Under the pieces are notes generated by a model. That model was not told the origin of the DNA and did no database searches. It saw only the letters and a list, made by a program, of their open reading frames with translations. The position numbers and the translations under genes were made by a program. From Eubacterium sp. (GTDB taxonomy: Bacteria > Bacillota > Clostridia > Lachnospirales > Lachnospiraceae), in the NCBI GenBank assembly GCA_036308545.1, contig JAXJVN010000005.1:33626-97625 (forward strand): a stretch of DNA of 64,000 bases, in the 5' to 3' direction. Positions 1-64,000 of this stretch are shown here, piece by piece (within the stretch, counting starts at the first letter, position 1; each line of letters starts with the position of its first letter).

Positions 1-48
1 TAGCATACAAGTCTGACATTGTGAACAATTTAAATAAATTTCCTCCAT
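1..48 (-). CDS. possible 5' end of a Cys-rich (CxxCxxC) protein that runs off the left edge
   Basis: A minus-strand ATG at 48 opens a frame that is still open at position 1 (MEEIYLNCSQCQTCML...). Only 16 codons are visible and there is no Shine-Dalgarno, just an A-run. Confidence 0.2.
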   Translation of the reverse strand, partial: MEEIYLNCSQCQTCML

Positions 49-102
49 TTTTTTTAATATATTTGTTATTTTTACACAAACATTACAGAATTCGCATGAA
101 TC

Positions 103-179
103 TAAAAATACCCGTTCGGAATCTTGCTCATCTTTTCGGCATCGGTGTCAGGGTTTACTTTCCGAAGGCAAGAGGGTAT
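103..179 (-). promoter_or_regulatory. long stem-loop followed by a U-run on the minus strand (attenuator or terminator-like leader element)
   Basis: Stacked helices ATACCC/GGGTAT, TCTTGC/GCAAGA and CTTCGG/CCGAAaAG, followed by TTTTT on the minus strand. It lies between a candidate minus-strand promoter (TTGACA at 205-210) and the ATG at 48. Confidence 0.3.
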
Positions 180-182
180 AAT
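154..182 (+). promoter_or_regulatory. candidate sigma-A promoter for murC
   Basis: TTTACT (154-159), 17-nt spacer, TATAAT (177-182). It would give a leader of about 220 nt before murC. Confidence 0.35.
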
Positions 183-407
183 TTATGTGCTTTTTTGATT
201 ACAGTGTCAAAAACTCTTCTCACATAGCAAGCTTGCTTGCCTATGGGAGTATGAGCTGTTGGCACGCCCACAATGAGTGTAAAGTGCTGCGCAGCAGCAC
301 GAATGCGAATTGTGAGGCGGATTGCGAAAGCTGCACAGCAGCGAAGCAATCCGTATAATCAATTTCAATTACAATATAAGAAAGAGTCTTCAGGTCAGGA
401 GATTATT

Positions 408-1790
408 ATGCATACAATCAATCTGGATCATCCGGAACACATACATTTCATTGGTATCGGCGGGATAAGCATGAGCGGTCTCGCCTCTATTTTGCTCAGC
501 AGAAAGTTCACGGTAACGGGTTCTGACCGCACGCCGTCAGCTCTCACGGAAGAGCTGGAGGCAAAGGGCGCCCATATCATCTACGGACAGAAAGCAGAGA
601 ACATTACTGAGGGCATTGACTGCGTAGTTTACACTGCCGCAATTCACCCGGATAACCCGGAATATGCCGCTGCAAAGAGCATGGGTATTGCCATGCTTTC
701 CCGCGCTGAGCTTTTAGGTCAGATGATGAAGTTTTACGGAACGCCTATCTGCGTATCCGGAACGCATGGCAAGACCACAACGACATCGATTGCTGCCCAC
801 ATCCTGTTGGCAGCTCACAAAGATCCGACCATCTCCGTCGGAGGAATTCTCCCCTTGATTGGAGGAAATATCCGGGTTGGCGGACAAGGTACCTTCCTTA
901 TGGAGGCATGCGAATATACCAACAGCTTCCTGTCCTTCTTCCCCAAGGTTGCCATCATTCTCGACGTGGACGCAGATCATCTGGACTTTTTCAAGGATCT
1001 GGCTGATATTCGTCACTCCTTCCGTCTCTTTGCGGAAAAAGTGCCGGCAGACGGTACTCTGATCATCAACGCAGACGATCCGGCTTACCGCTATCTCAGC
1101 GACGCACTTTCCTGCAGCGTCCTTTCCTATTCTATGAGCGGCAGGGAAGATGCGGACTACACGGCAAAAAATATCACATTTGACACCTATGGCTGCGCCA
1201 GCTTCACCGCTTTGAAGCATGGCCGCATATTAGGCAGCTTTACATTGAAAATACCCGGAGAGCATAACGTCGCAAACTGTCTGGCTGCCATAGCTATGGC
1301 AGACCTCCTGGGAATAAATGCTGAAACGATCCAGGAAGGCCTGAATTCCTTCCATGGAACGGACCGCCGTTTCCAGCTGAAAGGTCATCTGAACGGAGCC
1401 ACTGTTGTTGACGACTATGCCCATCATCCTACTGAAATCCGCGCAACCCTGAAGACAGCCCTCAAGTATCCTCACAAGAAGCTCTGGGTCGTCTTCCAGT
1501 CCCATACCTACTCCAGGACAAAGATGCTGATGAAAGACTTCGCTGATGCCCTTTCCATGGCCGATGAAGTCATCCTTCCGGATATTTTCCCGGCAAGAGA
1601 AAAGCAGGAGGATTTCGGAATTACGTCCAGAGATCTTCAGGCAGAAATCCGGAAGCTGGGAACCGATTGCCGTTATAATCCTTCCTTTGAAGCAATTGAA
1701 GACTTTCTTCGTTCCAATGTAAAAGAAGGAGATCTGGTCATCACCATGGGCGCCGGAAATGTTAACCGGATAGCGGAAGCAATCGTATGA
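408..1790 (+). CDS. murC: UDP-N-acetylmuramate--L-alanine ligase
   Basis: HFIGIGGISMSGLA, GTHGKTTTTS and the Mur ligase C-terminal region are present. I chose the ATG at 408 because AGGAG sits 7 nt upstream; the ORF-track start at 273 is an upstream extension. Confidence 0.95.
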   Translation: MHTINLDHPEHIHFIGIGGISMSGLASILLSRKFTVTGSDRTPSALTEELEAKGAHIIYGQKAENITEGIDCVVYTAAIHPDNPEYAAAKSMGIAMLSRAELLGQMMKFYGTPICVSGTHGKTTTTSIAAHILLAAHKDPTISVGGILPLIGGNIRVGGQGTFLMEACEYTNSFLSFFPKVAIILDVDADHLDFFKDLADIRHSFRLFAEKVPADGTLIINADDPAYRYLSDALSCSVLSYSMSGREDADYTAKNITFDTYGCASFTALKHGRILGSFTLKIPGEHNVANCLAAIAMADLLGINAETIQEGLNSFHGTDRRFQLKGHLNGATVVDDYAHHPTEIRATLKTALKYPHKKLWVVFQSHTYSRTKMLMKDFADALSMADEVILPDIFPAREKQEDFGITSRDLQAEIRKLGTDCRYNPSFEAIEDFLRSNVKEGDLVITMGAGNVNRIAEAIV

Positions 1791-3016
1791 GTAATGTAAG
1801 CATCAGGGATGGCAGGCTCCAGAGAGAGCTGACCATTCTGACAGATATTTTTATAGATGAATATATGGCAAACGCCGATGAGGTTTCTCTGAAAGTCTAT
1901 CTTTTCCTGATCCGTCAGGCCCACAGCAGCGAAGGGCTTTCCTTCTCCCGCATAAAAGATACTCTGGATATATCTGACCGGCAGTTTAAAGATGCTTTGT
2001 CCTTTTGGGAACAGGCCGGTCTCCTCTCTTTTACCTTCCGCAAGGAGCGCGGAAAAGAAAAGATCCAGAATATTGAGCTGCTTCCGGTCCTGCCTCTGGA
2101 AGAAAACGAGACAGCGAGAAATTTTTTTGCCAGTTTGAACAGCACAATTCAAGAAGGAGAACCGGCTCCGGAATCTGCTTCTGACTCCGCTCCAAAAGCG
2201 GAAACCGGGAACAGTTCTGCCGAAAGCATGACAGGCAGAACGCCTTCCGATGAAGCAGGAAAAACCGGAGAATCAGGCCGCAGAGCTGCTACGGAGGAAA
2301 TCCCGGAGCTTTCTTCTTCCAGGATGAAAGAAATCAAGGATTCCAAAGAAGCCCGTCAGATTCTCTTCATCACAGAAGCTTACCTTGGCAAGCCTCTGAC
2401 TACGACCGACATGCGGAGGATTCTCTATCTCTATGATGGTCTTGGTTTTTCTTTTGACCTGATCGATTATCTGACGCAATATTGCGTAAACAAAGGAAAA
2501 ACGAGTCTGCGCTATATTGAAGCAGTCGGTCTTGCCTGGCATCGTCAGGGTATACGCACCCTGGAAGACGCGAAAGCATCAGCGGAATCTTCTGCCGGCA
2601 AACTTCATTATCAGATTTTCAGGTTTTTTGGAATCCGCAGTCACGAACCGACCAAACCGGAAATCCAGATTATGGACCGCTGGACAAAAGAATATGGCTT
2701 TACCTCAGAACTAATCAGTGAAGCTGCAAAACGGACTCTTGCCAAGACACATGAACCCAGTCTTAACTACGCCGACGGTATTCTGACCAGTTGGCACAAA
2801 GCCGGCGCAAAAAATCTGGACGATGTGGCCAGGCTCGACGCCGCCCATAAAGCCGAAACCGCTTATTCCGGCGCAAAGGAAACCTCGGCTTCCCGTTCTT
2901 CCTCTGCCCGTCAGGGAACAGCCAACCGGTTTAATGATTTTTCACAGCGGGATTATAATTACGATGCCATTTCCGGAGAACGGAAATCCGTTCCCAAGAA
3001 AAAACAAACCACGTAA
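1787..3016 (+). CDS. DnaD-domain replication initiation/restart protein (Firmicute DnaB/DnaD type)
   Basis: Two DnaD-like C-terminal repeats (YLTQYCVNKGKTSLRYIEAVGLAWHRQGI; LNYADGILTSWHKAGAKNLDD). Its ATG overlaps the murC stop (ATGA). Confidence 0.85.
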   Translation: MSNVSIRDGRLQRELTILTDIFIDEYMANADEVSLKVYLFLIRQAHSSEGLSFSRIKDTLDISDRQFKDALSFWEQAGLLSFTFRKERGKEKIQNIELLPVLPLEENETARNFFASLNSTIQEGEPAPESASDSAPKAETGNSSAESMTGRTPSDEAGKTGESGRRAATEEIPELSSSRMKEIKDSKEARQILFITEAYLGKPLTTTDMRRILYLYDGLGFSFDLIDYLTQYCVNKGKTSLRYIEAVGLAWHRQGIRTLEDAKASAESSAGKLHYQIFRFFGIRSHEPTKPEIQIMDRWTKEYGFTSELISEAAKRTLAKTHEPSLNYADGILTSWHKAGAKNLDDVARLDAAHKAETAYSGAKETSASRSSSARQGTANRFNDFSQRDYNYDAISGERKSVPKKKQTT

Positions 3017-3125
3017 AAGGAATGATCCGGTTCATTTTGCAATATTTTTTCATTGTATTGAACAGTGGACATATTCTAATATGAAAGAGAGCGGATCATA
3101 CCATAAAAAATGGAAAGGTTTTTCC

Positions 3126-4112
3126 ATGGCACTTACCAATACACAATATGACGCGATTATGCGTATATACAGCCAGCGCCAGTACAAAGCCCGTTACGAA
3201 CAGTCAAAGCGGCTGGAAGAAGTTGCAAAAAAAATTCCCAGAATCCCTGAGATTGATTCTGAAATTGCCTCCCTCTCTGTGCAGAAGGCAAAGTTTCTGC
3301 TGAAAAAATCCGGAGACGATCTGAATCTTGCTTCTTCTCTCTCGCTGCTTGATCAGGAACGGCAGGCACTGCTTAAAATGTACGGCTATCCCGCCGACTA
3401 TCTGGACATGCATTACAGCTGCCCCTTTTGCAAAGATACCGGCTATGTAAATAATCAGAAATGCAGCTGCTTTAAAAAGCTCGAGCTTTCCATGCTCTAT
3501 TCTGCTTCGCACCTGTCGCAGGAAACGGATGGTGAAAGCTTCGATAGTTTTTCCCTCGACCTCTACTCTGCAGAGAAAGGCAATGGCAGCTTATCTGCCA
3601 GGGACCTGGCGGCGGAAGCTTTGAAAGTTTCCAGGGATTTTGTCAGCAGTTTCGACGACAGTTACGAAAACCTGCTGCTAACAGGACCTGTTGGAGTGGG
3701 AAAAAGTTTTTTGTCCCACTGCATTGCACGTTCACTTCTGAATACCGGGCACGGAGTCGTCTATCTTTCGGCTTACGATCTCTTCAGTCTGCTCGGCAGG
3801 TATGAGTTCTCAGGACGGGGCGAGGATCCGGACGATAAAGCCCGTATCCGGGAGTCTCACGCCGCTCTTTTCGACTGCGATCTTCTGGTTATCGATGACC
3901 TGGGCACGGAAGTTTCCAATACATTCACCGTTTCCCAGCTCTTCCTGATCATGAACGACCGTTTTACCGCCAGAAAGCCCGTCGTTCTGTCAACCAATCT
4001 CACGCTGAATGAGATCCGTAATAAATATTCTGAAAGAATCGCATCCCGCATTGCCGGCAGTTACACAATTCTGCGAATGGCAGGAGACGATATCCGAATC
4101 CGTAAACATTAG
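3126..4112 (+). CDS. DnaI/DnaC-family helicase-loader ATPase
   Basis: Walker A LTGPVGVGKSF, Walker B LLVIDDLGTE, and an N-terminal CPFCKDTGY..CSC zinc module. Start taken at MALTNTQYD, preceded by GGAAAGG. Confidence 0.85.
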   Translation: MALTNTQYDAIMRIYSQRQYKARYEQSKRLEEVAKKIPRIPEIDSEIASLSVQKAKFLLKKSGDDLNLASSLSLLDQERQALLKMYGYPADYLDMHYSCPFCKDTGYVNNQKCSCFKKLELSMLYSASHLSQETDGESFDSFSLDLYSAEKGNGSLSARDLAAEALKVSRDFVSSFDDSYENLLLTGPVGVGKSFLSHCIARSLLNTGHGVVYLSAYDLFSLLGRYEFSGRGEDPDDKARIRESHAALFDCDLLVIDDLGTEVSNTFTVSQLFLIMNDRFTARKPVVLSTNLTLNEIRNKYSERIASRIAGSYTILRMAGDDIRIRKH

Positions 4113-4160
4113 TTCATCTGCTATCAGAAACCTGCATCTTATTAGGAGGGAAGCAAAACA

Positions 4161-5345
4161 ATGGCTGACAAACGCAACTACTATGATTCACTTCCGATTG
4201 GACGGCTTGGTATCCTGCCCACAAAAAGCTGTGCCGGACTTGCCAAAAAAGTCGACAATTATCTGGTCAAATGGCGTCATGACAGAGAATCCGCTCACAA
4301 AGATTCTCCTTCCGTAGCCGGTTATGAGAGAGATACTTACATCGTTCAGGCAGAATGCCCCCGTTTCGGATCCGGCGAAGCCAAAGGCGTGATCAATGAA
4401 TCCGTCCGCGGTGATGATATCTATATCATGGTAGACGTAACCAACTACTCCCTTACTTATCCCCTTTATGGCCACGAGAACCATATGTCTCCGGACGACC
4501 ACTACCAGGATCTTAAGAGACTGATTGCGGCAATCGGAGGAAAAGCCCACCGCATCAACGTCATCATGCCCTTCCTTTACGAAAGCCGTCAGCATAAGCG
4601 TTCCGGAAGAGAGTCTCTCGACTGTGCCATGGCTCTGCAGGAACTGACGGATATGGGTGTGGATAACATCATCACCTTCGACGCGCATGATCCGCGTGTT
4701 CAGAACTCAATTCCGCTCCACGGTTTCGAAACCATCCGTCCGTCCTATCAGTTTATCAAAAACATCCTCCGCCATGCGGACAAGGACATGCAGCTTGACT
4801 CTGATCACCTTATGGTCATCAGCCCGGACGTCGGCGCCATGGAACGCGCCATCTACATTGCCAACAATATCGGCGTAGATATGGGTATGTTCTATAAAAG
4901 AAGAGATTATTCCACCGTCGTCAACGGCAAAAATCCCATCGTTGCTCATGAGTTCCTGGGCGCAGACGTTGCCGGAAAAGATATGATCATCGTTGATGAT
5001 ATGATTGCCTCAGGCGAATCCATGCTGGAAGTTGCCAGGATGCTCAAAGAAAAGGGTGCAAAAAACATCTACATGTGTTCAACCTTCGGTCTCTTCACCA
5101 ACGGTCTGAAAAGCTTCGATGAAGCTTACCGGAAAGGCTACTTCACTAAGCTTGTAACCACAAACCTGGTGTATCAGACGCCCGAACTTCTCACCCGTCC
5201 TTATTACATCAGCTGCGATATGAGCAAATACATCGCCCTGCTCATCGACACCCTCAACCACGACGCATCCATCAGCTCCCTGCTCGATCCGGTAGAACGC
5301 ATCCAGAAGGTACTGAAAAAATTCAACAGCCACGAAACCATATAA
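4161..5345 (+). CDS. prs: ribose-phosphate pyrophosphokinase, long form (394 aa)
   Basis: PRPP-binding loop IIVDDMIASGESM, the Prs N-terminal domain pattern, and an AGGAGGGAAG Shine-Dalgarno. Confidence 0.9.
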   Translation: MADKRNYYDSLPIGRLGILPTKSCAGLAKKVDNYLVKWRHDRESAHKDSPSVAGYERDTYIVQAECPRFGSGEAKGVINESVRGDDIYIMVDVTNYSLTYPLYGHENHMSPDDHYQDLKRLIAAIGGKAHRINVIMPFLYESRQHKRSGRESLDCAMALQELTDMGVDNIITFDAHDPRVQNSIPLHGFETIRPSYQFIKNILRHADKDMQLDSDHLMVISPDVGAMERAIYIANNIGVDMGMFYKRRDYSTVVNGKNPIVAHEFLGADVAGKDMIIVDDMIASGESMLEVARMLKEKGAKNIYMCSTFGLFTNGLKSFDEAYRKGYFTKLVTTNLVYQTPELLTRPYYISCDMSKYIALLIDTLNHDASISSLLDPVERIQKVLKKFNSHETI

Positions 5346-5370
5346 GCACGTAAGCTGTCGATGATAAAAA

Positions 5371-5412
5371 GGCACCGTGCAAAGCCGCAAGGCCTTGCAC
5401 GGTGCTTTTTTA
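5371..5412 (+). terminator. rho-independent terminator of prs
   Basis: GCACCGTGCAA / TTGCACGGTGC stem followed by TTTTTT. Confidence 0.8.
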
Positions 5413-5539
5413 TCCAGCGACGCAACGGACATGAGTACGTAGGCCGATAGGCAGAAGTACGAATGGACGAGAGGATTTCGAGAGTTCCGAAGGAACGGAG
5501 AAATCCGTAAGCTTATGCGCGTACCTGCACATCAGTCGC

Positions 5540-5591
5540 AAAAAGAAGGGCCACACGCAAACTCCGAAGGAGCCTACATGCGGCCTTTTTT
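5540..5591 (-). terminator. rho-independent terminator of typA
   Basis: On the minus-strand RNA this forms a 17-bp stem made only of Watson-Crick and G-U pairs with a UUCG loop, followed by CUUCUUUUU. The same stem on the plus strand would contain A-C mismatches. Confidence 0.75.
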
Positions 5592-7427
5592 TTACTGTTT
5601 TCTTGAAATCATTTCTCTTTTGCGCAGTCTGGAATCCAGCTGTTTCTTGCGGATTCGGAGGCTCTTGGGTGTAACCTCCAGCAGCTCGTCGCTGTCGATA
5701 AATTCCATAGCGTCTTCCAAAGAAAGAATCCTTGGAGGAGTCAGGGTCAGTGCCTCATCTGAGGAGGAAGTACGGGTATTGGTCAGATGCTTGGTCTTGC
5801 AGACGTTCAGCTCAATGTCTTCCGGCTTCGCGCACTCTCCGATCACCATTCCGGAATAGACCTTTTCACCGGGTCCGATGAAAAGAGTACCCCTCTGCTG
5901 CGCCTGGAAAAGCCCATAAGTGACGGAGACGCCCGGCTCAAATGCAATCAGGGAACCCTGCTTGCGGAAGTTAATTTCACCCGCATAAGGACCATACTCA
6001 TCGAAGATCGTATTGAGTACGCCGGTCCCCTTTGTCATTGTCATAAAATTGCCGCGGAATCCAATCAGACCCCTGGACGGGATACGGAACTCCAGCCTGG
6101 TCGTTCCGCCTTCACCGACGCTCATGCCCTGCAGCTCGCCCTTTCTCTCGGACAGGCGCTGAATGACAGCGCCGGAAAACTCATCTGCTACGTCAATATA
6201 AGCCAATTCGTAAGGCTCCAGCTTGTGCCCTCTCTCATCCGTCTTATAAATAACTTCTGCTTTACTTACTGCAAATTCATATCCCTCGCGGCGCATTTCC
6301 TCAATCAGAACGGACAGATGGAGCTCGCCTCTGCCGGAAACCTTGAAGCAGTCAGCAGAGTCAGTCTCTTCTACACGAAGACTGACATCCGTGTTCAGTT
6401 CACGGAAAAGACGGTCTCTGATATGTCTGGAAGTAACATAGGTTCCTTCCTGTCCTGCGAGAGGAGAATCGTTGACGACGAAGTTCATGGAAATAGTCGG
6501 GTCTTCAATCTTCTGGAAAGGAATGGGCTGCGGGTTCTCTAGGTCACAGAGGGTATCTCCGATATGGATATCCGCAATACCGGAAACCGCTACGATATCC
6601 CCGATCTCGCACTCTTTGACGTCAACCTTCTGAAGGCCGTCAAACTCATAGAGCTTGCTGATTTTTACTTTTTCTTTTTTATCCGGATCGTGATGATTCA
6701 TCAGGAGAACTTCCTGATTGACTGCCAGCTTTCCGTTATCCAGTTTGCCGATGCCGATACGGCCTACATATTCATTGTAGTCGATCGTAGAAATTAAAAG
6801 CTGGGTCCCCGCGTCCGGATCGCCTTCCGGTGCCGGAATATATTTCAGAATAGCCTCGAACAGAGGGGTCATATCCTTTGGTTCGTCTTCTGGCTCATTA
6901 ATGGCATAGCCATCCTTGGAAGAAGCATAAATGAACGGCGCATCAAGCTGCTCATCGGAAGCGCCCAGATCCATGAGAAGCTCCAGAACCTCATCAACGA
7001 CTTCCTTAGGCCTTGCATTTGGCTTATCAATCTTGTTGATGCAGACGATTACCTTCAGGTCCAGCGCCAGAGCCTTCTGCAGAACGAATCTTGTCTGCGG
7101 CATAGGGCCCTCAAAAGCATCGACCAGCAGAATAACGCCATTTACCATCTTCAGGACACGTTCTACCTCCCCTCCGAAGTCAGCATGTCCGGGCGTGTCA
7201 ATGATATTGATCTTGACGTCCTTGTAATGGACAGCCGTATTCTTGGAAAGGATGGTGATACCACGCTCACGCTCGATATCGCCGGAGTCCATGACTCTTT
7301 CCTGAACTTCCTGATTATCACGGAATACGCCGCTCTGTCTCAACAGCTTATCTACCAACGTAGTCTTGCCATGATCGACATGGGCAATGATTGCTACGTT
7401 TCTGATATTTTCCTTTACCTGCTTCAT
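5592..7427 (-). CDS. typA: translational GTPase TypA/BipA
   Basis: AIIAHVDHGKTTLVD, DTPGHADF and NKID, with an EF-G-like domain order. Confidence 0.95.
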   Translation of the reverse strand: MKQVKENIRNVAIIAHVDHGKTTLVDKLLRQSGVFRDNQEVQERVMDSGDIERERGITILSKNTAVHYKDVKINIIDTPGHADFGGEVERVLKMVNGVILLVDAFEGPMPQTRFVLQKALALDLKVIVCINKIDKPNARPKEVVDEVLELLMDLGASDEQLDAPFIYASSKDGYAINEPEDEPKDMTPLFEAILKYIPAPEGDPDAGTQLLISTIDYNEYVGRIGIGKLDNGKLAVNQEVLLMNHHDPDKKEKVKISKLYEFDGLQKVDVKECEIGDIVAVSGIADIHIGDTLCDLENPQPIPFQKIEDPTISMNFVVNDSPLAGQEGTYVTSRHIRDRLFRELNTDVSLRVEETDSADCFKVSGRGELHLSVLIEEMRREGYEFAVSKAEVIYKTDERGHKLEPYELAYIDVADEFSGAVIQRLSERKGELQGMSVGEGGTTRLEFRIPSRGLIGFRGNFMTMTKGTGVLNTIFDEYGPYAGEINFRKQGSLIAFEPGVSVTYGLFQAQQRGTLFIGPGEKVYSGMVIGECAKPEDIELNVCKTKHLTNTRTSSSDEALTLTPPRILSLEDAMEFIDSDELLEVTPKSLRIRKKQLDSRLRKREMISRKQ

Positions 7428-7540
7428 TTTTACTTCCTCTTCCTGAAAAAACGTCAGCTGTAACGGCTTTTAATAATCTCTTTCTTCGCAACTCATATAT
7501 ATTAGCATAAGCCTTTTGACATGGAAAGATTTTTTTTCAA

Positions 7541-7582
7541 ATACAAAAAGCGCATGACGGAGTGTTCTCTCCTGCGTGCGCT
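7541..7582 (-). terminator. probable terminator of the ABC transporter operon
   Basis: AGCGCA.../...TGCGCT stem with an internal mismatch, followed by TTTTTGTATTT on the minus strand. Confidence 0.5.
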
Positions 7583-7661
7583 TTTATATTGTATCATTTT
7601 AAAATCGTATTTTCGTGTTTCCGCTTAAACTATATTGCCGGATATCTTCCATCCCGGATTT

Positions 7662-8471
7662 TTATTCTTCTCCTCTTGAAAGCAAAATGCGATCATTATT
7701 AAATTCTTTACCGGTCCCTTTCTGAAAGAGGGAGACCAGGTCAGTTACCGTCATGCTGCTTCTTTTTTCTCCGCTGATGTCGAGTACAATCTTTCCATCG
7801 TTCATCATGAGCGTACGATTTCCAACATCCAGAGCCTGGTTCATATTATGTGTGACCATGAGGCAGGTGATCTGATTCTCTTTCACGATTTTTTCGGTCA
7901 GCTTCATGACCTTGGCTGCCGAACCCGGATCCAGAGCTGCCGTATGCTCGTCCAAAAGCAGGATCTTCGGTTTGACCATGGTAGCCATGAGCAGGGTCAG
8001 TGCCTGTCTCTGACCGCCGGAAAGCAGTCCAACCGGATTCTTCATGCGATCTTCCAGTCCCATATTCAGCATGGCAAGCTGTTCCCGGAAAAGTTCTCTC
8101 TCCTTCTTATTTATACGGCTGAGTCCCATATGATGCCCGGAAGCACGCATATAGGCGATTGCCAGATTTTCTTCGATATTCATATGAGGAGCGGTGCCCA
8201 TAAGAGGATCCTGAAAGAGTCTTCCAATATAGACGCTGCGCCTGTGTTCCGGAACAAAGGTGATGTCCCGGTCATCCAGAGCTATGCTGCCCCGGTCCGG
8301 ATAGAAGCTTCCTGCTATAGCATTGAAAAGCGTCGATTTTCCTGCACCATTAGAACCGACGATGGTTGCGAAATCTCCATCTTCCAGTTTCAGGTTCAGG
8401 CCGGTCAGGGCTTTCTTTTCGTTAACGGTTCCCTTATTAAAGGTTTTTTCGAGATTTTTTATTTCCAGCAT
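7662..8471 (-). CDS. ABC transporter ATP-binding protein
   Basis: Walker A GSNGAGKST, signature LSGGQRQ and Walker B LLLDEHTAALD. Confidence 0.9.
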   Translation of the reverse strand: MLEIKNLEKTFNKGTVNEKKALTGLNLKLEDGDFATIVGSNGAGKSTLFNAIAGSFYPDRGSIALDDRDITFVPEHRRSVYIGRLFQDPLMGTAPHMNIEENLAIAYMRASGHHMGLSRINKKERELFREQLAMLNMGLEDRMKNPVGLLSGGQRQALTLLMATMVKPKILLLDEHTAALDPGSAAKVMKLTEKIVKENQITCLMVTHNMNQALDVGNRTLMMNDGKIVLDISGEKRSSMTVTDLVSLFQKGTGKEFNNDRILLSRGEE

Positions 8472-9409
8472 CAGATATCCCTCCCCTGTTTCTCTTTTCT
8501 GTTCAGGTTTCTCTGACGGATTTTCTTGCTGCGAAGGCTGATCATCTGCCGGATGCCCGGAATCATAAGAGCAATCGCTACGATCAGAGCGGAAACCAGT
8601 TTGAATGCCTCCGTCGGGATATTCAGCCTCAGTGCCGCCGACATGACAAAGCGGTAGGCGCAGGATCCGACAACGGCGCCTAAGAGCCGTACAGGCATGC
8701 TGCCCTTATGAAAAAACATCTCCCCGATGACCAGAGACGCAAGCGCCACCGTGACCATTCCGGTTCCCAGATTGATATCGCAGCTTAAATTGTACTGGCC
8801 GATCAGAGCTCCGGCCAGGCCGGTCAGAGAGTTTGAGATGCAAAGTCCGATTACAACCATTCCGGAGGGATTTATGGAAGATGCCCTTACCATTGCCGGA
8901 CTGTCTCCGGTTGCCCGGATGGAAAGACCAAGCCTTGTTCCCAGGAAGAGATGAAGCAGGGTGCAGACTGCAAGCACGATCAGGGCCAGCAGGATCAGCG
9001 TCCGGAATGTTTTTCCTCCGGTACCGCCTCCTGCGCTCTCTACCATATCAAAGATGGTAGCAGATCCGAACATGGAAAGATTAGAGGAAAAGCCCATGAC
9101 TGCAAGATTCACCGTATAAAGCCCCGTATTGACGATAATTCCCGCCAGAATGCTTTCTACATGAAAGACTGTCTGCAGCATTGCCGTGGCGAAGCCGGAG
9201 CAGACGCCTGCAGCCATCCCGGCAAAAACAGCCAGGATCGGATGTCCGGCAATGGCAACGACTGCCCCTACTGCGCACCCCAGAGTATAACAGCCGTCTG
9301 TGGACAGGTCGCAGATATTCAGGATGCTGTAGCTGATAAAAAGGGACAGGGTCACCAGAGAATAAATTAATCCTAGTTCCAGCGCCGTCTGTACAATCTG
9401 CATGGTCAT
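8471..9409 (-). CDS. ABC transporter permease
   Basis: Polytopic hydrophobic protein. Its stop overlaps the start of the ATPase gene. Confidence 0.9.
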   Translation of the reverse strand: MTMQIVQTALELGLIYSLVTLSLFISYSILNICDLSTDGCYTLGCAVGAVVAIAGHPILAVFAGMAAGVCSGFATAMLQTVFHVESILAGIIVNTGLYTVNLAVMGFSSNLSMFGSATIFDMVESAGGGTGGKTFRTLILLALIVLAVCTLLHLFLGTRLGLSIRATGDSPAMVRASSINPSGMVVIGLCISNSLTGLAGALIGQYNLSCDINLGTGMVTVALASLVIGEMFFHKGSMPVRLLGAVVGSCAYRFVMSAALRLNIPTEAFKLVSALIVAIALMIPGIRQMISLRSKKIRQRNLNRKEKQGRDI

Positions 9410-9572
9410 TTGCGGGTTCCTCCTGCTATTTTTTTACACTTGCATAGCTTATCTTTACAGCAGTACAGCGGATCGAAAAAAACGATCCGCCGTATCCACC
9501 ATAAGGTTCCGATTGTTATTTAAGTATACACCGGTATAAACAGTTTAATCCAATTTACTTCATCCAGTCAAA

Positions 9573-10685
9573 TTACTGCTCGTCAAATTCCTTGGCTGTC
9601 TGGATCTCGTTGATTGCTGTGCAGTAAGGCTCAAAGGCTTTTTTAACTTCTTCCACGTCAAGTCCCAGCTGGGAACAGATATCTGTATTTACTGCTGCGA
9701 TACCGTTGTCAAAAGTCTGAACAGTTGTTTTTGCCGGATCCGCGCCGTTGGTCAGGATGTCCACGACCATATCAGCAGTAGCAACGCCAAGATTGGAATA
9801 ATCCACTCCGTATCCACAGAAAGCTCCATTCAGGGCGAAGGAATCAGCACCTGCATAATGCGGAATTCCCGCCTCTGCGAACTTGCTGTAAATGGCCAGT
9901 TCCGCAGTCATGACCGTGTTGTCTGTAGGCGTAAATACAGCGTCGACTCCTTCTGCGATCAGAGCGTTTGCCGCATCGGTAACGCCGGTTGTATCGGTTC
10001 CGGTTTTTTCAACATATTTGACGCCCTTCTGGTCCAGGAATGCTTTTGCGTCAGCAATTGCCTGCTTGCTGGAATCTTCGCTGTTGGAATAGAGAAGTCC
10101 GATATAATCCGCATCCGGGTTCTGCGCAAAGATCAGATTCATGATGGCTTTCGTATTCAGCGCATCGGAAGTTCCGGTAATATTATCCCCCGGCTCTTCC
10201 ATGCTGTTTACAAGTCCTGCTCCCACCGGGTCTGTAACGGCTGAGAAAACGACCGGAATCTTATTATCTTTTGTTGCAGCCTGCATAACCTGGGCTGTCG
10301 GAGTAGCAATCGGAATGATGACGTCCACCTTATCAGAGATCAGTTCCGACGCAATCTGCTGAAGGACCGTACCGTCCGCCTGTCCGTTATAAGTATAATC
10401 GCCATAGTCAAAGGTCACGCCCAGCTCCTTGCCCTTTGCATCCAGTTCCTTCTCCACATTCTGCTCGATCTGGTTAAGAGAAGCATCATCTACGAACTGA
10501 ACAATGCCGACCTTATATGTTTTTCCATCTGTACCTTCAGATGCTGCAGAAGTATCAGCTGCCTGGGCAGAGGATGATGCTGCAGAGGCAGACGAGGAAG
10601 CGCTTCCTCCGCATGCCGCCATAGATAAGGCCATAAGTCCTGCCGCTGCCGCTGCGATTGTTCTGGTAAGGATTGTCTTTTTCAT
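9573..10685 (-). CDS. ABC transporter substrate-binding lipoprotein (COG2984 / ABC_sub_bind type)
   Basis: Lipobox LSMAAC, a Ser/Ala-rich linker, and a periplasmic-binding fold pattern (KVGIVQFVDDASLN). Confidence 0.9.
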   Translation of the reverse strand: MKKTILTRTIAAAAAGLMALSMAACGGSASSSASAASSSAQAADTSAASEGTDGKTYKVGIVQFVDDASLNQIEQNVEKELDAKGKELGVTFDYGDYTYNGQADGTVLQQIASELISDKVDVIIPIATPTAQVMQAATKDNKIPVVFSAVTDPVGAGLVNSMEEPGDNITGTSDALNTKAIMNLIFAQNPDADYIGLLYSNSEDSSKQAIADAKAFLDQKGVKYVEKTGTDTTGVTDAANALIAEGVDAVFTPTDNTVMTAELAIYSKFAEAGIPHYAGADSFALNGAFCGYGVDYSNLGVATADMVVDILTNGADPAKTTVQTFDNGIAAVNTDICSQLGLDVEEVKKAFEPYCTAINEIQTAKEFDEQ

Positions 10686-10782
10686 TCTTTTTTCTCCTTT
10701 GCAAAATTCGGTTCCGCAAGGATGATTTTGGATGGACTTTTGGCTGCAGGCGCAGGCAGCTTATCCTGTCTTCGCCCTACAA

Positions 10783-11085
10783 CAAAAGGCTCCTGTCCCC
10801 TTCATGGGACAAGAGCCTTATAATCTCCTGCGATACCACCCATATTAACCCGGTTTCCATATATACTACCGGCTTCCCCGCCGGCCTCTTCCCGGATTCA
10901 CTCTGTTCGCACGCCATCATGTGCGCCCTGCTGATAACGGAAGGGTTCCCGTCAGATCCTACTTAGAAAAAGTCTTCTCTGTTCAGTCTGCCCTCAGAAG
11001 TCCATTCACTATACTTCCATCTGCCGCATCCCACCATGCGCGGCTCTCTTATGACTACCCGTATAGTTACTACTCTTCTTCACTG
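10783..11085 (-). promoter_or_regulatory. T-box leader with a tryptophan (UGG) specifier
   Basis: On the minus strand: AGAGTAG K-turn region, AGAGAG and GGTGGGA stem I elements, specifier loop GTGAA-TGG-AC (plus-strand cca at 11002-11004), T-box core GGGTGGTATCGCAGG (10827-10841), and terminator GGCTCTTGTCCC/GGGACAGGAGCC followed by TTTTG. Confidence 0.85.
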
Positions 11086-11095
11086 GTTTAAAGCG

Positions 11096-11124
11096 ATTAT
11101 AGTTTCGTATTTTTCATTTGTCAA
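11096..11124 (-). promoter_or_regulatory. sigma-A promoter of the T-box/ABC operon
   Basis: TTGACA, 17-nt spacer, TATAAT on the minus strand. The predicted start lies a few nt before the T-box. Confidence 0.7.
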
Positions 11125-11208
11125 TCATTTTTTTTGCTTTTCGGCATACATCAGCATGCGTCGCGTATATTTTTTGTCCTGCTGCCTTCCGCCTTCTGTC
11201 CCGGCCTG

Positions 11209-11964
11209 TCAGCCAATGACATCGGACATGTCATATAAGCCGGACTTTTTGCCGGACAGGAATTTCGCAGCGGCAATGGCTCCATTCCCGAAAATTGCTC
11301 TGGAATAAGCTGTATGCTTAAACTCAATGACTTCGTCGTTTCCGGCAAAAATCACATCGTGCACGCCGACAATGCTTCCCCCGCGGACAGAAGAGATGCC
11401 GATTTCTTTCTCATCTCTCTTCTCGGTTCTGGAAGCTCTTTCGTAAGTATAATGATAATCTCCTCCGGCTCCTTCGTTCAGGGAATCCGCCAGAGCGATT
11501 GCCGTTCCGCTCGGCGCGTCAAGCTTGCGCCTGTGATGCTCTTCCACGATTTCCATATCATACCCGGCAGGAGCCAGAAGAGCTGACGCCTGTTTTAAGA
11601 GCTTTAAGAGAAGGTTAACGCCGACCGACATATTGGCAGAGCGAAGGATTGCCGTCTGTTCGGAGCAGGCTTTGACTTTTGCAATCTGTTCCTCCGATAA
11701 TCCTGTCGTGCAAAGAACCAAAGGCATTTTCTTCTTTGCGCACCAGTCCAAAATTCCATCTACCGCGCGATAATTAGAAAAGTCAATCATAACGTCTGCT
11801 TCTGCCTTACAGTCGGCAGGATTTTTATAGACCGGATAGTCATTGCTGATGCTGTCATTCAGGTCAATTCCTGCTGCAGTTTCCGTCTCCGGATCCCGGG
11901 CAATTAAATCCGTTAAAACCCTGCCCATATGTCCATTGCAGCCGCTGAGAATAATTTTTACCAT
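11209..11964 (-). CDS. dapB: 4-hydroxy-tetrahydrodipicolinate reductase
   Basis: N-terminal GCNGHMG Rossmann motif and the EEHHRRKLDAPSGTA signature. Confidence 0.95.
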   Translation of the reverse strand: MVKIILSGCNGHMGRVLTDLIARDPETETAAGIDLNDSISNDYPVYKNPADCKAEADVMIDFSNYRAVDGILDWCAKKKMPLVLCTTGLSEEQIAKVKACSEQTAILRSANMSVGVNLLLKLLKQASALLAPAGYDMEIVEEHHRRKLDAPSGTAIALADSLNEGAGGDYHYTYERASRTEKRDEKEIGISSVRGGSIVGVHDVIFAGNDEVIEFKHTAYSRAIFGNGAIAAAKFLSGKKSGLYDMSDVIG

Positions 11965-11975
11965 TTTTCTTCCTT

Positions 11976-12869
11976 TCAGGCTTTGACTTCCAGACCAAAG
12001 TCAATCATGGCTTTCTTCAGTCTCTCTTTATTGGCTTCTTCCATTTCGCATAAGGGGCCGCGGAAAGGTCCGACCTCATACCCCATAAGATTAAGGGCAG
12101 TCTTGACCGGAATCGGATTGACTTCACAGAAGAGTGCATCAATAAGCGGCAGAGCCTTCAGCTGCATGTCACAGGCCTTCTTTGTATTGCCATTCAGATA
12201 GTTCATGACCATGTCATGCGTATATTCCGGCGCAACATTGGACAATACAGAAATAACGCCGACGCCGCCCAAAGAGCAGATTGGAACAACCTGGTCGTCA
12301 TTTCCGGAATAAAGATCGATATGGTCCCCGCAGAGCTGTTTCGTCTTTGCAATCTGAGAAATATTTCCGCTTGCAGCTTTAACAGCCACGATATTAGGTT
12401 CATTTTCTGCCAGATACTGAAGCGTTGCCGGAGCTACATTGCAGCCGGTACGGGACGGTACGTTGTAGACAATGATAGGCTTATCAATGGAACGCGCTAC
12501 CGCAGAGTAATGCGCAATCAGCCCTTTCTGGGTCGCCTTATTATAATAAGGAGTTACCACAAGACATGCGTCAACGCCGCGCTGTACTGCTCCCTGAGAC
12601 AGGTAAATGGCAGTTTCCGTACTGTTGGATCCTGTACCGGCAATAACCGGGATCCTGCCGTTAACAGTCCGGACGCAGTGCTCAATGACGTCCAGATGTT
12701 CTTCCTCCGACAGGGTAGCCGACTCACCGGTCGTGCCGCAGATTACAATAGCATCTGTCTTGCCCGCGATCTGCATTTCCAGCATTTCGTCCAGCTTGGC
12801 GTAATTAACGCTTCGATCCTCGTTCATAGGGGTAACAATCGCTACGCCTGCTCCTTCAAAAATAGCCAT
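11976..12869 (-). CDS. dapA: 4-hydroxy-tetrahydrodipicolinate synthase
   Basis: GTTGESATLS, the YNVPSRTG context and the AVKAASG Schiff-base lysine. Start taken at MAIFEG, preceded by AAAGGAGG. Confidence 0.95.
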   Translation of the reverse strand: MAIFEGAGVAIVTPMNEDRSVNYAKLDEMLEMQIAGKTDAIVICGTTGESATLSEEEHLDVIEHCVRTVNGRIPVIAGTGSNSTETAIYLSQGAVQRGVDACLVVTPYYNKATQKGLIAHYSAVARSIDKPIIVYNVPSRTGCNVAPATLQYLAENEPNIVAVKAASGNISQIAKTKQLCGDHIDLYSGNDDQVVPICSLGGVGVISVLSNVAPEYTHDMVMNYLNGNTKKACDMQLKALPLIDALFCEVNPIPVKTALNLMGYEVGPFRGPLCEMEEANKERLKKAMIDFGLEVKA

Positions 12870-12946
12870 GTTTTTTCCTCCTTTTTGTACCCGCATCCCG
12901 CTTAAGGTACGGCTGGTTCAACTGTGTGCATACAGATGACCGTTTG

Positions 12947-13217
12947 CAGAAGAACGAAAGAAGCGCCCTCCAAACAGAAGGCGCTCCAAAAGATCAACGT
13001 AAAAAGTCCGGCTTCCTTACCGGTCTCACTTCTTCCATTGAAAAAACTTTCTTCTGATAGCGCTCCATCTTGCGATGACAGTCGCCGGCTTCTTAAACCG
13101 ACGCCCAAGCAGCCGTTTCCGGTACGACCGCTTTCGGCGCAGCTTCCTTTCCCTCTGCTATCCTCTATATCCGGTATATCCTGCAAAGGTACTGATAAGG
13201 TGCGCGACCTCTATCTG
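12947..13217 (-). promoter_or_regulatory. lysine riboswitch (L-box) with terminator
   Basis: Minus-strand conserved blocks ATAGAGGTCGCG, GCCGAAAG, TGGGCGTC, ACTGTCA and TGGAGCGCTATC. They are followed by the GGAGCGCC/GGCGCTTC hairpin and a T-rich tract. Confidence 0.8.
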
Positions 13218-13226
13218 TTATGTCTG

Positions 13227-13255
13227 ATTATAGTAAGGCTCTGAATGTCTGTCAA
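13227..13255 (-). promoter_or_regulatory. sigma-A promoter of the L-box/dapAB operon
   Basis: TTGACA, 17-nt spacer, TATAAT on the minus strand, 5-10 nt upstream of the aptamer. Confidence 0.7.
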
Positions 13256-13269
13256 GAATTCAGAGCCTT
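13235..13269 (-). terminator. 12-bp hairpin downstream of rpoC that overlaps the dapA promoter -35
   Basis: AAGGCTCTGAAT / ATTCAGAGCCTT with an 11-nt loop that contains the TTGACA. There is no clean U-run on the minus strand. Confidence 0.45.
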
Positions 13270-13330
13270 ATCTTTACTTTTCTTCACGCGTTCAAGGAAC
13301 GGAAGGGACATGCCTGCATCCTGAGAGTTT

Positions 13331-17092
<3,762 letters not shown>

Positions 17093-17226
17093 GTATTTAC
17101 CCCTTTCATTCAATCTTATTTTCTGCCGTCCGCCGCAGAACGTGCAGACCTTACCCCTTTATAGGTTCTCTGTCTGCACCGCGGACGGCGGCAAGTGATG
17201 CTCGTATGAAACTTATGGTAAATCGA

Positions 17227-20200
17227 TTATTCGTCCTGATCGTCGAAGCTGCTGAGGAATTCCTTATCGTCATCTTCCTCGACACTGTAATCCTCATCGC
17301 TGCTCTCATTCAGCTCATCTTCGCTGAGGTCTTCGATGCCTTCGTCTCCTACTTTCTGCTTGGTAAATCCTGTGTCGCCGCTGAAGTCGTCCTCTTTATT
17401 AGAATAACGGTCACCTTCCATAATAGAGCGGAAGCTTGTGTTTCCGTAATCCTGGGACTCCATGATCTTGACTTCAGATCCGTCTTCTGCCTGAACACGG
17501 ACATCCAGTGCGAGTGCCTGAAGTTCCTTAAGCATAACCTTAAAGGATTCCGGAATGCCGGGTTCAGGAATATTCTCACCCTTGATAATTGCTTCGTAAG
17601 TTTTTACACGTCCGACAACATCGTCCGATTTAACAGTCAGGATTTCCTGAAGAGTATAGGCTGCGCCATAAGCCTCCAGAGCCCAGACTTCCATTTCTCC
17701 GAAACGCTGACCGCCGAACTGGGCTTTTCCTCCCAGAGGCTGCTGCGTAACCAGAGAATATGGGCCGGTAGAACGTGCATGAATCTTATCGTCTACCAGG
17801 TGATGCAGCTTGAGGTAATGCATATGGCCGATCGTAGTCGGTCCTGCGAAAGGCAGACCGGTACGTCCGTCACGGAGCTGTACTTTTCCGTCTCTCTTGA
17901 TCGGAACGCCTTTCCACAGAGCTCTGTGGTCCTTGTGCTCGTCAAGGTACTGCATGACATCCTCTCTCAAGGTGTCCTTATATTTTTCGTAGAAATCTTC
18001 CCACTCCATGTTGACATAGTCGTTTGCCAGTTCGAGGGTATCGCCGATGTCAATCTCCTTGGCTCCGTCAAAGATCGGGGTTGCGATCTTAAATCCAAGT
18101 GCCATGGCGGCAAGGCTCAAATGAATCTCCAGGACCTGTCCGATATTCATTCGGGACGGAACGCCAAGAGGATTCAATACAATGTCCAGCGGACGGCCAT
18201 TGGGCAGGTAAGGCATGTCTTCAACAGGAAGTACGCGGGATACGACACCCTTATTTCCATGACGTCCTGCCATCTTGTCTCCGACAGAGATTTTTCTCTT
18301 CTGAGCAATGTAAATGCGGACTGCCTGATTTACGCCCGGAGCCAGCTCATCGCCGTTTTCACGGGTGAAGACCCTGGCATCGACAACGATGCCATATTCG
18401 CCATGGGGAACCTTCAGAGAAGTATCGCGGACTTCTCTTGCCTTTTCTCCAAAAATAGCGCGAAGCAGTCTCTCTTCTGCTGTCAGTTCAGTCTCGCCCT
18501 TCGGTGTTACCTTTCCAACCAGGATATCTCCTGCACGGACTTCAGCACCGATGCGGATAATTCCTCTCTCATCCAGATCCTTGAGCGCATCTTCACCAAC
18601 GCCCGGAACATCTTTCGTGATTTCTTCCGGCCCCAGCTTGGTATCGCGGGCTTCTGCCTCATATTCTTCAATATGAATAGAAGTGAAGACATCGTCCTGC
18701 ACCAGCCGTTCTGACAGAAGGACTGCATCTTCATAGTTGTAGCCTTCCCAGGTCATGAATCCGATCAGCGGGTTCTTGCCAAGCGCAAGTTCTCCGCCAG
18801 AGGTAGAGGGTCCGTCTGCAATGACCGTACCAGCCTCAACGTGTTCACCTTTGTCAACAATCGGTCTCTGGTTGTAGCAGTTGGACTGATTGCTTCTCAG
18901 GAACTTGGTCAGATGATATTCGTCCCTGGTTCCGTCATCATTGTCCATGCGGATCGTAGTAGCAGATACATAGCTTACGGTTCCGGACTTCTTCGCAAGA
19001 ACGCACACGCCGGAGTCTACAGCTGCCTTCTCTTCCATACCGGTTCCGACTGCAGGAGACTCGGTAAAGAGAAGCGGAACGGCCTGACGCTGCATGTTAG
19101 ATCCCATCAGAGCACGGTTCGCATCATCATTCTGAAGGAAGGGAATCAGGCTGGTAGCAACCGAGAAGACCATCTTCGGCGAAACGTCCATATACTCGAA
19201 CATAGTACGCTCATATGCCTGCGTCTCTTCTCTGTAACGTCCGGAAACCATCTTGTTGACAAAATGTCCATCTGCGTCAAGAGGCTCGTTTGCCTGAGCA
19301 ACATGATAATTATCCTCTTCATCCGCCGCCATGTAAACAATCTCGTCTGTTACACGCGGATTATGAGGATCGGTGCGGTCCACCTTACGGTAAGGTGCCT
19401 CGACAAAACCATATTCATTAATTTTGGCATAGCTTGCAAGAGAGTTGATCAGACCGATATTAGGCCCTTCAGGGGTCTCAATCGGGCACATGCGTCCATA
19501 ATGGGTATAGTGAACATCACGTACTTCAAATCCGGCACGGTCTCTGGAAAGTCCTCCGGGCCCAAGGGCAGAAAGTCTTCTCTTATGAGTCAGCTCACCA
19601 AGCGGGTTGTTCTGGTCCATGAACTGAGACAGCTGGGAGGATCCGAAGAACTCCTTAACTGCAGCAGTTACCGGTTTAATATTAATCAGGGACTGTGCGG
19701 TAATTGTATCAGCATCCTGAGTAGTCATCCGCTCGCGAACGACACGTTCCATTCTGGAAAGGCCGATACGATACTGGTTCTGCAGAAGTTCACCGACAGA
19801 ACGAATACGACGGTTGCCCAGATGGTCGATATCGTCGTCGTTTCCGATTCCCCATTCCAGATGCATGTTATAGTTGATTGACGCAAAAATATCTTCTTTG
19901 GTGATATGCTTTGGAATCAGTTCGTGAATCCTTGCATGAATTGCTTCCTTGATATCTTCGTCCGTTTCATTCTGTTCCAGTATTTCCTTGAGAACAGGAT
20001 AATAAACCTTCTCCTTAACCTTTACCTCAGACGGATCAAAATCAACCCATGCGGAAAGTTCAACCATCATATTGGAGAGAACCTTGATATCACGGCCTTC
20101 CGATTCTGCAGATTCCAGCATGACATAAGGAATTGCCGCATTTTGAATCTGATCTGCAGTCTCACGAGTCAAAAGGGTACCCTTCTCCGCGATAATCTCT

Positions 20201-21111
20201 CCGGTCTCTGTGCTGACTGCGTCCTCAGCCAGAACATGACCTGCCAGACGATTGCGGAAGGCAAGCTTCTTGTTGAATTTATAGCGGCCTACCTTTGCCA
20301 GATCGTAGCGATGGGGGTCGAAGAACATCGCGTTGATCAGGCTCTCTGCGCTTTCCACAGCAAGCGGCTCACCGGGACGGATCTTCTTATACAGTTCCAG
20401 AAGACCTTCCTGATAGTTTGTAGAAGGATCTTTTTCAAAACTTGCAATAATCTTGGGTTCCTCACCGAAATACTCCCTGATTTCAGCATTGGTGCTGATG
20501 CCAAGAGCACGGATCAGGACTGTGATCGGAACCTTGCGCGTACGGTCGACTTTAACATAAAAGATATCATTGGAGTCTGTCTCATACTCCAGCCAGGCTC
20601 CACGGTTCGGGATGACCGTACAGGAGAACAGCTTTTTGCCCCTCTTGTCATGCTCTACTCCGTAATAGATACCGGGAGAACGTACCAGCTGGCTGACGAT
20701 TACTCGCTCAGCACCATTGATCATAAACGTTCCGGTCTCCGTCATCAGAGGCAGATCGCCCATAAAGATCTCGTGCTCGCTGATCTCGTCCTTTTCTTTA
20801 TTATAGAGGCGTACCTTTACCTTTAAGGGAGCTGCATAAGTGGCGTCTCTCTGTCTGCATTCTTCTATAGAATACTTGACGTCATCCCGGCACAGCTTGT
20901 AGTCTACCAGCTCAAGGCTGAGTTTGCCTGAACGGTCTTCGATCGGAGAAATATCATCAAAAGCTTCTCTGAGGCCCTCTCTCAGGAACCAGTCATAAGA
21001 GCTTTTCTGAACTTCGATCAAGTTCGGCATTTCCAGAACTTCCTTCTGTCTCTGGTAAGTCATACGAATGCCGCGGCCGCTGTGGATCGGACGTATCCTG
21101 TTTTTCTCCAT
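17227..21111 (-). CDS. rpoB: DNA-directed RNA polymerase subunit beta
   Basis: Conserved blocks [21 protein letters not shown] and [15 protein letters not shown]. Start taken at MEKNRIRP, preceded by AAGGGGTGA; the ORF-track start at 21276 is an extension. Confidence 0.97.
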
Positions 21112-21247
21112 TGACGTTTCACCCCTTGTGATATATATTGATGGTAACAAGTAAACGAAATACCCCTGTTTCTTATGAAAAATGCACAAGATTCTTTGCT
21201 TTTTTTCCATAAGAAAAGGCACACCATTCCAGAATAGTGCATTTTTG

Positions 21248-21276
21248 ACAATATCACAGATTGTCAAGTCTGTCAA
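21248..21276 (-). promoter_or_regulatory. candidate internal promoter ahead of rpoB
   Basis: TTGACA, 17-nt spacer, TATTGT on the minus strand. It overlaps the inverted repeat TTGACAAT-N7-ATTGTCAA. Confidence 0.45.
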
Positions 21277-21307
21277 AGACTTTTTTTAAAAAATACATAA
21301 ATTGTCT

Positions 21308-21344
21308 GAACGGGACAGATGTATCGGATACATCTGTCCCGTTC
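21308..21344. repeat. perfect 18+18 bp palindrome (REP-like element)
   Basis: GAACGGGACAGATGTATC g GATACATCTGTCCCGTTC. It shares ACAGATG...CTGTCCC with the hairpin array at 45278-45395. Confidence 0.8.
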
Positions 21345-21351
21345 GGTTCCG

Positions 21352-21392
21352 GAAAGAAAAAAAGCCCGCCGTGCGAAACTGCACAGCGGGCT
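21352..21392 (-). terminator. rplL-rpoB attenuator/terminator hairpin
   Basis: AGCCCGCTGTGC / GCACGGCGGGCT with one mismatch, followed by TTTTTTTC on the minus strand. Confidence 0.6.
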
Positions 21393-21423
21393 TTTTCTTT
21401 TCCAAATTTCAGGGAAGAAGCAA

Positions 21424-21801
21424 TTACTTGAGGGTAACCTTTGCTCCAACCTCTTCCAGTTTAGCCTTGAGTTCGTCAGCGTCAGCCTTGGAAGCCTGCT
21501 CCTTGACAACCTTCGGAGCGGAATCAACAAGATCTTTAGCTTCCTTAAGTCCAAGTCCGGTAGCCTCACGAACTGCCTTGATGACTTTAACTTTGTTGGG
21601 TCCGATCTCGGTCAGCTCAACGTCGAACTCGGTCTTCTCTTCCTCAGCAGCTCCGCCTTCAGCAGCTCCGCCTGCAACTACAACACCTGCAGCAGCGGAT
21701 ACGCCGAACTCTTCTTCGCAAGCTTTTACAAGGTCATTCAGTTCTACAACAGTCAGCTCTTTGATAGCTGCAATAAACTCTTCTGTGGTTAATTTAGCCA
21801 T
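21424..21801 (-). CDS. rplL: 50S ribosomal protein L7/L12
   Basis: Ala/Gly/Glu-rich hinge followed by [19 protein letters not shown]. Confidence 0.97.
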
Positions 21802-21907
21802 TGTTTTTCTCCTTTTATAATTTTTGTTTTAAAATTTCGAAAGACATACTTTCATGTGAAAGCCATGCTTTCAGCTGTTACGAAAGATACGAACTTAAGC
21901 TGCCTTA

Positions 21908-22414
21908 TTATGCGGCTTCTCCGCCCTTCTGGTCTGCGATCTGCTGAAGTACACGAGCGAATCCGGAAATGGATCCCTTCATGCTGCCAAGAAGTCTGCC
22001 AAGAAGAACCTCCTTGCCCGGAATGGATGCCAGCTGCTGAACGCCGTTCTGATCATAATAATCACCGGTAACAACAGCAGAAACCATCTCAACCTGCGGA
22101 TTCTTCTTTGCAAAGTTTCCGATGATGCGGGCAGCTGCGGTAGCGTCATCCTTGCATACCGCGATTGCGTTGGTTCCTTCGAGATCCTTGCACAGGGGCT
22201 CGAACTCTGTTCCCTTGAATGCAAAGTTCATGAGGGTGTTCTTGTATACTTTGTATACAACGCCGCCTTCACGAAGAGTCTTTCTGAGCTCGGTATCCTG
22301 AGCGACGTTCAGGCCGCTGTAATTAACCAGCAGAACAGACTGTGCGCCGTCGATTGCCTGAGAAATCTCTTCTACGACTGACTTCTTTGCGTTTACAATT
22401 GCACTGTTAGACAT
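21908..22414 (-). CDS. rplJ: 50S ribosomal protein L10
   Basis: Position upstream of rplL and an L10-like sequence (VLLVNYSGLNVAQ). Confidence 0.95.
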   Translation of the reverse strand: MSNSAIVNAKKSVVEEISQAIDGAQSVLLVNYSGLNVAQDTELRKTLREGGVVYKVYKNTLMNFAFKGTEFEPLCKDLEGTNAIAVCKDDATAAARIIGNFAKKNPQVEMVSAVVTGDYYDQNGVQQLASIPGKEVLLGRLLGSMKGSISGFARVLQQIADQKGGEAA

Positions 22415-22620
22415 AGGTACACCTCCTTATAAGATTTTGCGTACACGCTTCATAAGAGAGGACTTGCATATAAAAAAACCATCCTGCAAGCCAAAGCAGA
22501 ATGGAATCAAAAAGCCTTATATAAATCCCGATATATAAGCTCTCATCCTCGGCAGGCGGTTCATACGCTTACGTCGTTCTCATACGGAACGGCACCTGCT
22601 GTCTTCGGCGTGAACAGATG
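22415..22620 (-). promoter_or_regulatory. probable ribosomal protein L10 leader
   Basis: A 200-nt structured 5' UTR between a good promoter and rplJ, where Firmicutes carry the L10 leader. I did not verify the motif itself. Confidence 0.5.
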
Positions 22621-22621
22621 T

Positions 22622-22651
22622 AATATAGCACTACTCTTTCCTGTATGTCAA
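22622..22651 (-). promoter_or_regulatory. sigma-A promoter of rplJ-rplL
   Basis: TTGACA, 18-nt spacer, TATATT on the minus strand. Confidence 0.6.
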
Positions 22652-22661
22652 GGCTTCTTTG

Positions 22662-22698
22662 CAAAAAAAGCTGCCGTATGATTTCCCATACGGCAGCT
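22662..22698 (-). terminator. terminator after rplA
   Basis: AGCTGCCGTATG / CATACGGCAGCT flanked by A and T runs, so it could act in both directions. Confidence 0.8.
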
Positions 22699-22723
22699 TT
22701 TTTTGACATATTGCGTCTTTGAT

Positions 22724-23416
22724 TTATCCAAGCTTCGCAGCATTTACCTTGACGCCCGGGCCCATGGTCGGAGCGAGTGTAACGCTCTTAAGGTACTGGC
22801 CTTTCAGAGTGGAAGGTCTTGCTTTTACGATAGCATTCATCAGTGCAGTGAAGTTCTCGTTGAGCTGTTCTTCTGTGAAAGAAGCTTTGCCAACCGGTAC
22901 GTGGATGATATTGCTCTTATCGAGACGGTACTCAACTTTTCCGGCTTTGATATCATGAACGGCTTTTGTGACATCCATGGTAACAGTTCCGGACTTCGGG
23001 TTCGGCATTAAGCCCTTCGGTCCGAGTACACGGCCGAGACGTCCGACAACGCTCATCATATCCGGGGTAGCAACTACTACATCGTAGTCAAACCAACCCT
23101 CGTTCTGAATCTTCGGAATCAGTTCTTCCGCTCCGACGAAATCTGCTCCCGCAGCCTTAGCCTCGTCTGCTTTTGCGTTTCTTGCAAAAACAAGGACACG
23201 GACGGTCTTGCCGGTTCCGTTAGGCAGTACAACGGCGCCACGGATCTGCTGATCTGCATGACGTCCATCACAGCCTGTACGGATATGAACTTCAATAGTC
23301 TCGTCGAACTTAGCGGTCGCTGACTTCTTGGCAAGAGCGATTGCTTCTGCCGGATCGTAAAGTGTAGCGCGCTCGATAGCTTTTGCAGCTTCTACATATT
23401 TCTTTCCGTGTTTCAT
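22724..23416 (-). CDS. rplA: 50S ribosomal protein L1
   Basis: MKHGKKY start preceded by GGAGGAAATGAA. The sequence is L1-like. Confidence 0.95.
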
Positions 23417-23518
23417 TTCATTTCCTCCTGTGGTAATAGCGGGATTTTGCCCTCCCACCTAAGTAATCATCCGGTTTTAACAAGCGGAATCTGATAAATT
23501 CCTGCCGGATTTTTTTGA

Positions 23519-23944
23519 TCAGTCTTCTACAACGATTCCCATAGAACGTGCGGTTCCGGCAACCATGCTCATGGCTGCTTCAACGCTTGCTGCGTTCAGA
23601 TCCGGCATCTTAAGCTCTGCAATCTCTCTGACTTTATCTTTAGAAATTGTAGCGACCTTGTTCTTGTTGGGTTCGCCGGAAGCAGATTTCAGGTTGCAGG
23701 CTTTCTTCAGAAGGACTGCAGCCGGCGGAGTCTTTGTAATGAAGCTGAAGCTTCTGTCCGCATAAACAGTAATGACAACAGGGATGATCATATCGCCCTT
23801 ATCAGCAGTTCTGGCGTTGAATTCCTTGGTGAACTGACCGATATTGACGCCGTGCTGTCCCAGAGCCGGTCCGATAGGCGGAGCCGGATTAGCCTTGCCT
23901 GCCGGAATCTGTAATTTGATATATCCTGTAACTTTCTTTGCCAT
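23519..23944 (-). CDS. rplK: 50S ribosomal protein L11
   Basis: [25 protein letters not shown]. Confidence 0.97.
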
Positions 23945-24036
23945 TTGGGCACCTCCTATAAATGTGGTATTTGCGGGATTTTCCCTCCCACGGGTGCTGC
24001 AGAGCGTTTATCCAAACGTTCTCTCTACATCCCATT

Positions 24037-24648
24037 TCAGTCGAGTTTCTCGACTTCCGCAAAGCTGATCTCGACCGGCGTAGCCCGACCGAACAGCTCT
24101 ACTTCGATTTTTACGGTCTGTTTGCTCTTGTTGATCTCGTTGATTGTACCCTCGACATCTTTCCATGCCCCGCCGACAACAACGATACGGTCACCGACCT
24201 CAAGGTCGATATCAACTTTGGCAGGAGCATCGATTCCAAGAGGAATCATTTCCTTCGCCGAAAGCGGAACAGGTTTGGATCCCGGACCCACGAAACCGGT
24301 AACACCGCGGGTATTGCGGACAACATACCAGGTTTCATCATTCATGATCATGTGAAGCAGAACGTATCCAGGGAAAAGTTTCTTCTGTACACGTTTCTTG
24401 GTGCCGCCTCTGACCTCAACGACTTCTTCCATCGGGACTCTGACTTCGAGGATCTGGTCTTCAAGATGACGATGCTCGATTGTCTTCTCGATGGTAGCCT
24501 TTACCTTATTCTCGTAACCGGAATAAGTGTGGGCGACGTACCACTTTGCTTCGCTGCTCTCCTGAATCTCTTCTTCCTGAAGCGGAGCGGAAGACGCCTC
24601 ATCCTCTTCGGCATTGACATTCAAGTTCATGTCTTCTGTCTCTGACAA
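24037..24648 (-). CDS. nusG: transcription termination/antitermination factor NusG
   Basis: WYVAHTYSGYENKV NGN domain and a C-terminal KOW domain, plus an acidic N-terminal extension of about 33 aa. Confidence 0.95.
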   Translation of the reverse strand: MSETEDMNLNVNAEEDEASSAPLQEEEIQESSEAKWYVAHTYSGYENKVKATIEKTIEHRHLEDQILEVRVPMEEVVEVRGGTKKRVQKKLFPGYVLLHMIMNDETWYVVRNTRGVTGFVGPGSKPVPLSAKEMIPLGIDAPAKVDIDLEVGDRIVVVGGAWKDVEGTINEINKSKQTVKIEVELFGRATPVEISFAEVEKLD

Positions 24649-24664
24649 GTGGTCTCCTCCTTCC

Positions 24665-24883
24665 TTACTTCATTAAAAGTTCCATGATCTGCAAACCAAG
24701 ACTGTCGATAAGTGTGATCAAAACAGAGACGACAACAGAAATTGCGACAACGGCGCCTGTCTGTTTCCCGAGCGTTTTCCGGTCGGTCCAGGTAATCTTG
24801 CCGAATTCTGCCTTCAGCCCTTTCCAGAAGCTGTTTTTCTTTTTCTGTTTCTTCTTATCTTTTACTTTGTTCTCTTCTGCCAT
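24665..24883 (-). CDS. secE: preprotein translocase subunit SecE
   Basis: Small protein with a single C-terminal TM segment, in the conserved position upstream of nusG. Confidence 0.9.
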   Translation of the reverse strand: MAEENKVKDKKKQKKKNSFWKGLKAEFGKITWTDRKTLGKQTGAVVAISVVVSVLITLIDSLGLQIMELLMK

Positions 24884-24901
24884 TCTTACACCGCCCTAAG
24901 A

Positions 24902-25051
24902 TTATTTGGTCTCTCTGTGCAGCGTGTGCTTCTTGCAGAATCTGCAGTACTTCTTCAATTCGAGTCTTTCAGGATGTTCTTTCTTATCCTTCGTCGTATT
25001 GTAGTTGCGCTGCTTGCACTCGGTACATGCTAATGTAATCCTTGTACGCAC
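24902..25051 (-). CDS. rpmG: 50S ribosomal protein L33 (49 aa, GTG start)
   Basis: My own translation reads [62 protein letters not shown] lies just before the GTG. The gene is absent from the ORF track because it is under 60 aa. Confidence 0.9.
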
Positions 25052-25233
25052 GACTTCCACCTCCACTGATAATTTTTTTTGATGCGGTCTTCTCTTTTTA
25101 AAGGATTTCCTGTTTGTTTTCGGGTCTGCGTGAGAAATAAACCTGCTTACATAACAACAAACCCTTTGCGTATGCCATTCGCAAAAGGCAAAAAATCCGT
25201 AAAAAAAAAGGACCTATTCCACGTCACGGAGAA

Positions 25234-25263
25234 AATATATCACCGATAGGCAAGTCCTGTCAA
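25234..25263 (-). promoter_or_regulatory. candidate promoter of rpmG-secE-nusG
   Basis: TTGACA, 18-nt spacer, TATATT on the minus strand. Confidence 0.5.
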
Positions 25264-25361
25264 CTTATATTTATCTAAATACTTGCGTCCCGACTGGATG
25301 GGGATATGTTCGCTTACTGTCGCTTCGTGAATATGTCCCTGTCCAGTCGGGCTCCAGTACT

Positions 25362-26375
25362 TCAATCCTTATTACTGGGTTCCCACTCGCAGTAATCCGA
25401 CGCTTTTGTTCCTTCCGGAAGTTTTCCGCGGCTGTATTCGAGTTCAGGCGAGCGCATGCTGACGCGTACGCCGGAAGGAATAGACTGAACGACGAAGGTG
25501 TTGCCGCCGATGGTGACATCGTCTCCGATAATCGTCTCTCCGCCAAGGACAGACGCGTTGGAGTAAATGGTAACACGGTCCCCGATGGTAGGATGCCGCT
25601 TAACGCCTTTGAGTGCCTGGCCTTTTCTGGTGGACAGGCCGCCCAGCGTAACGCCCTGGTAAATCTTGGCGTTATCACCGATTATTGTCGTCTCACCGAT
25701 TACAATACCGGTTCCGTGATCGATGAAGAAGTATTTTCCTATTGTTGCTCCGGGATGAATATCGATTCCTGTAAGACTGTGGGCATGCTCTGTCATGATT
25801 CTTGGAATGAGCGGAACCTTGAGATCCCAGAGGACATGTGCAATCCGATAGGTCGAAATCGCGATAATGCCCGGATAGCTTAAGATGATCTCATCGTAAC
25901 CATACGCCGCCGGGTCACCATCCCAGGCAGCCTGGATATCGGTTGCCAGAATCTCCCTCAGCGCCGGAATTTCCTTCAGGAACTTATGTACAATTTCGGA
26001 GGCTTTTTCCAGCAGTTCGTCACGGGAAAGTCCTGCGTTCTCCTGATTAGACGGCAGCGCAATGGCAACCTGCTTGGTCAGATGATAATCAATAAACTCA
26101 ATTCTCTCTCCGATAATATAGCGAACATATTCACTGCGGACTCTTGTTTTGGAATAATATCCCGGAAAGAGTACCTGACGAACATTTTCCAAAATTTCAA
26201 TCAGCAGGGCACGGTTGAGAATGTTCTTTCCATTTAGTCTGGTACTGATCGGATACTCGTTATAGCTGTCAACAATGCGGTCAATCAGTTCATCCTCGGC
26301 ACCGTTTTTTCCAATCAGTCCAGGCGCATCTGGTTTTTCGTTATTATTTTGCAAAAAATCTGTTTCCCGGCTCAT
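25362..26375 (-). CDS. cysE: serine O-acetyltransferase
   Basis: Hexapeptide repeats and GIDIHPGATIGKYFFIDHGTGIVIGET, with an N-terminal SATase helical domain. Confidence 0.92.
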   Translation of the reverse strand: MSRETDFLQNNNEKPDAPGLIGKNGAEDELIDRIVDSYNEYPISTRLNGKNILNRALLIEILENVRQVLFPGYYSKTRVRSEYVRYIIGERIEFIDYHLTKQVAIALPSNQENAGLSRDELLEKASEIVHKFLKEIPALREILATDIQAAWDGDPAAYGYDEIILSYPGIIAISTYRIAHVLWDLKVPLIPRIMTEHAHSLTGIDIHPGATIGKYFFIDHGTGIVIGETTIIGDNAKIYQGVTLGGLSTRKGQALKGVKRHPTIGDRVTIYSNASVLGGETIIGDDVTIGGNTFVVQSIPSGVRVSMRSPELEYSRGKLPEGTKASDYCEWEPSNKD

Positions 26376-26462
26376 TATTTCCGCTCTTTCTTCCTATCTA
26401 AATGTATGGAAAGGCAATATTATACTGTGAGTGAGCATACCCGTTTGGTTCAGTGCTCGTGT

Positions 26463-26554
26463 AAAAAAAATCCCCGTGATAAATATAGACATCCGGCTTA
26501 TCCCTGCTTCAGGGAAGCGAAAGACAAGTCGATACCTATTCTAACACGGGGATT
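26463..26554 (-). terminator. complex terminator-like structure after the feo operon and upstream of cysE
   Basis: A 9-bp closing stem ATCCCCGTG / CACGGGGAT encloses about 66 nt, including an inner hairpin TCCCTG/CAGGGA. It is followed by T8 on the minus strand. Confidence 0.45.
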
Positions 26555-26584
26555 GATAAATTCCAACCGGAATAGTTTTTCCTG

Positions 26585-26854
26585 TTATTTTTTAAAGAAG
26601 CCTAACCTCTTTTTATCATAGGGTTCTTCTTTTACCGATTTCAAAGTATATCCTGTGGGGTCTATTGCCGCATGGAGCATCACTTCAAGTTCATTCCGGT
26701 CCTTATTTTCTTCCAGAAGAAAGGATGCTGTCCCTTTCCCACGATTTGCTTTAATCTTCGAAGCCTCCGGAATCCCTTTGCGGATGGCATCCTGTATATG
26801 GGATTCGCACATACCGCACATCATTCCTTCTACTTCTGCTGTGACTCTGACCAT
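26585..26854 (-). CDS. heavy-metal-associated (HMA) domain protein
   Basis: N-terminal VEGMMCGMCESHI, which is the GMxCxxC metal-binding loop. Confidence 0.8.
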   Translation of the reverse strand: MVRVTAEVEGMMCGMCESHIQDAIRKGIPEASKIKANRGKGTASFLLEENKDRNELEVMLHAAIDPTGYTLKSVKEEPYDKKRLGFFKK

Positions 26855-27045
26855 ATTTTATCCCAGTCTTTCTTCTTATTTATATTAGTGCAGCCGCTCG
26901 AGCAGGAACCGCAGCTTCCGCTGCAGCCTGAACAGGCTCCGCCGTTCAGCTGATTTTTAATATCCCGTATGCAGTAACGTCCGGCGAAAAAAACGGGAAC
27001 AGCCAATACAGCGATTACGATAATAGTTCCTATCATAGGGTTCAC
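26830..27045 (-). CDS. FeoB-associated Cys-rich membrane protein
   Basis: One N-terminal TM helix followed by GGACSGCSGSCGSCSSGC. It sits directly downstream of feoB. Confidence 0.8.
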   Translation of the reverse strand: MNPMIGTIIVIAVLAVPVFFAGRYCIRDIKNQLNGGACSGCSGSCGSCSSGCTNINKKKDWDKIWSESQQK

Positions 27046-27160
27046 CTCCTGTTCTCACGAATTCTTCATCGATATAATCAGTCGGAAACGGCTCCAGCCG
27101 CTCAAAAAGAACAGCTGAAGCCAAAGTTTCCTGATTCCTTCAAAAACTGTGAATTAATAG

Positions 27161-29455
27161 TTAGTTCTGAGATGCCTCAACAGAGGTAAGCGTACGCTCA
27201 TGCTCTTCCGGTACATAACCCTTGCGGACGAGTCCATAAACGATCAGGGCAATCAGGGCGATTGCTACTACTGTTCCGACTCCAAAGGTAAGTTCGCCGG
27301 TAGCAAGACCGATGATATTGTAGAAGATCAGTGCCAGGGAATATGCCCAGACAGTCATCCAGCCAATCGCGGCCCAGGTCCACTTGCGGTTGTTCATCTC
27401 ACGCTTGATTGCGCCGATTGCCGCAAAGCAGGGTGCGCACAGAAGGTTGAAGACCATGAAGGCGAACGCGGAAGCCGGCGTATAATCGGCAGCTACGCGG
27501 GCCCAGATTCCTTCACCATTATCTCCAAGTTCTTCTCCGGATGCCTCCTCGTCATAATTATACAGAACGCCGAAGGTTCCTACAACTTCCTCTTTTGCGA
27601 CAAGTCCCTGAACGGTTGCGACAGTAGGTTTCCAGCTTCCGAATCCGAGCGGACGGAAGACCGGAGATACCGCCTGACCGACAGATGCCAGGATGGAGTC
27701 ATCCATGGTGTTGACATCGTCAACCGAGACATTTCTCTTTTCAGCAAGCTCACTCAGGTAGGCGGTATTTTCCTCAATGCCCTGCTCTTCCCAGAGATTA
27801 TCAATCTTGCCGAACTGACCGTTTACAACACCGAAGCTGGACAGGAACCAGATTACGATAGTAGACAGAAGGATAACAGATCCTGCTCTCTTGATGAAGG
27901 ACCAGCCGCGCTCCCAGGTAGCGCGAAGAACGTTGCCTGCGGACGGAACGTGGTAAGCCGGAAGCTCCATAACGAAGGGCGCAGGCTCTCCCGCGAATGC
28001 CTTGAACTTCTTCAGGATGATACCGGACATAACAATGGAAGCCATGCCGATGAAGTATGCCGCTGCTGCGATGCCGGCGGATCCGCCGAAGATAGCGCCT
28101 GCGATCAGACCGATGATTGGAAGTTTTGCCCCGCACGGCATGAAGGTCGTGGTCATAACAGTTAATTTACGGTCACGGTCATTTTCAATGGTCCTTGTGG
28201 ACATGACGCCCGGAACACCGCATCCGGTAGCGACAAGCACCGGAATGAAAGATTTGCCGGAAAGTCCGAACTGGCGGAAAATACGGTCCATAACGAATGC
28301 GACACGGGCCATGTATCCGATATCTTCCAGGATTGCCAGGAAGAAGAACAGAACGAGCATCTGCGGTACGAAGCCAAGTACCGCGCCGACGCCGGCTACG
28401 ATACCATCCTGTACCAGGCTGTATACCCAGGAACCTTCTGCAACGCCGATGGCTCCGAGAATATTATCAAAGAGGGTCGGGACCCATTCGCCGAAGATTA
28501 CATCATTCGTGAAGTCCGTTGCCTTGGTACCGATTGAAATGCCCCAGCTTCCTACGGAGACTGCGTAAATCAGGAACATAATTCCGATAAAAATCGGAAG
28601 ACCGAGTACACGGTTGGTTACGATCTTATCGATCTTGTCGGAAACCGTCATTTTCTCCTGTCTCTTGGCCTTTACAACAGCTTCAGCGGTTACTTTTCCA
28701 ATGTAGTTGTATCTTTCATTTGTAATGATACTTTCAGCATCGTCTTCCTGACTTTTTTCAACCGCTTCGATGATCGGCTCAATTTTAGCGTTTTCACCGC
28801 TGCTGAGCTTGAGGTTCTTCAGAACCTTCTCGTCTCTTTCGAAAACCTTGATGGAATACCATCTGAGCAGTCTGTCGTCTACTTTGCCCTTCAGGACTTC
28901 TTCAATCTCTGCGAGTGCTTTTTCGACCTCATCACTGAAAACAACGGTATTGTCTACAGCTTTTTTGGACTTTGCGGCTTCCACTGCAAGCTGTGCAGCC
29001 TTATCCGTTCCTTCTTCTTTCAGAGCGGAAATTTCAACTGCCTGGCATCCCATCAGCTTGGCCAGCTTCTGGGTATCGATGGAGTCCTTGTTCTTGCGGA
29101 CCAGGTCCATCATGTTGACAGCCATGACGACAGGAATTCCCAGCTCAATCAGCTGAGTGGTCAGGTAAAGGTTACGCTCGATATTGGTACCATCGACGAT
29201 ATTCAGGATCGCGTCCGGCTTTTCATTTACCAAATACTGTCTGGAAACGACTTCCTCGAGTGTATAAGGTGAAAGGGAATAAATACCCGGAAGATCCTGA
29301 AGTACGACGTCCTTCTGATCCTTTACTTTTCCTTCCTTTTTTTCTACCGTAACGCCGGGCCAGTTTCCGACGTACTGATTTGCGCCGGTCAGTGCATTGA
29401 ACAGGGTTGTTTTTCCACAGTTCGGATTTCCGGCAAGTGCAATCTTAATTGCCAT
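27161..29455 (-). CDS. feoB: ferrous iron transporter FeoB
   Basis: G-domain motif GNPNCGKTTLFN followed by a polytopic membrane domain. Confidence 0.95.
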   Translation of the reverse strand: MAIKIALAGNPNCGKTTLFNALTGANQYVGNWPGVTVEKKEGKVKDQKDVVLQDLPGIYSLSPYTLEEVVSRQYLVNEKPDAILNIVDGTNIERNLYLTTQLIELGIPVVMAVNMMDLVRKNKDSIDTQKLAKLMGCQAVEISALKEEGTDKAAQLAVEAAKSKKAVDNTVVFSDEVEKALAEIEEVLKGKVDDRLLRWYSIKVFERDEKVLKNLKLSSGENAKIEPIIEAVEKSQEDDAESIITNERYNYIGKVTAEAVVKAKRQEKMTVSDKIDKIVTNRVLGLPIFIGIMFLIYAVSVGSWGISIGTKATDFTNDVIFGEWVPTLFDNILGAIGVAEGSWVYSLVQDGIVAGVGAVLGFVPQMLVLFFFLAILEDIGYMARVAFVMDRIFRQFGLSGKSFIPVLVATGCGVPGVMSTRTIENDRDRKLTVMTTTFMPCGAKLPIIGLIAGAIFGGSAGIAAAAYFIGMASIVMSGIILKKFKAFAGEPAPFVMELPAYHVPSAGNVLRATWERGWSFIKRAGSVILLSTIVIWFLSSFGVVNGQFGKIDNLWEEQGIEENTAYLSELAEKRNVSVDDVNTMDDSILASVGQAVSPVFRPLGFGSWKPTVATVQGLVAKEEVVGTFGVLYNYDEEASGEELGDNGEGIWARVAADYTPASAFAFMVFNLLCAPCFAAIGAIKREMNNRKWTWAAIGWMTVWAYSLALIFYNIIGLATGELTFGVGTVVAIALIALIVYGLVRKGYVPEEHERTLTSVEASQN

Positions 29456-29515
29456 CTTTCTCCTCCTCTTGCTGAATTCTATCTTTCACTGAATTCTGAT
29501 TTAAAAAAATGGTAT

Positions 29516-29737
29516 TTACTCTACCTCTACCATCTCGGCATCGCCTTTACGGACAGACAGTTCGTAATTGCGGATGGTAAGCTCCATTGGATCTCCTAAA
29601 GGGGCAACCTTGCGGACATAGATTTCAACACCTTTTGTGATGCCCATATCCATAATTCTGCGCTTGGTCGGTCCTTCGCCATGAAGTTTAACGACCTTAC
29701 AGGTAGCTCCAACCGGAACGTCTTTCAGGGTTTTCAT
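29516..29737 (-). CDS. feoA: FeoA family protein
   Basis: 73-aa SH3-like FeoA pattern (RRIMDMGITKGVEI). Confidence 0.9.
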   Translation of the reverse strand: MKTLKDVPVGATCKVVKLHGEGPTKRRIMDMGITKGVEIYVRKVAPLGDPMELTIRNYELSVRKGDAEMVEVE

Positions 29738-29765
29738 TTTTCTTTCCTCCTCCCCAAGTCTTCTA

Positions 29766-29984
29766 TTAAGGATTTACCATGATCTTAGAAGCCATTTCTT
29801 TTGTAAGAGCCAGCTTGGAATCTCTGATCTTCAGGATCATATTTCCGCCCGAAGTCTGAACGACAGTTACCTGAGTTTCCGGTGTAAATCCAAGATCCTC
29901 CAGGTGTTTCTTAATATCAGGAGATCCTGATACGCGGCCTACCGTTACGACCTCGCCGGCGTTAACCATAATAAGTGGAATCAT
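29766..29984 (-). CDS. feoA: FeoA family protein (second copy)
   Basis: 72-aa FeoA pattern (LEDLGFTPETQVTV). Confidence 0.9.
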   Translation of the reverse strand: MIPLIMVNAGEVVTVGRVSGSPDIKKHLEDLGFTPETQVTVVQTSGGNMILKIRDSKLALTKEMASKIMVNP

Positions 29985-30006
29985 CGTAAACCTCCAAAAA
30001 AAACAA

Positions 30007-30056
30007 ATTAGCTTACGCTAATCGTTAGTTTAGCTTTACTAACTTTCCTTTGTCAA
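30007..30056 (-). promoter_or_regulatory. feo promoter with two overlapping operator palindromes
   Basis: Minus-strand TTGACA (30051-30056), 18-nt spacer, TAAACT (30027-32). GTTAGT-N8-ACTAAC (30024-30043) covers the -10, and ATTAGC-N4-GCTAAT (30007-30022) covers the start region. Confidence 0.6.
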
Positions 30057-30117
30057 GGGGTTCGGCTCATCTTTCTAAAGAAATTATAAAAATCGTACGA
30101 ATTTTTTCCCAACTCAA

Positions 30118-30149
30118 TTGACAGTGATAGTTAGTTTGTATAAACTACA
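30118..30149 (+). promoter_or_regulatory. promoter of the AraC/ATPase operon with a related operator
   Basis: TTGACA (30118-23), 17-nt spacer, TAAACT (30141-46). GTTAGT-N8-ACTACA (30130-30149) overlaps the spacer and -10, and an extra GTTAGT half-site lies at 30155-60. Confidence 0.55.
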
Positions 30150-30315
30150 TTTGAAGTTAGTCCTTTCTTACTTTTATTGGTGTTATGTATGAATTTCGTA
30201 CCTGCAGCATTCTGAAGAGATGCACTCCCATCCTCTTTTATAGATGTGCCCTTGTTTTCTTAATCGGAGCGCATCCATGACAAGGCAGGCTCATTTTCTT
30301 TTAAGAGGTAAGTTT

Positions 30316-30678
30316 ATGAGTAACGTCACATTTGAAAATTATTCGCCTGCGCAGAAATCCCTGGCTGTTCAGATTGATTCCTTCCTGCGCTCCCACCTGG
30401 AAGAAAAAGTGACTATAGCCATGCTTGCAGATCAGTTTGAGTGCTCACCCACAACGATAAAAACAGCTTTTCGATCCTATTATGACCGGTCTGTATATTC
30501 TTCTTTCAAATCCATGAAGATGCGTGCAGCCGCCGAGGACCTCGCAGTTACAGACTGTTCCATCATGGCGATTGCAGCCAAGTATGGATACGTCAACTGC
30601 AGTAAATTTTCAGACGCTTTCCGCAAGGTCATGGGCAGCCTGCCCGGAAAATACCGCCGCGCAGCCCGAAAGAAATAA
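30316..30678 (+). CDS. AraC-family helix-turn-helix protein (DNA-binding domain only, 120 aa)
   Basis: HTH_18-like sequence (MLADQFECSPTTIKTAFRSYY ... IAAKYGYVNCSKFSDAFRKVMG). Start at MSNVTF, preceded by AAGAGG. Confidence 0.8.
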   Translation: MSNVTFENYSPAQKSLAVQIDSFLRSHLEEKVTIAMLADQFECSPTTIKTAFRSYYDRSVYSSFKSMKMRAAAEDLAVTDCSIMAIAAKYGYVNCSKFSDAFRKVMGSLPGKYRRAARKK

Positions 30679-30790
30679 AAAAATTTATGTCCTTTTGGAG
30701 TCTCTTTAAGCCTTTTTGGAGTAGAGACCGGTGCTCTGTTTTTTTAAAATTAATCTATTTAGAACAAACAACATATTCTTGGAGGATGAA

Positions 30791-30871
30791 ATGAAGTACC
30801 ATAAAGCATTTGCCTGGCTGACCGTTTTCTTTTTTCTGCTGACATTAATTGCCGGATACGAGAAGAAATAA
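30791..30871 (+). CDS. 26-aa hydrophobic micropeptide
   Basis: MKYHKAFAWLTVFFFLLTLIAGYEKK with GGAGGA 6 nt upstream. It is absent from the ORF track because of its size. Confidence 0.5.
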   Translation: MKYHKAFAWLTVFFFLLTLIAGYEKK

Positions 30872-30909
30872 AGTTTTAAGGGATTCTATCCTCAGAAAGG
30901 AAGAAAATT

Positions 30910-31176
30910 ATGAATTGGAAAAATGTAAGACTTGTAGCATGCGGAGCTCTTCTCAGCACACTGGGATATAGAATCGCTACCAGCAGGGACGCAAAGAAGG
31001 TTTATTCCTTCTTTACCGCCGCTGTAATCCGGGAGCGTGATTATATCATGAAAGGCGTCGACCACCTGAAGGAAAACGGCGGCGATATTCTTGCGGATGC
31101 CAAGGCCCGCAATGAAATGCTTGCTGCTGAAAAATCAGCCGTCATCAAAGATGAAGCTGAGGAAACCGAAGCTTAA
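30910..31176 (+). CDS. small membrane-anchored protein with an acidic C-terminus (PacL/DUF1490-like architecture)
   Basis: N-terminal hydrophobic helix VRLVACGALLSTLGY, a helical middle region (GGDILADAKARNEMLAAEK), and an acidic tail DEAEETEA. It ends 15 nt before the ATPase gene. Confidence 0.6.
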   Translation: MNWKNVRLVACGALLSTLGYRIATSRDAKKVYSFFTAAVIRERDYIMKGVDHLKENGGDILADAKARNEMLAAEKSAVIKDEAEETEA

Positions 31177-31190
31177 GGAAGCAGCTGCCA

Positions 31191-33308
31191 ATGAAATGCA
31201 GAATTCTTTATGATGCACACGGACGGCTCCGTGTGCATCTTTTACAAAAAGAGATGAGCTGTGCCCAGGCGGACATTCTGGAAGCCTACCTGAAGGGGCA
31301 GACCGGCGTCGTTTCTGTAAAGGTCTACCCCAGAAACGCAGATGCCGCAATTCAGTATCATGGCAGCCGTTCCGCCCTGGTCCATGCCCTGGCAGTTTTT
31401 TCTTATAAGAAAAATAAAGACCTGGCTCCGGAACACAGCAGCCGCGCACTCAGTATGGAATATGAGAACAAGCTGGCGGATGTAATTATGGGCAGAGTGG
31501 TAAGCAGGTTCTTCCTGCCCTTCCCCATTCGCTATGCGATTGCCATCTGGAATACCGGCAGATACATCTTCAGAGCTATCCGTTCTCTTGGACACAAACG
31601 CCTGGAAGTACCGGTCCTGGATGCTACTGCGATTACCGTATCTATGCTGCGGGGCGATGTAGAGACTGCCACTTCTGTCATGTTCCTTCTTCATATCGGA
31701 GACATTCTGGAAGAATGGACCCACAAGAAGTCCGTTGCCGATCTGGCAGGAGCTATGAGTCTCGGAGTCGACCGGGTCTGGGGCAGATCAGAGGACGGAC
31801 CGGACGTGCAGATGTCTGTTCATGATGTACAAACCGGTGCTCAGATTATAATCGGAACGGGCGGAATGATACCGCTGGACGGTCTGGTCATCGAAGGAGA
31901 AGCAAGCGTCAACCAGTCCGCCATGACCGGAGAATCCCAGCCTGTCCTGAAAAAGAACGGGAGCTATGTCTACGCCGGCACTGTGCTGGAGGAAGGCCGG
32001 CTGGTTGTCCGGGTTGAAAAAGAAGCCGGAAGCGGACGCTATGATTCGATTGTTCATATGATTGAAGATTCCGAGAAGCTGAAATCTTCTACCGAAGACA
32101 AAGCCTCTCATCTTGCAGACCGGCTGGTTCCCTACAGTCTTGGCGGGACTCTGCTGACCTGGCTTCTGACTCAGAACGCCGCGAAAGCGCTCTCCATCCT
32201 CATGGTCGACTTTTCCTGCGCCCTTAAGCTTTCCATGCCGCTGGCTGTCCTGTCTGCCATGCGTGAGGCAAACGCATACAATATCAGCATAAAAGGTGGA
32301 AAATTCATGGAAGCTGTTTCAAATGCGGATACCATCGTATTTGACAAGACCGGTACGCTTACCCATGCCCAGCCAAAAGTCGCAATGGTCATTCCTTTCG
32401 GGGATACCGATGAACAGGAAGCGCTCCGTCTGGCTGCCTGCCTGGAAGAACACTATCCTCATTCCATGGCGAAAGCGGTCGTAGCCGAAGCCAAAAAACG
32501 CGGACTTAATCACGAAGAGCGGCATACGGAAGTCCAGTATATTGTAGCCCATGGAATTGCAAGCACCGTCAGCGGACAGAAAGTCGTTATCGGCAGCTAT
32601 CACTTTGTCTTCCAGGATGAAGGCTGCACCATACCGGAGTACGAAATGGAGAAATTCCATAGTCTTCCGGGAGAGTATTCTCACCTTTTCCTTGCAGTAG
32701 CGGGAAAACTGACCGCCGTTATCTGTGTGGAAGATCCGCTGCGAACGGAAGCTCCCGATGTGATCCGGGCTCTTAGAAAAGCCGGTTTCCGCAAACTTGT
32801 TATGATGACCGGAGATAATGCGAAGACAGCAGAAGCTGTTGCAAAAAAAGTCGGCGTCGATGAAGTATATTCCGAAGTTCTTCCGGAAGACAAGGCCGAA
32901 TTTATCCGACGAGAACATGCTGCCGGCCGGACCGTGATGATGGTTGGAGACGGCGTAAACGATTCTCCTGCTCTATCTGCAGCAGACGTAGGCATCTCCA
33001 TAAGCGACGGGGCAGCCATTGCACGTGAAATAGCCGATATCTCCCTCACGTCAGACAGCCTCTACTCTATTGTGACGCTGAGGAAACTCAGTGACGCGCT
33101 GATGGCCCGTATCCATTTTAATTACCGAACCATCATAAGCTTCAACTCCATGCTGATCCTTCTAGGCGTTGCCGGTATAATCGCCCCGCAGACTTCTGCA
33201 CTGCTGCATAACCTGTCGACTATAGCGATCAGCCTTAAGAGTACAACAAAACTGCTGGAGGAAGGCAGAGAAACCGAAGCCTGTCGAACGGAATCTTTGC
33301 CTGCTTAA
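31191..33308 (+). CDS. P1B-type heavy-metal ATPase with an S-C-A transmembrane motif
   Basis: DKTGTLT, MMTGDN and GDGVNDSPAL are present. FSCALKLSMP lies 43 aa before DKTGT, where CPC normally sits. The N-terminal domain is HMA-like but has no CxxC. Confidence 0.9.
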   Translation: MKCRILYDAHGRLRVHLLQKEMSCAQADILEAYLKGQTGVVSVKVYPRNADAAIQYHGSRSALVHALAVFSYKKNKDLAPEHSSRALSMEYENKLADVIMGRVVSRFFLPFPIRYAIAIWNTGRYIFRAIRSLGHKRLEVPVLDATAITVSMLRGDVETATSVMFLLHIGDILEEWTHKKSVADLAGAMSLGVDRVWGRSEDGPDVQMSVHDVQTGAQIIIGTGGMIPLDGLVIEGEASVNQSAMTGESQPVLKKNGSYVYAGTVLEEGRLVVRVEKEAGSGRYDSIVHMIEDSEKLKSSTEDKASHLADRLVPYSLGGTLLTWLLTQNAAKALSILMVDFSCALKLSMPLAVLSAMREANAYNISIKGGKFMEAVSNADTIVFDKTGTLTHAQPKVAMVIPFGDTDEQEALRLAACLEEHYPHSMAKAVVAEAKKRGLNHEERHTEVQYIVAHGIASTVSGQKVVIGSYHFVFQDEGCTIPEYEMEKFHSLPGEYSHLFLAVAGKLTAVICVEDPLRTEAPDVIRALRKAGFRKLVMMTGDNAKTAEAVAKKVGVDEVYSEVLPEDKAEFIRREHAAGRTVMMVGDGVNDSPALSAADVGISISDGAAIAREIADISLTSDSLYSIVTLRKLSDALMARIHFNYRTIISFNSMLILLGVAGIIAPQTSALLHNLSTIAISLKSTTKLLEEGRETEACRTESLPA

Positions 33309-33767
33309 TTGCAGCTATCTGAAGTTTAAGGAATCTTCCATCAGGTATCCGGCATGCATTCTTTTACATTTTAATCTCAGTTCTGCCTGTCCAGGCACAA
33401 CGGAACATCCTTTTTCTTCAGGGATTTCCGTCATGAAGGGCAGGCAGATTTTTTTGTTCTTCTCCATTCCGCACTTTTGTACAGAGCAGGCATTTGTTTT
33501 CAAAGATGTTTTTACCTGGGTTCCGGAAATTCATTCTCTTCCTTACAAAATATGGCTGTTTCACAGCTGTCTTTCCGTTCTTGCCGTCTTCTGAGGAAAT
33601 CGGATCATGGTCTGTACAAAAGTGCGCAATATGACCCTTCACTTTTCTTCATGGCGTCGATTTACAAGCCTTCTGCCAGCCATTATCATATAGATAGTGA
33701 ATATATTTTCTATCCATTGTGCGATAAATGGAAGGAAATTCGAATTCAAAAGAGGAGGTAATTTACG

Positions 33768-34832
33768 ATGCTTACAGCAAAGGAAAACTTTATCCAGTGT
33801 GTGGAAGGCGGAACGCCTGACCGTGCCGTCAATAACTACGAAGCAATCAAGCTTCTGATGAATCCCTTCGCAATGTTCCATAATCCAAGACCTAAGTTCC
33901 CAGGTGACACACCGCAAAAGAACGCCTGGGGCGTCCTCTATGAGTATCCGGAAGGCGTACCGGCAAGCTTCCCGGTCCACAAACCCGACACCATTGTCAT
34001 TCAGGACATTGAGCACTGGCAGGATTACGTGCACGCTCCGTCTCTCGACTTCCCGGATGAAGAATGGGACAAAGTAAAAGAGATGTATGACGCCGTAGAT
34101 ACCACCAAGGCATTCAAGGCTACGTTTATCGCACCCGGACTGTTTGAGCAGTGCCATCATTTAGGAGAAATTGCCAATACCTGCATGAATCTGGCAGAGT
34201 ATCCGGACGAGATGGAAGACCTGATCAAGTACATTACCGAGTGGGAGCTGAAGCTTGCAGAACTGATCTGTGAAAAGCTCCATCCCGAAATGCTCTTCCA
34301 TCATGACGACTGGGGCAGCCAGAAATCCACCTTCATGAGCGTCGGAATGTTCGAAGAATTCTTTGTAGAGCCCTACAAGCAGATTTACGGATATTATCAC
34401 GATCACGGCGTAAAATATGTCGTTCATCATTCCGATTCTTATGCGGCAACCCTCGTTCCGGACATGATCGAGATGGGAATCAATGTATGGCAGGGATGCT
34501 TCACCACCAACCATATCGATGAGCTGATTGCCAAATACGGCGACAAGATTTCCTTCATGGGCGGCATTGAGAACATGCTGGTAGACCACGAAGGATGGAC
34601 CGACGAAGAGATTGACGGCGTTGTAGATCGTACCATCGGGAAATACGGAATCAAACACTTCATTCCGTGTATCGCACAGGGCGGTCCGGGGTCTACATGG
34701 CCGGGCGTATATGAAAGCCTGATCCGTTCCGTCGACGAATACAACTGCAAGCACTACGGCTTTACCATGGACGAGCTCGAAAATGCCCGTATTCCGGGAG
34801 CTGCAGGCGTTATGTTCGGATCCAAGAAGTAA
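33768..34832 (+). CDS. uroporphyrinogen decarboxylase (URO-D) family methyltransferase-like protein
   Basis: URO-D/MtaA-like blocks HHDDWGSQ, VVHHSDSY and INVWQG, with a strong AGAGGAGG Shine-Dalgarno. Confidence 0.8.
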   Translation: MLTAKENFIQCVEGGTPDRAVNNYEAIKLLMNPFAMFHNPRPKFPGDTPQKNAWGVLYEYPEGVPASFPVHKPDTIVIQDIEHWQDYVHAPSLDFPDEEWDKVKEMYDAVDTTKAFKATFIAPGLFEQCHHLGEIANTCMNLAEYPDEMEDLIKYITEWELKLAELICEKLHPEMLFHHDDWGSQKSTFMSVGMFEEFFVEPYKQIYGYYHDHGVKYVVHHSDSYAATLVPDMIEMGINVWQGCFTTNHIDELIAKYGDKISFMGGIENMLVDHEGWTDEEIDGVVDRTIGKYGIKHFIPCIAQGGPGSTWPGVYESLIRSVDEYNCKHYGFTMDELENARIPGAAGVMFGSKK

Positions 34833-34885
34833 TGAGATTAACAGCAAGAGGATGCCCGCCGGATTTCCGGCGGGCATCCTCTTGT

Positions 34886-36511
34886 TCATTTATTTTTATC
34901 CATTTCCTTGCTTTCTTCGCCCTTTTCCAGGTCTTCAACGCTGCGCATCATGTAATAAGAAATCAAAAGTTTCAGTTTTGTCTTGGAATCGTCCAGATCC
35001 ATGTTGATAATTTTCTGGATTCTTGTCAGACGATAAGTAAGCGTACTCCTGTGTATAAATAATTCTTTTGACGTGCGAAGAACGTTTTCTTGGAGATTCA
35101 GATAAACCTCCAGAGTATGATAAAGTTCAGAATGATTTTCCTCGTCAAATTTTTTCAGCTTTCTTAAGGCTTCCGCGCAAAGCAGACGGGCGGGAATCTC
35201 CTTTGACGTACAGTCTATCATGTAATCCAGCATGTAATCGTCAAAATAAAAATACCAGAGCATACTCTGACCTGCAAGTCCGAACTCCAGTGCATTTTTT
35301 GCCTGCCTGTAAGCAGATGCAAGGTCTCTGAAGTCCTGCACTTCTGTGCTGACCCCTATTTTCAGAAGACTGTCCCTGATCAGAATGGCAAGCCCCTGTA
35401 CTACGTCTGCAGCAGTCGTGTGGGTATAGGAAAGATTGACAATAACCGTAATGCCGTCTTCGTAAAAAAAAGCTCTGGACTGCGGTGCGTTATTTTCAAT
35501 CTGGCTCAGCATGGCATCAGCAGAAATCTGGTTGAAGTCTTCGTGTTCCGTCCTCATCCGAAGACAAATATAACGGTCATGAAGCTTCCAGTTAAGCAAA
35601 TTCAAATTTCTGGCAATCTCTCTTTCCTCTACCGATTCCCGCTGGATCATCTGAGCAAAAAACTCTTCCGTACGATCTTCGTTATCGAGTCTGACCAGTC
35701 TCCTTTCTCTGGTATAGAATTCAAGGAGACGGCCCATGTATTCCATGGCGTGGAAGTCGCCCGGGTAAAGTGGATTTTTCACTTCGTCGACCAGAATTCT
35801 TCCGAGATACTGGTTATTATTCCAGAGATTCCGGTAAAGAATCCGATAGCCGGTCTGGTTGGCAGAGAACATCTGAGGAGTATGCGTCTTCAATCCCTCC
35901 AGATATTCATGATCCGTCCGGAAGTCGTTGATCGTCTCCAGATTAACCATAGTCCTGCCTGTTCTTTTGTCCTTGTCCCATTTGGTCATTTCCGGCTGAT
36001 GTTCGGGATCTGACAGGATAAAAAAATGCTGATCATGAATAAACATGGGATTCCGGAAAATCGGTATGCTTGCCTTCAGCATATCGTCAAGAGGATGCGG
36101 TCCGTTCAGGGCCCGCTGCAGTTTAAAATCCCACTCACTGTACTGAAGGAACGTATCCTGGGCAAGTTCCAGCGTATCCATCATGTCGCATCTCTGATGG
36201 ATCACGATCATTGGCATACCGTAATTCTGGACCGGCGGCATGTAATCGCCGAAAACAACAAAAGTAAAAAGCTTTCCTGCTCCTTCTCTCTTAACCATTT
36301 CTTCTGCGGTTATAAAATACACCGTATCCCGTTTCAATATCCTGCCGGGTTTGTACAGGCGAGCGGCAGCTAATTGGGACCTTTCCTTGCCCGGGTAATA
36401 AAAGATCTCAAGCCCCGATCGGATCAGACTGTCCGCGATGATCCGGAGATTCATCAGGAAACCAACCTGAAATTCTGTTTGTTCCGTCTTCTGATTTGTA
36501 TTGGAAATCAT
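34886..36511 (-). CDS. PucR/CdaR-family transcriptional regulator
   Basis: C-terminal PucR HTH sequence LFIHRSTLTYRLTRIQKI. Confidence 0.8.
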   Translation of the reverse strand: MISNTNQKTEQTEFQVGFLMNLRIIADSLIRSGLEIFYYPGKERSQLAAARLYKPGRILKRDTVYFITAEEMVKREGAGKLFTFVVFGDYMPPVQNYGMPMIVIHQRCDMMDTLELAQDTFLQYSEWDFKLQRALNGPHPLDDMLKASIPIFRNPMFIHDQHFFILSDPEHQPEMTKWDKDKRTGRTMVNLETINDFRTDHEYLEGLKTHTPQMFSANQTGYRILYRNLWNNNQYLGRILVDEVKNPLYPGDFHAMEYMGRLLEFYTRERRLVRLDNEDRTEEFFAQMIQRESVEEREIARNLNLLNWKLHDRYICLRMRTEHEDFNQISADAMLSQIENNAPQSRAFFYEDGITVIVNLSYTHTTAADVVQGLAILIRDSLLKIGVSTEVQDFRDLASAYRQAKNALEFGLAGQSMLWYFYFDDYMLDYMIDCTSKEIPARLLCAEALRKLKKFDEENHSELYHTLEVYLNLQENVLRTSKELFIHRSTLTYRLTRIQKIINMDLDDSKTKLKLLISYYMMRSVEDLEKGEESKEMDKNK

Positions 36512-36624
36512 AAAAAAGCTCCTGCCCTGTCATAAGATCCTTCAAAAAACATCTATTCTGCCAGAATAAATATCAATGCTCTTACTTTAAAATAGGGATC
36601 CTCATGATTTGAACATTCTGTATA

Positions 36625-36667
36625 GCAATCTTTCCTGAAACACAAGAAGGAGGATGTCTTAAAGACA
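36625..36667 (-). terminator. terminator of the GPH transporter gene
   Basis: GGAGGATGTC / GACATCCTCC followed by TTCTTGTGTTT on the minus strand. Confidence 0.75.
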
Positions 36668-36719
36668 TCCTCCCATATTATAGCAAATTATTGAATTCCC
36701 GTCTGAGAATTGTCAAAGG

Positions 36720-38126
36720 TCAGGCCTTTCTGGCTGCAATCTCAGCGGAATATTTCTCGACCTTATCCTTGGTAAGACGGAATCCGAAAACAACCAGGCA
36801 TCCGGCAATAATCAGCGCAACCGCCGGTACAAGAATGAAGGCGTTCGTGCAGGCCCTCTTCAGTTCTTCTGTAGCATCTCCTGCCGCAATATCCGGTGAG
36901 AAATGAGCAGCTGCAAGGCAGCCATTGATAATAATTCCTCGCGTAAGGATAGAAACCTTAAGCGGAACATTCTGAAGTCCGGAAATCCATCCTGTAGCAT
37001 TCTTTCCGGTCTTCCACTCGGAATAAATAATGGTATCTGCGTAAAGGGCCGGAGTAGCTGCATAAGCAATTCCGTATCCGAACTGGGCAACAGACATCAG
37101 AATAATGACCGCCGTTACGTTCGTATACATGAAGTTGGCGATGAGCATGAAAACAGCCATCAGGAAGAAGGTACAGAAGGTAGTTGTTCTGGTCGAGAGC
37201 TTCTTTGAGAAGAACTTGGAGCAATAAGAACCAATCACGCAAAGGATGTTGGAAATCAGGATATATCTGGACATAAGACCCGGATTTCCTGCAACATAGG
37301 TGAAGTAATAAACCGCAGCGCCCATGCAGACGAAGTTGAACATCCACTTAGCAACATCGGATAAAAGCAGAGCAATCAGAGGCGGGTTCTGCGCCAGTGC
37401 CTTCAGAAGGTCTCCGCCGCTGGTCCTGGAGGTATCCTTTTTCGCAGTCTGTCCATCTGTCTCCACTTCTTCATATCCTTCGAACATCTTGAAGTGGCAG
37501 AAGTAAAGGGCAAACATAACCCAGGCAAGTACGAAAGCCGTAGCGCCCCACTGGTTAGTCTCGCTCAGGTGTGCCGCAAAGAATGCTGCAATCGGCGGTC
37601 CTACATAAGCGAAAAGAATCTTGGACAGATTGCCCCAGGCAGCTCTTGTAGATGCCAGCTGAGCACGATCCTCAGGCGTCTTTCCTGCAACAGCAATCAT
37701 AGAAACATTTGCAACATAAGGGAAGTTCCAGCATACATGGCTGAGTACTGCCGCAATCAGAACGACTGCTGCGGAAACTGCTACGTTATCGGAAACCTTG
37801 ATAAACTGGAAGGCAAAAATAAAAGGTACCAGCCAGGTGATCAGGATCAGCCAGGAACGATAGCGCCCCCATTTCTTCGGCTTGATGCTGTTCAGGACCG
37901 CTCCGTATATCCAGGAAAGCGCGGCATCAATGCCGGAGAAGACCGTTGCGATTGTCGTAACGACTCCCAGCGGAAATGCTGCAAGGTTGGTCAGGAAGAA
38001 GTTGAAATAGTAGCTTTCAACATTTGTCATCAACGAAAATCCGCAATCGCCGACGCCGTAAAAAATCTTCAGTGCGCCGCTTAATGGTTTCGCCTGGCCG
38101 TTTTTGTTGGCAGTTGCTTCACTCAT
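36720..38126 (-). CDS. MFS/GPH-family (glycoside-pentoside-hexuronide type) cation symporter
   Basis: About 12 TM segments with an N-terminal FYGVGDCGFS motif. Start taken at MSEATANK, preceded by AGAGGAGG. Confidence 0.8.
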   Translation of the reverse strand: MSEATANKNGQAKPLSGALKIFYGVGDCGFSLMTNVESYYFNFFLTNLAAFPLGVVTTIATVFSGIDAALSWIYGAVLNSIKPKKWGRYRSWLILITWLVPFIFAFQFIKVSDNVAVSAAVVLIAAVLSHVCWNFPYVANVSMIAVAGKTPEDRAQLASTRAAWGNLSKILFAYVGPPIAAFFAAHLSETNQWGATAFVLAWVMFALYFCHFKMFEGYEEVETDGQTAKKDTSRTSGGDLLKALAQNPPLIALLLSDVAKWMFNFVCMGAAVYYFTYVAGNPGLMSRYILISNILCVIGSYCSKFFSKKLSTRTTTFCTFFLMAVFMLIANFMYTNVTAVIILMSVAQFGYGIAYAATPALYADTIIYSEWKTGKNATGWISGLQNVPLKVSILTRGIIINGCLAAAHFSPDIAAGDATEELKRACTNAFILVPAVALIIAGCLVVFGFRLTKDKVEKYSAEIAARKA

Positions 38127-38651
38127 TATGAATTCCTCCTCTTTCATAGTATTTATACAAAGGACAATCCGCTGCCTTTGTATATCTCTGATAATTTTCA
38201 GTATATGCTTTCGGCATCTTAGGGTAAATCCGCATTAGTGTGAAGAAGTTCCTTGGTTATTCCGCAATTTTGTATAGTCTTGTCTTTTTCACTCCTCTGC
38301 ACCCTCCGGTTTCTATTTCTTTATGACATCTTTCCGACTTATGTGGAGAATTTGGGTATTCTGACTGTTTTTTCAGGGTTATTTCTGTATTTATCCGTCA
38401 TATTTTTCTTCCGTTTTTCCTTTTTGTTTCCGACAATTTTATATTTTCTTTATTTTTGAATCTTTGCCTCCGCCTGTTCATTTATTACCTCTCCCGTGAT
38501 AAAAGCAGCTTTTCGGTTTCTCCGCATTATTTCGGATGCATTTGCGCCTTTCTTATGCTATGTTAGTAATTGTTATTAACAGAAGTCTGATTCTTACCTT
38601 AGCCGTTTGTTCTTCTTTTTTGAGAATGCGGTTCAAACCGGAGGCAGTGCC

Positions 38652-39689
38652 ATGAAACCCGAACTCCTGATTCCTTTTAAGAAATCCCGCGAGGATGCCA
38701 TAGCAGCTTACCGTCAGTACTATTCCGGCCGTCCTCTTCTGTCCCGGGCTTTTCTGAAAGAATCCCATATAGAAGAAATGCAGGCCGGCTACATCCCCTA
38801 TTATCTTTATTCCGGCTCCGCCCATGTCGCTGTGGATTACGAAGCCCAGGACACAAAGGAACAGGATGGACCCGGTAAGATTAAGAAACAGATTAAAAAT
38901 TTTGAAGTCCTGTCGGAGGCAGATGTTGAGTATTACCGGCTTAAGGTCAACACATCCGGCCAGATTCCGGAAGATTTTATGAAAAACATCGAGCCATTCC
39001 ATTTCGATGGCCTGATCCCTGCTGACCAGGCGCCGGACCGGGACGGTCTGAAGGAACTTCTGGACCTTGACATCGAAGAAAATGATGCCTATATGAAGGA
39101 GCGGATCGTCGAAGCTGTCAAATCACCCCTTCGCGATAAAATCCGCCACGCTTATAAGAAAGAGCTCGATTCCGATATTGATTTTCATAACGAAAAACGG
39201 GAATGTGTACTTTTTCCTATCTATCTTCTCAATACCAGAAGAGGAAGAACGGTCTATCATTTTGCCATGAATGGACAGACCGGCAAGGTATATGGCGACC
39301 TTCCGGCAGATAACCTGCGTTTTATGTTCTATTTCATGATTCCTTTTCTTGGAATTGCCGGTGCGGTATGGGCATTCCTCAAGCTCTTCTGGTTCGCCGT
39401 CGGTAAAGATTCTTCCGGCCAAACCAATATGATCATGCTTTTTATCGGTCTGGTCGTGGGAATGACGATTGCCAACCGGCTCATGCAGCGCCTTTATGCC
39501 AGAATGCGAAAACCCAGGAGCGGTACCGGCGAAAGCGGGCGCTATGAAACGCTTCATGTGCGCGTAAGCAGTCAGAAGGAGCGTCCGGTCAGCCGCCAGC
39601 TTGTAAACGGTACCAACACCTGCATCAAAGAAGATACTTACGGCTCCCAGGATTACAGTCTGAAAAAAATGAAGAATTACAAGGGATAA
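38652..39689 (+). CDS. hypothetical membrane-anchored protein
   Basis: Soluble N-terminal region (IPFKKSREDAIAAYRQYY...) followed by two TM helices near the C-terminus. GGAGG lies 8 nt before the ATG at 38652. Confidence 0.6.
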   Translation: MKPELLIPFKKSREDAIAAYRQYYSGRPLLSRAFLKESHIEEMQAGYIPYYLYSGSAHVAVDYEAQDTKEQDGPGKIKKQIKNFEVLSEADVEYYRLKVNTSGQIPEDFMKNIEPFHFDGLIPADQAPDRDGLKELLDLDIEENDAYMKERIVEAVKSPLRDKIRHAYKKELDSDIDFHNEKRECVLFPIYLLNTRRGRTVYHFAMNGQTGKVYGDLPADNLRFMFYFMIPFLGIAGAVWAFLKLFWFAVGKDSSGQTNMIMLFIGLVVGMTIANRLMQRLYARMRKPRSGTGESGRYETLHVRVSSQKERPVSRQLVNGTNTCIKEDTYGSQDYSLKKMKNYKG

Positions 39690-39741
39690 CGAACGATCTG
39701 CAAAACCGTAACTTTTTTTACCAAATCAGGAGAAATCTGAC

Positions 39742-40530
39742 ATGTACGAAGAATATTATCAACCCATCCCGGACCTGAATGCCTATCTGAAAAGGCTTGG
39801 CATGGAAGAAAAGCCTTTCCCTGATCTGAATTCTCTCAGCAAACTGGTCTATGCGCACCAGACCCATATTCCCTTTGAGGACCTGGACTCCGCTATGTAC
39901 GGGCTGACCCCCTCCCTTGCTATCCCGGATCTCTTCGAGAAAATCATTCTGAACAAAAGGGGCGGTTACTGTTTCGAACTGAACGCGCTCTTCACCCGGC
40001 TGCTGCTGGATCTGGGCTTTGACGCCCGTCAGGTGACCTGCCGCATCCTGCGCGGACGGGACTACCTGCCCATGTGTACGCACGAAGGTATCGTTGTAAA
40101 CCTGAGCGGCAGCCTTTACTTCTGTGACGTCGGCTACGGCGGTCCGGAATCCGCCGGTGCCGTCCTCATAGAAGATGGGGCTGAAACGATACATTATGGT
40201 GAATCCTTCCAAATAAAAAAAGAAAATGAGGACTGGTGGCTGCTCTCCCGTACAGCATCCGACGGACAGCCTGAAAGGGTTCTGCTCTTCAATCTGTTTC
40301 CCCAGCTTCCAATTGATTTCATCTTGACCAATCTCTATTCCTCTGCACCCGGCAACCTGATTTTCTCAAAGACAAGGCTGGTAAACTTAAGAACTCCCGA
40401 TGGTTCGATCAGCGTTACCGACGATGTTTTTGCAGAAACAAAAAACGGTGTAAGATGCGAGACCCTGCTGAAAGATGATTCTGCATTCCGAGAATGCCTG
40501 AAGAGCCGTTTCGGAATTGTGATTCCCTAA
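39742..40530 (+). CDS. arylamine N-acetyltransferase
   Basis: Catalytic-Cys motif RGGYCFELN with NAT-like length and pattern. Confidence 0.85.
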   Translation: MYEEYYQPIPDLNAYLKRLGMEEKPFPDLNSLSKLVYAHQTHIPFEDLDSAMYGLTPSLAIPDLFEKIILNKRGGYCFELNALFTRLLLDLGFDARQVTCRILRGRDYLPMCTHEGIVVNLSGSLYFCDVGYGGPESAGAVLIEDGAETIHYGESFQIKKENEDWWLLSRTASDGQPERVLLFNLFPQLPIDFILTNLYSSAPGNLIFSKTRLVNLRTPDGSISVTDDVFAETKNGVRCETLLKDDSAFRECLKSRFGIVIP

Positions 40531-40611
40531 GTAAAGCTGCATGTCAGCAAAACGCCGGGAATTTCTTTTCTGCGCCAGAAAAGAAAAGTCAATCCTATCA
40601 TAATGGCAAAA

Positions 40612-40645
40612 GGAACCCGGCACTGCCGCCGGGCTCCTTCTTTTT
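40612..40645. terminator. bidirectional terminator between the NAT gene and the convergent URO-D gene
   Basis: GGAACCCGGC / GCCGGGCTCC with one mismatch, flanked by AAAA and TTCTTTTT. Confidence 0.6.
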
Positions 40646-40707
40646 CCTGTTTCCTTATCCTTTTTTCTTCTCAGTTTTTTATGAGAAATTATTCCCTTTT
40701 TACCGGA

Positions 40708-41715
40708 TCAGATTGCCACTCCGTAGTTCTCAAGGTTATACTTATTGATTTCATCAATAACGATGCCTTCAACCTCCGGATAAATAGTTCCGGGACCGCC
40801 ATAGGTCATGCCCGGCCAGAAGCCTTTCAGCTTGCCGTATTTTGCCAGCGTGCTGCGGACCTCCGTCCGGATTTCTTCCTCCGAAGCGTCCGCACGGTCG
40901 ATAACAGAATCTACGCCGCCCATAAGCAGCATCCGGTCGCCAACCTGTTCTGAAAGCAGGGCGATGTCGTTCGTGTTCAGAACACCCTGCCAGATATCGA
41001 CGCCGATTTCCGCCATATCCGGAACGATCGGCTGCATATAGGAATCGCCGTGATGCATGACAATGACGCCTTCTGAATGGAGGTAACTGTAAAGTCTTCT
41101 GTAGGGCTCCTTGAAGAACTCTCTCCAGATATCCGGCGAGAAGAAGAGGCTGTTTTTGGATCCCCAGTCATCGTGGGAAATGATCAGATCCGGATGAAGA
41201 TGGTCTACAACCAGCTTCATATAGGTATAACGGTACTCGCAGATGCAGTCGATCAACTCATGAGTAGCATCCGGGTCTTCCAGGAAACTGGTCAGCGTAT
41301 CCTCAAAGGTCATGAGCATATGCATCTGCTCGAAAATACCGGTTCCCATGATGACGCAAGTCAGGTATTTGTCCTGATCGATCTTCGCCTTATTCTCAAG
41401 GGCTGTCTCCCATCCTTCCGAGCATTTGCCGATCAGGTCCGGAACCTTTACATAGTCTTTCCATTCGGAAATATCCTTGATGACCTGATTTTCCGGCGTC
41501 ACGATCGGGATAGCCGCCGGAGCGTCCTGCGGGAAGGAAATATGCGTTCCCCAGGCATCCGTAGACTCTGTTCCGCGGATTCGGTTTCCGCGAATCAGCT
41601 TGAAGCAGGGATCCCCGCCAATCGGCTTCATCATGGTAAATGAATTCAGAAGACATTCGGGATGACCTTTGTCAAATTTCAGCGCTTCCAGTATATTCTG
41701 TTTCGGCGTCAGCAT
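40708..41715 (-). CDS. URO-D family methyltransferase-like protein (paralog of 33768-34832)
   Basis: Same blocks as the paralog: SHDDWGSK, VMHHGDSY and VDIWQG. Start taken at MLTPKQN, preceded by AAAGGAGG. Confidence 0.8.
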   Translation of the reverse strand: MLTPKQNILEALKFDKGHPECLLNSFTMMKPIGGDPCFKLIRGNRIRGTESTDAWGTHISFPQDAPAAIPIVTPENQVIKDISEWKDYVKVPDLIGKCSEGWETALENKAKIDQDKYLTCVIMGTGIFEQMHMLMTFEDTLTSFLEDPDATHELIDCICEYRYTYMKLVVDHLHPDLIISHDDWGSKNSLFFSPDIWREFFKEPYRRLYSYLHSEGVIVMHHGDSYMQPIVPDMAEIGVDIWQGVLNTNDIALLSEQVGDRMLLMGGVDSVIDRADASEEEIRTEVRSTLAKYGKLKGFWPGMTYGGPGTIYPEVEGIVIDEINKYNLENYGVAI

Positions 41716-41815
41716 TTTTTTGTCCTCCTTTATAAAAAATGATAACACGATTAAGCTGTCTTTCCGCACGACAGACTTATTACTATTTCCAGATTAGCAG
41801 AAAAAAAAAACCTTG

Positions 41816-41846
41816 TAAAATAAAAAAGAGCGGAAATTCCCGCTCT
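41816..41846 (-). terminator. terminator of lgt
   Basis: AGAGCGG / CCGCTCT followed by TTTTTTATTTT on the minus strand. Confidence 0.7.
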
Positions 41847-41874
41847 TTTTTCATACTTTCTGTCGTTCTTTGGC

Positions 41875-42765
41875 TCATTCTTTTTCCGGCGCGTCTTCTG
41901 TTACTGCATTCTCTTCCGCGCTTGTTTCCGTCACAGCTTCCGTCGTATTCTCTTCAGCTTCTGCGGGAACTTCTTCCGCGCTTGCCTCCGTTATAGTTTC
42001 CGCCGGCTTTGGCTGACGTTTTTTTACAAGGACCAGCATGATGACGCCTGCTGCCAGTGTGAAGAGTCCAAGGAACTGGGAGGTAGACAGGGGTCCGACC
42101 GATCCTCTGATCAGGTCGCCGCGGAAGAATTCAATGATAAATCTTCCCAGGCTGTAAAGAATCAGGTAGAATGCTGATACCTCTCCATCTTTTTTCTTCC
42201 ATTTCCTGTCATAATGAATCAGGAAAAGGAAAAGCAGGAAATCCCCCGCGCTGGAGATGAGCTGGGTAGGTACCAGGTGGACGTGGTTAGGCGCGAAGTC
42301 AGAATGTGAAAACTCGATATAAAAAGGTCCATCCGTCTCAACGCCGTAGCAGCAGCCTGCGAAAAAGCATCCGATTCGTCCGATTGCCTGGGCCAGTGCC
42401 ACACTGGGCAGACCAACATCAAAATACTGAAGCGCATTCAGCTTCTTGTGACGGCACCAGATCCAGCCTCCAAGAATTCCTCCCAGGATTCCCCCCAGGA
42501 CGACCCACCCGGAACGAATGGCATCCCCGATGATGGACGGGTCAGCGATCAGCTTGGGGAAAATAGTGATCAGATAGAGCAGCTTGGAGCAGACATATCC
42601 GAATACTACGCACATGATGACGATTGGAAAGAACTGGTCCGCATCCATCCCCTTCTTTTTTGCTCTGTATTCCGCCGAAAAATAGGCGGCAATGATAGCC
42701 AATCCGGTCATAAGACCATAGGTATGGACCGTCAAGCTTCCGATTGAGAATAAATCATTATACAT
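41875..42765 (-). CDS. lgt: prolipoprotein diacylglyceryl transferase
   Basis: Lgt-like TM pattern and GRIGCFFAGCCYG, plus a Glu/Ala/Thr-rich C-terminal tail of about 45 aa. Confidence 0.9.
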   Translation of the reverse strand: MYNDLFSIGSLTVHTYGLMTGLAIIAAYFSAEYRAKKKGMDADQFFPIVIMCVVFGYVCSKLLYLITIFPKLIADPSIIGDAIRSGWVVLGGILGGILGGWIWCRHKKLNALQYFDVGLPSVALAQAIGRIGCFFAGCCYGVETDGPFYIEFSHSDFAPNHVHLVPTQLISSAGDFLLFLFLIHYDRKWKKKDGEVSAFYLILYSLGRFIIEFFRGDLIRGSVGPLSTSQFLGLFTLAAGVIMLVLVKKRQPKPAETITEASAEEVPAEAEENTTEAVTETSAEENAVTEDAPEKE

Positions 42766-42903
42766 TATTAATTAACTCCTGTTTTTCCGTTAACAGCAGC
42801 AAAACTCCGGATCCTTTTTACAGGAACAGCAGCCGTTTTTGCTGCCTGAACGATCAGAGAACGGATGCCGTAAAGCTTTTTTTGCCGCAAACGTATTTCA
42901 ATG

Positions 42904-43779
42904 TCAGCAGAATCGCTGAGAGAGAAGGCGGATGAATTCCGGCGTCGTACCGCAGCATCCGCCAATCATCCCGGCACCCGCCTTTACAATTTTCTCCATG
43001 CAGTCCGCAAAATATTCCGGCGTCATGTCATAGATACTGCTGCCGTCCGGTGCCGCCTTTGGAAGGCCGGCGTTTGGTTTTGCGATAACCGGGATTTGTG
43101 CGACTGCTGCCATATCGGATGTAATTCCGGCCATCTGGTCCGGTCCCATGGAGCAGTTGATGCCGGCAGCGTCAGCTCCCTGGTCCTGAAGTTTTTTCAC
43201 CAGTTCAACAGCACTTCCTCCGAATATGGAACGGCCGCTTTCCGTAACCGTCAGAGTGCAGATAAAAGGAAGGCTTTCGGATACCCGGCGAACCGCCTTC
43301 AGTGCAATTTCGGCTTCCCGGACGTCCATCAGTGTTTCTGCAACTATCAGATCGACCCCTGCCTGCAGCAGATAAGAAACCTGCTCTTTGTAAGCATCCA
43401 GCAGTTCCTCTTCTTCCAGTTCCCCAACCGGGTCCAGAGGTTCGCCCGGGGTAGTCAAGTCACCGGCGACCAGCACATTTGGTCCTACAGCTTCCCGTGT
43501 AAGGGCTGCCAGACCTTTATTCAGCTTTTCAACTTCATTCTGCAGTCCGAAGCGTTCAAGACTGACACGGTTGGCTGCAAAAGTCGGAGCATAGACAATC
43601 TGCGAGCCAGCCTCAGCATAGCCCTTCTGAAGTTCTTTCATGGCATCCCCATGCTCCAGAATCCACTGCTCCGGACAGACGTTTCTGGGCATGCCAGCCT
43701 TCATCATATTAGTGCCTGTCGCACCATCCAGGAGTACAATGCCCTTAGCAGTCAATTGACGAAATTCTTCTCTGGTCAT
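42904..43779 (-). CDS. homocysteine S-methyltransferase domain protein (stand-alone MetH-N-like Hcy domain)
   Basis: LLDGATGTNMM, the INCSMGP Cys and the GGCCGTTPEFI zinc ligands. Confidence 0.85.
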   Translation of the reverse strand: MTREEFRQLTAKGIVLLDGATGTNMMKAGMPRNVCPEQWILEHGDAMKELQKGYAEAGSQIVYAPTFAANRVSLERFGLQNEVEKLNKGLAALTREAVGPNVLVAGDLTTPGEPLDPVGELEEEELLDAYKEQVSYLLQAGVDLIVAETLMDVREAEIALKAVRRVSESLPFICTLTVTESGRSIFGGSAVELVKKLQDQGADAAGINCSMGPDQMAGITSDMAAVAQIPVIAKPNAGLPKAAPDGSSIYDMTPEYFADCMEKIVKAGAGMIGGCCGTTPEFIRLLSQRFC

Positions 43780-43943
43780 GGATAATCTCCTTTCACGGTA
43801 TGAAACAATCTTATATTTAGAAAGTTCTGTATGAAAATCTCTTGTTCAGAAAATCCTATCTGTACCGATTTTATCTGTTCTCACACCTGATGTAAATACG
43901 CGCCGGCGGTCGGAGCGACACATTCGTAGAATTGTACAAGAAT

Positions 43944-43995
43944 CCGGGCACCGGTCAAAGTGCCAGGCCAAAGTGACAGTCAGCCAAAGTGACAG
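43944..43995. repeat. tandem CAAAGTG-containing repeats
   Basis: GTCAAAGTGCCAG followed by two copies of GCCAAAGTGACAGTC (16-nt period). The last copy forms the hairpin GCCAAAG/CTTTGGC. Confidence 0.7.
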
Positions 43996-44030
43996 TCCCT
44001 TTGGCTAAAAGTATCCTAATATCCGCAGGT

Positions 44031-44080
44031 AAGAAAAAAAGCCATGCGGATTGCCGGATATTGGCAAAAATCCGCATGGC
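44031..44080 (-). terminator. terminator of the lipoprotein gene
   Basis: AGCCATGCGGAT / ATCCGCATGGCT long hairpin followed by TTTTTTTCT on the minus strand. Confidence 0.8.
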
Positions 44081-44097
44081 TCTGGTTTTTTCTGGAA

Positions 44098-45216
44098 TTA
44101 AGATGCTGAAGTAACTTCTTCCGCAGATGATGCTGCCGAACCGTCAGAGCTGTCTGCCGCGCCGGACGAAGTCGCTGTTACAGTCGTATACAGGTCTTTG
44201 TCGGAAACCTCCAGCTTGTCCCAGCATTTCTCAGTCTTGGTTTCAGACTCTTTCTTCCAGGCATCCAGTTTCTTATTGTAGTTGTCGGATTCTCTGGTGG
44301 AAATGATGGTCTGCTTCTGGGTCTCGGTGGCGTCCTCATCAAACTTCTTGTTCTGACGGACTACGTAGTAGTAATCTCCGGTATCAATGACCTTATCATA
44401 AATCCGGCCGTCTTCCAGAGACCTTGCGGTTTCATAAATTTTATCCGGAAGAAGCGTACTGTCGTCATTATAGGAAGTGTCTCCTACAACCAGGTCCGGA
44501 TCAATTTCCTCAGCCAGCGCTTTCATATCGCAGCCCGCAGGATCGGAATCCTCTTTGACCTTTTCAATCAGCTTCTCAAGATTGTCCCACTTTTCCTGCT
44601 TCTGATCATCTGTCAGGTTGACCTGATTGCCCTGGTCATCTGACGTTACAAAATCAATTCTGGCATAAGTCAGGGTAGACATTGCCGCTTCATCATCCGA
44701 AACATTTCTGTCCGTATCGGCAATCATAGGATTATACATGAGGCGGGTATAAGTCTCAAACTCGATCGCTTCTTTGATATTTTCTTCCGAAATACCATTC
44801 TCGTCCATGCTGTCTTTGTTTTTTTCATAGACTTTTTTAGCGGTATCATCGATACTGGTCTGAAGATCTTCCGGAATGGTTACGTTATATTCATCAGAAT
44901 GGGCTTTCATCAGAATGTCAACCGCGATATTGTCCCTTACGCTGTCCTTGAATTCCTGACCATATGTAACTTCTTCACTGGAACTGTTCGTATATGCGGT
45001 ATCCCAGATACCGGTCGTTCCATATCCGTAAGCAGTCATCATATTGGTCGTAGCCGCCTGACTGTAGCGAAGCAGGAAGGAAGCTGCTCCAAGCGAAATA
45101 CTGTTGTCACCAACCGTAATGGCAGGCTGATTTCCATCTGTACTGCCGCATCCTGTCAGAAGTGCAGACGCCGCAAGAACAAAAGCACCTGCAGCGGCAA
45201 TGATTCTGTTTTTCAT
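44098..45216 (-). CDS. secreted lipoprotein, possibly a SurA/PrsA-N-like chaperone-domain protein
   Basis: Lipobox LLTGC. It occupies the position downstream of mfd where Clostridia often encode a foldase-like lipoprotein. I did not recognise a PPIase motif. Confidence 0.6.
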   Translation of the reverse strand: MKNRIIAAAGAFVLAASALLTGCGSTDGNQPAITVGDNSISLGAASFLLRYSQAATTNMMTAYGYGTTGIWDTAYTNSSSEEVTYGQEFKDSVRDNIAVDILMKAHSDEYNVTIPEDLQTSIDDTAKKVYEKNKDSMDENGISEENIKEAIEFETYTRLMYNPMIADTDRNVSDDEAAMSTLTYARIDFVTSDDQGNQVNLTDDQKQEKWDNLEKLIEKVKEDSDPAGCDMKALAEEIDPDLVVGDTSYNDDSTLLPDKIYETARSLEDGRIYDKVIDTGDYYYVVRQNKKFDEDATETQKQTIISTRESDNYNKKLDAWKKESETKTEKCWDKLEVSDKDLYTTVTATSSGAADSSDGSAASSAEEVTSAS

Positions 45217-45239
45217 TTTTTATTTTCCTCCTGGATCCC

Positions 45240-45395
45240 GGTACAGTTTTTCTCTGTACCATTCTTTCCTCAATTTCGGCACAGATGTTTCTTCTCTGTC
45301 CCGTTTTTTTCTCACTTCAGGAACAGATGCCGGATTGCCTGTCCCATTTTTTCACGCTTCAGGAACAGATGCTGGATTGCCTGTCCCATTTTTTC
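45240..45395. repeat. array of four hairpin-plus-T-tract units, the last two being 42-bp near-identical tandem copies
   Basis: Units are GGTACAG..CTGTACC, GGCACAGATG..CTGTCCCG+T7, and two copies of GGAACAGATGC(C/T)GGATTGCCTGTCCC+ATTTTTT (45320 and 45362). Confidence 0.8.
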
Positions 45396-45442
45396 ACGCA
45401 TATACACTGGATTATAAACTTTTTGATGCGCTCTGGCAACAA

Positions 45443-48400
45443 TTAGCTTTTCTTCTCTGTTTCCGCCAGATCTGCAAGTTCATCCATAAAAGCATGAAGA
45501 ATGTTCATGATCTTATCGGGGTTTGTCTTTACCTCTTTCAGGCTCAGGCGGAAGAAGGGCGGATCCGTCATCTGAAAACTCAAAGTCCTTCCATAGCGGC
45601 TCAGAAGCTCCGGAATCCTCTGTACGTCCAGTCGGGCTCTCGGGTACAGTTCAATCCGAACAGCATCTCCGATCTGCTTGATCGCTGTTACATAAGCCCG
45701 GTGAGCAATTGCCTTTATCTCTGCAATCGCGATCAGATTAGTGACGCTCCGCGGCGGATCTCCGAAGCGGTCGATGAGTTCTTCCATGATGTCATCCGCT
45801 TCTTCTTTATTCCGTATTGCAGCAATTCTCTGATAAATCTGCAGTTTCTGCGTTTCATCCGGAATATAGGCAGGCGGGATAAAAGCGCTGACGCCGATAT
45901 CGATTGACGTCTCGAATGCTTCTTCCGGTGTCTCTCCTTTTTCTTCCCGGACAGCTTCCGCCAGCATCTTGCAGTATAGGTCGTAGCCGATTTCTTCCAT
46001 ATGGCCGCTCTGCTCAGCGCCAAGCAGGTTTCCGGCTCCACGGATTTCCAGGTCCCTCATAGCTACCTTGACGCCGCTTCCGAACTCTGTGTACTCACGT
46101 ATCGCATGCAGTCTCTTCTCCGCGACTTCCTTTAGAACCTTGTCCCTCTTGTACATAAGGAAAGCATAGGCTGTACGGTTGGACCGCCCGATTCTTCCCC
46201 TCAGCTGATAAAGCTGGGCAAGTCCCATCCGGTCCGCGTCCTGAATGATCATGGTGTTGGCATTGGAAATATCCATTCCGGTCTCAATAATAGTCGTAGA
46301 TACCAGGACGTCAATTTCACGGTTGACGAAGCTGTACATGATAGTTTCCAGTTCAGAGGCTTTCATTTGTCCGTCGGCATAGGCAATCGATGCCTCCGGA
46401 AGAAGCTTCTGCAGCCTGCCTGCAACGTCTGCAATCGTATTGACCCGGTTGTAGACGTAGTAAACCTGACCCCCTCTTGCCAGTTCCCTGGATATGGCTT
46501 CCCGGACGATTTCTTCATTATATTCCAGTACATAAGTCTGGATCGGCGTCCGGTCCATGGGAGGCTCCTCCAGCGTACTCATATCGCGTATCCCGATCAG
46601 GCTCATATGAAGGGTCCTGGGAATCGGAGTTGCCGTAAGGGTAAGGACATCGACGTTTTTCTTGAGTTCCTTAATTTTCTCTTTATGCGTGACGCCGAAG
46701 CGCTGCTCCTCATCTACGACCAGCAGACCCAAATTGCTGAATTTCACGTCCTTGGACAGGAGCCGGTGGGTTCCGATCACGATATCCAGCCTTCCATCTC
46801 TTAATTCTTCCAGCGTTTTCTTCTGCTGGGCTGAAGTACGAAAGCGGGAGAGCAGGCCGATATTAACGGCAAAGTTTTCCATCCTCTGGGTAAAGGTATT
46901 GTAGTGCTGCTGAGCCAGAATGGTGGTCGGTACCAGGACGGCAACCTGCTTATGGTCCATGACGGCCTTGAAAGCAGCGCGGATGGCAATTTCTGTCTTA
47001 CCGTAACCGACGTCGCCGCAGATCAGCCGGTCCATTGCCTTGTCACTTTCCATGTCCCGCTTGGTATCTTCAATAGCCTGAAGCTGGTCCTCCGTTTCCT
47101 CAAAGGGGAACATCTCTTCAAACTCTTTTTGCCATTCTGTGTCCTTGCTGAACTGAAAACCCTTTGCATCCATACGGGCGGCATAGAGAGAGACCAGCTG
47201 TTTCGCGATATCTTTTACGGCACTTCTGGCCCTGCTCTTCTGCCTGCCCCATTCTTTTCCGCCCAGCTGGCTGACCTTGGGATGTTCCTTCGCTGTGCTG
47301 CCGCCGGAATATTTCTGCAGAACATCCAGCTGCGTGGCTGCTACATAAAGATTGGCTCCTTTGGCATATTCGATCCGGATATAGTCCTTAACGACGTGAT
47401 CCGTTTCAATCTTTTCAATTCCCCGGTAGATTCCAAGTCCATGATCCTCATGAACGACATAATCACCGACGGACAGTTCCGAGAAATCGTGGATTTTCAG
47501 CTCATTTGGGACCTTACGCTTAAAGCGTCTGCGGGTCTTCTCCACGCCAAAAATATCCGACTCTGTAACTACGGCGAAGCCCAGCATGGGATACTCGAAT
47601 CCGCGTGCAGCATTTCCTCTGGTAACCATGATTTCCCGCTGCTGCAGAATCCGGTCCGGATTCTCGCTGTAGAAGGCGCTTAAGCCTTCTTCACCCAGTT
47701 CATGGACAAGACGTTCCCCTCTGGTCCCGGAAGCGGAAAGCAGAATGACCTTATAACCCTTCTTTTTCCATTTTCCCAGGTCTTTTACCAGAGTATCGAA
47801 CTGATTGTTATAGGAGTTAACCGACCGCGCTTCCACGCCCAGCTCCCGGGCGATATCAAAATCGCTTCTGCGAAGCGGCATGAGGCTCATGCCGATGCAG
47901 CCTTTTATCTGAAACCGCGCCATAAGTTCGGTCTCCGTCAGCATGCGTGCGGCTTCCTCCGGCGCGCTTGTGCCCGCTTCGATCCGGTGCTTCATGGCTT
48001 CCTGATATTCGTCCGAAAGGGCTCTGGCGCTCTCCAGGATTCTGGCCGGTTCATCCAGAAAAATAACAGAATCTCCCGGCAGATAGTCCAGGATCGTGTC
48101 TGTCATATGTCGGAAGCGAGAGGGATCTTCCGGATCCATCCCGGGTTCTTCTCCTGCCGGATAAATGGTAATTTCCTTCTGCCGTTCAATGGACCTCTGG
48201 CTATCTGTCTCGAAGCTGCGGATAGAATCAATTTCGTCTCCGAACAGTTCGATTCTCCACGGAACCTCCTCCGTCACGGAAAAAACGTCAATAATGTCGC
48301 CTCTCACTGAGAACTGGCCGGGAGCCTCAACCATTGCTTCTCTCGTATAACCCAGTTCCGTCAGTTTTTTTGAAAAAACCTTCAGATCCAGTTCCTGGTC

Positions 48401-48904
48401 GTCTGTGATATGAATCAGTTTATTTTTGAGCACGCGAAGAGGCAGGAGTCGTTCCATACACCCCCCTGCGAAAGTGACAATGGTTACGCTCTCCTGCTCA
48501 TTCTCTTCTTGCTTTTCTTTATCCCGGTCAGATGATTCCTGACTCTGAAGCGGTGCATCTGACAGGCTGATGAGTGCTTTGATGGCACTCATTCTCTGTC
48601 TTGTCAGCTGGCCGCCCGATACGTCCGCCTGATAGAAAATCAGGTCCCTTCCCGGAAATCTGTACGTGCTGCGGTCATAAAGCCTCAGGTCCTCATAAGC
48701 CTGGCGGGCTTTCAGTTCGTTCTCGGCTACATAGAGAACTGCTCTCCTGCCTTCAGAAATACCGGAAGCCAGATTCGCTTTCTGAGATTCGATACAGCCT
48801 GATATTTCAAGCATACCCTGAGGCTTAGCCGCAAACTCTCTCATCTCACTGAACCCTGCCATAGAGGCAAGCGGCTCAAGTAAGGCTTTCATTCGATTTT
48901 TCAT
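45443..48904 (-). CDS. mfd: transcription-repair coupling factor
   Basis: Superfamily 2 helicase motifs (GDVGYGKTE, DEEQRFG), a CarD-like domain and a TRCF C-terminal domain. Confidence 0.95.
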   Translation of the reverse strand: MKNRMKALLEPLASMAGFSEMREFAAKPQGMLEISGCIESQKANLASGISEGRRAVLYVAENELKARQAYEDLRLYDRSTYRFPGRDLIFYQADVSGGQLTRQRMSAIKALISLSDAPLQSQESSDRDKEKQEENEQESVTIVTFAGGCMERLLPLRVLKNKLIHITDDQELDLKVFSKKLTELGYTREAMVEAPGQFSVRGDIIDVFSVTEEVPWRIELFGDEIDSIRSFETDSQRSIERQKEITIYPAGEEPGMDPEDPSRFRHMTDTILDYLPGDSVIFLDEPARILESARALSDEYQEAMKHRIEAGTSAPEEAARMLTETELMARFQIKGCIGMSLMPLRRSDFDIARELGVEARSVNSYNNQFDTLVKDLGKWKKKGYKVILLSASGTRGERLVHELGEEGLSAFYSENPDRILQQREIMVTRGNAARGFEYPMLGFAVVTESDIFGVEKTRRRFKRKVPNELKIHDFSELSVGDYVVHEDHGLGIYRGIEKIETDHVVKDYIRIEYAKGANLYVAATQLDVLQKYSGGSTAKEHPKVSQLGGKEWGRQKSRARSAVKDIAKQLVSLYAARMDAKGFQFSKDTEWQKEFEEMFPFEETEDQLQAIEDTKRDMESDKAMDRLICGDVGYGKTEIAIRAAFKAVMDHKQVAVLVPTTILAQQHYNTFTQRMENFAVNIGLLSRFRTSAQQKKTLEELRDGRLDIVIGTHRLLSKDVKFSNLGLLVVDEEQRFGVTHKEKIKELKKNVDVLTLTATPIPRTLHMSLIGIRDMSTLEEPPMDRTPIQTYVLEYNEEIVREAISRELARGGQVYYVYNRVNTIADVAGRLQKLLPEASIAYADGQMKASELETIMYSFVNREIDVLVSTTIIETGMDISNANTMIIQDADRMGLAQLYQLRGRIGRSNRTAYAFLMYKRDKVLKEVAEKRLHAIREYTEFGSGVKVAMRDLEIRGAGNLLGAEQSGHMEEIGYDLYCKMLAEAVREEKGETPEEAFETSIDIGVSAFIPPAYIPDETQKLQIYQRIAAIRNKEEADDIMEELIDRFGDPPRSVTNLIAIAEIKAIAHRAYVTAIKQIGDAVRIELYPRARLDVQRIPELLSRYGRTLSFQMTDPPFFRLSLKEVKTNPDKIMNILHAFMDELADLAETEKKS

Positions 48905-49007
48905 AAAATATCTGCGCGAATTTCGTGAAGTGAGAAGTGATATGTGTGTTAAAAATTTGATGCCGGATTGTTCCGCGCTTCCACAATCCGCACCGGTCTC
49001 AAAAAAA

Positions 49008-49610
49008 TCAGACCTTTGATGACTCTGTTTTTTCCTCCGGATTAACTTTGCGGTTAAAGGTACTCATGGCCTTGTCCACATCGCCTTCCAGAATCATGGC
49101 CACCGCCTCACCTGCTCTTTCGATGGCACCATTTACAGCCGGACGAACCTCTTTGTCGAACGGTGCAAGCACATAATCAGCCAGGTCCCACTTGTCCGGT
49201 TTCGCTCCTGTTCCGATGCGGACGCGCATAAATTTATTGGTGCCCAGGCATTGCACAATATTCTTCATACCATTATGGCTGCCCGGACTCCCGCTCTTGC
49301 GGACACGGATCTGGCCCGGATCCAGATCAATATCGTCATAGATAACGATCAGTTCTGTCTCCGGGTCAATCTTATAATAATGAACGTATTCCTGAATGGA
49401 TTCCCCGGATAAGTTCATGTAAGTCATTGGCTTCAGCAGGATCACACTCTGTCCTCCGATCCTGCCTTTGCCGTAAACGCCTTTCATGCTGACCCCGGAA
49501 GAGGGAATCCTGTACTTATCAGCCAGATAGCTGATGGCATCAAAGCCCATGTTATGCTTCGTGCCTTCATATTTTTTGCCCGGATTGCCCAGGCCTGCTA
49601 TTAAATACAT
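49008..49610 (-). CDS. pth: peptidyl-tRNA hydrolase
   Basis: MYLIAGLGNPGKKYEGTKHNMGF. Confidence 0.95.
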   Translation of the reverse strand: MYLIAGLGNPGKKYEGTKHNMGFDAISYLADKYRIPSSGVSMKGVYGKGRIGGQSVILLKPMTYMNLSGESIQEYVHYYKIDPETELIVIYDDIDLDPGQIRVRKSGSPGSHNGMKNIVQCLGTNKFMRVRIGTGAKPDKWDLADYVLAPFDKEVRPAVNGAIERAGEAVAMILEGDVDKAMSTFNRKVNPEEKTESSKV

Positions 49611-49622
49611 AGTTGATACCTG

Positions 49623-50579
49623 TTAATTAAAGTATACATTTTCGTCCGCCGGAGCCTCGGCGCTCTTGATGCTGATCGCGTGATATACCGGTTCTTCACC
49701 GCCGGCTGAAGGAATATACTCAGAATCAACCGTTGCGGTTACTTCTACCCAGCTTCCTTCCACAAGCTGCTTCGCGTTTTTGGAATGGCAGATATAACCG
49801 ATGTACTGCATATCCTGGGCGCAGCAGGTCATTGCCGAACGCGCAGGTATGAAATATGGCGCGTCTTTTTTTCTGCTCTTCAGGACCTGACCCTTGAAAC
49901 GGACTTTCCTGCCCTTGTAGCGCTCGGGATGGTCCTGCATATCGACGAAGAATATGCCGTAGTCTACGTCCTCGATTTCGATAACGTCCTGGTTCAGATC
50001 GTAAGGAACAGAATCTTCAAAAATATCGACCGGATCTCCTTCCTTATCTATAAACTGAACGTCTGCGGACGGATTGGCGACTTTGATGCTGCGGCGGAAA
50101 TTTGCCAGAGGCAGGTCTTTCTTTGCCCGGTTGAAGAGAACCAGGTCGGCATTTCTGGCCATCTCCATGAAGAGCGACTTCATGTTGGTCATATAAAGCT
50201 GGAAGGTTGAGCAGTCGACAATAACAATCTCCTGCACGATGCCCCAGCCTTCCGGCATCTTCATCTCCTCCAGCTTGGGAAGGCCCCAGAGCGGATTAAA
50301 TTCGATGATCACGCGCTCCGGTTTGTATTTACGATCCAGCTCGACCAGTTTTTCCGGCGTGAGGTCATCCTCTTCCTCAATCTGTGTTACAAGCGTCGCA
50401 TATTTGAGAAGATTTTTCGCGTCATATTCTTCTTCGCCCTCCTCGCAGTTTATGAGAAGGGTCGGTTCGTCAATCTGAAAGTAATCCTGGCGGCAGGTAA
50501 AATTCAGGAAAGAGGTCTTGCCTGCTTCCAGAAAACCGGTAATCACATATATCGGTACCCGGATATCATCTTCTTCCAT
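49623..50579 (-). CDS. degenerate G3E/CobW-like P-loop domain fused to a DUF1980-like C-terminal CC domain
   Basis: P-loop ITGFLEAGKTSF is present, but there is no CxCC motif. The C-terminus reads RSAMTCCAQDMQYIGY. Confidence 0.6.
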   Translation of the reverse strand: MEEDDIRVPIYVITGFLEAGKTSFLNFTCRQDYFQIDEPTLLINCEEGEEEYDAKNLLKYATLVTQIEEEDDLTPEKLVELDRKYKPERVIIEFNPLWGLPKLEEMKMPEGWGIVQEIVIVDCSTFQLYMTNMKSLFMEMARNADLVLFNRAKKDLPLANFRRSIKVANPSADVQFIDKEGDPVDIFEDSVPYDLNQDVIEIEDVDYGIFFVDMQDHPERYKGRKVRFKGQVLKSRKKDAPYFIPARSAMTCCAQDMQYIGYICHSKNAKQLVEGSWVEVTATVDSEYIPSAGGEEPVYHAISIKSAEAPADENVYFN

Positions 50580-50653
50580 TTTTTATGTCTCCTTATCTCT
50601 TCCGCTATAATCCCGGTTCATGCATCCTGTAAAAAATGCACAGGCGTTCTTCT

Positions 50654-51808
50654 TCAGTGAAGGCCGAAAAGTTCAGCCAGCTTGTCTTCCTTCAGCTCGG
50701 AACCGATCACACAGATCCTGCCTGTGAACTCAGGCGCACCTTCCCGAACATCCGCTTCACCCGGTACCATATCGAAGTAAATCCAATGACCGTCTGCTCC
50801 TTTTACCATGCCCTTGGCGCGAAGGATGATGCCGAAGGTATTGTCCGCGGACAGCTTCTCCAGGATCTCACGAATCTGATCCTGGCTGAAGGTATGAACG
50901 GTTTCCTGACCCCAGCTGGTGAATACCTCATCCGCATCATGGCCGTGGTGGTGATGGTGGTGATGATGGCAGCTGCAGTGGTCATGGTCCTCTTCATCGT
51001 GATCATGATGGCAGTGGTGATGGTCGTCATCATGATCGTCATCATCGTGGTGGTGATGCTCATGCTCGTCTTCATCATGGTCGTCCTCATCGTGGTCATG
51101 ATGATGGTGATGTTCATGCTCGTCTTCATCATGGTGATGATGATGCTCATGCTCGTCCTCATCCTCATCTTCATCCGGCTCAGGGAGCTTTGTCAGGTCG
51201 ATCTTATCGCCTTCCAGAGTAGCCAGCAGCTTCTGACCGCCCAGCTCCTCTACCGGAGTGGTAATGATCGTAGCATCCGGATTCAGTTCCCGGAGCAGCT
51301 TCACTGCCTCTTCAATCTTCTCGTCTGTAGCCTTCTCGGTATCTGTACGGCTGAGGATGATCGTTCCGGCGGACTGGACCTGGTTAGAGAAGAATTCGCC
51401 GAAGTTCTTCAGATACATCCTGCATTTATTGACGTCAACGACAGTAGCTGCAAAATCCAGTTCCATGTCTGCCTTGTCTTTATTTCTCTCAACCGCATGA
51501 ATAACATCGGACAGCTTGCCCACGCCGGAAGGCTCGATCAGGACTCTGTCGGGATGATACTTCTCGATAACCTCTCCCAGTGCAGTTCCGAAGTCTCCGA
51601 CCAGTGAGCAGCAGATGCATCCGGAGTTCATTTCCTTAATCTGGATTCCCGCATCCTTGAGAAAACCTCCATCAATGCCAATCTCTCCGAACTCATTTTC
51701 AATCAGGACAATCTGCTGACCCTTTAAAGCGTCCTGCAGAAGTTTGCGGATCAAAGTCGTTTTGCCGGCTCCGAGGAATCCTGAAATCACATCAATTTTT
51801 GCAGCCAT
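50654..51808 (-). CDS. COG0523 (CobW/ZigA/YciC-type) metallochaperone GTPase with a long His/Asp/Glu tract
   Basis: GFLGAGKTT P-loop and the GCICCS (CxCC) motif. A linker of about 80 aa reads DEDEDEDEHEHHHHHDEDEHEHHHHHDHDEDDHDEDEHEHHHH...CHHHHHHHHGHD. Confidence 0.85.
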   Translation of the reverse strand: MAAKIDVISGFLGAGKTTLIRKLLQDALKGQQIVLIENEFGEIGIDGGFLKDAGIQIKEMNSGCICCSLVGDFGTALGEVIEKYHPDRVLIEPSGVGKLSDVIHAVERNKDKADMELDFAATVVDVNKCRMYLKNFGEFFSNQVQSAGTIILSRTDTEKATDEKIEEAVKLLRELNPDATIITTPVEELGGQKLLATLEGDKIDLTKLPEPDEDEDEDEHEHHHHHDEDEHEHHHHHDHDEDDHDEDEHEHHHHDDDDHDDDHHHCHHDHDEEDHDHCSCHHHHHHHHGHDADEVFTSWGQETVHTFSQDQIREILEKLSADNTFGIILRAKGMVKGADGHWIYFDMVPGEADVREGAPEFTGRICVIGSELKEDKLAELFGLH

Positions 51809-51896
51809 TGTTGCTTATACCTCCTGAAAAAAATTTTTCCCTGTTATTGAGATTTATATCCATGCTTACTTTACATTTCTCAGCGTACAACTTTTC

Positions 51897-51925
51897 ATTA
51901 TAAGAGAAAGAAAAAATCCGTGCAA
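51897..51925 (-). promoter_or_regulatory. candidate promoter of the COG0523 operon
   Basis: TTGCAC, 17-nt spacer, TATAAT on the minus strand. Confidence 0.55.
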
Positions 51926-51977
51926 GGTGGGCAGTGTGCCATATGCCACAAATTGCATTTTTCCCAGGGAATTTTTC

Positions 51978-52020
51978 ACAAACACAAATCCCCGGCAAAG
52001 CATTTATGCTCTGCCGGGGA
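51978..52020 (-). terminator. terminator of the 79-aa gene
   Basis: CCCCGGCAGAGCAT / ATGCTTTGCCGGGG followed by ATTTGTGTTTG on the minus strand. Confidence 0.7.
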
Positions 52021-52058
52021 CCTATTATCATTATACTTCCCTTGCCGAAAGATCCTGA

Positions 52059-52298
52059 TTATTCGTTGCCTTCCATCATGAAGTCAAGCAGCTTCTTGGT
52101 ATCTTCGGGCTCATAAGCTACAACTTCCATTTCCGGAATCTCAGCATTGCCGAAAACATTTGCCAGGGCTACATACTGGCTCAGCTTGGACTTCAGGTTC
52201 AGGCGGTCTCCCTCACCGGTAACCAGTTCTACCTTTCCTTTGCAGGAATCAATAACTTTGAAAAAACCATCTACATCTTTTACATCATAAATTTTCAT
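52059..52298 (-). CDS. small hypothetical protein (79 aa), possibly an HPr-like fold without the active His
   Basis: GAGAGGATTAGAA precedes the ATG. The only similarity I see is a weak resemblance of NLKSKLSQYVAL...EPEDTKKLLDFM to the C-terminal half of HPr. Confidence 0.5.
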   Translation of the reverse strand: MKIYDVKDVDGFFKVIDSCKGKVELVTGEGDRLNLKSKLSQYVALANVFGNAEIPEMEVVAYEPEDTKKLLDFMMEGNE

Positions 52299-52517
52299 TT
52301 CTAATCCTCTCTTCCGCCCTGTATGGTTTCTTTGCGGATCAAAATTGCTGTCATTTCTTTTCTTTACAGTTATCAGTATATGAAAAATTATAATAGGAAG
52401 AAAGTCAAAAAGCTACCCAAATTAGACAAATCTTGCGGATTTTACAATTGCTTAAATATCCCGCCTTCGAAAAACAGCCTGCTCCTTTCGCTTTCTGCGA
52501 TCGTATTTTCCGGTCTA

Positions 52518-53000
52518 TTATTCCTTCTGGAGTATGTCGGCATATGTGCCCCGGCATACCGAAAGGAGATCATCCGGCGAGAGGCAGAGGGACAGGCCTA
52601 TTCTTCCTCCACTGACATAAATCCTGTCAAATCCTGCTGCCGTCGCATCGACAACCGTTGGGAACTGCTTCTTCATGCCAATCGGACTACAGCCGCCGCG
52701 TACATAACCTGTGATGCCGAGCAGATCCTTGACATGGACCATTTCCAGCGATTTTTCTCCGACCGCTTTCGCAGCTTTTTTAAAATCCACTTCTTCTGCT
52801 ATGGGGATGACAAGGACATAATAGGAGCCGGTTTTTCCTCTGGTCAGGAGCGTCTTGTAGGAACGTTCGACCGGTGCGCCGGTGGCTTCAGCCATGTGCA
52901 TGCCATCTATGAATTCTTTGCACTCGTAAGTAACAAAAGTATAAGGGATTTTCCTGCGGTCAAGCTGCCGCATCGCATTTGTTTTTACTTCCTTCGCCAT
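52518..53000 (-). CDS. ybaK: Cys-tRNA(Pro)/Cys-tRNA(Cys) deacylase YbaK/EbsC
   Basis: MAKEVKTNAMRQLDRRKIPYTFVTYE and GGCSPIGMKK. Start taken at 53000; the ORF-track start at 53126 lies inside the structured leader. Confidence 0.85.
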   Translation of the reverse strand: MAKEVKTNAMRQLDRRKIPYTFVTYECKEFIDGMHMAEATGAPVERSYKTLLTRGKTGSYYVLVIPIAEEVDFKKAAKAVGEKSLEMVHVKDLLGITGYVRGGCSPIGMKKQFPTVVDATAAGFDRIYVSGGRIGLSLCLSPDDLLSVCRGTYADILQKE

Positions 53001-53163
53001 AATGAACCGCTCATTTCTATCACGACTGGAGTTCCTTACCGTTCGCGATAAATCCACGCGCTGCTCCGCAGCTCTCGCATCGCTGCGGAAATTCGTAGAA
53101 AGAAATGACCCTTGGCGTGCAAGCACGCCACGCTCATTTCCATTGCGATTGGATTTATCGCTA
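53001..53163 (-). promoter_or_regulatory. structured leader RNA between the tRNA-Lys terminator and ybaK (unclassified)
   Basis: A 12-bp closing helix pairs 53045-53056 with 53150-53161. Inner hairpins are GGCGTGC/GCACGCC and CCGCAGC/GCTGCGG. GAAATGAGCG occurs twice, and the second copy sits at the Shine-Dalgarno position. Confidence 0.4.
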
Positions 53164-53204
53164 AAACAAATCCCAGGAGCGGCGTCGTCGCAACACTCCT
53201 GGGA
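53162..53204 (-). terminator. terminator after tRNA-Lys
   Basis: TCCCAGGAG / CTCCTGGGA followed by TTTGTTTT on the minus strand. Confidence 0.7.
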
Positions 53205-53222
53205 TAAGTCAGTGCGCCTTCA

Positions 53223-53295
53223 GGGACTCGAACCCTGGACAAATAGATTAAGAGTCTACTGCTCTACCAACTGAGCTAAAGGCGCATATTCAATT
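53223..53295 (-). tRNA. tRNA-Lys (anticodon CUU)
   Basis: Cloverleaf read by eye: acceptor GCGCCTT/AAGGCGC, D arm GCTC AGTTGGTA GAGC, anticodon loop CT-CTT-AA, T arm CAGGG TTCGAGT CCCTG, discriminator A. No CCA is encoded. Confidence 0.9.
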
Positions 53296-53325
53296 TGCTT
53301 TTGCCGTTCGTTTCGAACAAAAACT

Positions 53326-53354
53326 AGTATACTGAAACGGGCTCTCTCCGTCAA
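53326..53354 (-). promoter_or_regulatory. promoter of tRNA-Lys
   Basis: TTGACG, 17-nt spacer, TATACT on the minus strand, about 30 nt upstream of the tRNA 5' end. Confidence 0.6.
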
Positions 53355-53442
53355 GAACGAATTCAATTATTTTTTTAGGTTTTTTTTACTCTTTTTTTAT
53401 ATTTTTCTCTTATTGTCTGATTTTTTAAACAGATTCTGCCCA

Positions 53443-53476
53443 TCGAAAAGGAGCCGGAACCTTCTGTTCCGACTCC
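53443..53476 (-). terminator. terminator of trxA
   Basis: GGAGTCGGAAC / GTTCCGGCTCC with one mismatch, followed by TTTTCG on the minus strand. Confidence 0.65.
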
Positions 53477-53503
53477 TTGCAAATCTACGTTTCCCGTCTG
53501 TTT

Positions 53504-53821
53504 TTACTTGAGGGCGTTAATCTCTTCTTCGAAGGCTTCCGGTCCTCTTGCGCCTACCATGCTTTTGACTACCTGGCCGTCCTTTATGAACAGGAAAGTC
53601 GGGATGGACATGACGCCGTATCTCTGGGCAATATCTCCGCTTTCGTCTACATTCAGCTTGAAGAAGCTGACATCCTCATACTGGCTGGAAAGTCCGTCAA
53701 TAACCGGAGCCATCATCTTGCAGGGGCCGCACCAGTCCGCATAGAGATCTACTACAGATACACCCTTTGCTCCCAGAACCTTGCTATCAAAATCACTGCT
53801 TCCTACTTTTGTAACTGCCAT
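53504..53821 (-). CDS. trxA: thioredoxin
   Basis: WCGPCK active site; 105 aa. Confidence 0.95.
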   Translation of the reverse strand: MAVTKVGSSDFDSKVLGAKGVSVVDLYADWCGPCKMMAPVIDGLSSQYEDVSFFKLNVDESGDIAQRYGVMSIPTFLFIKDGQVVKSMVGARGPEAFEEEINALK

Positions 53822-53851
53822 GGGATTATCCTCCTGTCGTATCCGGCAGAT

Positions 53852-53864
53852 TGACTGTCAGTCA
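53852..53864. promoter_or_regulatory. 13-bp palindrome TGACTG-T-CAGTCA in the trxA 5' region
   Basis: It has the same TGACYR-N-YRGTCA architecture as the two palindromes in the tetR/MMPL intergenic region. Confidence 0.4.
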
Positions 53865-53961
53865 TCTGCGGCTGTCTTATCTTTCTTTCGATTATATTTT
53901 ATCAAATATTTCTCTTCTGTCAATCTTTTTTTCTCTTTTTCCGCAAGTATTTTTGCCCCGG

Positions 53962-54591
53962 TCATGCCTGCTGTTTTTTCTCGGTAAAGCCTTCAATAAT
54001 CTGGTGAATGGATTTGTGAAGGTAAGGCATGTAGGTTCCCAGATTTACAGGAGATTCGTAGAGAATGCAGCTGAAGCCTGTGGATCCGATCAGTTCAATG
54101 ATGGTGAAAAGCATCAGTTCCGGCTGTTCGCAGATCAGTCCGTTGTCATTCAGCGCCTTCAGGTATGCCTGGTAAAATTCTCCCAGCGTGACCTCGCCGT
54201 CTTCTTCCGAATGCTCTATGGCATGGCGGAAAAGACCCCAGGACAGATTTTTATTAATAAATTTCAGCAGCATCTTGTTGCCGGCAAGATAATTCAGAAT
54301 ATAATCCGCAATGCCGATGATCATCTCTTCGAAGGTCCGGTACTCCGGATGGCGCATGCTGACGACGCGTTGTGCTTCTTCCAGAATCTGTGCAGACTTT
54401 CTGGCAATCAGCTGATCTCTCAGATCATATTTATCGTGGAAATATAAATAGAAGGTTCCTTTTGCCAGGCCGGATTTTTTTGAGATATCCGAGATGGTGG
54501 TGCTGTTAAACCCTTTGTCCACGAACAGCTCGTATGCCGTCTGTAATAAGGAAGTTCTTTTTGCCTGCTTGTTTGCTTCTACTTTGCCCAT
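53962..54591 (-). CDS. TetR/AcrR-family transcriptional regulator
   Basis: N-terminal HTH sequence LLQTAYELFVDKGFNSTTISDISKKSGLAKGTFYLYF. Confidence 0.9.
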   Translation of the reverse strand: MGKVEANKQAKRTSLLQTAYELFVDKGFNSTTISDISKKSGLAKGTFYLYFHDKYDLRDQLIARKSAQILEEAQRVVSMRHPEYRTFEEMIIGIADYILNYLAGNKMLLKFINKNLSWGLFRHAIEHSEEDGEVTLGEFYQAYLKALNDNGLICEQPELMLFTIIELIGSTGFSCILYESPVNLGTYMPYLHKSIHQIIEGFTEKKQQA

Positions 54592-54805
54592 ACCTGCACC
54601 TTCTTGCCTTCGCTGCCCACTGCTGAATCATCCAGCCTTCTGCATTATTTTCGCATATTTGATGTCCCGTGTCGATAAATGTCCTTTTTTTCTTATATAT
54701 CGAAGCAGCCTCTTTTGAAAAATGACCTTTGCGTCTGCCTAACCTTATCAAAATGCTCTATTCGGGCGCGGCAAATATTGGAAAAACACATTCATGAATA
54801 TTTTT

Positions 54806-54818
54806 TGACCGTCGGTCA
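54806..54818. promoter_or_regulatory. candidate TetR operator TGACCG-T-CGGTCA
   Basis: Perfect 13-bp palindrome in the divergent tetR/MMPL intergenic region, followed by TTTTTG. Confidence 0.55.
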
Positions 54819-54888
54819 TTTTTGTCAAGTTTGAAAAATGACTAATATTCATTTTCTTAATTGTTTTTATTTTGTAACAATTAAACAT

Positions 54889-54901
54889 TGACCATTGGTC
54901 A
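54889..54901. promoter_or_regulatory. candidate TetR operator TGACCA-T-TGGTCA
   Basis: Perfect 13-bp palindrome that overlaps a TTGACC -35-like hexamer about 100 nt upstream of the MMPL gene. Confidence 0.55.
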
Positions 54902-55004
54902 TTTTTGCACTAGCATGGTCTTGCGCCGGACGGAAAGAGCACTCGGATGCCGTCCACATGAGCGTTTTTATATCCGAACCATAACAGGAAGGGAGTTGAT
55001 TTCA

Positions 55005-57149
55005 TTGGTTAAAGTCGGAAAATGGATTGCCAAAAACAGAATTCTCATTCTGATCCTGGCAATTCTTACTCTGATTCCCAGTACCATCAGCATGATGAAG
55101 ATGAGAACAAATTACGATGTTCTTACCTATCTGCCGGAAACCCTGGAGACTGTAAAAGGCCAGGACATTATCGTGGATGAGTACGGGATGGGCGGTTTCG
55201 CCATGGTCGTCGTCGAGAACAAGGCCATGAAAGATACCGCTGCTCTGGAAAAAGAAATTGAGGCTGTTCCTCATGTAAAGGACGTCCTCTGGTACGACGA
55301 CGTCGCGGACATCTCACTGCCGGTCAATATGATTCCGGAGGATCTCAGGGACAAGTTCTTCAAAGGAGACGCCACCATGATGCTGGCTCTTCTGGACGAT
55401 TCCACTTCTTCAGACAATGCCCTGCAGGCAGTCGCCGATATCCGCAAAATCTGCGACGAGGACTGCTACGTCAGCGGCACGACCGCCATCATTGAAGACC
55501 TGAAGGAGCTGGCAGACCGCGAGGTCCCGATCTACGTCACCATCGCCGTCGTCCTCTGTCTGATCGCTCTGGAGATTTTTTCCACCAGCTGGATCACACC
55601 CTTCCTCTTTCTTTTAAGTATTGGTTTTGCCATTCTCTGGAACATGGGAACCAACCAGATTTTCGGAGAAATTTCCTATATTACAAAGGCAGTTGCCGCC
55701 GTCCTTCAGCTGGGCGTTACGACCGACTACTCCATCTTCCTTTTAGGAAGCTATGAGGAGAACAAGAAGCGCTTCCCCGGCGAGAAGAACCGGGCCATGG
55801 GACACGCGATCTCCAATACCTTCAAATCCATCATCGGATCTTCCGTAACAACGATTGCAGGATTCATCGCCCTCTGCTTCATGTCCTTCACCCTGGGCCG
55901 CGATCTTGGCCTGGTCATGGCAAAAGGCGTCCTCTTCGGCGTGCTTTCCTGTATCACCGTTCTGCCGTCCCTTGTCCTCTTCTTCGACAAGCTGATTGAC
56001 AAGACGACCCATAAACCGCTGATCCGGAATGTCACGAAACTTTCCGATTTCATTACAAAGCACTACAAGGTATGGCTGGTCCTGTTCCTGGTTGCACTGG
56101 TTCCTGCCATCTATGGCAACAGTCACGTACCGGTCTACTACGATATGTCCGCTTCCATGCCGGACAGCCTGCCGTCCAAGATTGCAACCAAAAAGGTCCA
56201 GGACGATTTCGGAACTTCTACCATCGAGATGGTCCTTTTTGACAAAAACATCCCGGCCAAGGATAAGAAGGCCATGCTGGACGATATTAATGATACGGAC
56301 GGCGTCACCTACTGCATCGGCCTGAATTCTCTGATCGATCCTACCCTGCCGGAATCCATGATCCCGGATGACGTGAAGGATATGCTGCAGAGCGATAACT
56401 ACGAAATGGCTTTCATCAGCACCGAATATTACATCGGTTCCGATGAACTGAACAATCAGGTCACTGAACTCAACAAGATCGTCAAGAGCTATGATTCCTC
56501 AGCCATGGTCATCGGTGAAGGGCCTCTGACCAAAGACCTGATGGACGTCACGGACGTAGACTTCCGAAATGTAAATACCGCTTCGATTGGTATCATCTTT
56601 GCCATCATCCTGCTGGTATTCAAGTCCATTTCGCTTCCGGTCATCCTGGAGCTGGTCATTGAATTTGCCATCATGGTCAACATGTCAGCTTCCTATTATA
56701 TGGGATCGACCCTGGTCTTCATCACCAGCATCATCCTGGGTACCGTACAGTTAGGCTCCACCGTCGACTACGCAATCCTGATGACCAACCGTTATCAGAA
56801 GGAGCGCCGCCGCGGCAATGACAAGGCAACATCCGTTCGAAATGCACACCGCGCGACCATGCTGTCTATCATTACTTCCGGCGTGGCTTTCTTCTCGGCA
56901 ACATTCGGCGTAGCGCTTTACACCCAGATTGACGTCATCAAGTCTGTCTGCCTGCTGCTTGCGCGTGGCGCCCTGATCTCGACTCTGGTCGTTATCTTCA
57001 TCCTGCCGGCTATGTTCATGATCTTCGATAAGCTCATCGTCCATACGACCTTCGACTTCTTCGGCAAGAGAGAGTCAAAAGCCAAAAAGGCGGCAAGAAA
57101 GATCCAGGAAAAAAGAGAAGAACGCAAAGCGGCTATGGAAAGCCAGTAA
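55005..57149 (+). CDS. MMPL/RND-superfamily transporter
   Basis: Two blocks of six TM segments, each with a large extracytoplasmic loop, in an MMPL-like sequence pattern. A TTG start at 55005 is preceded by GGAAGGGAG; the ORF-track start at 54888 has no Shine-Dalgarno. Confidence 0.8.
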   Translation: MVKVGKWIAKNRILILILAILTLIPSTISMMKMRTNYDVLTYLPETLETVKGQDIIVDEYGMGGFAMVVVENKAMKDTAALEKEIEAVPHVKDVLWYDDVADISLPVNMIPEDLRDKFFKGDATMMLALLDDSTSSDNALQAVADIRKICDEDCYVSGTTAIIEDLKELADREVPIYVTIAVVLCLIALEIFSTSWITPFLFLLSIGFAILWNMGTNQIFGEISYITKAVAAVLQLGVTTDYSIFLLGSYEENKKRFPGEKNRAMGHAISNTFKSIIGSSVTTIAGFIALCFMSFTLGRDLGLVMAKGVLFGVLSCITVLPSLVLFFDKLIDKTTHKPLIRNVTKLSDFITKHYKVWLVLFLVALVPAIYGNSHVPVYYDMSASMPDSLPSKIATKKVQDDFGTSTIEMVLFDKNIPAKDKKAMLDDINDTDGVTYCIGLNSLIDPTLPESMIPDDVKDMLQSDNYEMAFISTEYYIGSDELNNQVTELNKIVKSYDSSAMVIGEGPLTKDLMDVTDVDFRNVNTASIGIIFAIILLVFKSISLPVILELVIEFAIMVNMSASYYMGSTLVFITSIILGTVQLGSTVDYAILMTNRYQKERRRGNDKATSVRNAHRATMLSIITSGVAFFSATFGVALYTQIDVIKSVCLLLARGALISTLVVIFILPAMFMIFDKLIVHTTFDFFGKRESKAKKAARKIQEKREERKAAMESQ

Positions 57150-57228
57150 TGTTTGAAAAAAGCCTGATTGAAAAGTTTTTTGAATGAAATTTCAAGAATG
57201 CTTCGCCAAAAGAAAGGATGCGATTCGT

Positions 57229-60200
57229 ATGAACAGAAATAAAAGAATTCATTCCAATAAGAAAAAATATGCAACCCGCACTGCAGCAATCGGCATGGCT
57301 GCCCTGACCGGACTGACGCCGGTTATGGCGACGCCTGTTTTTGCAGCGGACGATGCTGAAGTAACCAAGGACGAAACCGTCTATGTCAATGCCTCCGCCG
57401 ACGGCAGTGCTTCCGACATCACAGTATCCGATCACCTGTCCGGAAACGTCAGCGGAAAAGTTAAGGATTCTTCCAATCTGAAGGATATTCAGAACGTCAA
57501 AGGTGACGAAACCTATTCAGGATCCGGTGACAGCATGACCTGGGAAGGTGCCGGAACCGATATCTACTATCAGGGTACCTCCAGCGCCGATCTTCCGGTC
57601 AGCGTCAAGATGACCTATTACCTGGACGGCAAGGAAATCTCTCCGGAAGACCTGGCAGGCAAGTCCGGCAAGGTAAAGATCAAAGTTGAATATATCAACC
57701 ATACAAAGAAGACGGTAACTATAAACGGCGAGGAAAAAGAGGTCTCCTCTCCCTTCGTCATGATGACCGGAATGATCCTGCCAACGGAAAACTTCACCAA
57801 CGTAACCGTTGACAACGGCAAGGTCCTGGGAGACGGCTCCCGCAGCATTGTCGTCGGATATGGCATGCCCGGACTGGCTGAAAGCCTGGATCTGGAAGGC
57901 ATGAAGGATAAGATCACAGACACCGCCGACAGCGTCAAGGACAGCAAGAAAAAGGTAGAGGACGCAAAGGCAGAGTCAGAAGAAGAAGAAAAGGATGACG
58001 AGGCTTCTGAAGCTGAGGATGAAGACAATTCCTCCGAAAAAGCTTCTGATGATGACGATACCGATGACGAGGCAAAGCTCGACGACCTCAAGGACAAGCT
58101 CGATGACTTCTCTATTCCGGAAGGTTTCGAGGTTGAAGCGGACGTAACCGATTTCAAGCTTGACTCCACCTATACCGTGGCATCCAACGAAAAGCTGGGC
58201 GATTACGATATCGATGACATCGACAGCCTGGACGATCTGGACAATGCCATCGCCAGTCTGAAAGACGCAACGGATCAGCTGGTTGACGGATCTCAGGAGC
58301 TTGCTGACGGAACCAATACCCTCAATGAGAAATACGCAGAACTCAACGATGGTATTTTTGCCCTGGAAACCGGTTCCGTAACCTTAAAGGACGGCATCAG
58401 CCAGTATACGGACGGCGTATCTCAGGTTACAGCAGGAGCCGGAAAACTCAATGACGGCATGCAGACTGCAAACGCCGGGATCAACACTCTTGCCGGCAGC
58501 CTTCCGACACTGTCCAGCGGCGTACAGCAGCTTGACAGCGGCGCTTCACAGCTCGCTGAAGGATCGACCGCTCTGAAAAACGGCGTAAACAAATATGTAG
58601 ACGGAACCCAAGAGTTCGTAGCCGGAACCCAGCAGTATGTAAATTCCGTAAATCAGCTGAACCAGCTGAATGCGGGAATTGCGAATCTCTCAAGCAAGAT
58701 GAATGATTTTGATGCGAAGCTAAATAACGCGAATAAATCTGCTGCTGCAGTACGTGACAAGGATATAAAAACTACAGAAGAAAATATCGAAAAGCTCAAG
58801 AATTATTATATGCAGCTAAATAGTCAGCTTACAGAAACGCAAGCAGAGGACGCGGCAAAGGAAACTGTTTCCAAAGAGACCACTAAACAGCTGCAAGGCC
58901 AAATAAGTGCTGCTTCTGACGGAGCAGCCCAGATTATGGACGGTCTTAAAAAACTGGCAGCAAGCGCAAATTCCGGAGCTGAAGTCTCCACTTCTGACCA
59001 ACCTTTGAATCTGGATTTTACAGAACTAAATTCCCAGATTGATGAAGCCCAGGCAAATAGCGTGAATGCTGCAGATGCCGCTGCCCAGGCTGCTGCAGAC
59101 GCTGTTGCAGCTAATGTTGCAGCTAATACCAGCACCGTGGATAAAGCTGCTATCAGCCAGCAGATGACCGCTCAGGCAACGCAGCAGGCAACAGACCAGA
59201 CTAACGCAGCATTAGCCGCCGCTCAGGCAAGTGTAAATGCTGCCCTTACTGCTGAGCAGGCAAAGGGAGATGCTGCAGATCAAAATATTATCGCTTCTCT
59301 TCAGGCAGCACAGGCTGCTTTGAATCCGACGACAGTAAATGTCAATATTTCGGCAGATTCCATTCCGGATTCCGGCTCCATTGATACTGAAGCGGTAAAG
59401 GCAAGCGTAAAGGATGCGGTTTCCAGCCAGCTGAATACAGCAGGAAATTATGACGAGATCCGTACCTCCGTACAGGAACTGCAGGCAGGAGCATCTGCCG
59501 CTGCTTCTTCCACGTCTCAGCAGAAGTCTTCCTCTGAAGATGCTTCTACTGCGAATGCAAGTGCCTTGCAGCAGACAATGACAGCCGCTTCCAGCCTTCA
59601 AAATGAACTAAATACAATGAAAGAACTGCTTAACAGCAATCACACTTATGCTGACACAGCAACCAAAGCACTTTCCACAATTGAAGGCGGGTTCCCGATG
59701 ACGGTTGACCCAAAATACAGTTCAGTCCCGGCAATTAAGCAGGCTAATGCTCTTCAGGAACAGATTGCTGCTCTTAATGCCCAGGCAAGCAGCCTTTCCG
59801 CTAACTACAGTATAGCAATGCAGGGAGTTCTGGCACAGGGCGGTCAGAAGCTTATGGATGCTTCCGCCGGTCTGACAGATCCGACAGCCGTTGCTGCCCT
59901 GAAGGGCGGCGCTGCCGGTGTAGAAAGCGGAGCGAAACAGCTTTCTGCCGGATTGTCTCAGCTTAACAGCAACTCTGCGAAGCTGATTGCCGGTGTATCC
60001 CAGCTGCAGAACGGTTCTCAGCAGCTTGCTGACGGCAGCCGCAGCCTGCTGGCAGGACTTCTCAAGCTGAACAGCAATTCCGCTGCCCTCAAGGATGGCT
60101 CTTCCAGGCTTTCCGACGGTCTTACCACAGCGGCAGACGGCAGCAGGCAGGTATCTGATGGAATCAGCGAGCTGAACGACGGTGCAGAAAAGCTGGCTGA

Positions 60201-60414
60201 CGGAACTCTGAAATACAAGGAAAGCGGAATCGACGTCCTTACCGATACGCTTGATGATACTATTGGAAACTTCAAGGATATCAAGGCAAACCTGGATGCG
60301 GTCGTTTCCGATGACGCCCAGTATACCAACTACAGCGGCGCAGCAGACGGCATGAAGACTTCTGTCAAGTTCATCATCGCTACAGACGCTGTTAAAGTTC
60401 CTGATAAAGAATAA
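57229..60414 (+). CDS. 1061-aa secreted protein with xxxLxxG heptad repeats (YhgE/Pip/EsaA-ectodomain-like) and no membrane anchor
   Basis: Signal peptide AAIGMAALTGLTPVMATPVFA-ADD, an acidic low-complexity block, and two long runs of L..G...L..G repeats (LKDGISQYTDGVSQVTAGAGKLNDG...). I see no C-terminal TM segment and no LPXTG. Confidence 0.7.
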   Translation: MNRNKRIHSNKKKYATRTAAIGMAALTGLTPVMATPVFAADDAEVTKDETVYVNASADGSASDITVSDHLSGNVSGKVKDSSNLKDIQNVKGDETYSGSGDSMTWEGAGTDIYYQGTSSADLPVSVKMTYYLDGKEISPEDLAGKSGKVKIKVEYINHTKKTVTINGEEKEVSSPFVMMTGMILPTENFTNVTVDNGKVLGDGSRSIVVGYGMPGLAESLDLEGMKDKITDTADSVKDSKKKVEDAKAESEEEEKDDEASEAEDEDNSSEKASDDDDTDDEAKLDDLKDKLDDFSIPEGFEVEADVTDFKLDSTYTVASNEKLGDYDIDDIDSLDDLDNAIASLKDATDQLVDGSQELADGTNTLNEKYAELNDGIFALETGSVTLKDGISQYTDGVSQVTAGAGKLNDGMQTANAGINTLAGSLPTLSSGVQQLDSGASQLAEGSTALKNGVNKYVDGTQEFVAGTQQYVNSVNQLNQLNAGIANLSSKMNDFDAKLNNANKSAAAVRDKDIKTTEENIEKLKNYYMQLNSQLTETQAEDAAKETVSKETTKQLQGQISAASDGAAQIMDGLKKLAASANSGAEVSTSDQPLNLDFTELNSQIDEAQANSVNAADAAAQAAADAVAANVAANTSTVDKAAISQQMTAQATQQATDQTNAALAAAQASVNAALTAEQAKGDAADQNIIASLQAAQAALNPTTVNVNISADSIPDSGSIDTEAVKASVKDAVSSQLNTAGNYDEIRTSVQELQAGASAAASSTSQQKSSSEDASTANASALQQTMTAASSLQNELNTMKELLNSNHTYADTATKALSTIEGGFPMTVDPKYSSVPAIKQANALQEQIAALNAQASSLSANYSIAMQGVLAQGGQKLMDASAGLTDPTAVAALKGGAAGVESGAKQLSAGLSQLNSNSAKLIAGVSQLQNGSQQLADGSRSLLAGLLKLNSNSAALKDGSSRLSDGLTTAADGSRQVSDGISELNDGAEKLADGTLKYKESGIDVLTDTLDDTIGNFKDIKANLDAVVSDDAQYTNYSGAADGMKTSVKFIIATDAVKVPDKE

Positions 60415-60533
60415 TCTTCAGGAATCTTTTCAATAAGCTTACCGGTTTATCTAGTGAGAATTCCGAAACGGAGCCGAGCGGATAGGTACTCGTTCCTTTC
60501 GGATGCAAGTACTTATTACATAAAGTGTCACTT

Positions 60534-61562
60534 TTACCGGAGCAGGTCGCGGCAGATGCTGTCCCAGCCGAGGCGGTCTATAGTGTCGGCCAGGCGTTCG
60601 CCCTGGATTCCTTTGTCTCGGAAGAGTACCAGGATCTTTTCTACCATATCAGAGACTTCCTCTTCCGTGGAGAATGTGACGGGAAGTTCTCTGCCACGCT
60701 CAACCTTATGGCCGGACTGGCCGCCGATGCGGATGCGGTAGCCATCCCGGAACCGGTCCAATACGCCAAAAGCACATTTGTCTTTGCATCTGCCGCAGCT
60801 GATGCAGGTTTCTTCATTGATATAGAGTTTTCCTTCTTCGATACAGGGCTGGCTATGTCCATTCTCCTGACAGTCTGCCGTTTGATCTTCTGCTGCAGTT
60901 CCAGCTTTCAAAAGTTTACTGACGGTTTCGCCCGTCAGTTTTGCTGCCGCGTGGGTCTTCCGGCAGGCTTTTTCTACCTGGCAGATGGTGCAGGATTGGC
61001 ATTTGTCGTAATCCGGCAGGGGTGTACGGATGCCGATGATGCCCACGTCGTTGAGGTCGGCCTTGGCGCAATTATTAGGACAGCCGCTGATTCCGATTTT
61101 GAATTTTTGGGGAAGTTCTACTCCGGCCCAGCCGGTGAAAAAATGGTCGAACTGCTTCTCAGAAAGGGAATCCGTGTCGATGAGCCCGTTTTTGCAGGTA
61201 GTTCCCATGCAGGCCGTTACGGGACGGACCAGCATGTCCGAGCTGTCAGCCATGAGGCCGTAACCCTCCAGAAATTTCAGTACCCGGTCAAGCTTATCCT
61301 CCGGAATGCCTTCTACGGATACGATCTGCCGGGGCGTTATCTTAACCTGGCCAGTGCCATATTTTTCCGCCGCCTCAGACAGGGCGGAAAGCTGGCGGGC
61401 GGAAAGCTTTCCATTTCTGGTGATCAGCCAGATATTATAAATATGTTCAAAGCGGTAGTCTTGCATGCAGCCGCGCTTCTTCCATTCGGCACTTTTACTG
61501 TTCAGTTTCTTTTCCATATCAAATATTATCTTAATCTCCATTCCGCCTTCGGCCGGTGACAC
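60534..61562 (-). CDS. nitrite/sulfite-reductase 4Fe-4S/siroheme domain protein with a ferredoxin insert (AsrC/Dsr-like); start uncertain
   Basis: Siroheme/Fe-S Cys clusters TACMGTTCKNG and GISGCPNNCAKADLNDVG, plus two CxxCxxC ferredoxin motifs (CQSCTICQVEKAC, CISCGRCKDKC). Candidate starts are at 61562, 61541, 61517 and 61466. Confidence 0.7.
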   Translation of the reverse strand: MSPAEGGMEIKIIFDMEKKLNSKSAEWKKRGCMQDYRFEHIYNIWLITRNGKLSARQLSALSEAAEKYGTGQVKITPRQIVSVEGIPEDKLDRVLKFLEGYGLMADSSDMLVRPVTACMGTTCKNGLIDTDSLSEKQFDHFFTGWAGVELPQKFKIGISGCPNNCAKADLNDVGIIGIRTPLPDYDKCQSCTICQVEKACRKTHAAAKLTGETVSKLLKAGTAAEDQTADCQENGHSQPCIEEGKLYINEETCISCGRCKDKCAFGVLDRFRDGYRIRIGGQSGHKVERGRELPVTFSTEEEVSDMVEKILVLFRDKGIQGERLADTIDRLGWDSICRDLLR

Positions 61563-61686
61563 AAATAGCTGTGAAACGATTATTTTTCACACTGCTTCCA
61601 CTCTGAAAAATAATTTTTCTTTTACTATGCAATAGAATGACTTTATCACATTTTTCTATCCGGCAGGATGTGCGAAAGCAACGGGC

Positions 61687-61723
61687 GGGAGGTGGCAAAG
61701 TGCCTGTCACTTTGCCACCTCCC
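61687..61723. repeat. perfect 16-bp-stem palindrome containing CAAAGTG
   Basis: GGGAGGTGGCAAAGTG cctgt CACTTTGCCACCTCCC, with no flanking T-run. It ends 20 nt upstream of the thiT promoter. Confidence 0.8.
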
Positions 61724-61743
61724 TGCTATCGGTTCATTTCTAC

Positions 61744-61771
61744 TTGACGTAGCCAAATGACATGCTAGAAT
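61744..61771 (+). promoter_or_regulatory. promoter of the TPP riboswitch/thiT unit
   Basis: TTGACG, 16-nt spacer, TAGAAT with an extended TGc. Confidence 0.6.
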
Positions 61772-61785
61772 AGGTTTGAATTTAA

Positions 61786-61947
61786 TAATCTTGCTGGGGG
61801 AGCAACCGCTGAGAGTGCAGCTTTTTTAATTTAGCTGCTGACCCTTTTACCTGACCCGGATAATGCCGGCGTAGGGAAGCTTTATTGAAAAACGTTGTTC
61901 CTGCATTCTGTAAATAAAAGCCATTACAGACTGCAGGAATAGTTTTT
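61786..61947 (+). promoter_or_regulatory. TPP (THI-box) riboswitch with terminator
   Basis: CTGGGGGAGC, GCTGAGA, ACCCTTTTACCTGA and CCGGATAATGCCGGCGTAGGGAA. These are followed by the hairpin TTCCTGCAtTCTGTAA/TTACAGAcTGCAGGAA and TTTTT. Confidence 0.88.
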
Positions 61948-61990
61948 CCGTATGTTGTCCTCCTGCACTAAGAAAAGGGGGACTTTTTTT

Positions 61991-62548
61991 ATGAGGAACA
62001 TGAAAACAAGAGCTCTTGTCGAAGGTGCCATCATGGTAGCGCTCGCAACCGCGCTCAGCTACGTCAAGCTGTTCGAGCTGCCTCAAGGCGGAAGCGTCTG
62101 CATCGGCATGCTGCCTATCTTCTTTTACTGCATCCGCTGGGGAGCAAAGAACGGGTTTATGGCCAGCTTTGCTTACGGACTGCTTCAGCTGATCTTCGAC
62201 GGCGCTTATGCCTGGGGACCGACCTCCATGCTGCTGGACTACCTGATCGCCTTCAGCGTTCTGGGCGTATGCGGCTTCTTCAAAGGTCAGAAGGGCGGAA
62301 TTTATATCGGAACCGTCGTCGGCTGCATCTGCCGTTTCATCATTCACTTCATCAGCGGCGTGACCATTTACCGCATCTATGAGCCGACCGAGCTCTTCAA
62401 CCACAGCTTCACAAATCCCTGGATCTATTCCCTGGCTTACAATGGAAGCTACGTCGCCATCGATATGATCCTCTGCCTGATCGTCTTCGCCCTGATCAGC
62501 AAGCCGCTCGGAAAGTACCTCAAAGGTGCCGACCTGAAAGCAGCCTGA
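61991..62548 (+). CDS. thiT: thiamine transporter ThiT (ECF S component)
   Basis: ThiT-like sequence (ALVEGAIMVALATALSYVKLFELPQGGSV) directly downstream of the TPP riboswitch. Confidence 0.88.
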   Translation: MRNMKTRALVEGAIMVALATALSYVKLFELPQGGSVCIGMLPIFFYCIRWGAKNGFMASFAYGLLQLIFDGAYAWGPTSMLLDYLIAFSVLGVCGFFKGQKGGIYIGTVVGCICRFIIHFISGVTIYRIYEPTELFNHSFTNPWIYSLAYNGSYVAIDMILCLIVFALISKPLGKYLKGADLKAA

Positions 62549-62628
62549 GGTAGCAAAGTGACATTGAGTCGCGCGCACCGCGGGCACCAGTGCCTTGCGC
62601 ACCGCGCACGGAAGCGGCACATTGCCAC
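62549..62628. repeat. imperfect CAAAGTG-type inverted repeat with a GC-rich insert
   Basis: Arms are GGTAGCAAAGTGAC and GGCACATTGCCAC. The 53-nt core contains GCGCACCGCG twice (62573 and 62597). The element starts right after the thiT stop. Confidence 0.55.
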
Positions 62629-62663
62629 ATAACCCTCACTCCATATGGTTCATACATAAGAAA

Positions 62664-62695
62664 AGCTCCCGCGAAGGCGGGGGCTTTTCTTTTTC
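62664..62695 (+). terminator. terminator of thiT
   Basis: GCTCCCGC gaag GCGGGGGC followed by TTTTCTTTTT. Confidence 0.8.
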
Positions 62696-62902
62696 GTATC
62701 TCTTCGTCGTCCCTTTCCATCTCACATCGGCCAAAATATTCCGAAAGCAGTTTTTTTTACTTGTATTTTATTGAATTTTCTCCTTCTCCTGCTACAATTA
62801 TAGATATACAGCTGTTTCACCTTCCTTCTATATATGAAAGAAAGTGATAAAAAATAACGATTTCAAGAATCGGTTTTCATGTTCGAAAAGCGAGGAATCT
62901 CT

Positions 62903-64000
62903 GTGAAAAAACGCGTCTTATCTTTAATCTGTGCTGCTGCCCTTTTTGTGACAGGATGCAGTTCTGCTTCATCCGGAAAAACCGGCTCTATTGAAAAAAA
63001 CGATCCTCTTAAAGAAGAAAGTATAAGTTCATCTTCTTCCAGTGAAGCCGCTGCCGTTTCTTCCGAATCTGAGAGTACTGTTTCCGCGTTCTCGGAAAGC
63101 CCCGCAGAATCTCTTTATACCTTCCAGCTTGAAACGCTTGCCTTCCAGGTTCCGCAGGATTTCTGGGGCGACCCGGTAAGCGGAGGGGATGACCTGACCT
63201 TCTTCTATCATTATGAAAATGATGAGAGCGAAATGGCCATGCTCCAGTTCCAGTCTCAGGACGCACAGGGACTCACCGCCGATGAATTCAAGGACATGAA
63301 GGATGATATTGCCGAAGGTTTTGCACAGGGCATGGAAAGCGACGGAACCATTACCGGGACGGACACTTCTGAAGTGGAAGACCGTGAGTTGGGCGGCCTG
63401 CCCGGAGTTTACTTTACTGCGGGAGCTGATTATTCCGGCGTTCCGCTGTCATGCGATGTCTACCTGGCTATTGATGAATCCGCAGACAAGATGCTTGCTG
63501 CTGCCTATTTTAAGACTTCCGGGATCAGTTCGGAAACCGACGATAACTGGAAAAATATTATTGATACCGCTCTTCCCGCCGACCAGGTAACCATCTCCAC
63601 CCCTGCACCTTCCGATGATTCTGATGATTCGGATGATGAATCAGATTCTTCCGACTCTGAAAAAGAGGGCACCAATGATGACAAGGATGCAGCTCTTGAA
63701 GAAGCAAAGACGACACTGGAGTATTCCAGCTATTCCCATGACGGTCTTGTTGAGTATCTGCAGTATGCCGGTTATACGCACGAAGCAGCCGTCTATGCGG
63801 CGGACAACGTCGGCGCAGACTGGAAAGAAGAGGCTCTGGAATCCGCTGAGGACTATGTCGAATACAGCAGTATGTCCGAATCCAATCTGAAAGAGATGCT
63901 TGAATTCGAAGAATTCACAGCCGACGAAGTCAGCTACGCCATGGACAATATCCAGGTTGACTATAATGCCGAAGCCAAAGAAGACCTCCAGTCCTGGAAG
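62903..64000 (+). CDS. lipoprotein with C-terminal Ltp-like (host cell surface-exposed lipoprotein) repeats, truncated by the window end
   Basis: I translated this by hand: a GTG start preceded by GAGGAA, 366 codons with no stop up to 64000, lipobox LFVTGC, and repeats LEYSSYSHDGLVEYLQYAGYTHEAAVYAADN / YSSMSESNLKEMLEFEEFTADEVSYAMDN. It is not in the ORF track because no stop lies inside the window. Confidence 0.8.
   Translation, partial: MKKRVLSLICAAALFVTGCSSASSGKTGSIEKNDPLKEESISSSSSSEAAAVSSESESTVSAFSESPAESLYTFQLETLAFQVPQDFWGDPVSGGDDLTFFYHYENDESEMAMLQFQSQDAQGLTADEFKDMKDDIAEGFAQGMESDGTITGTDTSEVEDRELGGLPGVYFTAGADYSGVPLSCDVYLAIDESADKMLAAAYFKTSGISSETDDNWKNIIDTALPADQVTISTPAPSDDSDDSDDESDSSDSEKEGTNDDKDAALEEAKTTLEYSSYSHDGLVEYLQYAGYTHEAAVYAADNVGADWKEEALESAEDYVEYSSMSESNLKEMLEFEEFTADEVSYAMDNIQVDYNAEAKEDLQSWK

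Follow-up and report, generated by a model that had tools for sequence, protein, structure and literature searches.

A regulator gene, a very short open reading frame (ORF), a gene for an 88-aa protein and a metal-pump gene follow one another at positions 30316-33308 of the 64,000-nucleotide stretch of Eubacterium sp. DNA analysed here (the window), and the question raised by this locus is what the pump does and for which metal. A first-pass annotation had taken it for an uncharacterised P1B-ATPase operon. The locus is, however, of a kind already described, namely the fezA-fezB module, here in a copy from gut Clostridia. We consider it likely, from motifs, profile matches and gene order, that it represents a minimal fezA-fezB ferrosome iron-storage module lying back to back with feoA-feoA-feoB in an anaerobic gut or rumen Clostridia bacterium. 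Two details of the locus appear to be new, the 26-aa peptide gene and the small AraC-type regulator with its promoter box. All four ORFs (AraC, 26-aa, 88-aa and ATPase) are present on the plus strand in the window ORF list at the coordinates of Table 1.

Table 1. Features of the putative fez locus and of the divergent feo side (window coordinates).
Feature	Position	Strand	Basis
Soluble HMA-domain protein, 89 aa, MCGMC motif	26585..26854	-	Pfam HMA E=3e-6
FeoB-associated Cys-rich membrane protein, 71 aa	26830..27045	-	Pfam FeoB_associated E=2e-7
feoB, ferrous iron uptake permease/GTPase, 764 aa	27161..29455	-	ORF; domains of the L162 homologue
feoA, first of two	29516-29737	-	Pfam FeoA, two copies E=2e-20 and 1e-17
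feoA, second of two	29766-29984	-	Pfam FeoA, two copies E=2e-20 and 1e-17
Conserved block, feoA promoter-like site TTGACA-N18-TAAACT (30056 to 30027)	30005..30056	-	Promoter scan
Conserved block, AraC-gene promoter-like site TTGACA-N17-TAAACT (30118-30146)	30115..30165	+	Promoter scan, conservation
HTH-only AraC/XylS-family regulator, 120 aa	30316..30678	+	Pfam HTH_18 E=4e-17, nearly whole protein
Putative fez promoter: box GGAGTAGAGA at -35 position, 17-nt spacer, -10 TAAAAT	30718..30750	+	Pattern scan
26-aa single-pass membrane peptide gene MKYHKAFAWLTVFFFLLTLIAGYEKK	30791..30871	+	HMM, codon-position differences
fezA-like gene, 88-aa DUF6110 protein	30910..31176	+	Pfam DUF6110
Putative fezB, 705-aa P1B-6 P-type ATPase	31191..33308	+	TIGR01525 E=1e-145, motifs
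GRLRVH of fezB	31221-31238	+	Residues 11-16, N-terminal R-rich (RxR) motif
DFSCA of fezB	32208-32222	+	Residues 340-344, replaces CPC/SPC
DKTGT of fezB	32343-32357	+	Phosphorylation site
HNLST of fezB	33207-33221	+	Residues 673-677, TM6 HNxxT motif

The 705-aa ATPase contains the P-type core (VFDKTGTLT, MMTGDNA and GDGVNDSPAL) and is matched by the Pfam E1-E2_ATPase and Hydrolase domains. The canonical motifs read at first, together with F-S-C-A 43 aa before DKTGT, were found exactly, the TM4 motif being VDFSCALKLSMP with S342 exactly 43 residues before D385. ATPases of the P1B-6 subgroup have been identified as FezB, the pump of ferrosome iron-storage organelles, with the signatures D[Y/F]SCA, HNxxT and an R-rich N-terminus (Grant & Komeili, bioRxiv 10.1101/2020.01.10.902569). 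All three signatures are in the window ATPase, as DFSCALK (TM4), HNLST (TM6) and GRLRVH (N-terminal), and this triplet is identical to that of listed FezB homologues, e.g., HNLST of F. prausnitzii, in Supplementary Table 1 of Grant & Komeili, where the same triplets are given for FezB of Faecalibacterium, Ruminococcus, Anaerotruncus, C. difficile and D. magneticus. The signatures are common to the 71 complete ATPases adjoining DUF6110 genes (the window's included), with D[FY]SCA at the identical 43-residue distance in 71/71, and RxR itself was found in 69 of 72 scanned ATPase ORFs, the three misses being two ORFs without an assignable start and one non-FezB ATPase. In addition, the window protein is 50-67% identical to ATPases of genera listed as having FezB homologues. 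By its signature motifs and identity, we assign the ATPase to FezB in the SCA-motif P1B-6 subgroup. The first-pass annotation was right that such an SCA-motif subgroup exists, but its "unknown substrate" is outdated, the subgroup being that of the FezB iron-storage pump, and the claim of novelty for the pump fails because the ATPase belongs, by its motifs, to a characterised subgroup. Transport of Fe(II) by any FezB is itself a model (Grant & Komeili, bioRxiv 10.1101/2020.01.10.902569).

The N-terminus of the pump had been read as an HMA fold lacking CxxC. No CxxC was found in residues 1-90, and the first 70 residues are predicted by AF2 as beta-beta-alpha-beta-beta-alpha with pLDDT about 80, i.e., a ferredoxin/HMA-like domain. 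Because Pfam HMA and HMA_2 give no match to this domain, the fold, and with it the label HMA-like, comes from the AF2 model only; the membrane part of that model has low confidence.

The 88-aa protein belongs to Pfam DUF6110 (PF19605), a family for which it had already been named a candidate, with 78.2 bits against a cut-off of 26 (E=5.4e-22, residues 4-86 of 88). A membrane helix at its N-terminus is followed by a long helix in the cytosol and by an acidic C-terminal tail, KDEAEETEA, in keeping with the N-terminal helix, helical middle and DEAEETEA tail described at first, and the AF2 model of the protein is all-helical (helices 3-24 and 26-87) at low confidence (pLDDT 64). The hydrophobic helix holds G12-A-L-L-S16-T-L-G19, a GxxxS..G motif of the small-xxx-small type, in place of the exact GxxxG found in 69/73 relatives, and this departure counts against the FezA reading. 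BLASTP against the C. difficile DUF6110 protein Q189E0, which adjoins the P1B-6 pump of that organism, gave E=3e-12. DUF6110 proteins have been described as "PacL-like" partners of P1B-6 pumps, with their co-occurrence in Firmicutes published in 2022, and the position of the DUF6110 gene next to the P1B-6 ATPase gene in Supplementary Data 1 of that work (Boudehen 2022, PMC9374683) agrees with the gene order of the window. Since E. eligens EUBELI_00577 is in both Grant's FezA-like GxxxG group 2-2 and Boudehen's DUF6110 list, the PacL-like (DUF6110) and FezA literatures concern the same Firmicute proteins, and the 88-aa protein is, as judged from its sequence, a FezA-type partner of the same family as group 2-2.

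The gaps between the window genes are short, with 38 nt from the peptide gene to fezA and 14 nt from fezA to fezB. In a first set of 81 fez-related loci (further loci were added for the AraC and box counts), the DUF6110 gene lies directly upstream of a P1B ATPase gene in 78/81, an order far from chance; of the peptide-88aa-ATPase synteny put forward for testing at first, this pair is conserved, and the micropeptide is conserved in a subset only. In other organisms, FezA and FezB are together required for intracellular lipid-bounded iron-phosphate granules, and fez genes are needed for ferrosome formation in four species (Grant & Komeili; Pi et al., Nature 2023, as cited elsewhere). In the Firmicute C. 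difficile, fezA and fezB are adjacent genes whose products are both required for ferrosomes and together give ferrosome foci in E. coli (Pi et al., as cited elsewhere).

Iron is the likely substrate metal of the window pump, since it fits the divergent feoAAB operon, and the earlier suggestion of iron from the adjacency to feo finds support: in L081 and L162-165, which are relatives of the window, and in several loci that are more distant, feo genes adjoin fez as well, and feoB is linked to fez in L018, L031, L045, L081, L085, L093, L100 and L127. This agrees with the literature, in which fez has been associated with FeoA/FeoB, Fur and DtxR (Grant & Komeili, bioRxiv 10.1101/2020.01.10.902569). 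The feoB homologue in L162 carries FeoB_N, FeoB_Cyto, Gate and FeoB_C. The HMA-domain gene is the last gene of the feo-side unit and overlaps the ORF of the 71-aa FeoB-associated protein by 25 nt. The 89-aa HMA protein is a recurrent neighbour of fez clusters, with homologues adjoining DUF6110/ATPase pairs in L003, L004, L009, L040, L042, L045, L046, L082 and L162; in L112 the gene that comes straight after fezB and the peptide gene encodes an HMA homologue fused to a Cys-rich membrane peptide.

Two other readings of the pump have to be weighed against iron storage. The locus had been proposed as a counterpart of the PacL-pump platform, that is, an efflux system in which a plasma-membrane pump exports Zn, Co, Ni or an unidentified metal and has the DUF6110 protein as its chaperone or scaffold, the part played by PacL1 for CtpC in M. 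tuberculosis. The published name "PacL-like" for DUF6110 agrees with this, as does the description of CtpC as a P1B-6-like zinc exporter (Boudehen 2022, PMC9374683), and DUF6110 and DUF1490 do not differ in architecture and give a colinear alignment in which, for example, DILADAK is paired with DVVAEAK. The similarity of the two profiles (73 vs 18 sequences) is nevertheless weak, with an hhalign probability of 14% and P=0.002, and Pfam DUF1490 gives no match to the 88-aa protein at E<=1. A C-terminal His/Asp metal-binding motif (e.g., DLHDHDH) was not found in this protein, the tail of which is without His or Cys; either residue occurs in the last 20 positions of 14/73 DUF6110 relatives. Of the proposed counterpart, then, the PacL-like partner stands, but direct similarity to DUF1490 and the metal-binding motif do not. 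Moreover, the window pump has SCA where CtpC has CPC, the characterised SCA/HNxxT pumps are FezB, and the neighbouring genes are for iron uptake and not metal-resistance regulators, so that we regard this reading as very improbable. The pump might also be a PfeT-like plasma-membrane Fe(II) exporter that detoxifies excess iron with a small stabilising partner and forms no organelle. Organelle formation is not readable from sequence, P1B ATPases normally export from the cytosol, and the divergent feo operon provides the iron context. Every tested member of the motif-defined FezB subgroup with a small partner makes ferrosomes, however, and fez and feo coming on together, if the candidate operator described below is shared, fits storage after uptake better than efflux. 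Such an exporter therefore seems improbable, and the ferrosome iron-storage module remains the preferred reading.

The AraC gene encodes 120 aa from the ATG at 30316 or 144 aa from an upstream ATG at 30244. As first described, the protein is HTH-only, matching just the HTH_18/HTH_AraC DNA-binding domain (residues 24-115; HTH_18 at residues 37-115 of 120), and no N-terminal (ligand/dimerisation) domain was matched in Pfam. AraC homologues lie directly upstream of fez genes in 22/81 first-set loci, and of the AraC genes so placed in 32 loci in all, 14 are HTH-only (111-166 aa) and 18 full length. The promoter box has the consensus GGAGYNGARA-N17-TAnnWT, and its pattern occurs once in the window (GGAGTAGAGA) where 0.04 occurrences are expected. 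Where an AraC gene adjoins fez, 23/28 loci have the box, compared with 5/66 of the loci that lack such a gene (Fisher p=1.4e-12), and the spacing from the box to the -10 element is constant at 17 nt across loci. The HTH-only AraC protein is probably an activator of the fez promoter; the box could also belong to another factor.

Footprint-like conserved blocks are present at both divergent promoters (feoA and araC). The block at 30005..30056 holds the palindromes TTAGCTTACGCTAA (30008-30021, the exact palindrome occurring once in the window) and GTTAG..CTAAC, and is 100% identical to L081 although the flanking intergenic DNA has diverged; it is a candidate operator of a repressor, possibly an iron-responsive one. 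The block at 30115..30165 holds two repeats of AGTTAGT, which occurs 4 times in 64 kb with 3 of the 4 in the feoA-araC intergenic region, and palindromes of a related type (TTAGC/GCTAA) precede the HTH-only araC genes of L001, L093 and L092. Since a canonical Fur box was not found, and DtxR-like matches reach only 13/19, no better than chance matches elsewhere in the window, iron-responsive control is only inferred.

The 26-aa ORF starts at 30791 with GGAGG five bases upstream, confirming the strong Shine-Dalgarno (SD) site noticed at first, and an SD-like site is found in 42/44 peptide-gene contexts. The peptide has one membrane helix and the invariant residues H4, A8, W9 and G22. Differences by codon position are 5.75/2.68/13.1, with a third-position bias, and length and stop are fixed; the ORF is a genuine coding gene under coding selection. 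It is too short for most gene callers and is essentially missing from protein catalogues. Pfam DUF6219 (PF19727) gives no match to the window peptide, and relatives reach 15-23 bits, below the cut-off of 27, over profile positions 1-24 or 28-50, i.e., half of a duplicated unit.

By HMM, the peptide is present in 13/81 fez loci, either upstream of the DUF6110 gene or overlapping the ATPase stop. Conversely, of 80 metagenome loci that the peptide was used to find, 62 are without fez genes in the surrounding 4 kb, and homologues also form the C-terminus of MBL-fold hydrolases or adjoin TSCPD, NifX-like and DegV genes. These counts agree with the view that the ORF is unrelated to the pump, being either a leader peptide with a regulatory role or a small membrane peptide of generic type that is present by chance or descent. 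A leader role is ruled out because the gene precedes fezA in some lineages and overlaps the stop of fezB in others. The coding selection also argues against this view, as does the linkage to fez of 12/33 distinct peptide variants and 9/11 of the window-type "FAWLT" subfamily, compared with about 0.3% estimated for a random position (one fez locus, an 8-kb span and a ~3-Mb genome). The peptide is enriched at fez loci and not exclusive to them. We give an unrelated ORF somewhat less than an even chance, and the peptide is probably an accessory membrane partner of the fez module. Conceivable roles by analogy are a KdpF- or sarcolipin-like subunit of FezB/FezA, or a dimer that would bridge a heme by means of its single His, in the manner of cytochrome b559, and so take the place of the FezC cytochrome that the locus lacks. 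The joint reading, in which the peptide is an unannotated accessory component of Clostridial ferrosome modules and an HTH-only AraC protein at the -35 box replaces direct Fur control of fez, is tentative and on balance unlikely.

In the mechanism that we propose, the HTH-only AraC gene would be driven by a strong promoter whose conserved operator is of the same kind as that at the feoA promoter. Because this protein is without a sensing domain, its level would be the signal, and it would activate the weak fez promoter at GGAGTAGAGA, overlapping the -35 position, so that the peptide gene, fezA and fezB may be transcribed as one unit. FezB would use ATP to move cytosolic Fe(II) across the membrane into the vesicle lumen, where it would precipitate with phosphate, and FezA may stabilise and cluster the pump and help to shape the membrane, much as PacL proteins scaffold CtpC.

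Ferrosomes are a recently recognised bacterial organelle that in C. difficile aids survival under host iron restriction. The locus adds little to the ferrosome picture, since the tables of Grant & Komeili (motifs) and Boudehen (DUF6110) already list gut Oscillospiraceae, Ruminococcus, Faecalibacterium and Lachnospiraceae. Its two concrete additions to the Clostridial fez module are the 26-aa gene and the candidate AraC-type activator site.

Several known systems resemble parts of the locus. The PacL1-CtpC "effluxosome" of M. tuberculosis (DUF1490 plus a P1B-6-like ATPase) likewise pairs its pump with a small protein, encoded immediately upstream, that crosses the membrane once and has a cytosolic helix rich in Glu and Ala, and CtpC shares the HN motif and an N-terminal domain without CxxC. 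The similarity of DUF1490 to DUF6110 is marginal, and FezA may plausibly act, like PacL, as scaffold or stabiliser. Micropeptide partners of P-type ATPases include KdpF of KdpFABC, sarcolipin and phospholamban with SERCA, and FixS/CcoS next to FixI. The window peptide is likewise single-pass, of similar size and in the same operon as a P-type ATPase, a likeness by description; unlike these partners, its type is also found away from any ATPase. The AraC protein, a two-HTH DNA-binding domain only, is of MarA/SoxS-like size. The candidate box of the window lies across the -35 position of a promoter whose -35 hexamer is poor, which is also the arrangement at class II mar/sox promoters. The box sequence is, however, unrelated to the marbox, the protein is not orthologous to MarA/SoxS (NCBIfam scores far below cut-offs), and its orthologues in other fez loci keep the N-terminal domain.

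The fezABC genes of D. magneticus and the six-gene fez operons of Shewanella putrefaciens and Rhodopseudomonas palustris share with the window the FezB motif set, a small hydrophobic partner (of GxxxG type in those species, with GxxxS..G in the window), and feo genes and AraC-family regulators as frequent neighbours (Grant & Komeili). FezC, in which HMA is joined to a two-helix membrane domain that binds heme, is missing from the window, as are DUF4405, FezD-G and a second ATPase; the only HMA protein of the window is the soluble 89-aa one encoded by the last feo-side gene. D. magneticus FezA falls in GxxxG subgroup 2-4, whereas the FezA-like family of the window is in 2-2. C. difficile FezA/FezB is likewise made up of two genes in a Firmicute, with a small membrane protein of DUF6110 type preceding a P1B-6 ATPase (DFSCALK, HNxST), and both modules are linked to iron homeostasis. 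C. difficile FezA is longer (131 aa) with another tail and keeps GxxxG, while the window protein has 88 aa and GxxxS..G. Fez of C. difficile is under Fur control (Pi 2023, as cited elsewhere), and no Fur box was found here; fezA of the window is preceded by the HTH-only AraC gene, the conserved box of the promoter and the 26-aa peptide gene.

Four co-directional ORFs on the + strand span positions 30316-33308, and their reading in the first-pass annotation as AraC-type, 26-aa, 88-aa and ATPase genes was confirmed in every particular, since all ORFs, motifs, the acidic tail and the N-terminal model were as stated. The further proposal that they form an uncharacterised system failed, since the published FezB signatures of the ATPase place it in a characterised subgroup, an outcome that the annotation itself had named as refuting. 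Grant and Komeili (bioRxiv 10.1101/2020.01.10.902569) identified the P1B-6 ATPases as FezB, the pump of ferrosomes, the lipid-bounded organelles in which anaerobes store iron phosphate. They recognise FezB by D[Y/F]SCA in TM4, HNxxT in TM6 and an R-rich motif at the N-terminus. In nearly all fez clusters they found a gene for a small hydrophobic GxxxG protein resembling FezA, with feoA/feoB, Fur and DtxR genes close by. The window ATPase has the motifs DKTGTLT, TGDN and GDGVNDSPAL and contains VDFSCALKLSMP, with the Ser 43 residues ahead of the phosphorylated Asp. Its signature triplet is DFSCALK / HNLST / YDAHGRLRVHLL; that of Faecalibacterium prausnitzii is DFSCALK / HNLST / HESRGRLRVHVC, and equivalent triplets are listed for Ruminococcus, Anaerotruncus, C. 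difficile and D. magneticus FezB (Grant Supplementary Table 1, bioRxiv 10.1101/2020.01.10.902569). Residues 1-70, previously read as HMA-like without CxxC, lack CxxC and were modelled as beta-beta-alpha-beta-beta-alpha (AlphaFold2, 25 homologues, pLDDT ~80), a topology that points to a ferredoxin-like fold, but Pfam detected neither HMA nor HMA_2 in this N-terminus. A PDB search retrieved no P1B-6 structure, the best match being CopA (3rfu).

Features of the window and of compared genome or metagenome loci (prefix L); coordinates without a prefix are those of the window
Feature	Position	Strand	Remarks
AraC/XylS-type regulator, 120 aa	ATG at 30316	+	two-HTH domain only, Pfam HTH_18 E=4e-17
26-aa ORF, MKYHKAFAWLTVFFFLLTLIAGYEKK	30791-30871	+	GGAGG 5 bases upstream
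88-aa ORF, DUF6110 protein (fezA-like)	30910-31176	+	tail DEAEETEA
705-aa heavy-metal P-type ATPase (fezB)	31191-33308	+	TIGR01525 E=1e-145
feoA, feoA, feoB, FeoB-associated Cys-rich peptide, 89-aa HMA protein		-	divergent, sharing the upstream intergenic DNA
FeoB-associated Cys-rich membrane peptide (71 aa) and HMA protein (89 aa, MCGMC)	26585-27045	-	25-nt overlap
Conserved blocks (candidate operator)	30005-30056, 30115-30165		over feoA and araC promoter-like sites
Candidate fez promoter: box, 17-nt spacer and -10-like hexamer	30718-30750		box GGAGTAGAGA
URO-D-family gene, PucR-type regulator (GGDEF_2 + HTH_30), MFS_2 transporter	33768-38147		downstream of fezB
DUF6110 gene without ATPase	L021:6001-6240
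137-aa R-rich protein	L098:4094-4507, L111:480-893		between peptide gene and fezA
126-aa fusion protein	L112:1193-1573		directly 3' of fezB and 26-aa gene
MBL-fold hydrolases (~317 aa)	L116:3122-4081, L124:3131-4081, L137:2654-3607		end in-frame with peptide
Peptide homologue; different P1B-type ATPase	L133:1379-1456; L133:1894-3768		~440 nt apart
Faecalibacterium 18-codon hydrophobic ORF, MVYYGLAMVVLIDLFHLA	L053:5738-5794, L056:5728-5784, L064:5734-5790, L075:5741-5797		SD-like site; ~210 nt upstream of DUF6110 gene

A word-index protein search gave only 6 DUF6110 matches and 1 peptide match, and genome and metagenome DNA scans were therefore used in its place. In a one-genome-per-species scan with the DUF6110 alignment, 392 genomes encoded a relative, and the top 80 loci were analysed together with that of a close relative (L081, 88% identity). 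The results showed that the DUF6110 gene is followed by the ATPase gene, usually within 40-80 nt, in 78 of these 81 loci, with ATPases 50-67% identical to that of the window; exceptions to the order were a contig end (L049) and an orphan gene (L021). D[FY]SCA lay exactly 43 residues before DKTGT in all 71 complete ATPases of this set, the window's included, and the TM6 motif HNxxT was present in 70 of the 71, the exception being truncated at the edge of its contig. Of 72 ATPase ORFs scanned, 69 contain RxR; the other three are two ORFs without an assignable start and one non-FezB ATPase. FeoB was encoded in about one-tenth of the genome loci (fetched flanks up to 6 kb), and several metagenome loci had the co-oriented order feoA-feoA-feoB-araC-peptide-fezA-fezB.

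Several further arrangements were observed in these regions. L021 is the only clear break in the synteny: no P-type ATPase is encoded within 6 kb of its orphan gene, and the region holds a ParB-like gene. Contig JNLK01000001.1 of Lachnospiraceae bacterium AC2029 carries two complete DUF6110-FezB-peptide modules (L037 and L065) ~550 kb apart, in each of which the 26-aa gene overlaps the ATPase stop. The 18-codon ORF is common to Faecalibacterium fez loci, and its conservation says little since the host species are closely related. The URO-D/PucR-type/MFS_2 trio is kept in L081 and has no evident tie to the fez genes. Homologues of the 89-aa HMA protein recur next to fez clusters, and the metagenome locus L112 encodes a single 126-aa protein in which an HMA domain is joined to a membrane helix and a Cys-rich segment; the FeoB-associated peptide/HMA pair of the window may correspond functionally, in split form, to the HMA portion of FezC, the HMA and heme-binding membrane protein of other fez operons.

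Pfam assigns the 88-aa protein to DUF6110 as a full-length member (78 bits; cut-off 26), with a predicted membrane helix at 3-24 followed by a single long helix at 26-87 in a low-confidence model; NCBIfam had no model for it or for the 26-aa peptide. DUF6110 proteins were introduced as relatives of mycobacterial PacL (DUF1490), found mainly in Firmicutes, without the metal-binding motif and typically encoded with P1B-6 ATPases (Boudehen et al., PMC9374683), and were named PacL-like in later papers. Among 73 distinct DUF6110 proteins, all have the acidic tail and 69 have GxxxG in the N-terminal helix, the window protein being one of four with GxxxS in its place. Of the two families suggested for it earlier, DUF6110 thus stood but DUF1490 did not: profile-profile comparison of the 73 sequences with 18 PacL sequences was colinear and weak (probability 14%, P=0.002), which rules against DUF1490 membership, while the structural analogy to PacL holds. 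The E. eligens protein EUBELI_00577 (114 aa, LFAAGVLFGTAGIK) belongs to FezA-like GxxxG group 2-2 of Grant (bioRxiv 10.1101/2020.01.10.902569) and is the DUF6110 protein C4Z4A6 in Boudehen's table (PMC9374683), and thus the FezA and DUF6110 literatures meet on the same proteins. In addition, the window protein aligns to the C. difficile DUF6110 protein Q189E0 (E=3e-12), listed beside the P1B-6 pump Q189D2; from this adjacency we infer that Q189E0 is the C. difficile FezA.

The 26-aa ORF is, judged by its sequence evolution, a real protein-coding gene, as indicated by codon-position bias (mean pairwise differences of 5.75/2.68/13.1 at positions 1/2/3 over 53 distinct DNA versions), constant length and stop position, an SD-like sequence in 42 of 44 distinct contexts and the invariant residues His4, Ala8, Trp9 and Gly22. 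It differs from its L081 counterpart by four synonymous and two conservative changes, in contrast to the scrambled DNA upstream. The peptide is nearly missing from protein catalogues, presumably because most gene callers pass over an ORF of only 26 codons: word matching against 5.8 billion sequences yielded a single cluster, and among 1.84 billion representatives there were 12 weak matches, nearly all small over-extended ORFs of 30-78 aa and two of them long, unrelated proteins. An HMM derived from tblastn matches detected the peptide in 13 of the 81 fez loci; its gene precedes the DUF6110 gene in L001, L003, L004, L015, L017, L025, L043 and L081, as in the window, and overlaps or trails the ATPase stop in L032, L036, L037 and L065. 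Since the sequence is kept on either side of the operon, a leader-peptide role was ruled out; a paralogue of the DUF6110 N-terminal helix was also rejected, the peptide HMM having no match to DUF6110 ORFs.

A peptide-seeded metagenome scan yielded 80 loci with 33 distinct peptides, of which 18 loci (12 distinct peptides) were fez-linked. The order is peptide, 137-aa R-rich HMA_2-like protein, DUF6110 and FezB in L098 and L111, and FezB, peptide and the fusion protein in L112. The 137-aa protein of these Lachnospiraceae-like clusters has a FezB-like N-terminus, with the R-rich motif RIRIRLR and weak HMA_2 and HMA matches, and is probably one of Grant's 'R-rich' fez proteins. The remaining 62 loci were not fez-linked, some of their peptide genes adjoining TSCPD, NifX-like, DegV or integrase genes, while the window-type subfamily (FAWLT) was fez-linked in 9 of 11 variants. 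The peptide is therefore strongly enriched at fez modules, and neither universal nor exclusive to them; of its supposed conservation, the coding gene and the enrichment stood, but not a general presence. In three metagenome loci MBL-fold hydrolases end in-frame with the 26 residues, the Met-Lys start being kept, and that of L116 is flanked by TSCPD and NifX-like genes; the peptide there is either a membrane anchor or translated separately from an internal start. In L133 a peptide homologue lies upstream of a 624-aa ATPase without the N-terminal domain, 29% identical to the window's. Relatives of the peptide matched Pfam DUF6219 below threshold, to either half of its 69-position model, so that DUF6219 looks like a tandem of the 26-aa unit. 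No Pfam match to DUF4405/FezC was found for the peptide, only the sub-threshold DUF6219 matches, and a heme role would be speculation.

In 22 of the 81 loci the gene directly upstream of the fez genes is an araC-type homologue, and the peptide-derived set brings the number of such loci to 32; AraC-family genes are among the frequent fez neighbours in Grant's table (bioRxiv 10.1101/2020.01.10.902569). Fourteen of the 32 consist of the HTH domain alone (111-166 aa) and almost always accompany the peptide, and 18 are full length (250-341 aa), with an ExsA_N-like N-terminal domain in Ruminococcus flavefaciens. Alignment of the araC-to-fez intergenic DNA showed a box, GGAG[CT]NGA[AG]N, followed by a 17-nt spacer and a -10-like hexamer, in 23 of the 28 loci where an AraC gene is adjacent, as against 5 of the 66 lacking one (Fisher p=1.4e-12; background rate 0.006 per 325 nt); it occurs once in the window against 0.04 expected. 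The final six bases of the box sit at the -35 position and make a poor -35 hexamer, as expected for an activator-dependent promoter, and the AraC-type protein may bind this box. The proposal of GAGACCGGTGCTCTGTTTTTTT as a terminator between araC and the peptide gene was rejected, since the terminator scan did not call it and the part conserved across loci is the promoter box, with no hairpin. TTGACA-N17/18-TAAACT is the sequence of both promoter-like sites, that of feoA and that of araC, and two blocks over them are 100% identical to L081, the other intergenic DNA having diverged. These blocks contain TTAGCTTACGCTAA, GTTAG..CTAAC and repeated AGTTAGT, and look like a candidate operator shared by both promoters; in other lineages, similar TTAGC/GCTAA palindromes occur upstream of HTH-only araC genes. 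No Fur box matched at 11/15 or better between feoA and araC, and the best DtxR/IdeR match there, 13/19, was no better than elsewhere in the window and not significant. Rfam at permissive settings found no riboswitch or other RNA element in the long leaders of 26000-34000.

Together, these data establish what the parts are, how they are conserved and in which order they lie, as well as the signature motifs, the protein-coding nature of the peptide gene and the co-occurrence of box and AraC gene. In C. difficile, FezA and FezB are required for ferrosomes and are Fur-repressed. Work in other species has shown that ferrosomes depend on fez genes, and that either the S. putrefaciens operon or the C. 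difficile FezA-FezB pair is sufficient in E. coli, where the pair yields ferrosome foci. By analogy, the window FezB would pump cytosolic Fe(II) into a FezA-organised vesicle, inside which iron phosphate would form, and FezA would stabilise and cluster the pump in a PacL-like manner. The operon would be turned on together with feo, through a putative repressor and, as activator, the HTH-only AraC-type protein. One rival, an efflux platform of the PacL type for another metal, shares the structural analogy to PacL and has to be set against the FezB signatures of the pump. A plain plasma-membrane Fe(II) exporter is compatible with the feo neighbourhood, and is to be weighed against ferrosome formation by every tested member of the subgroup with its small partner. 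The peptide, finally, may have no functional link to the pump, as its many non-fez loci would allow; the fez linkage of the FAWLT subfamily points the other way.

Set beside known systems, the locus brings modest, testable additions, namely an unannotated 26-aa gene, an HTH-only AraC-type regulator, a conserved promoter box and operator-like footprints, to a core that has been known since 2020-2023 in the PacL-like idea, the SCA subgroup and the link to iron.
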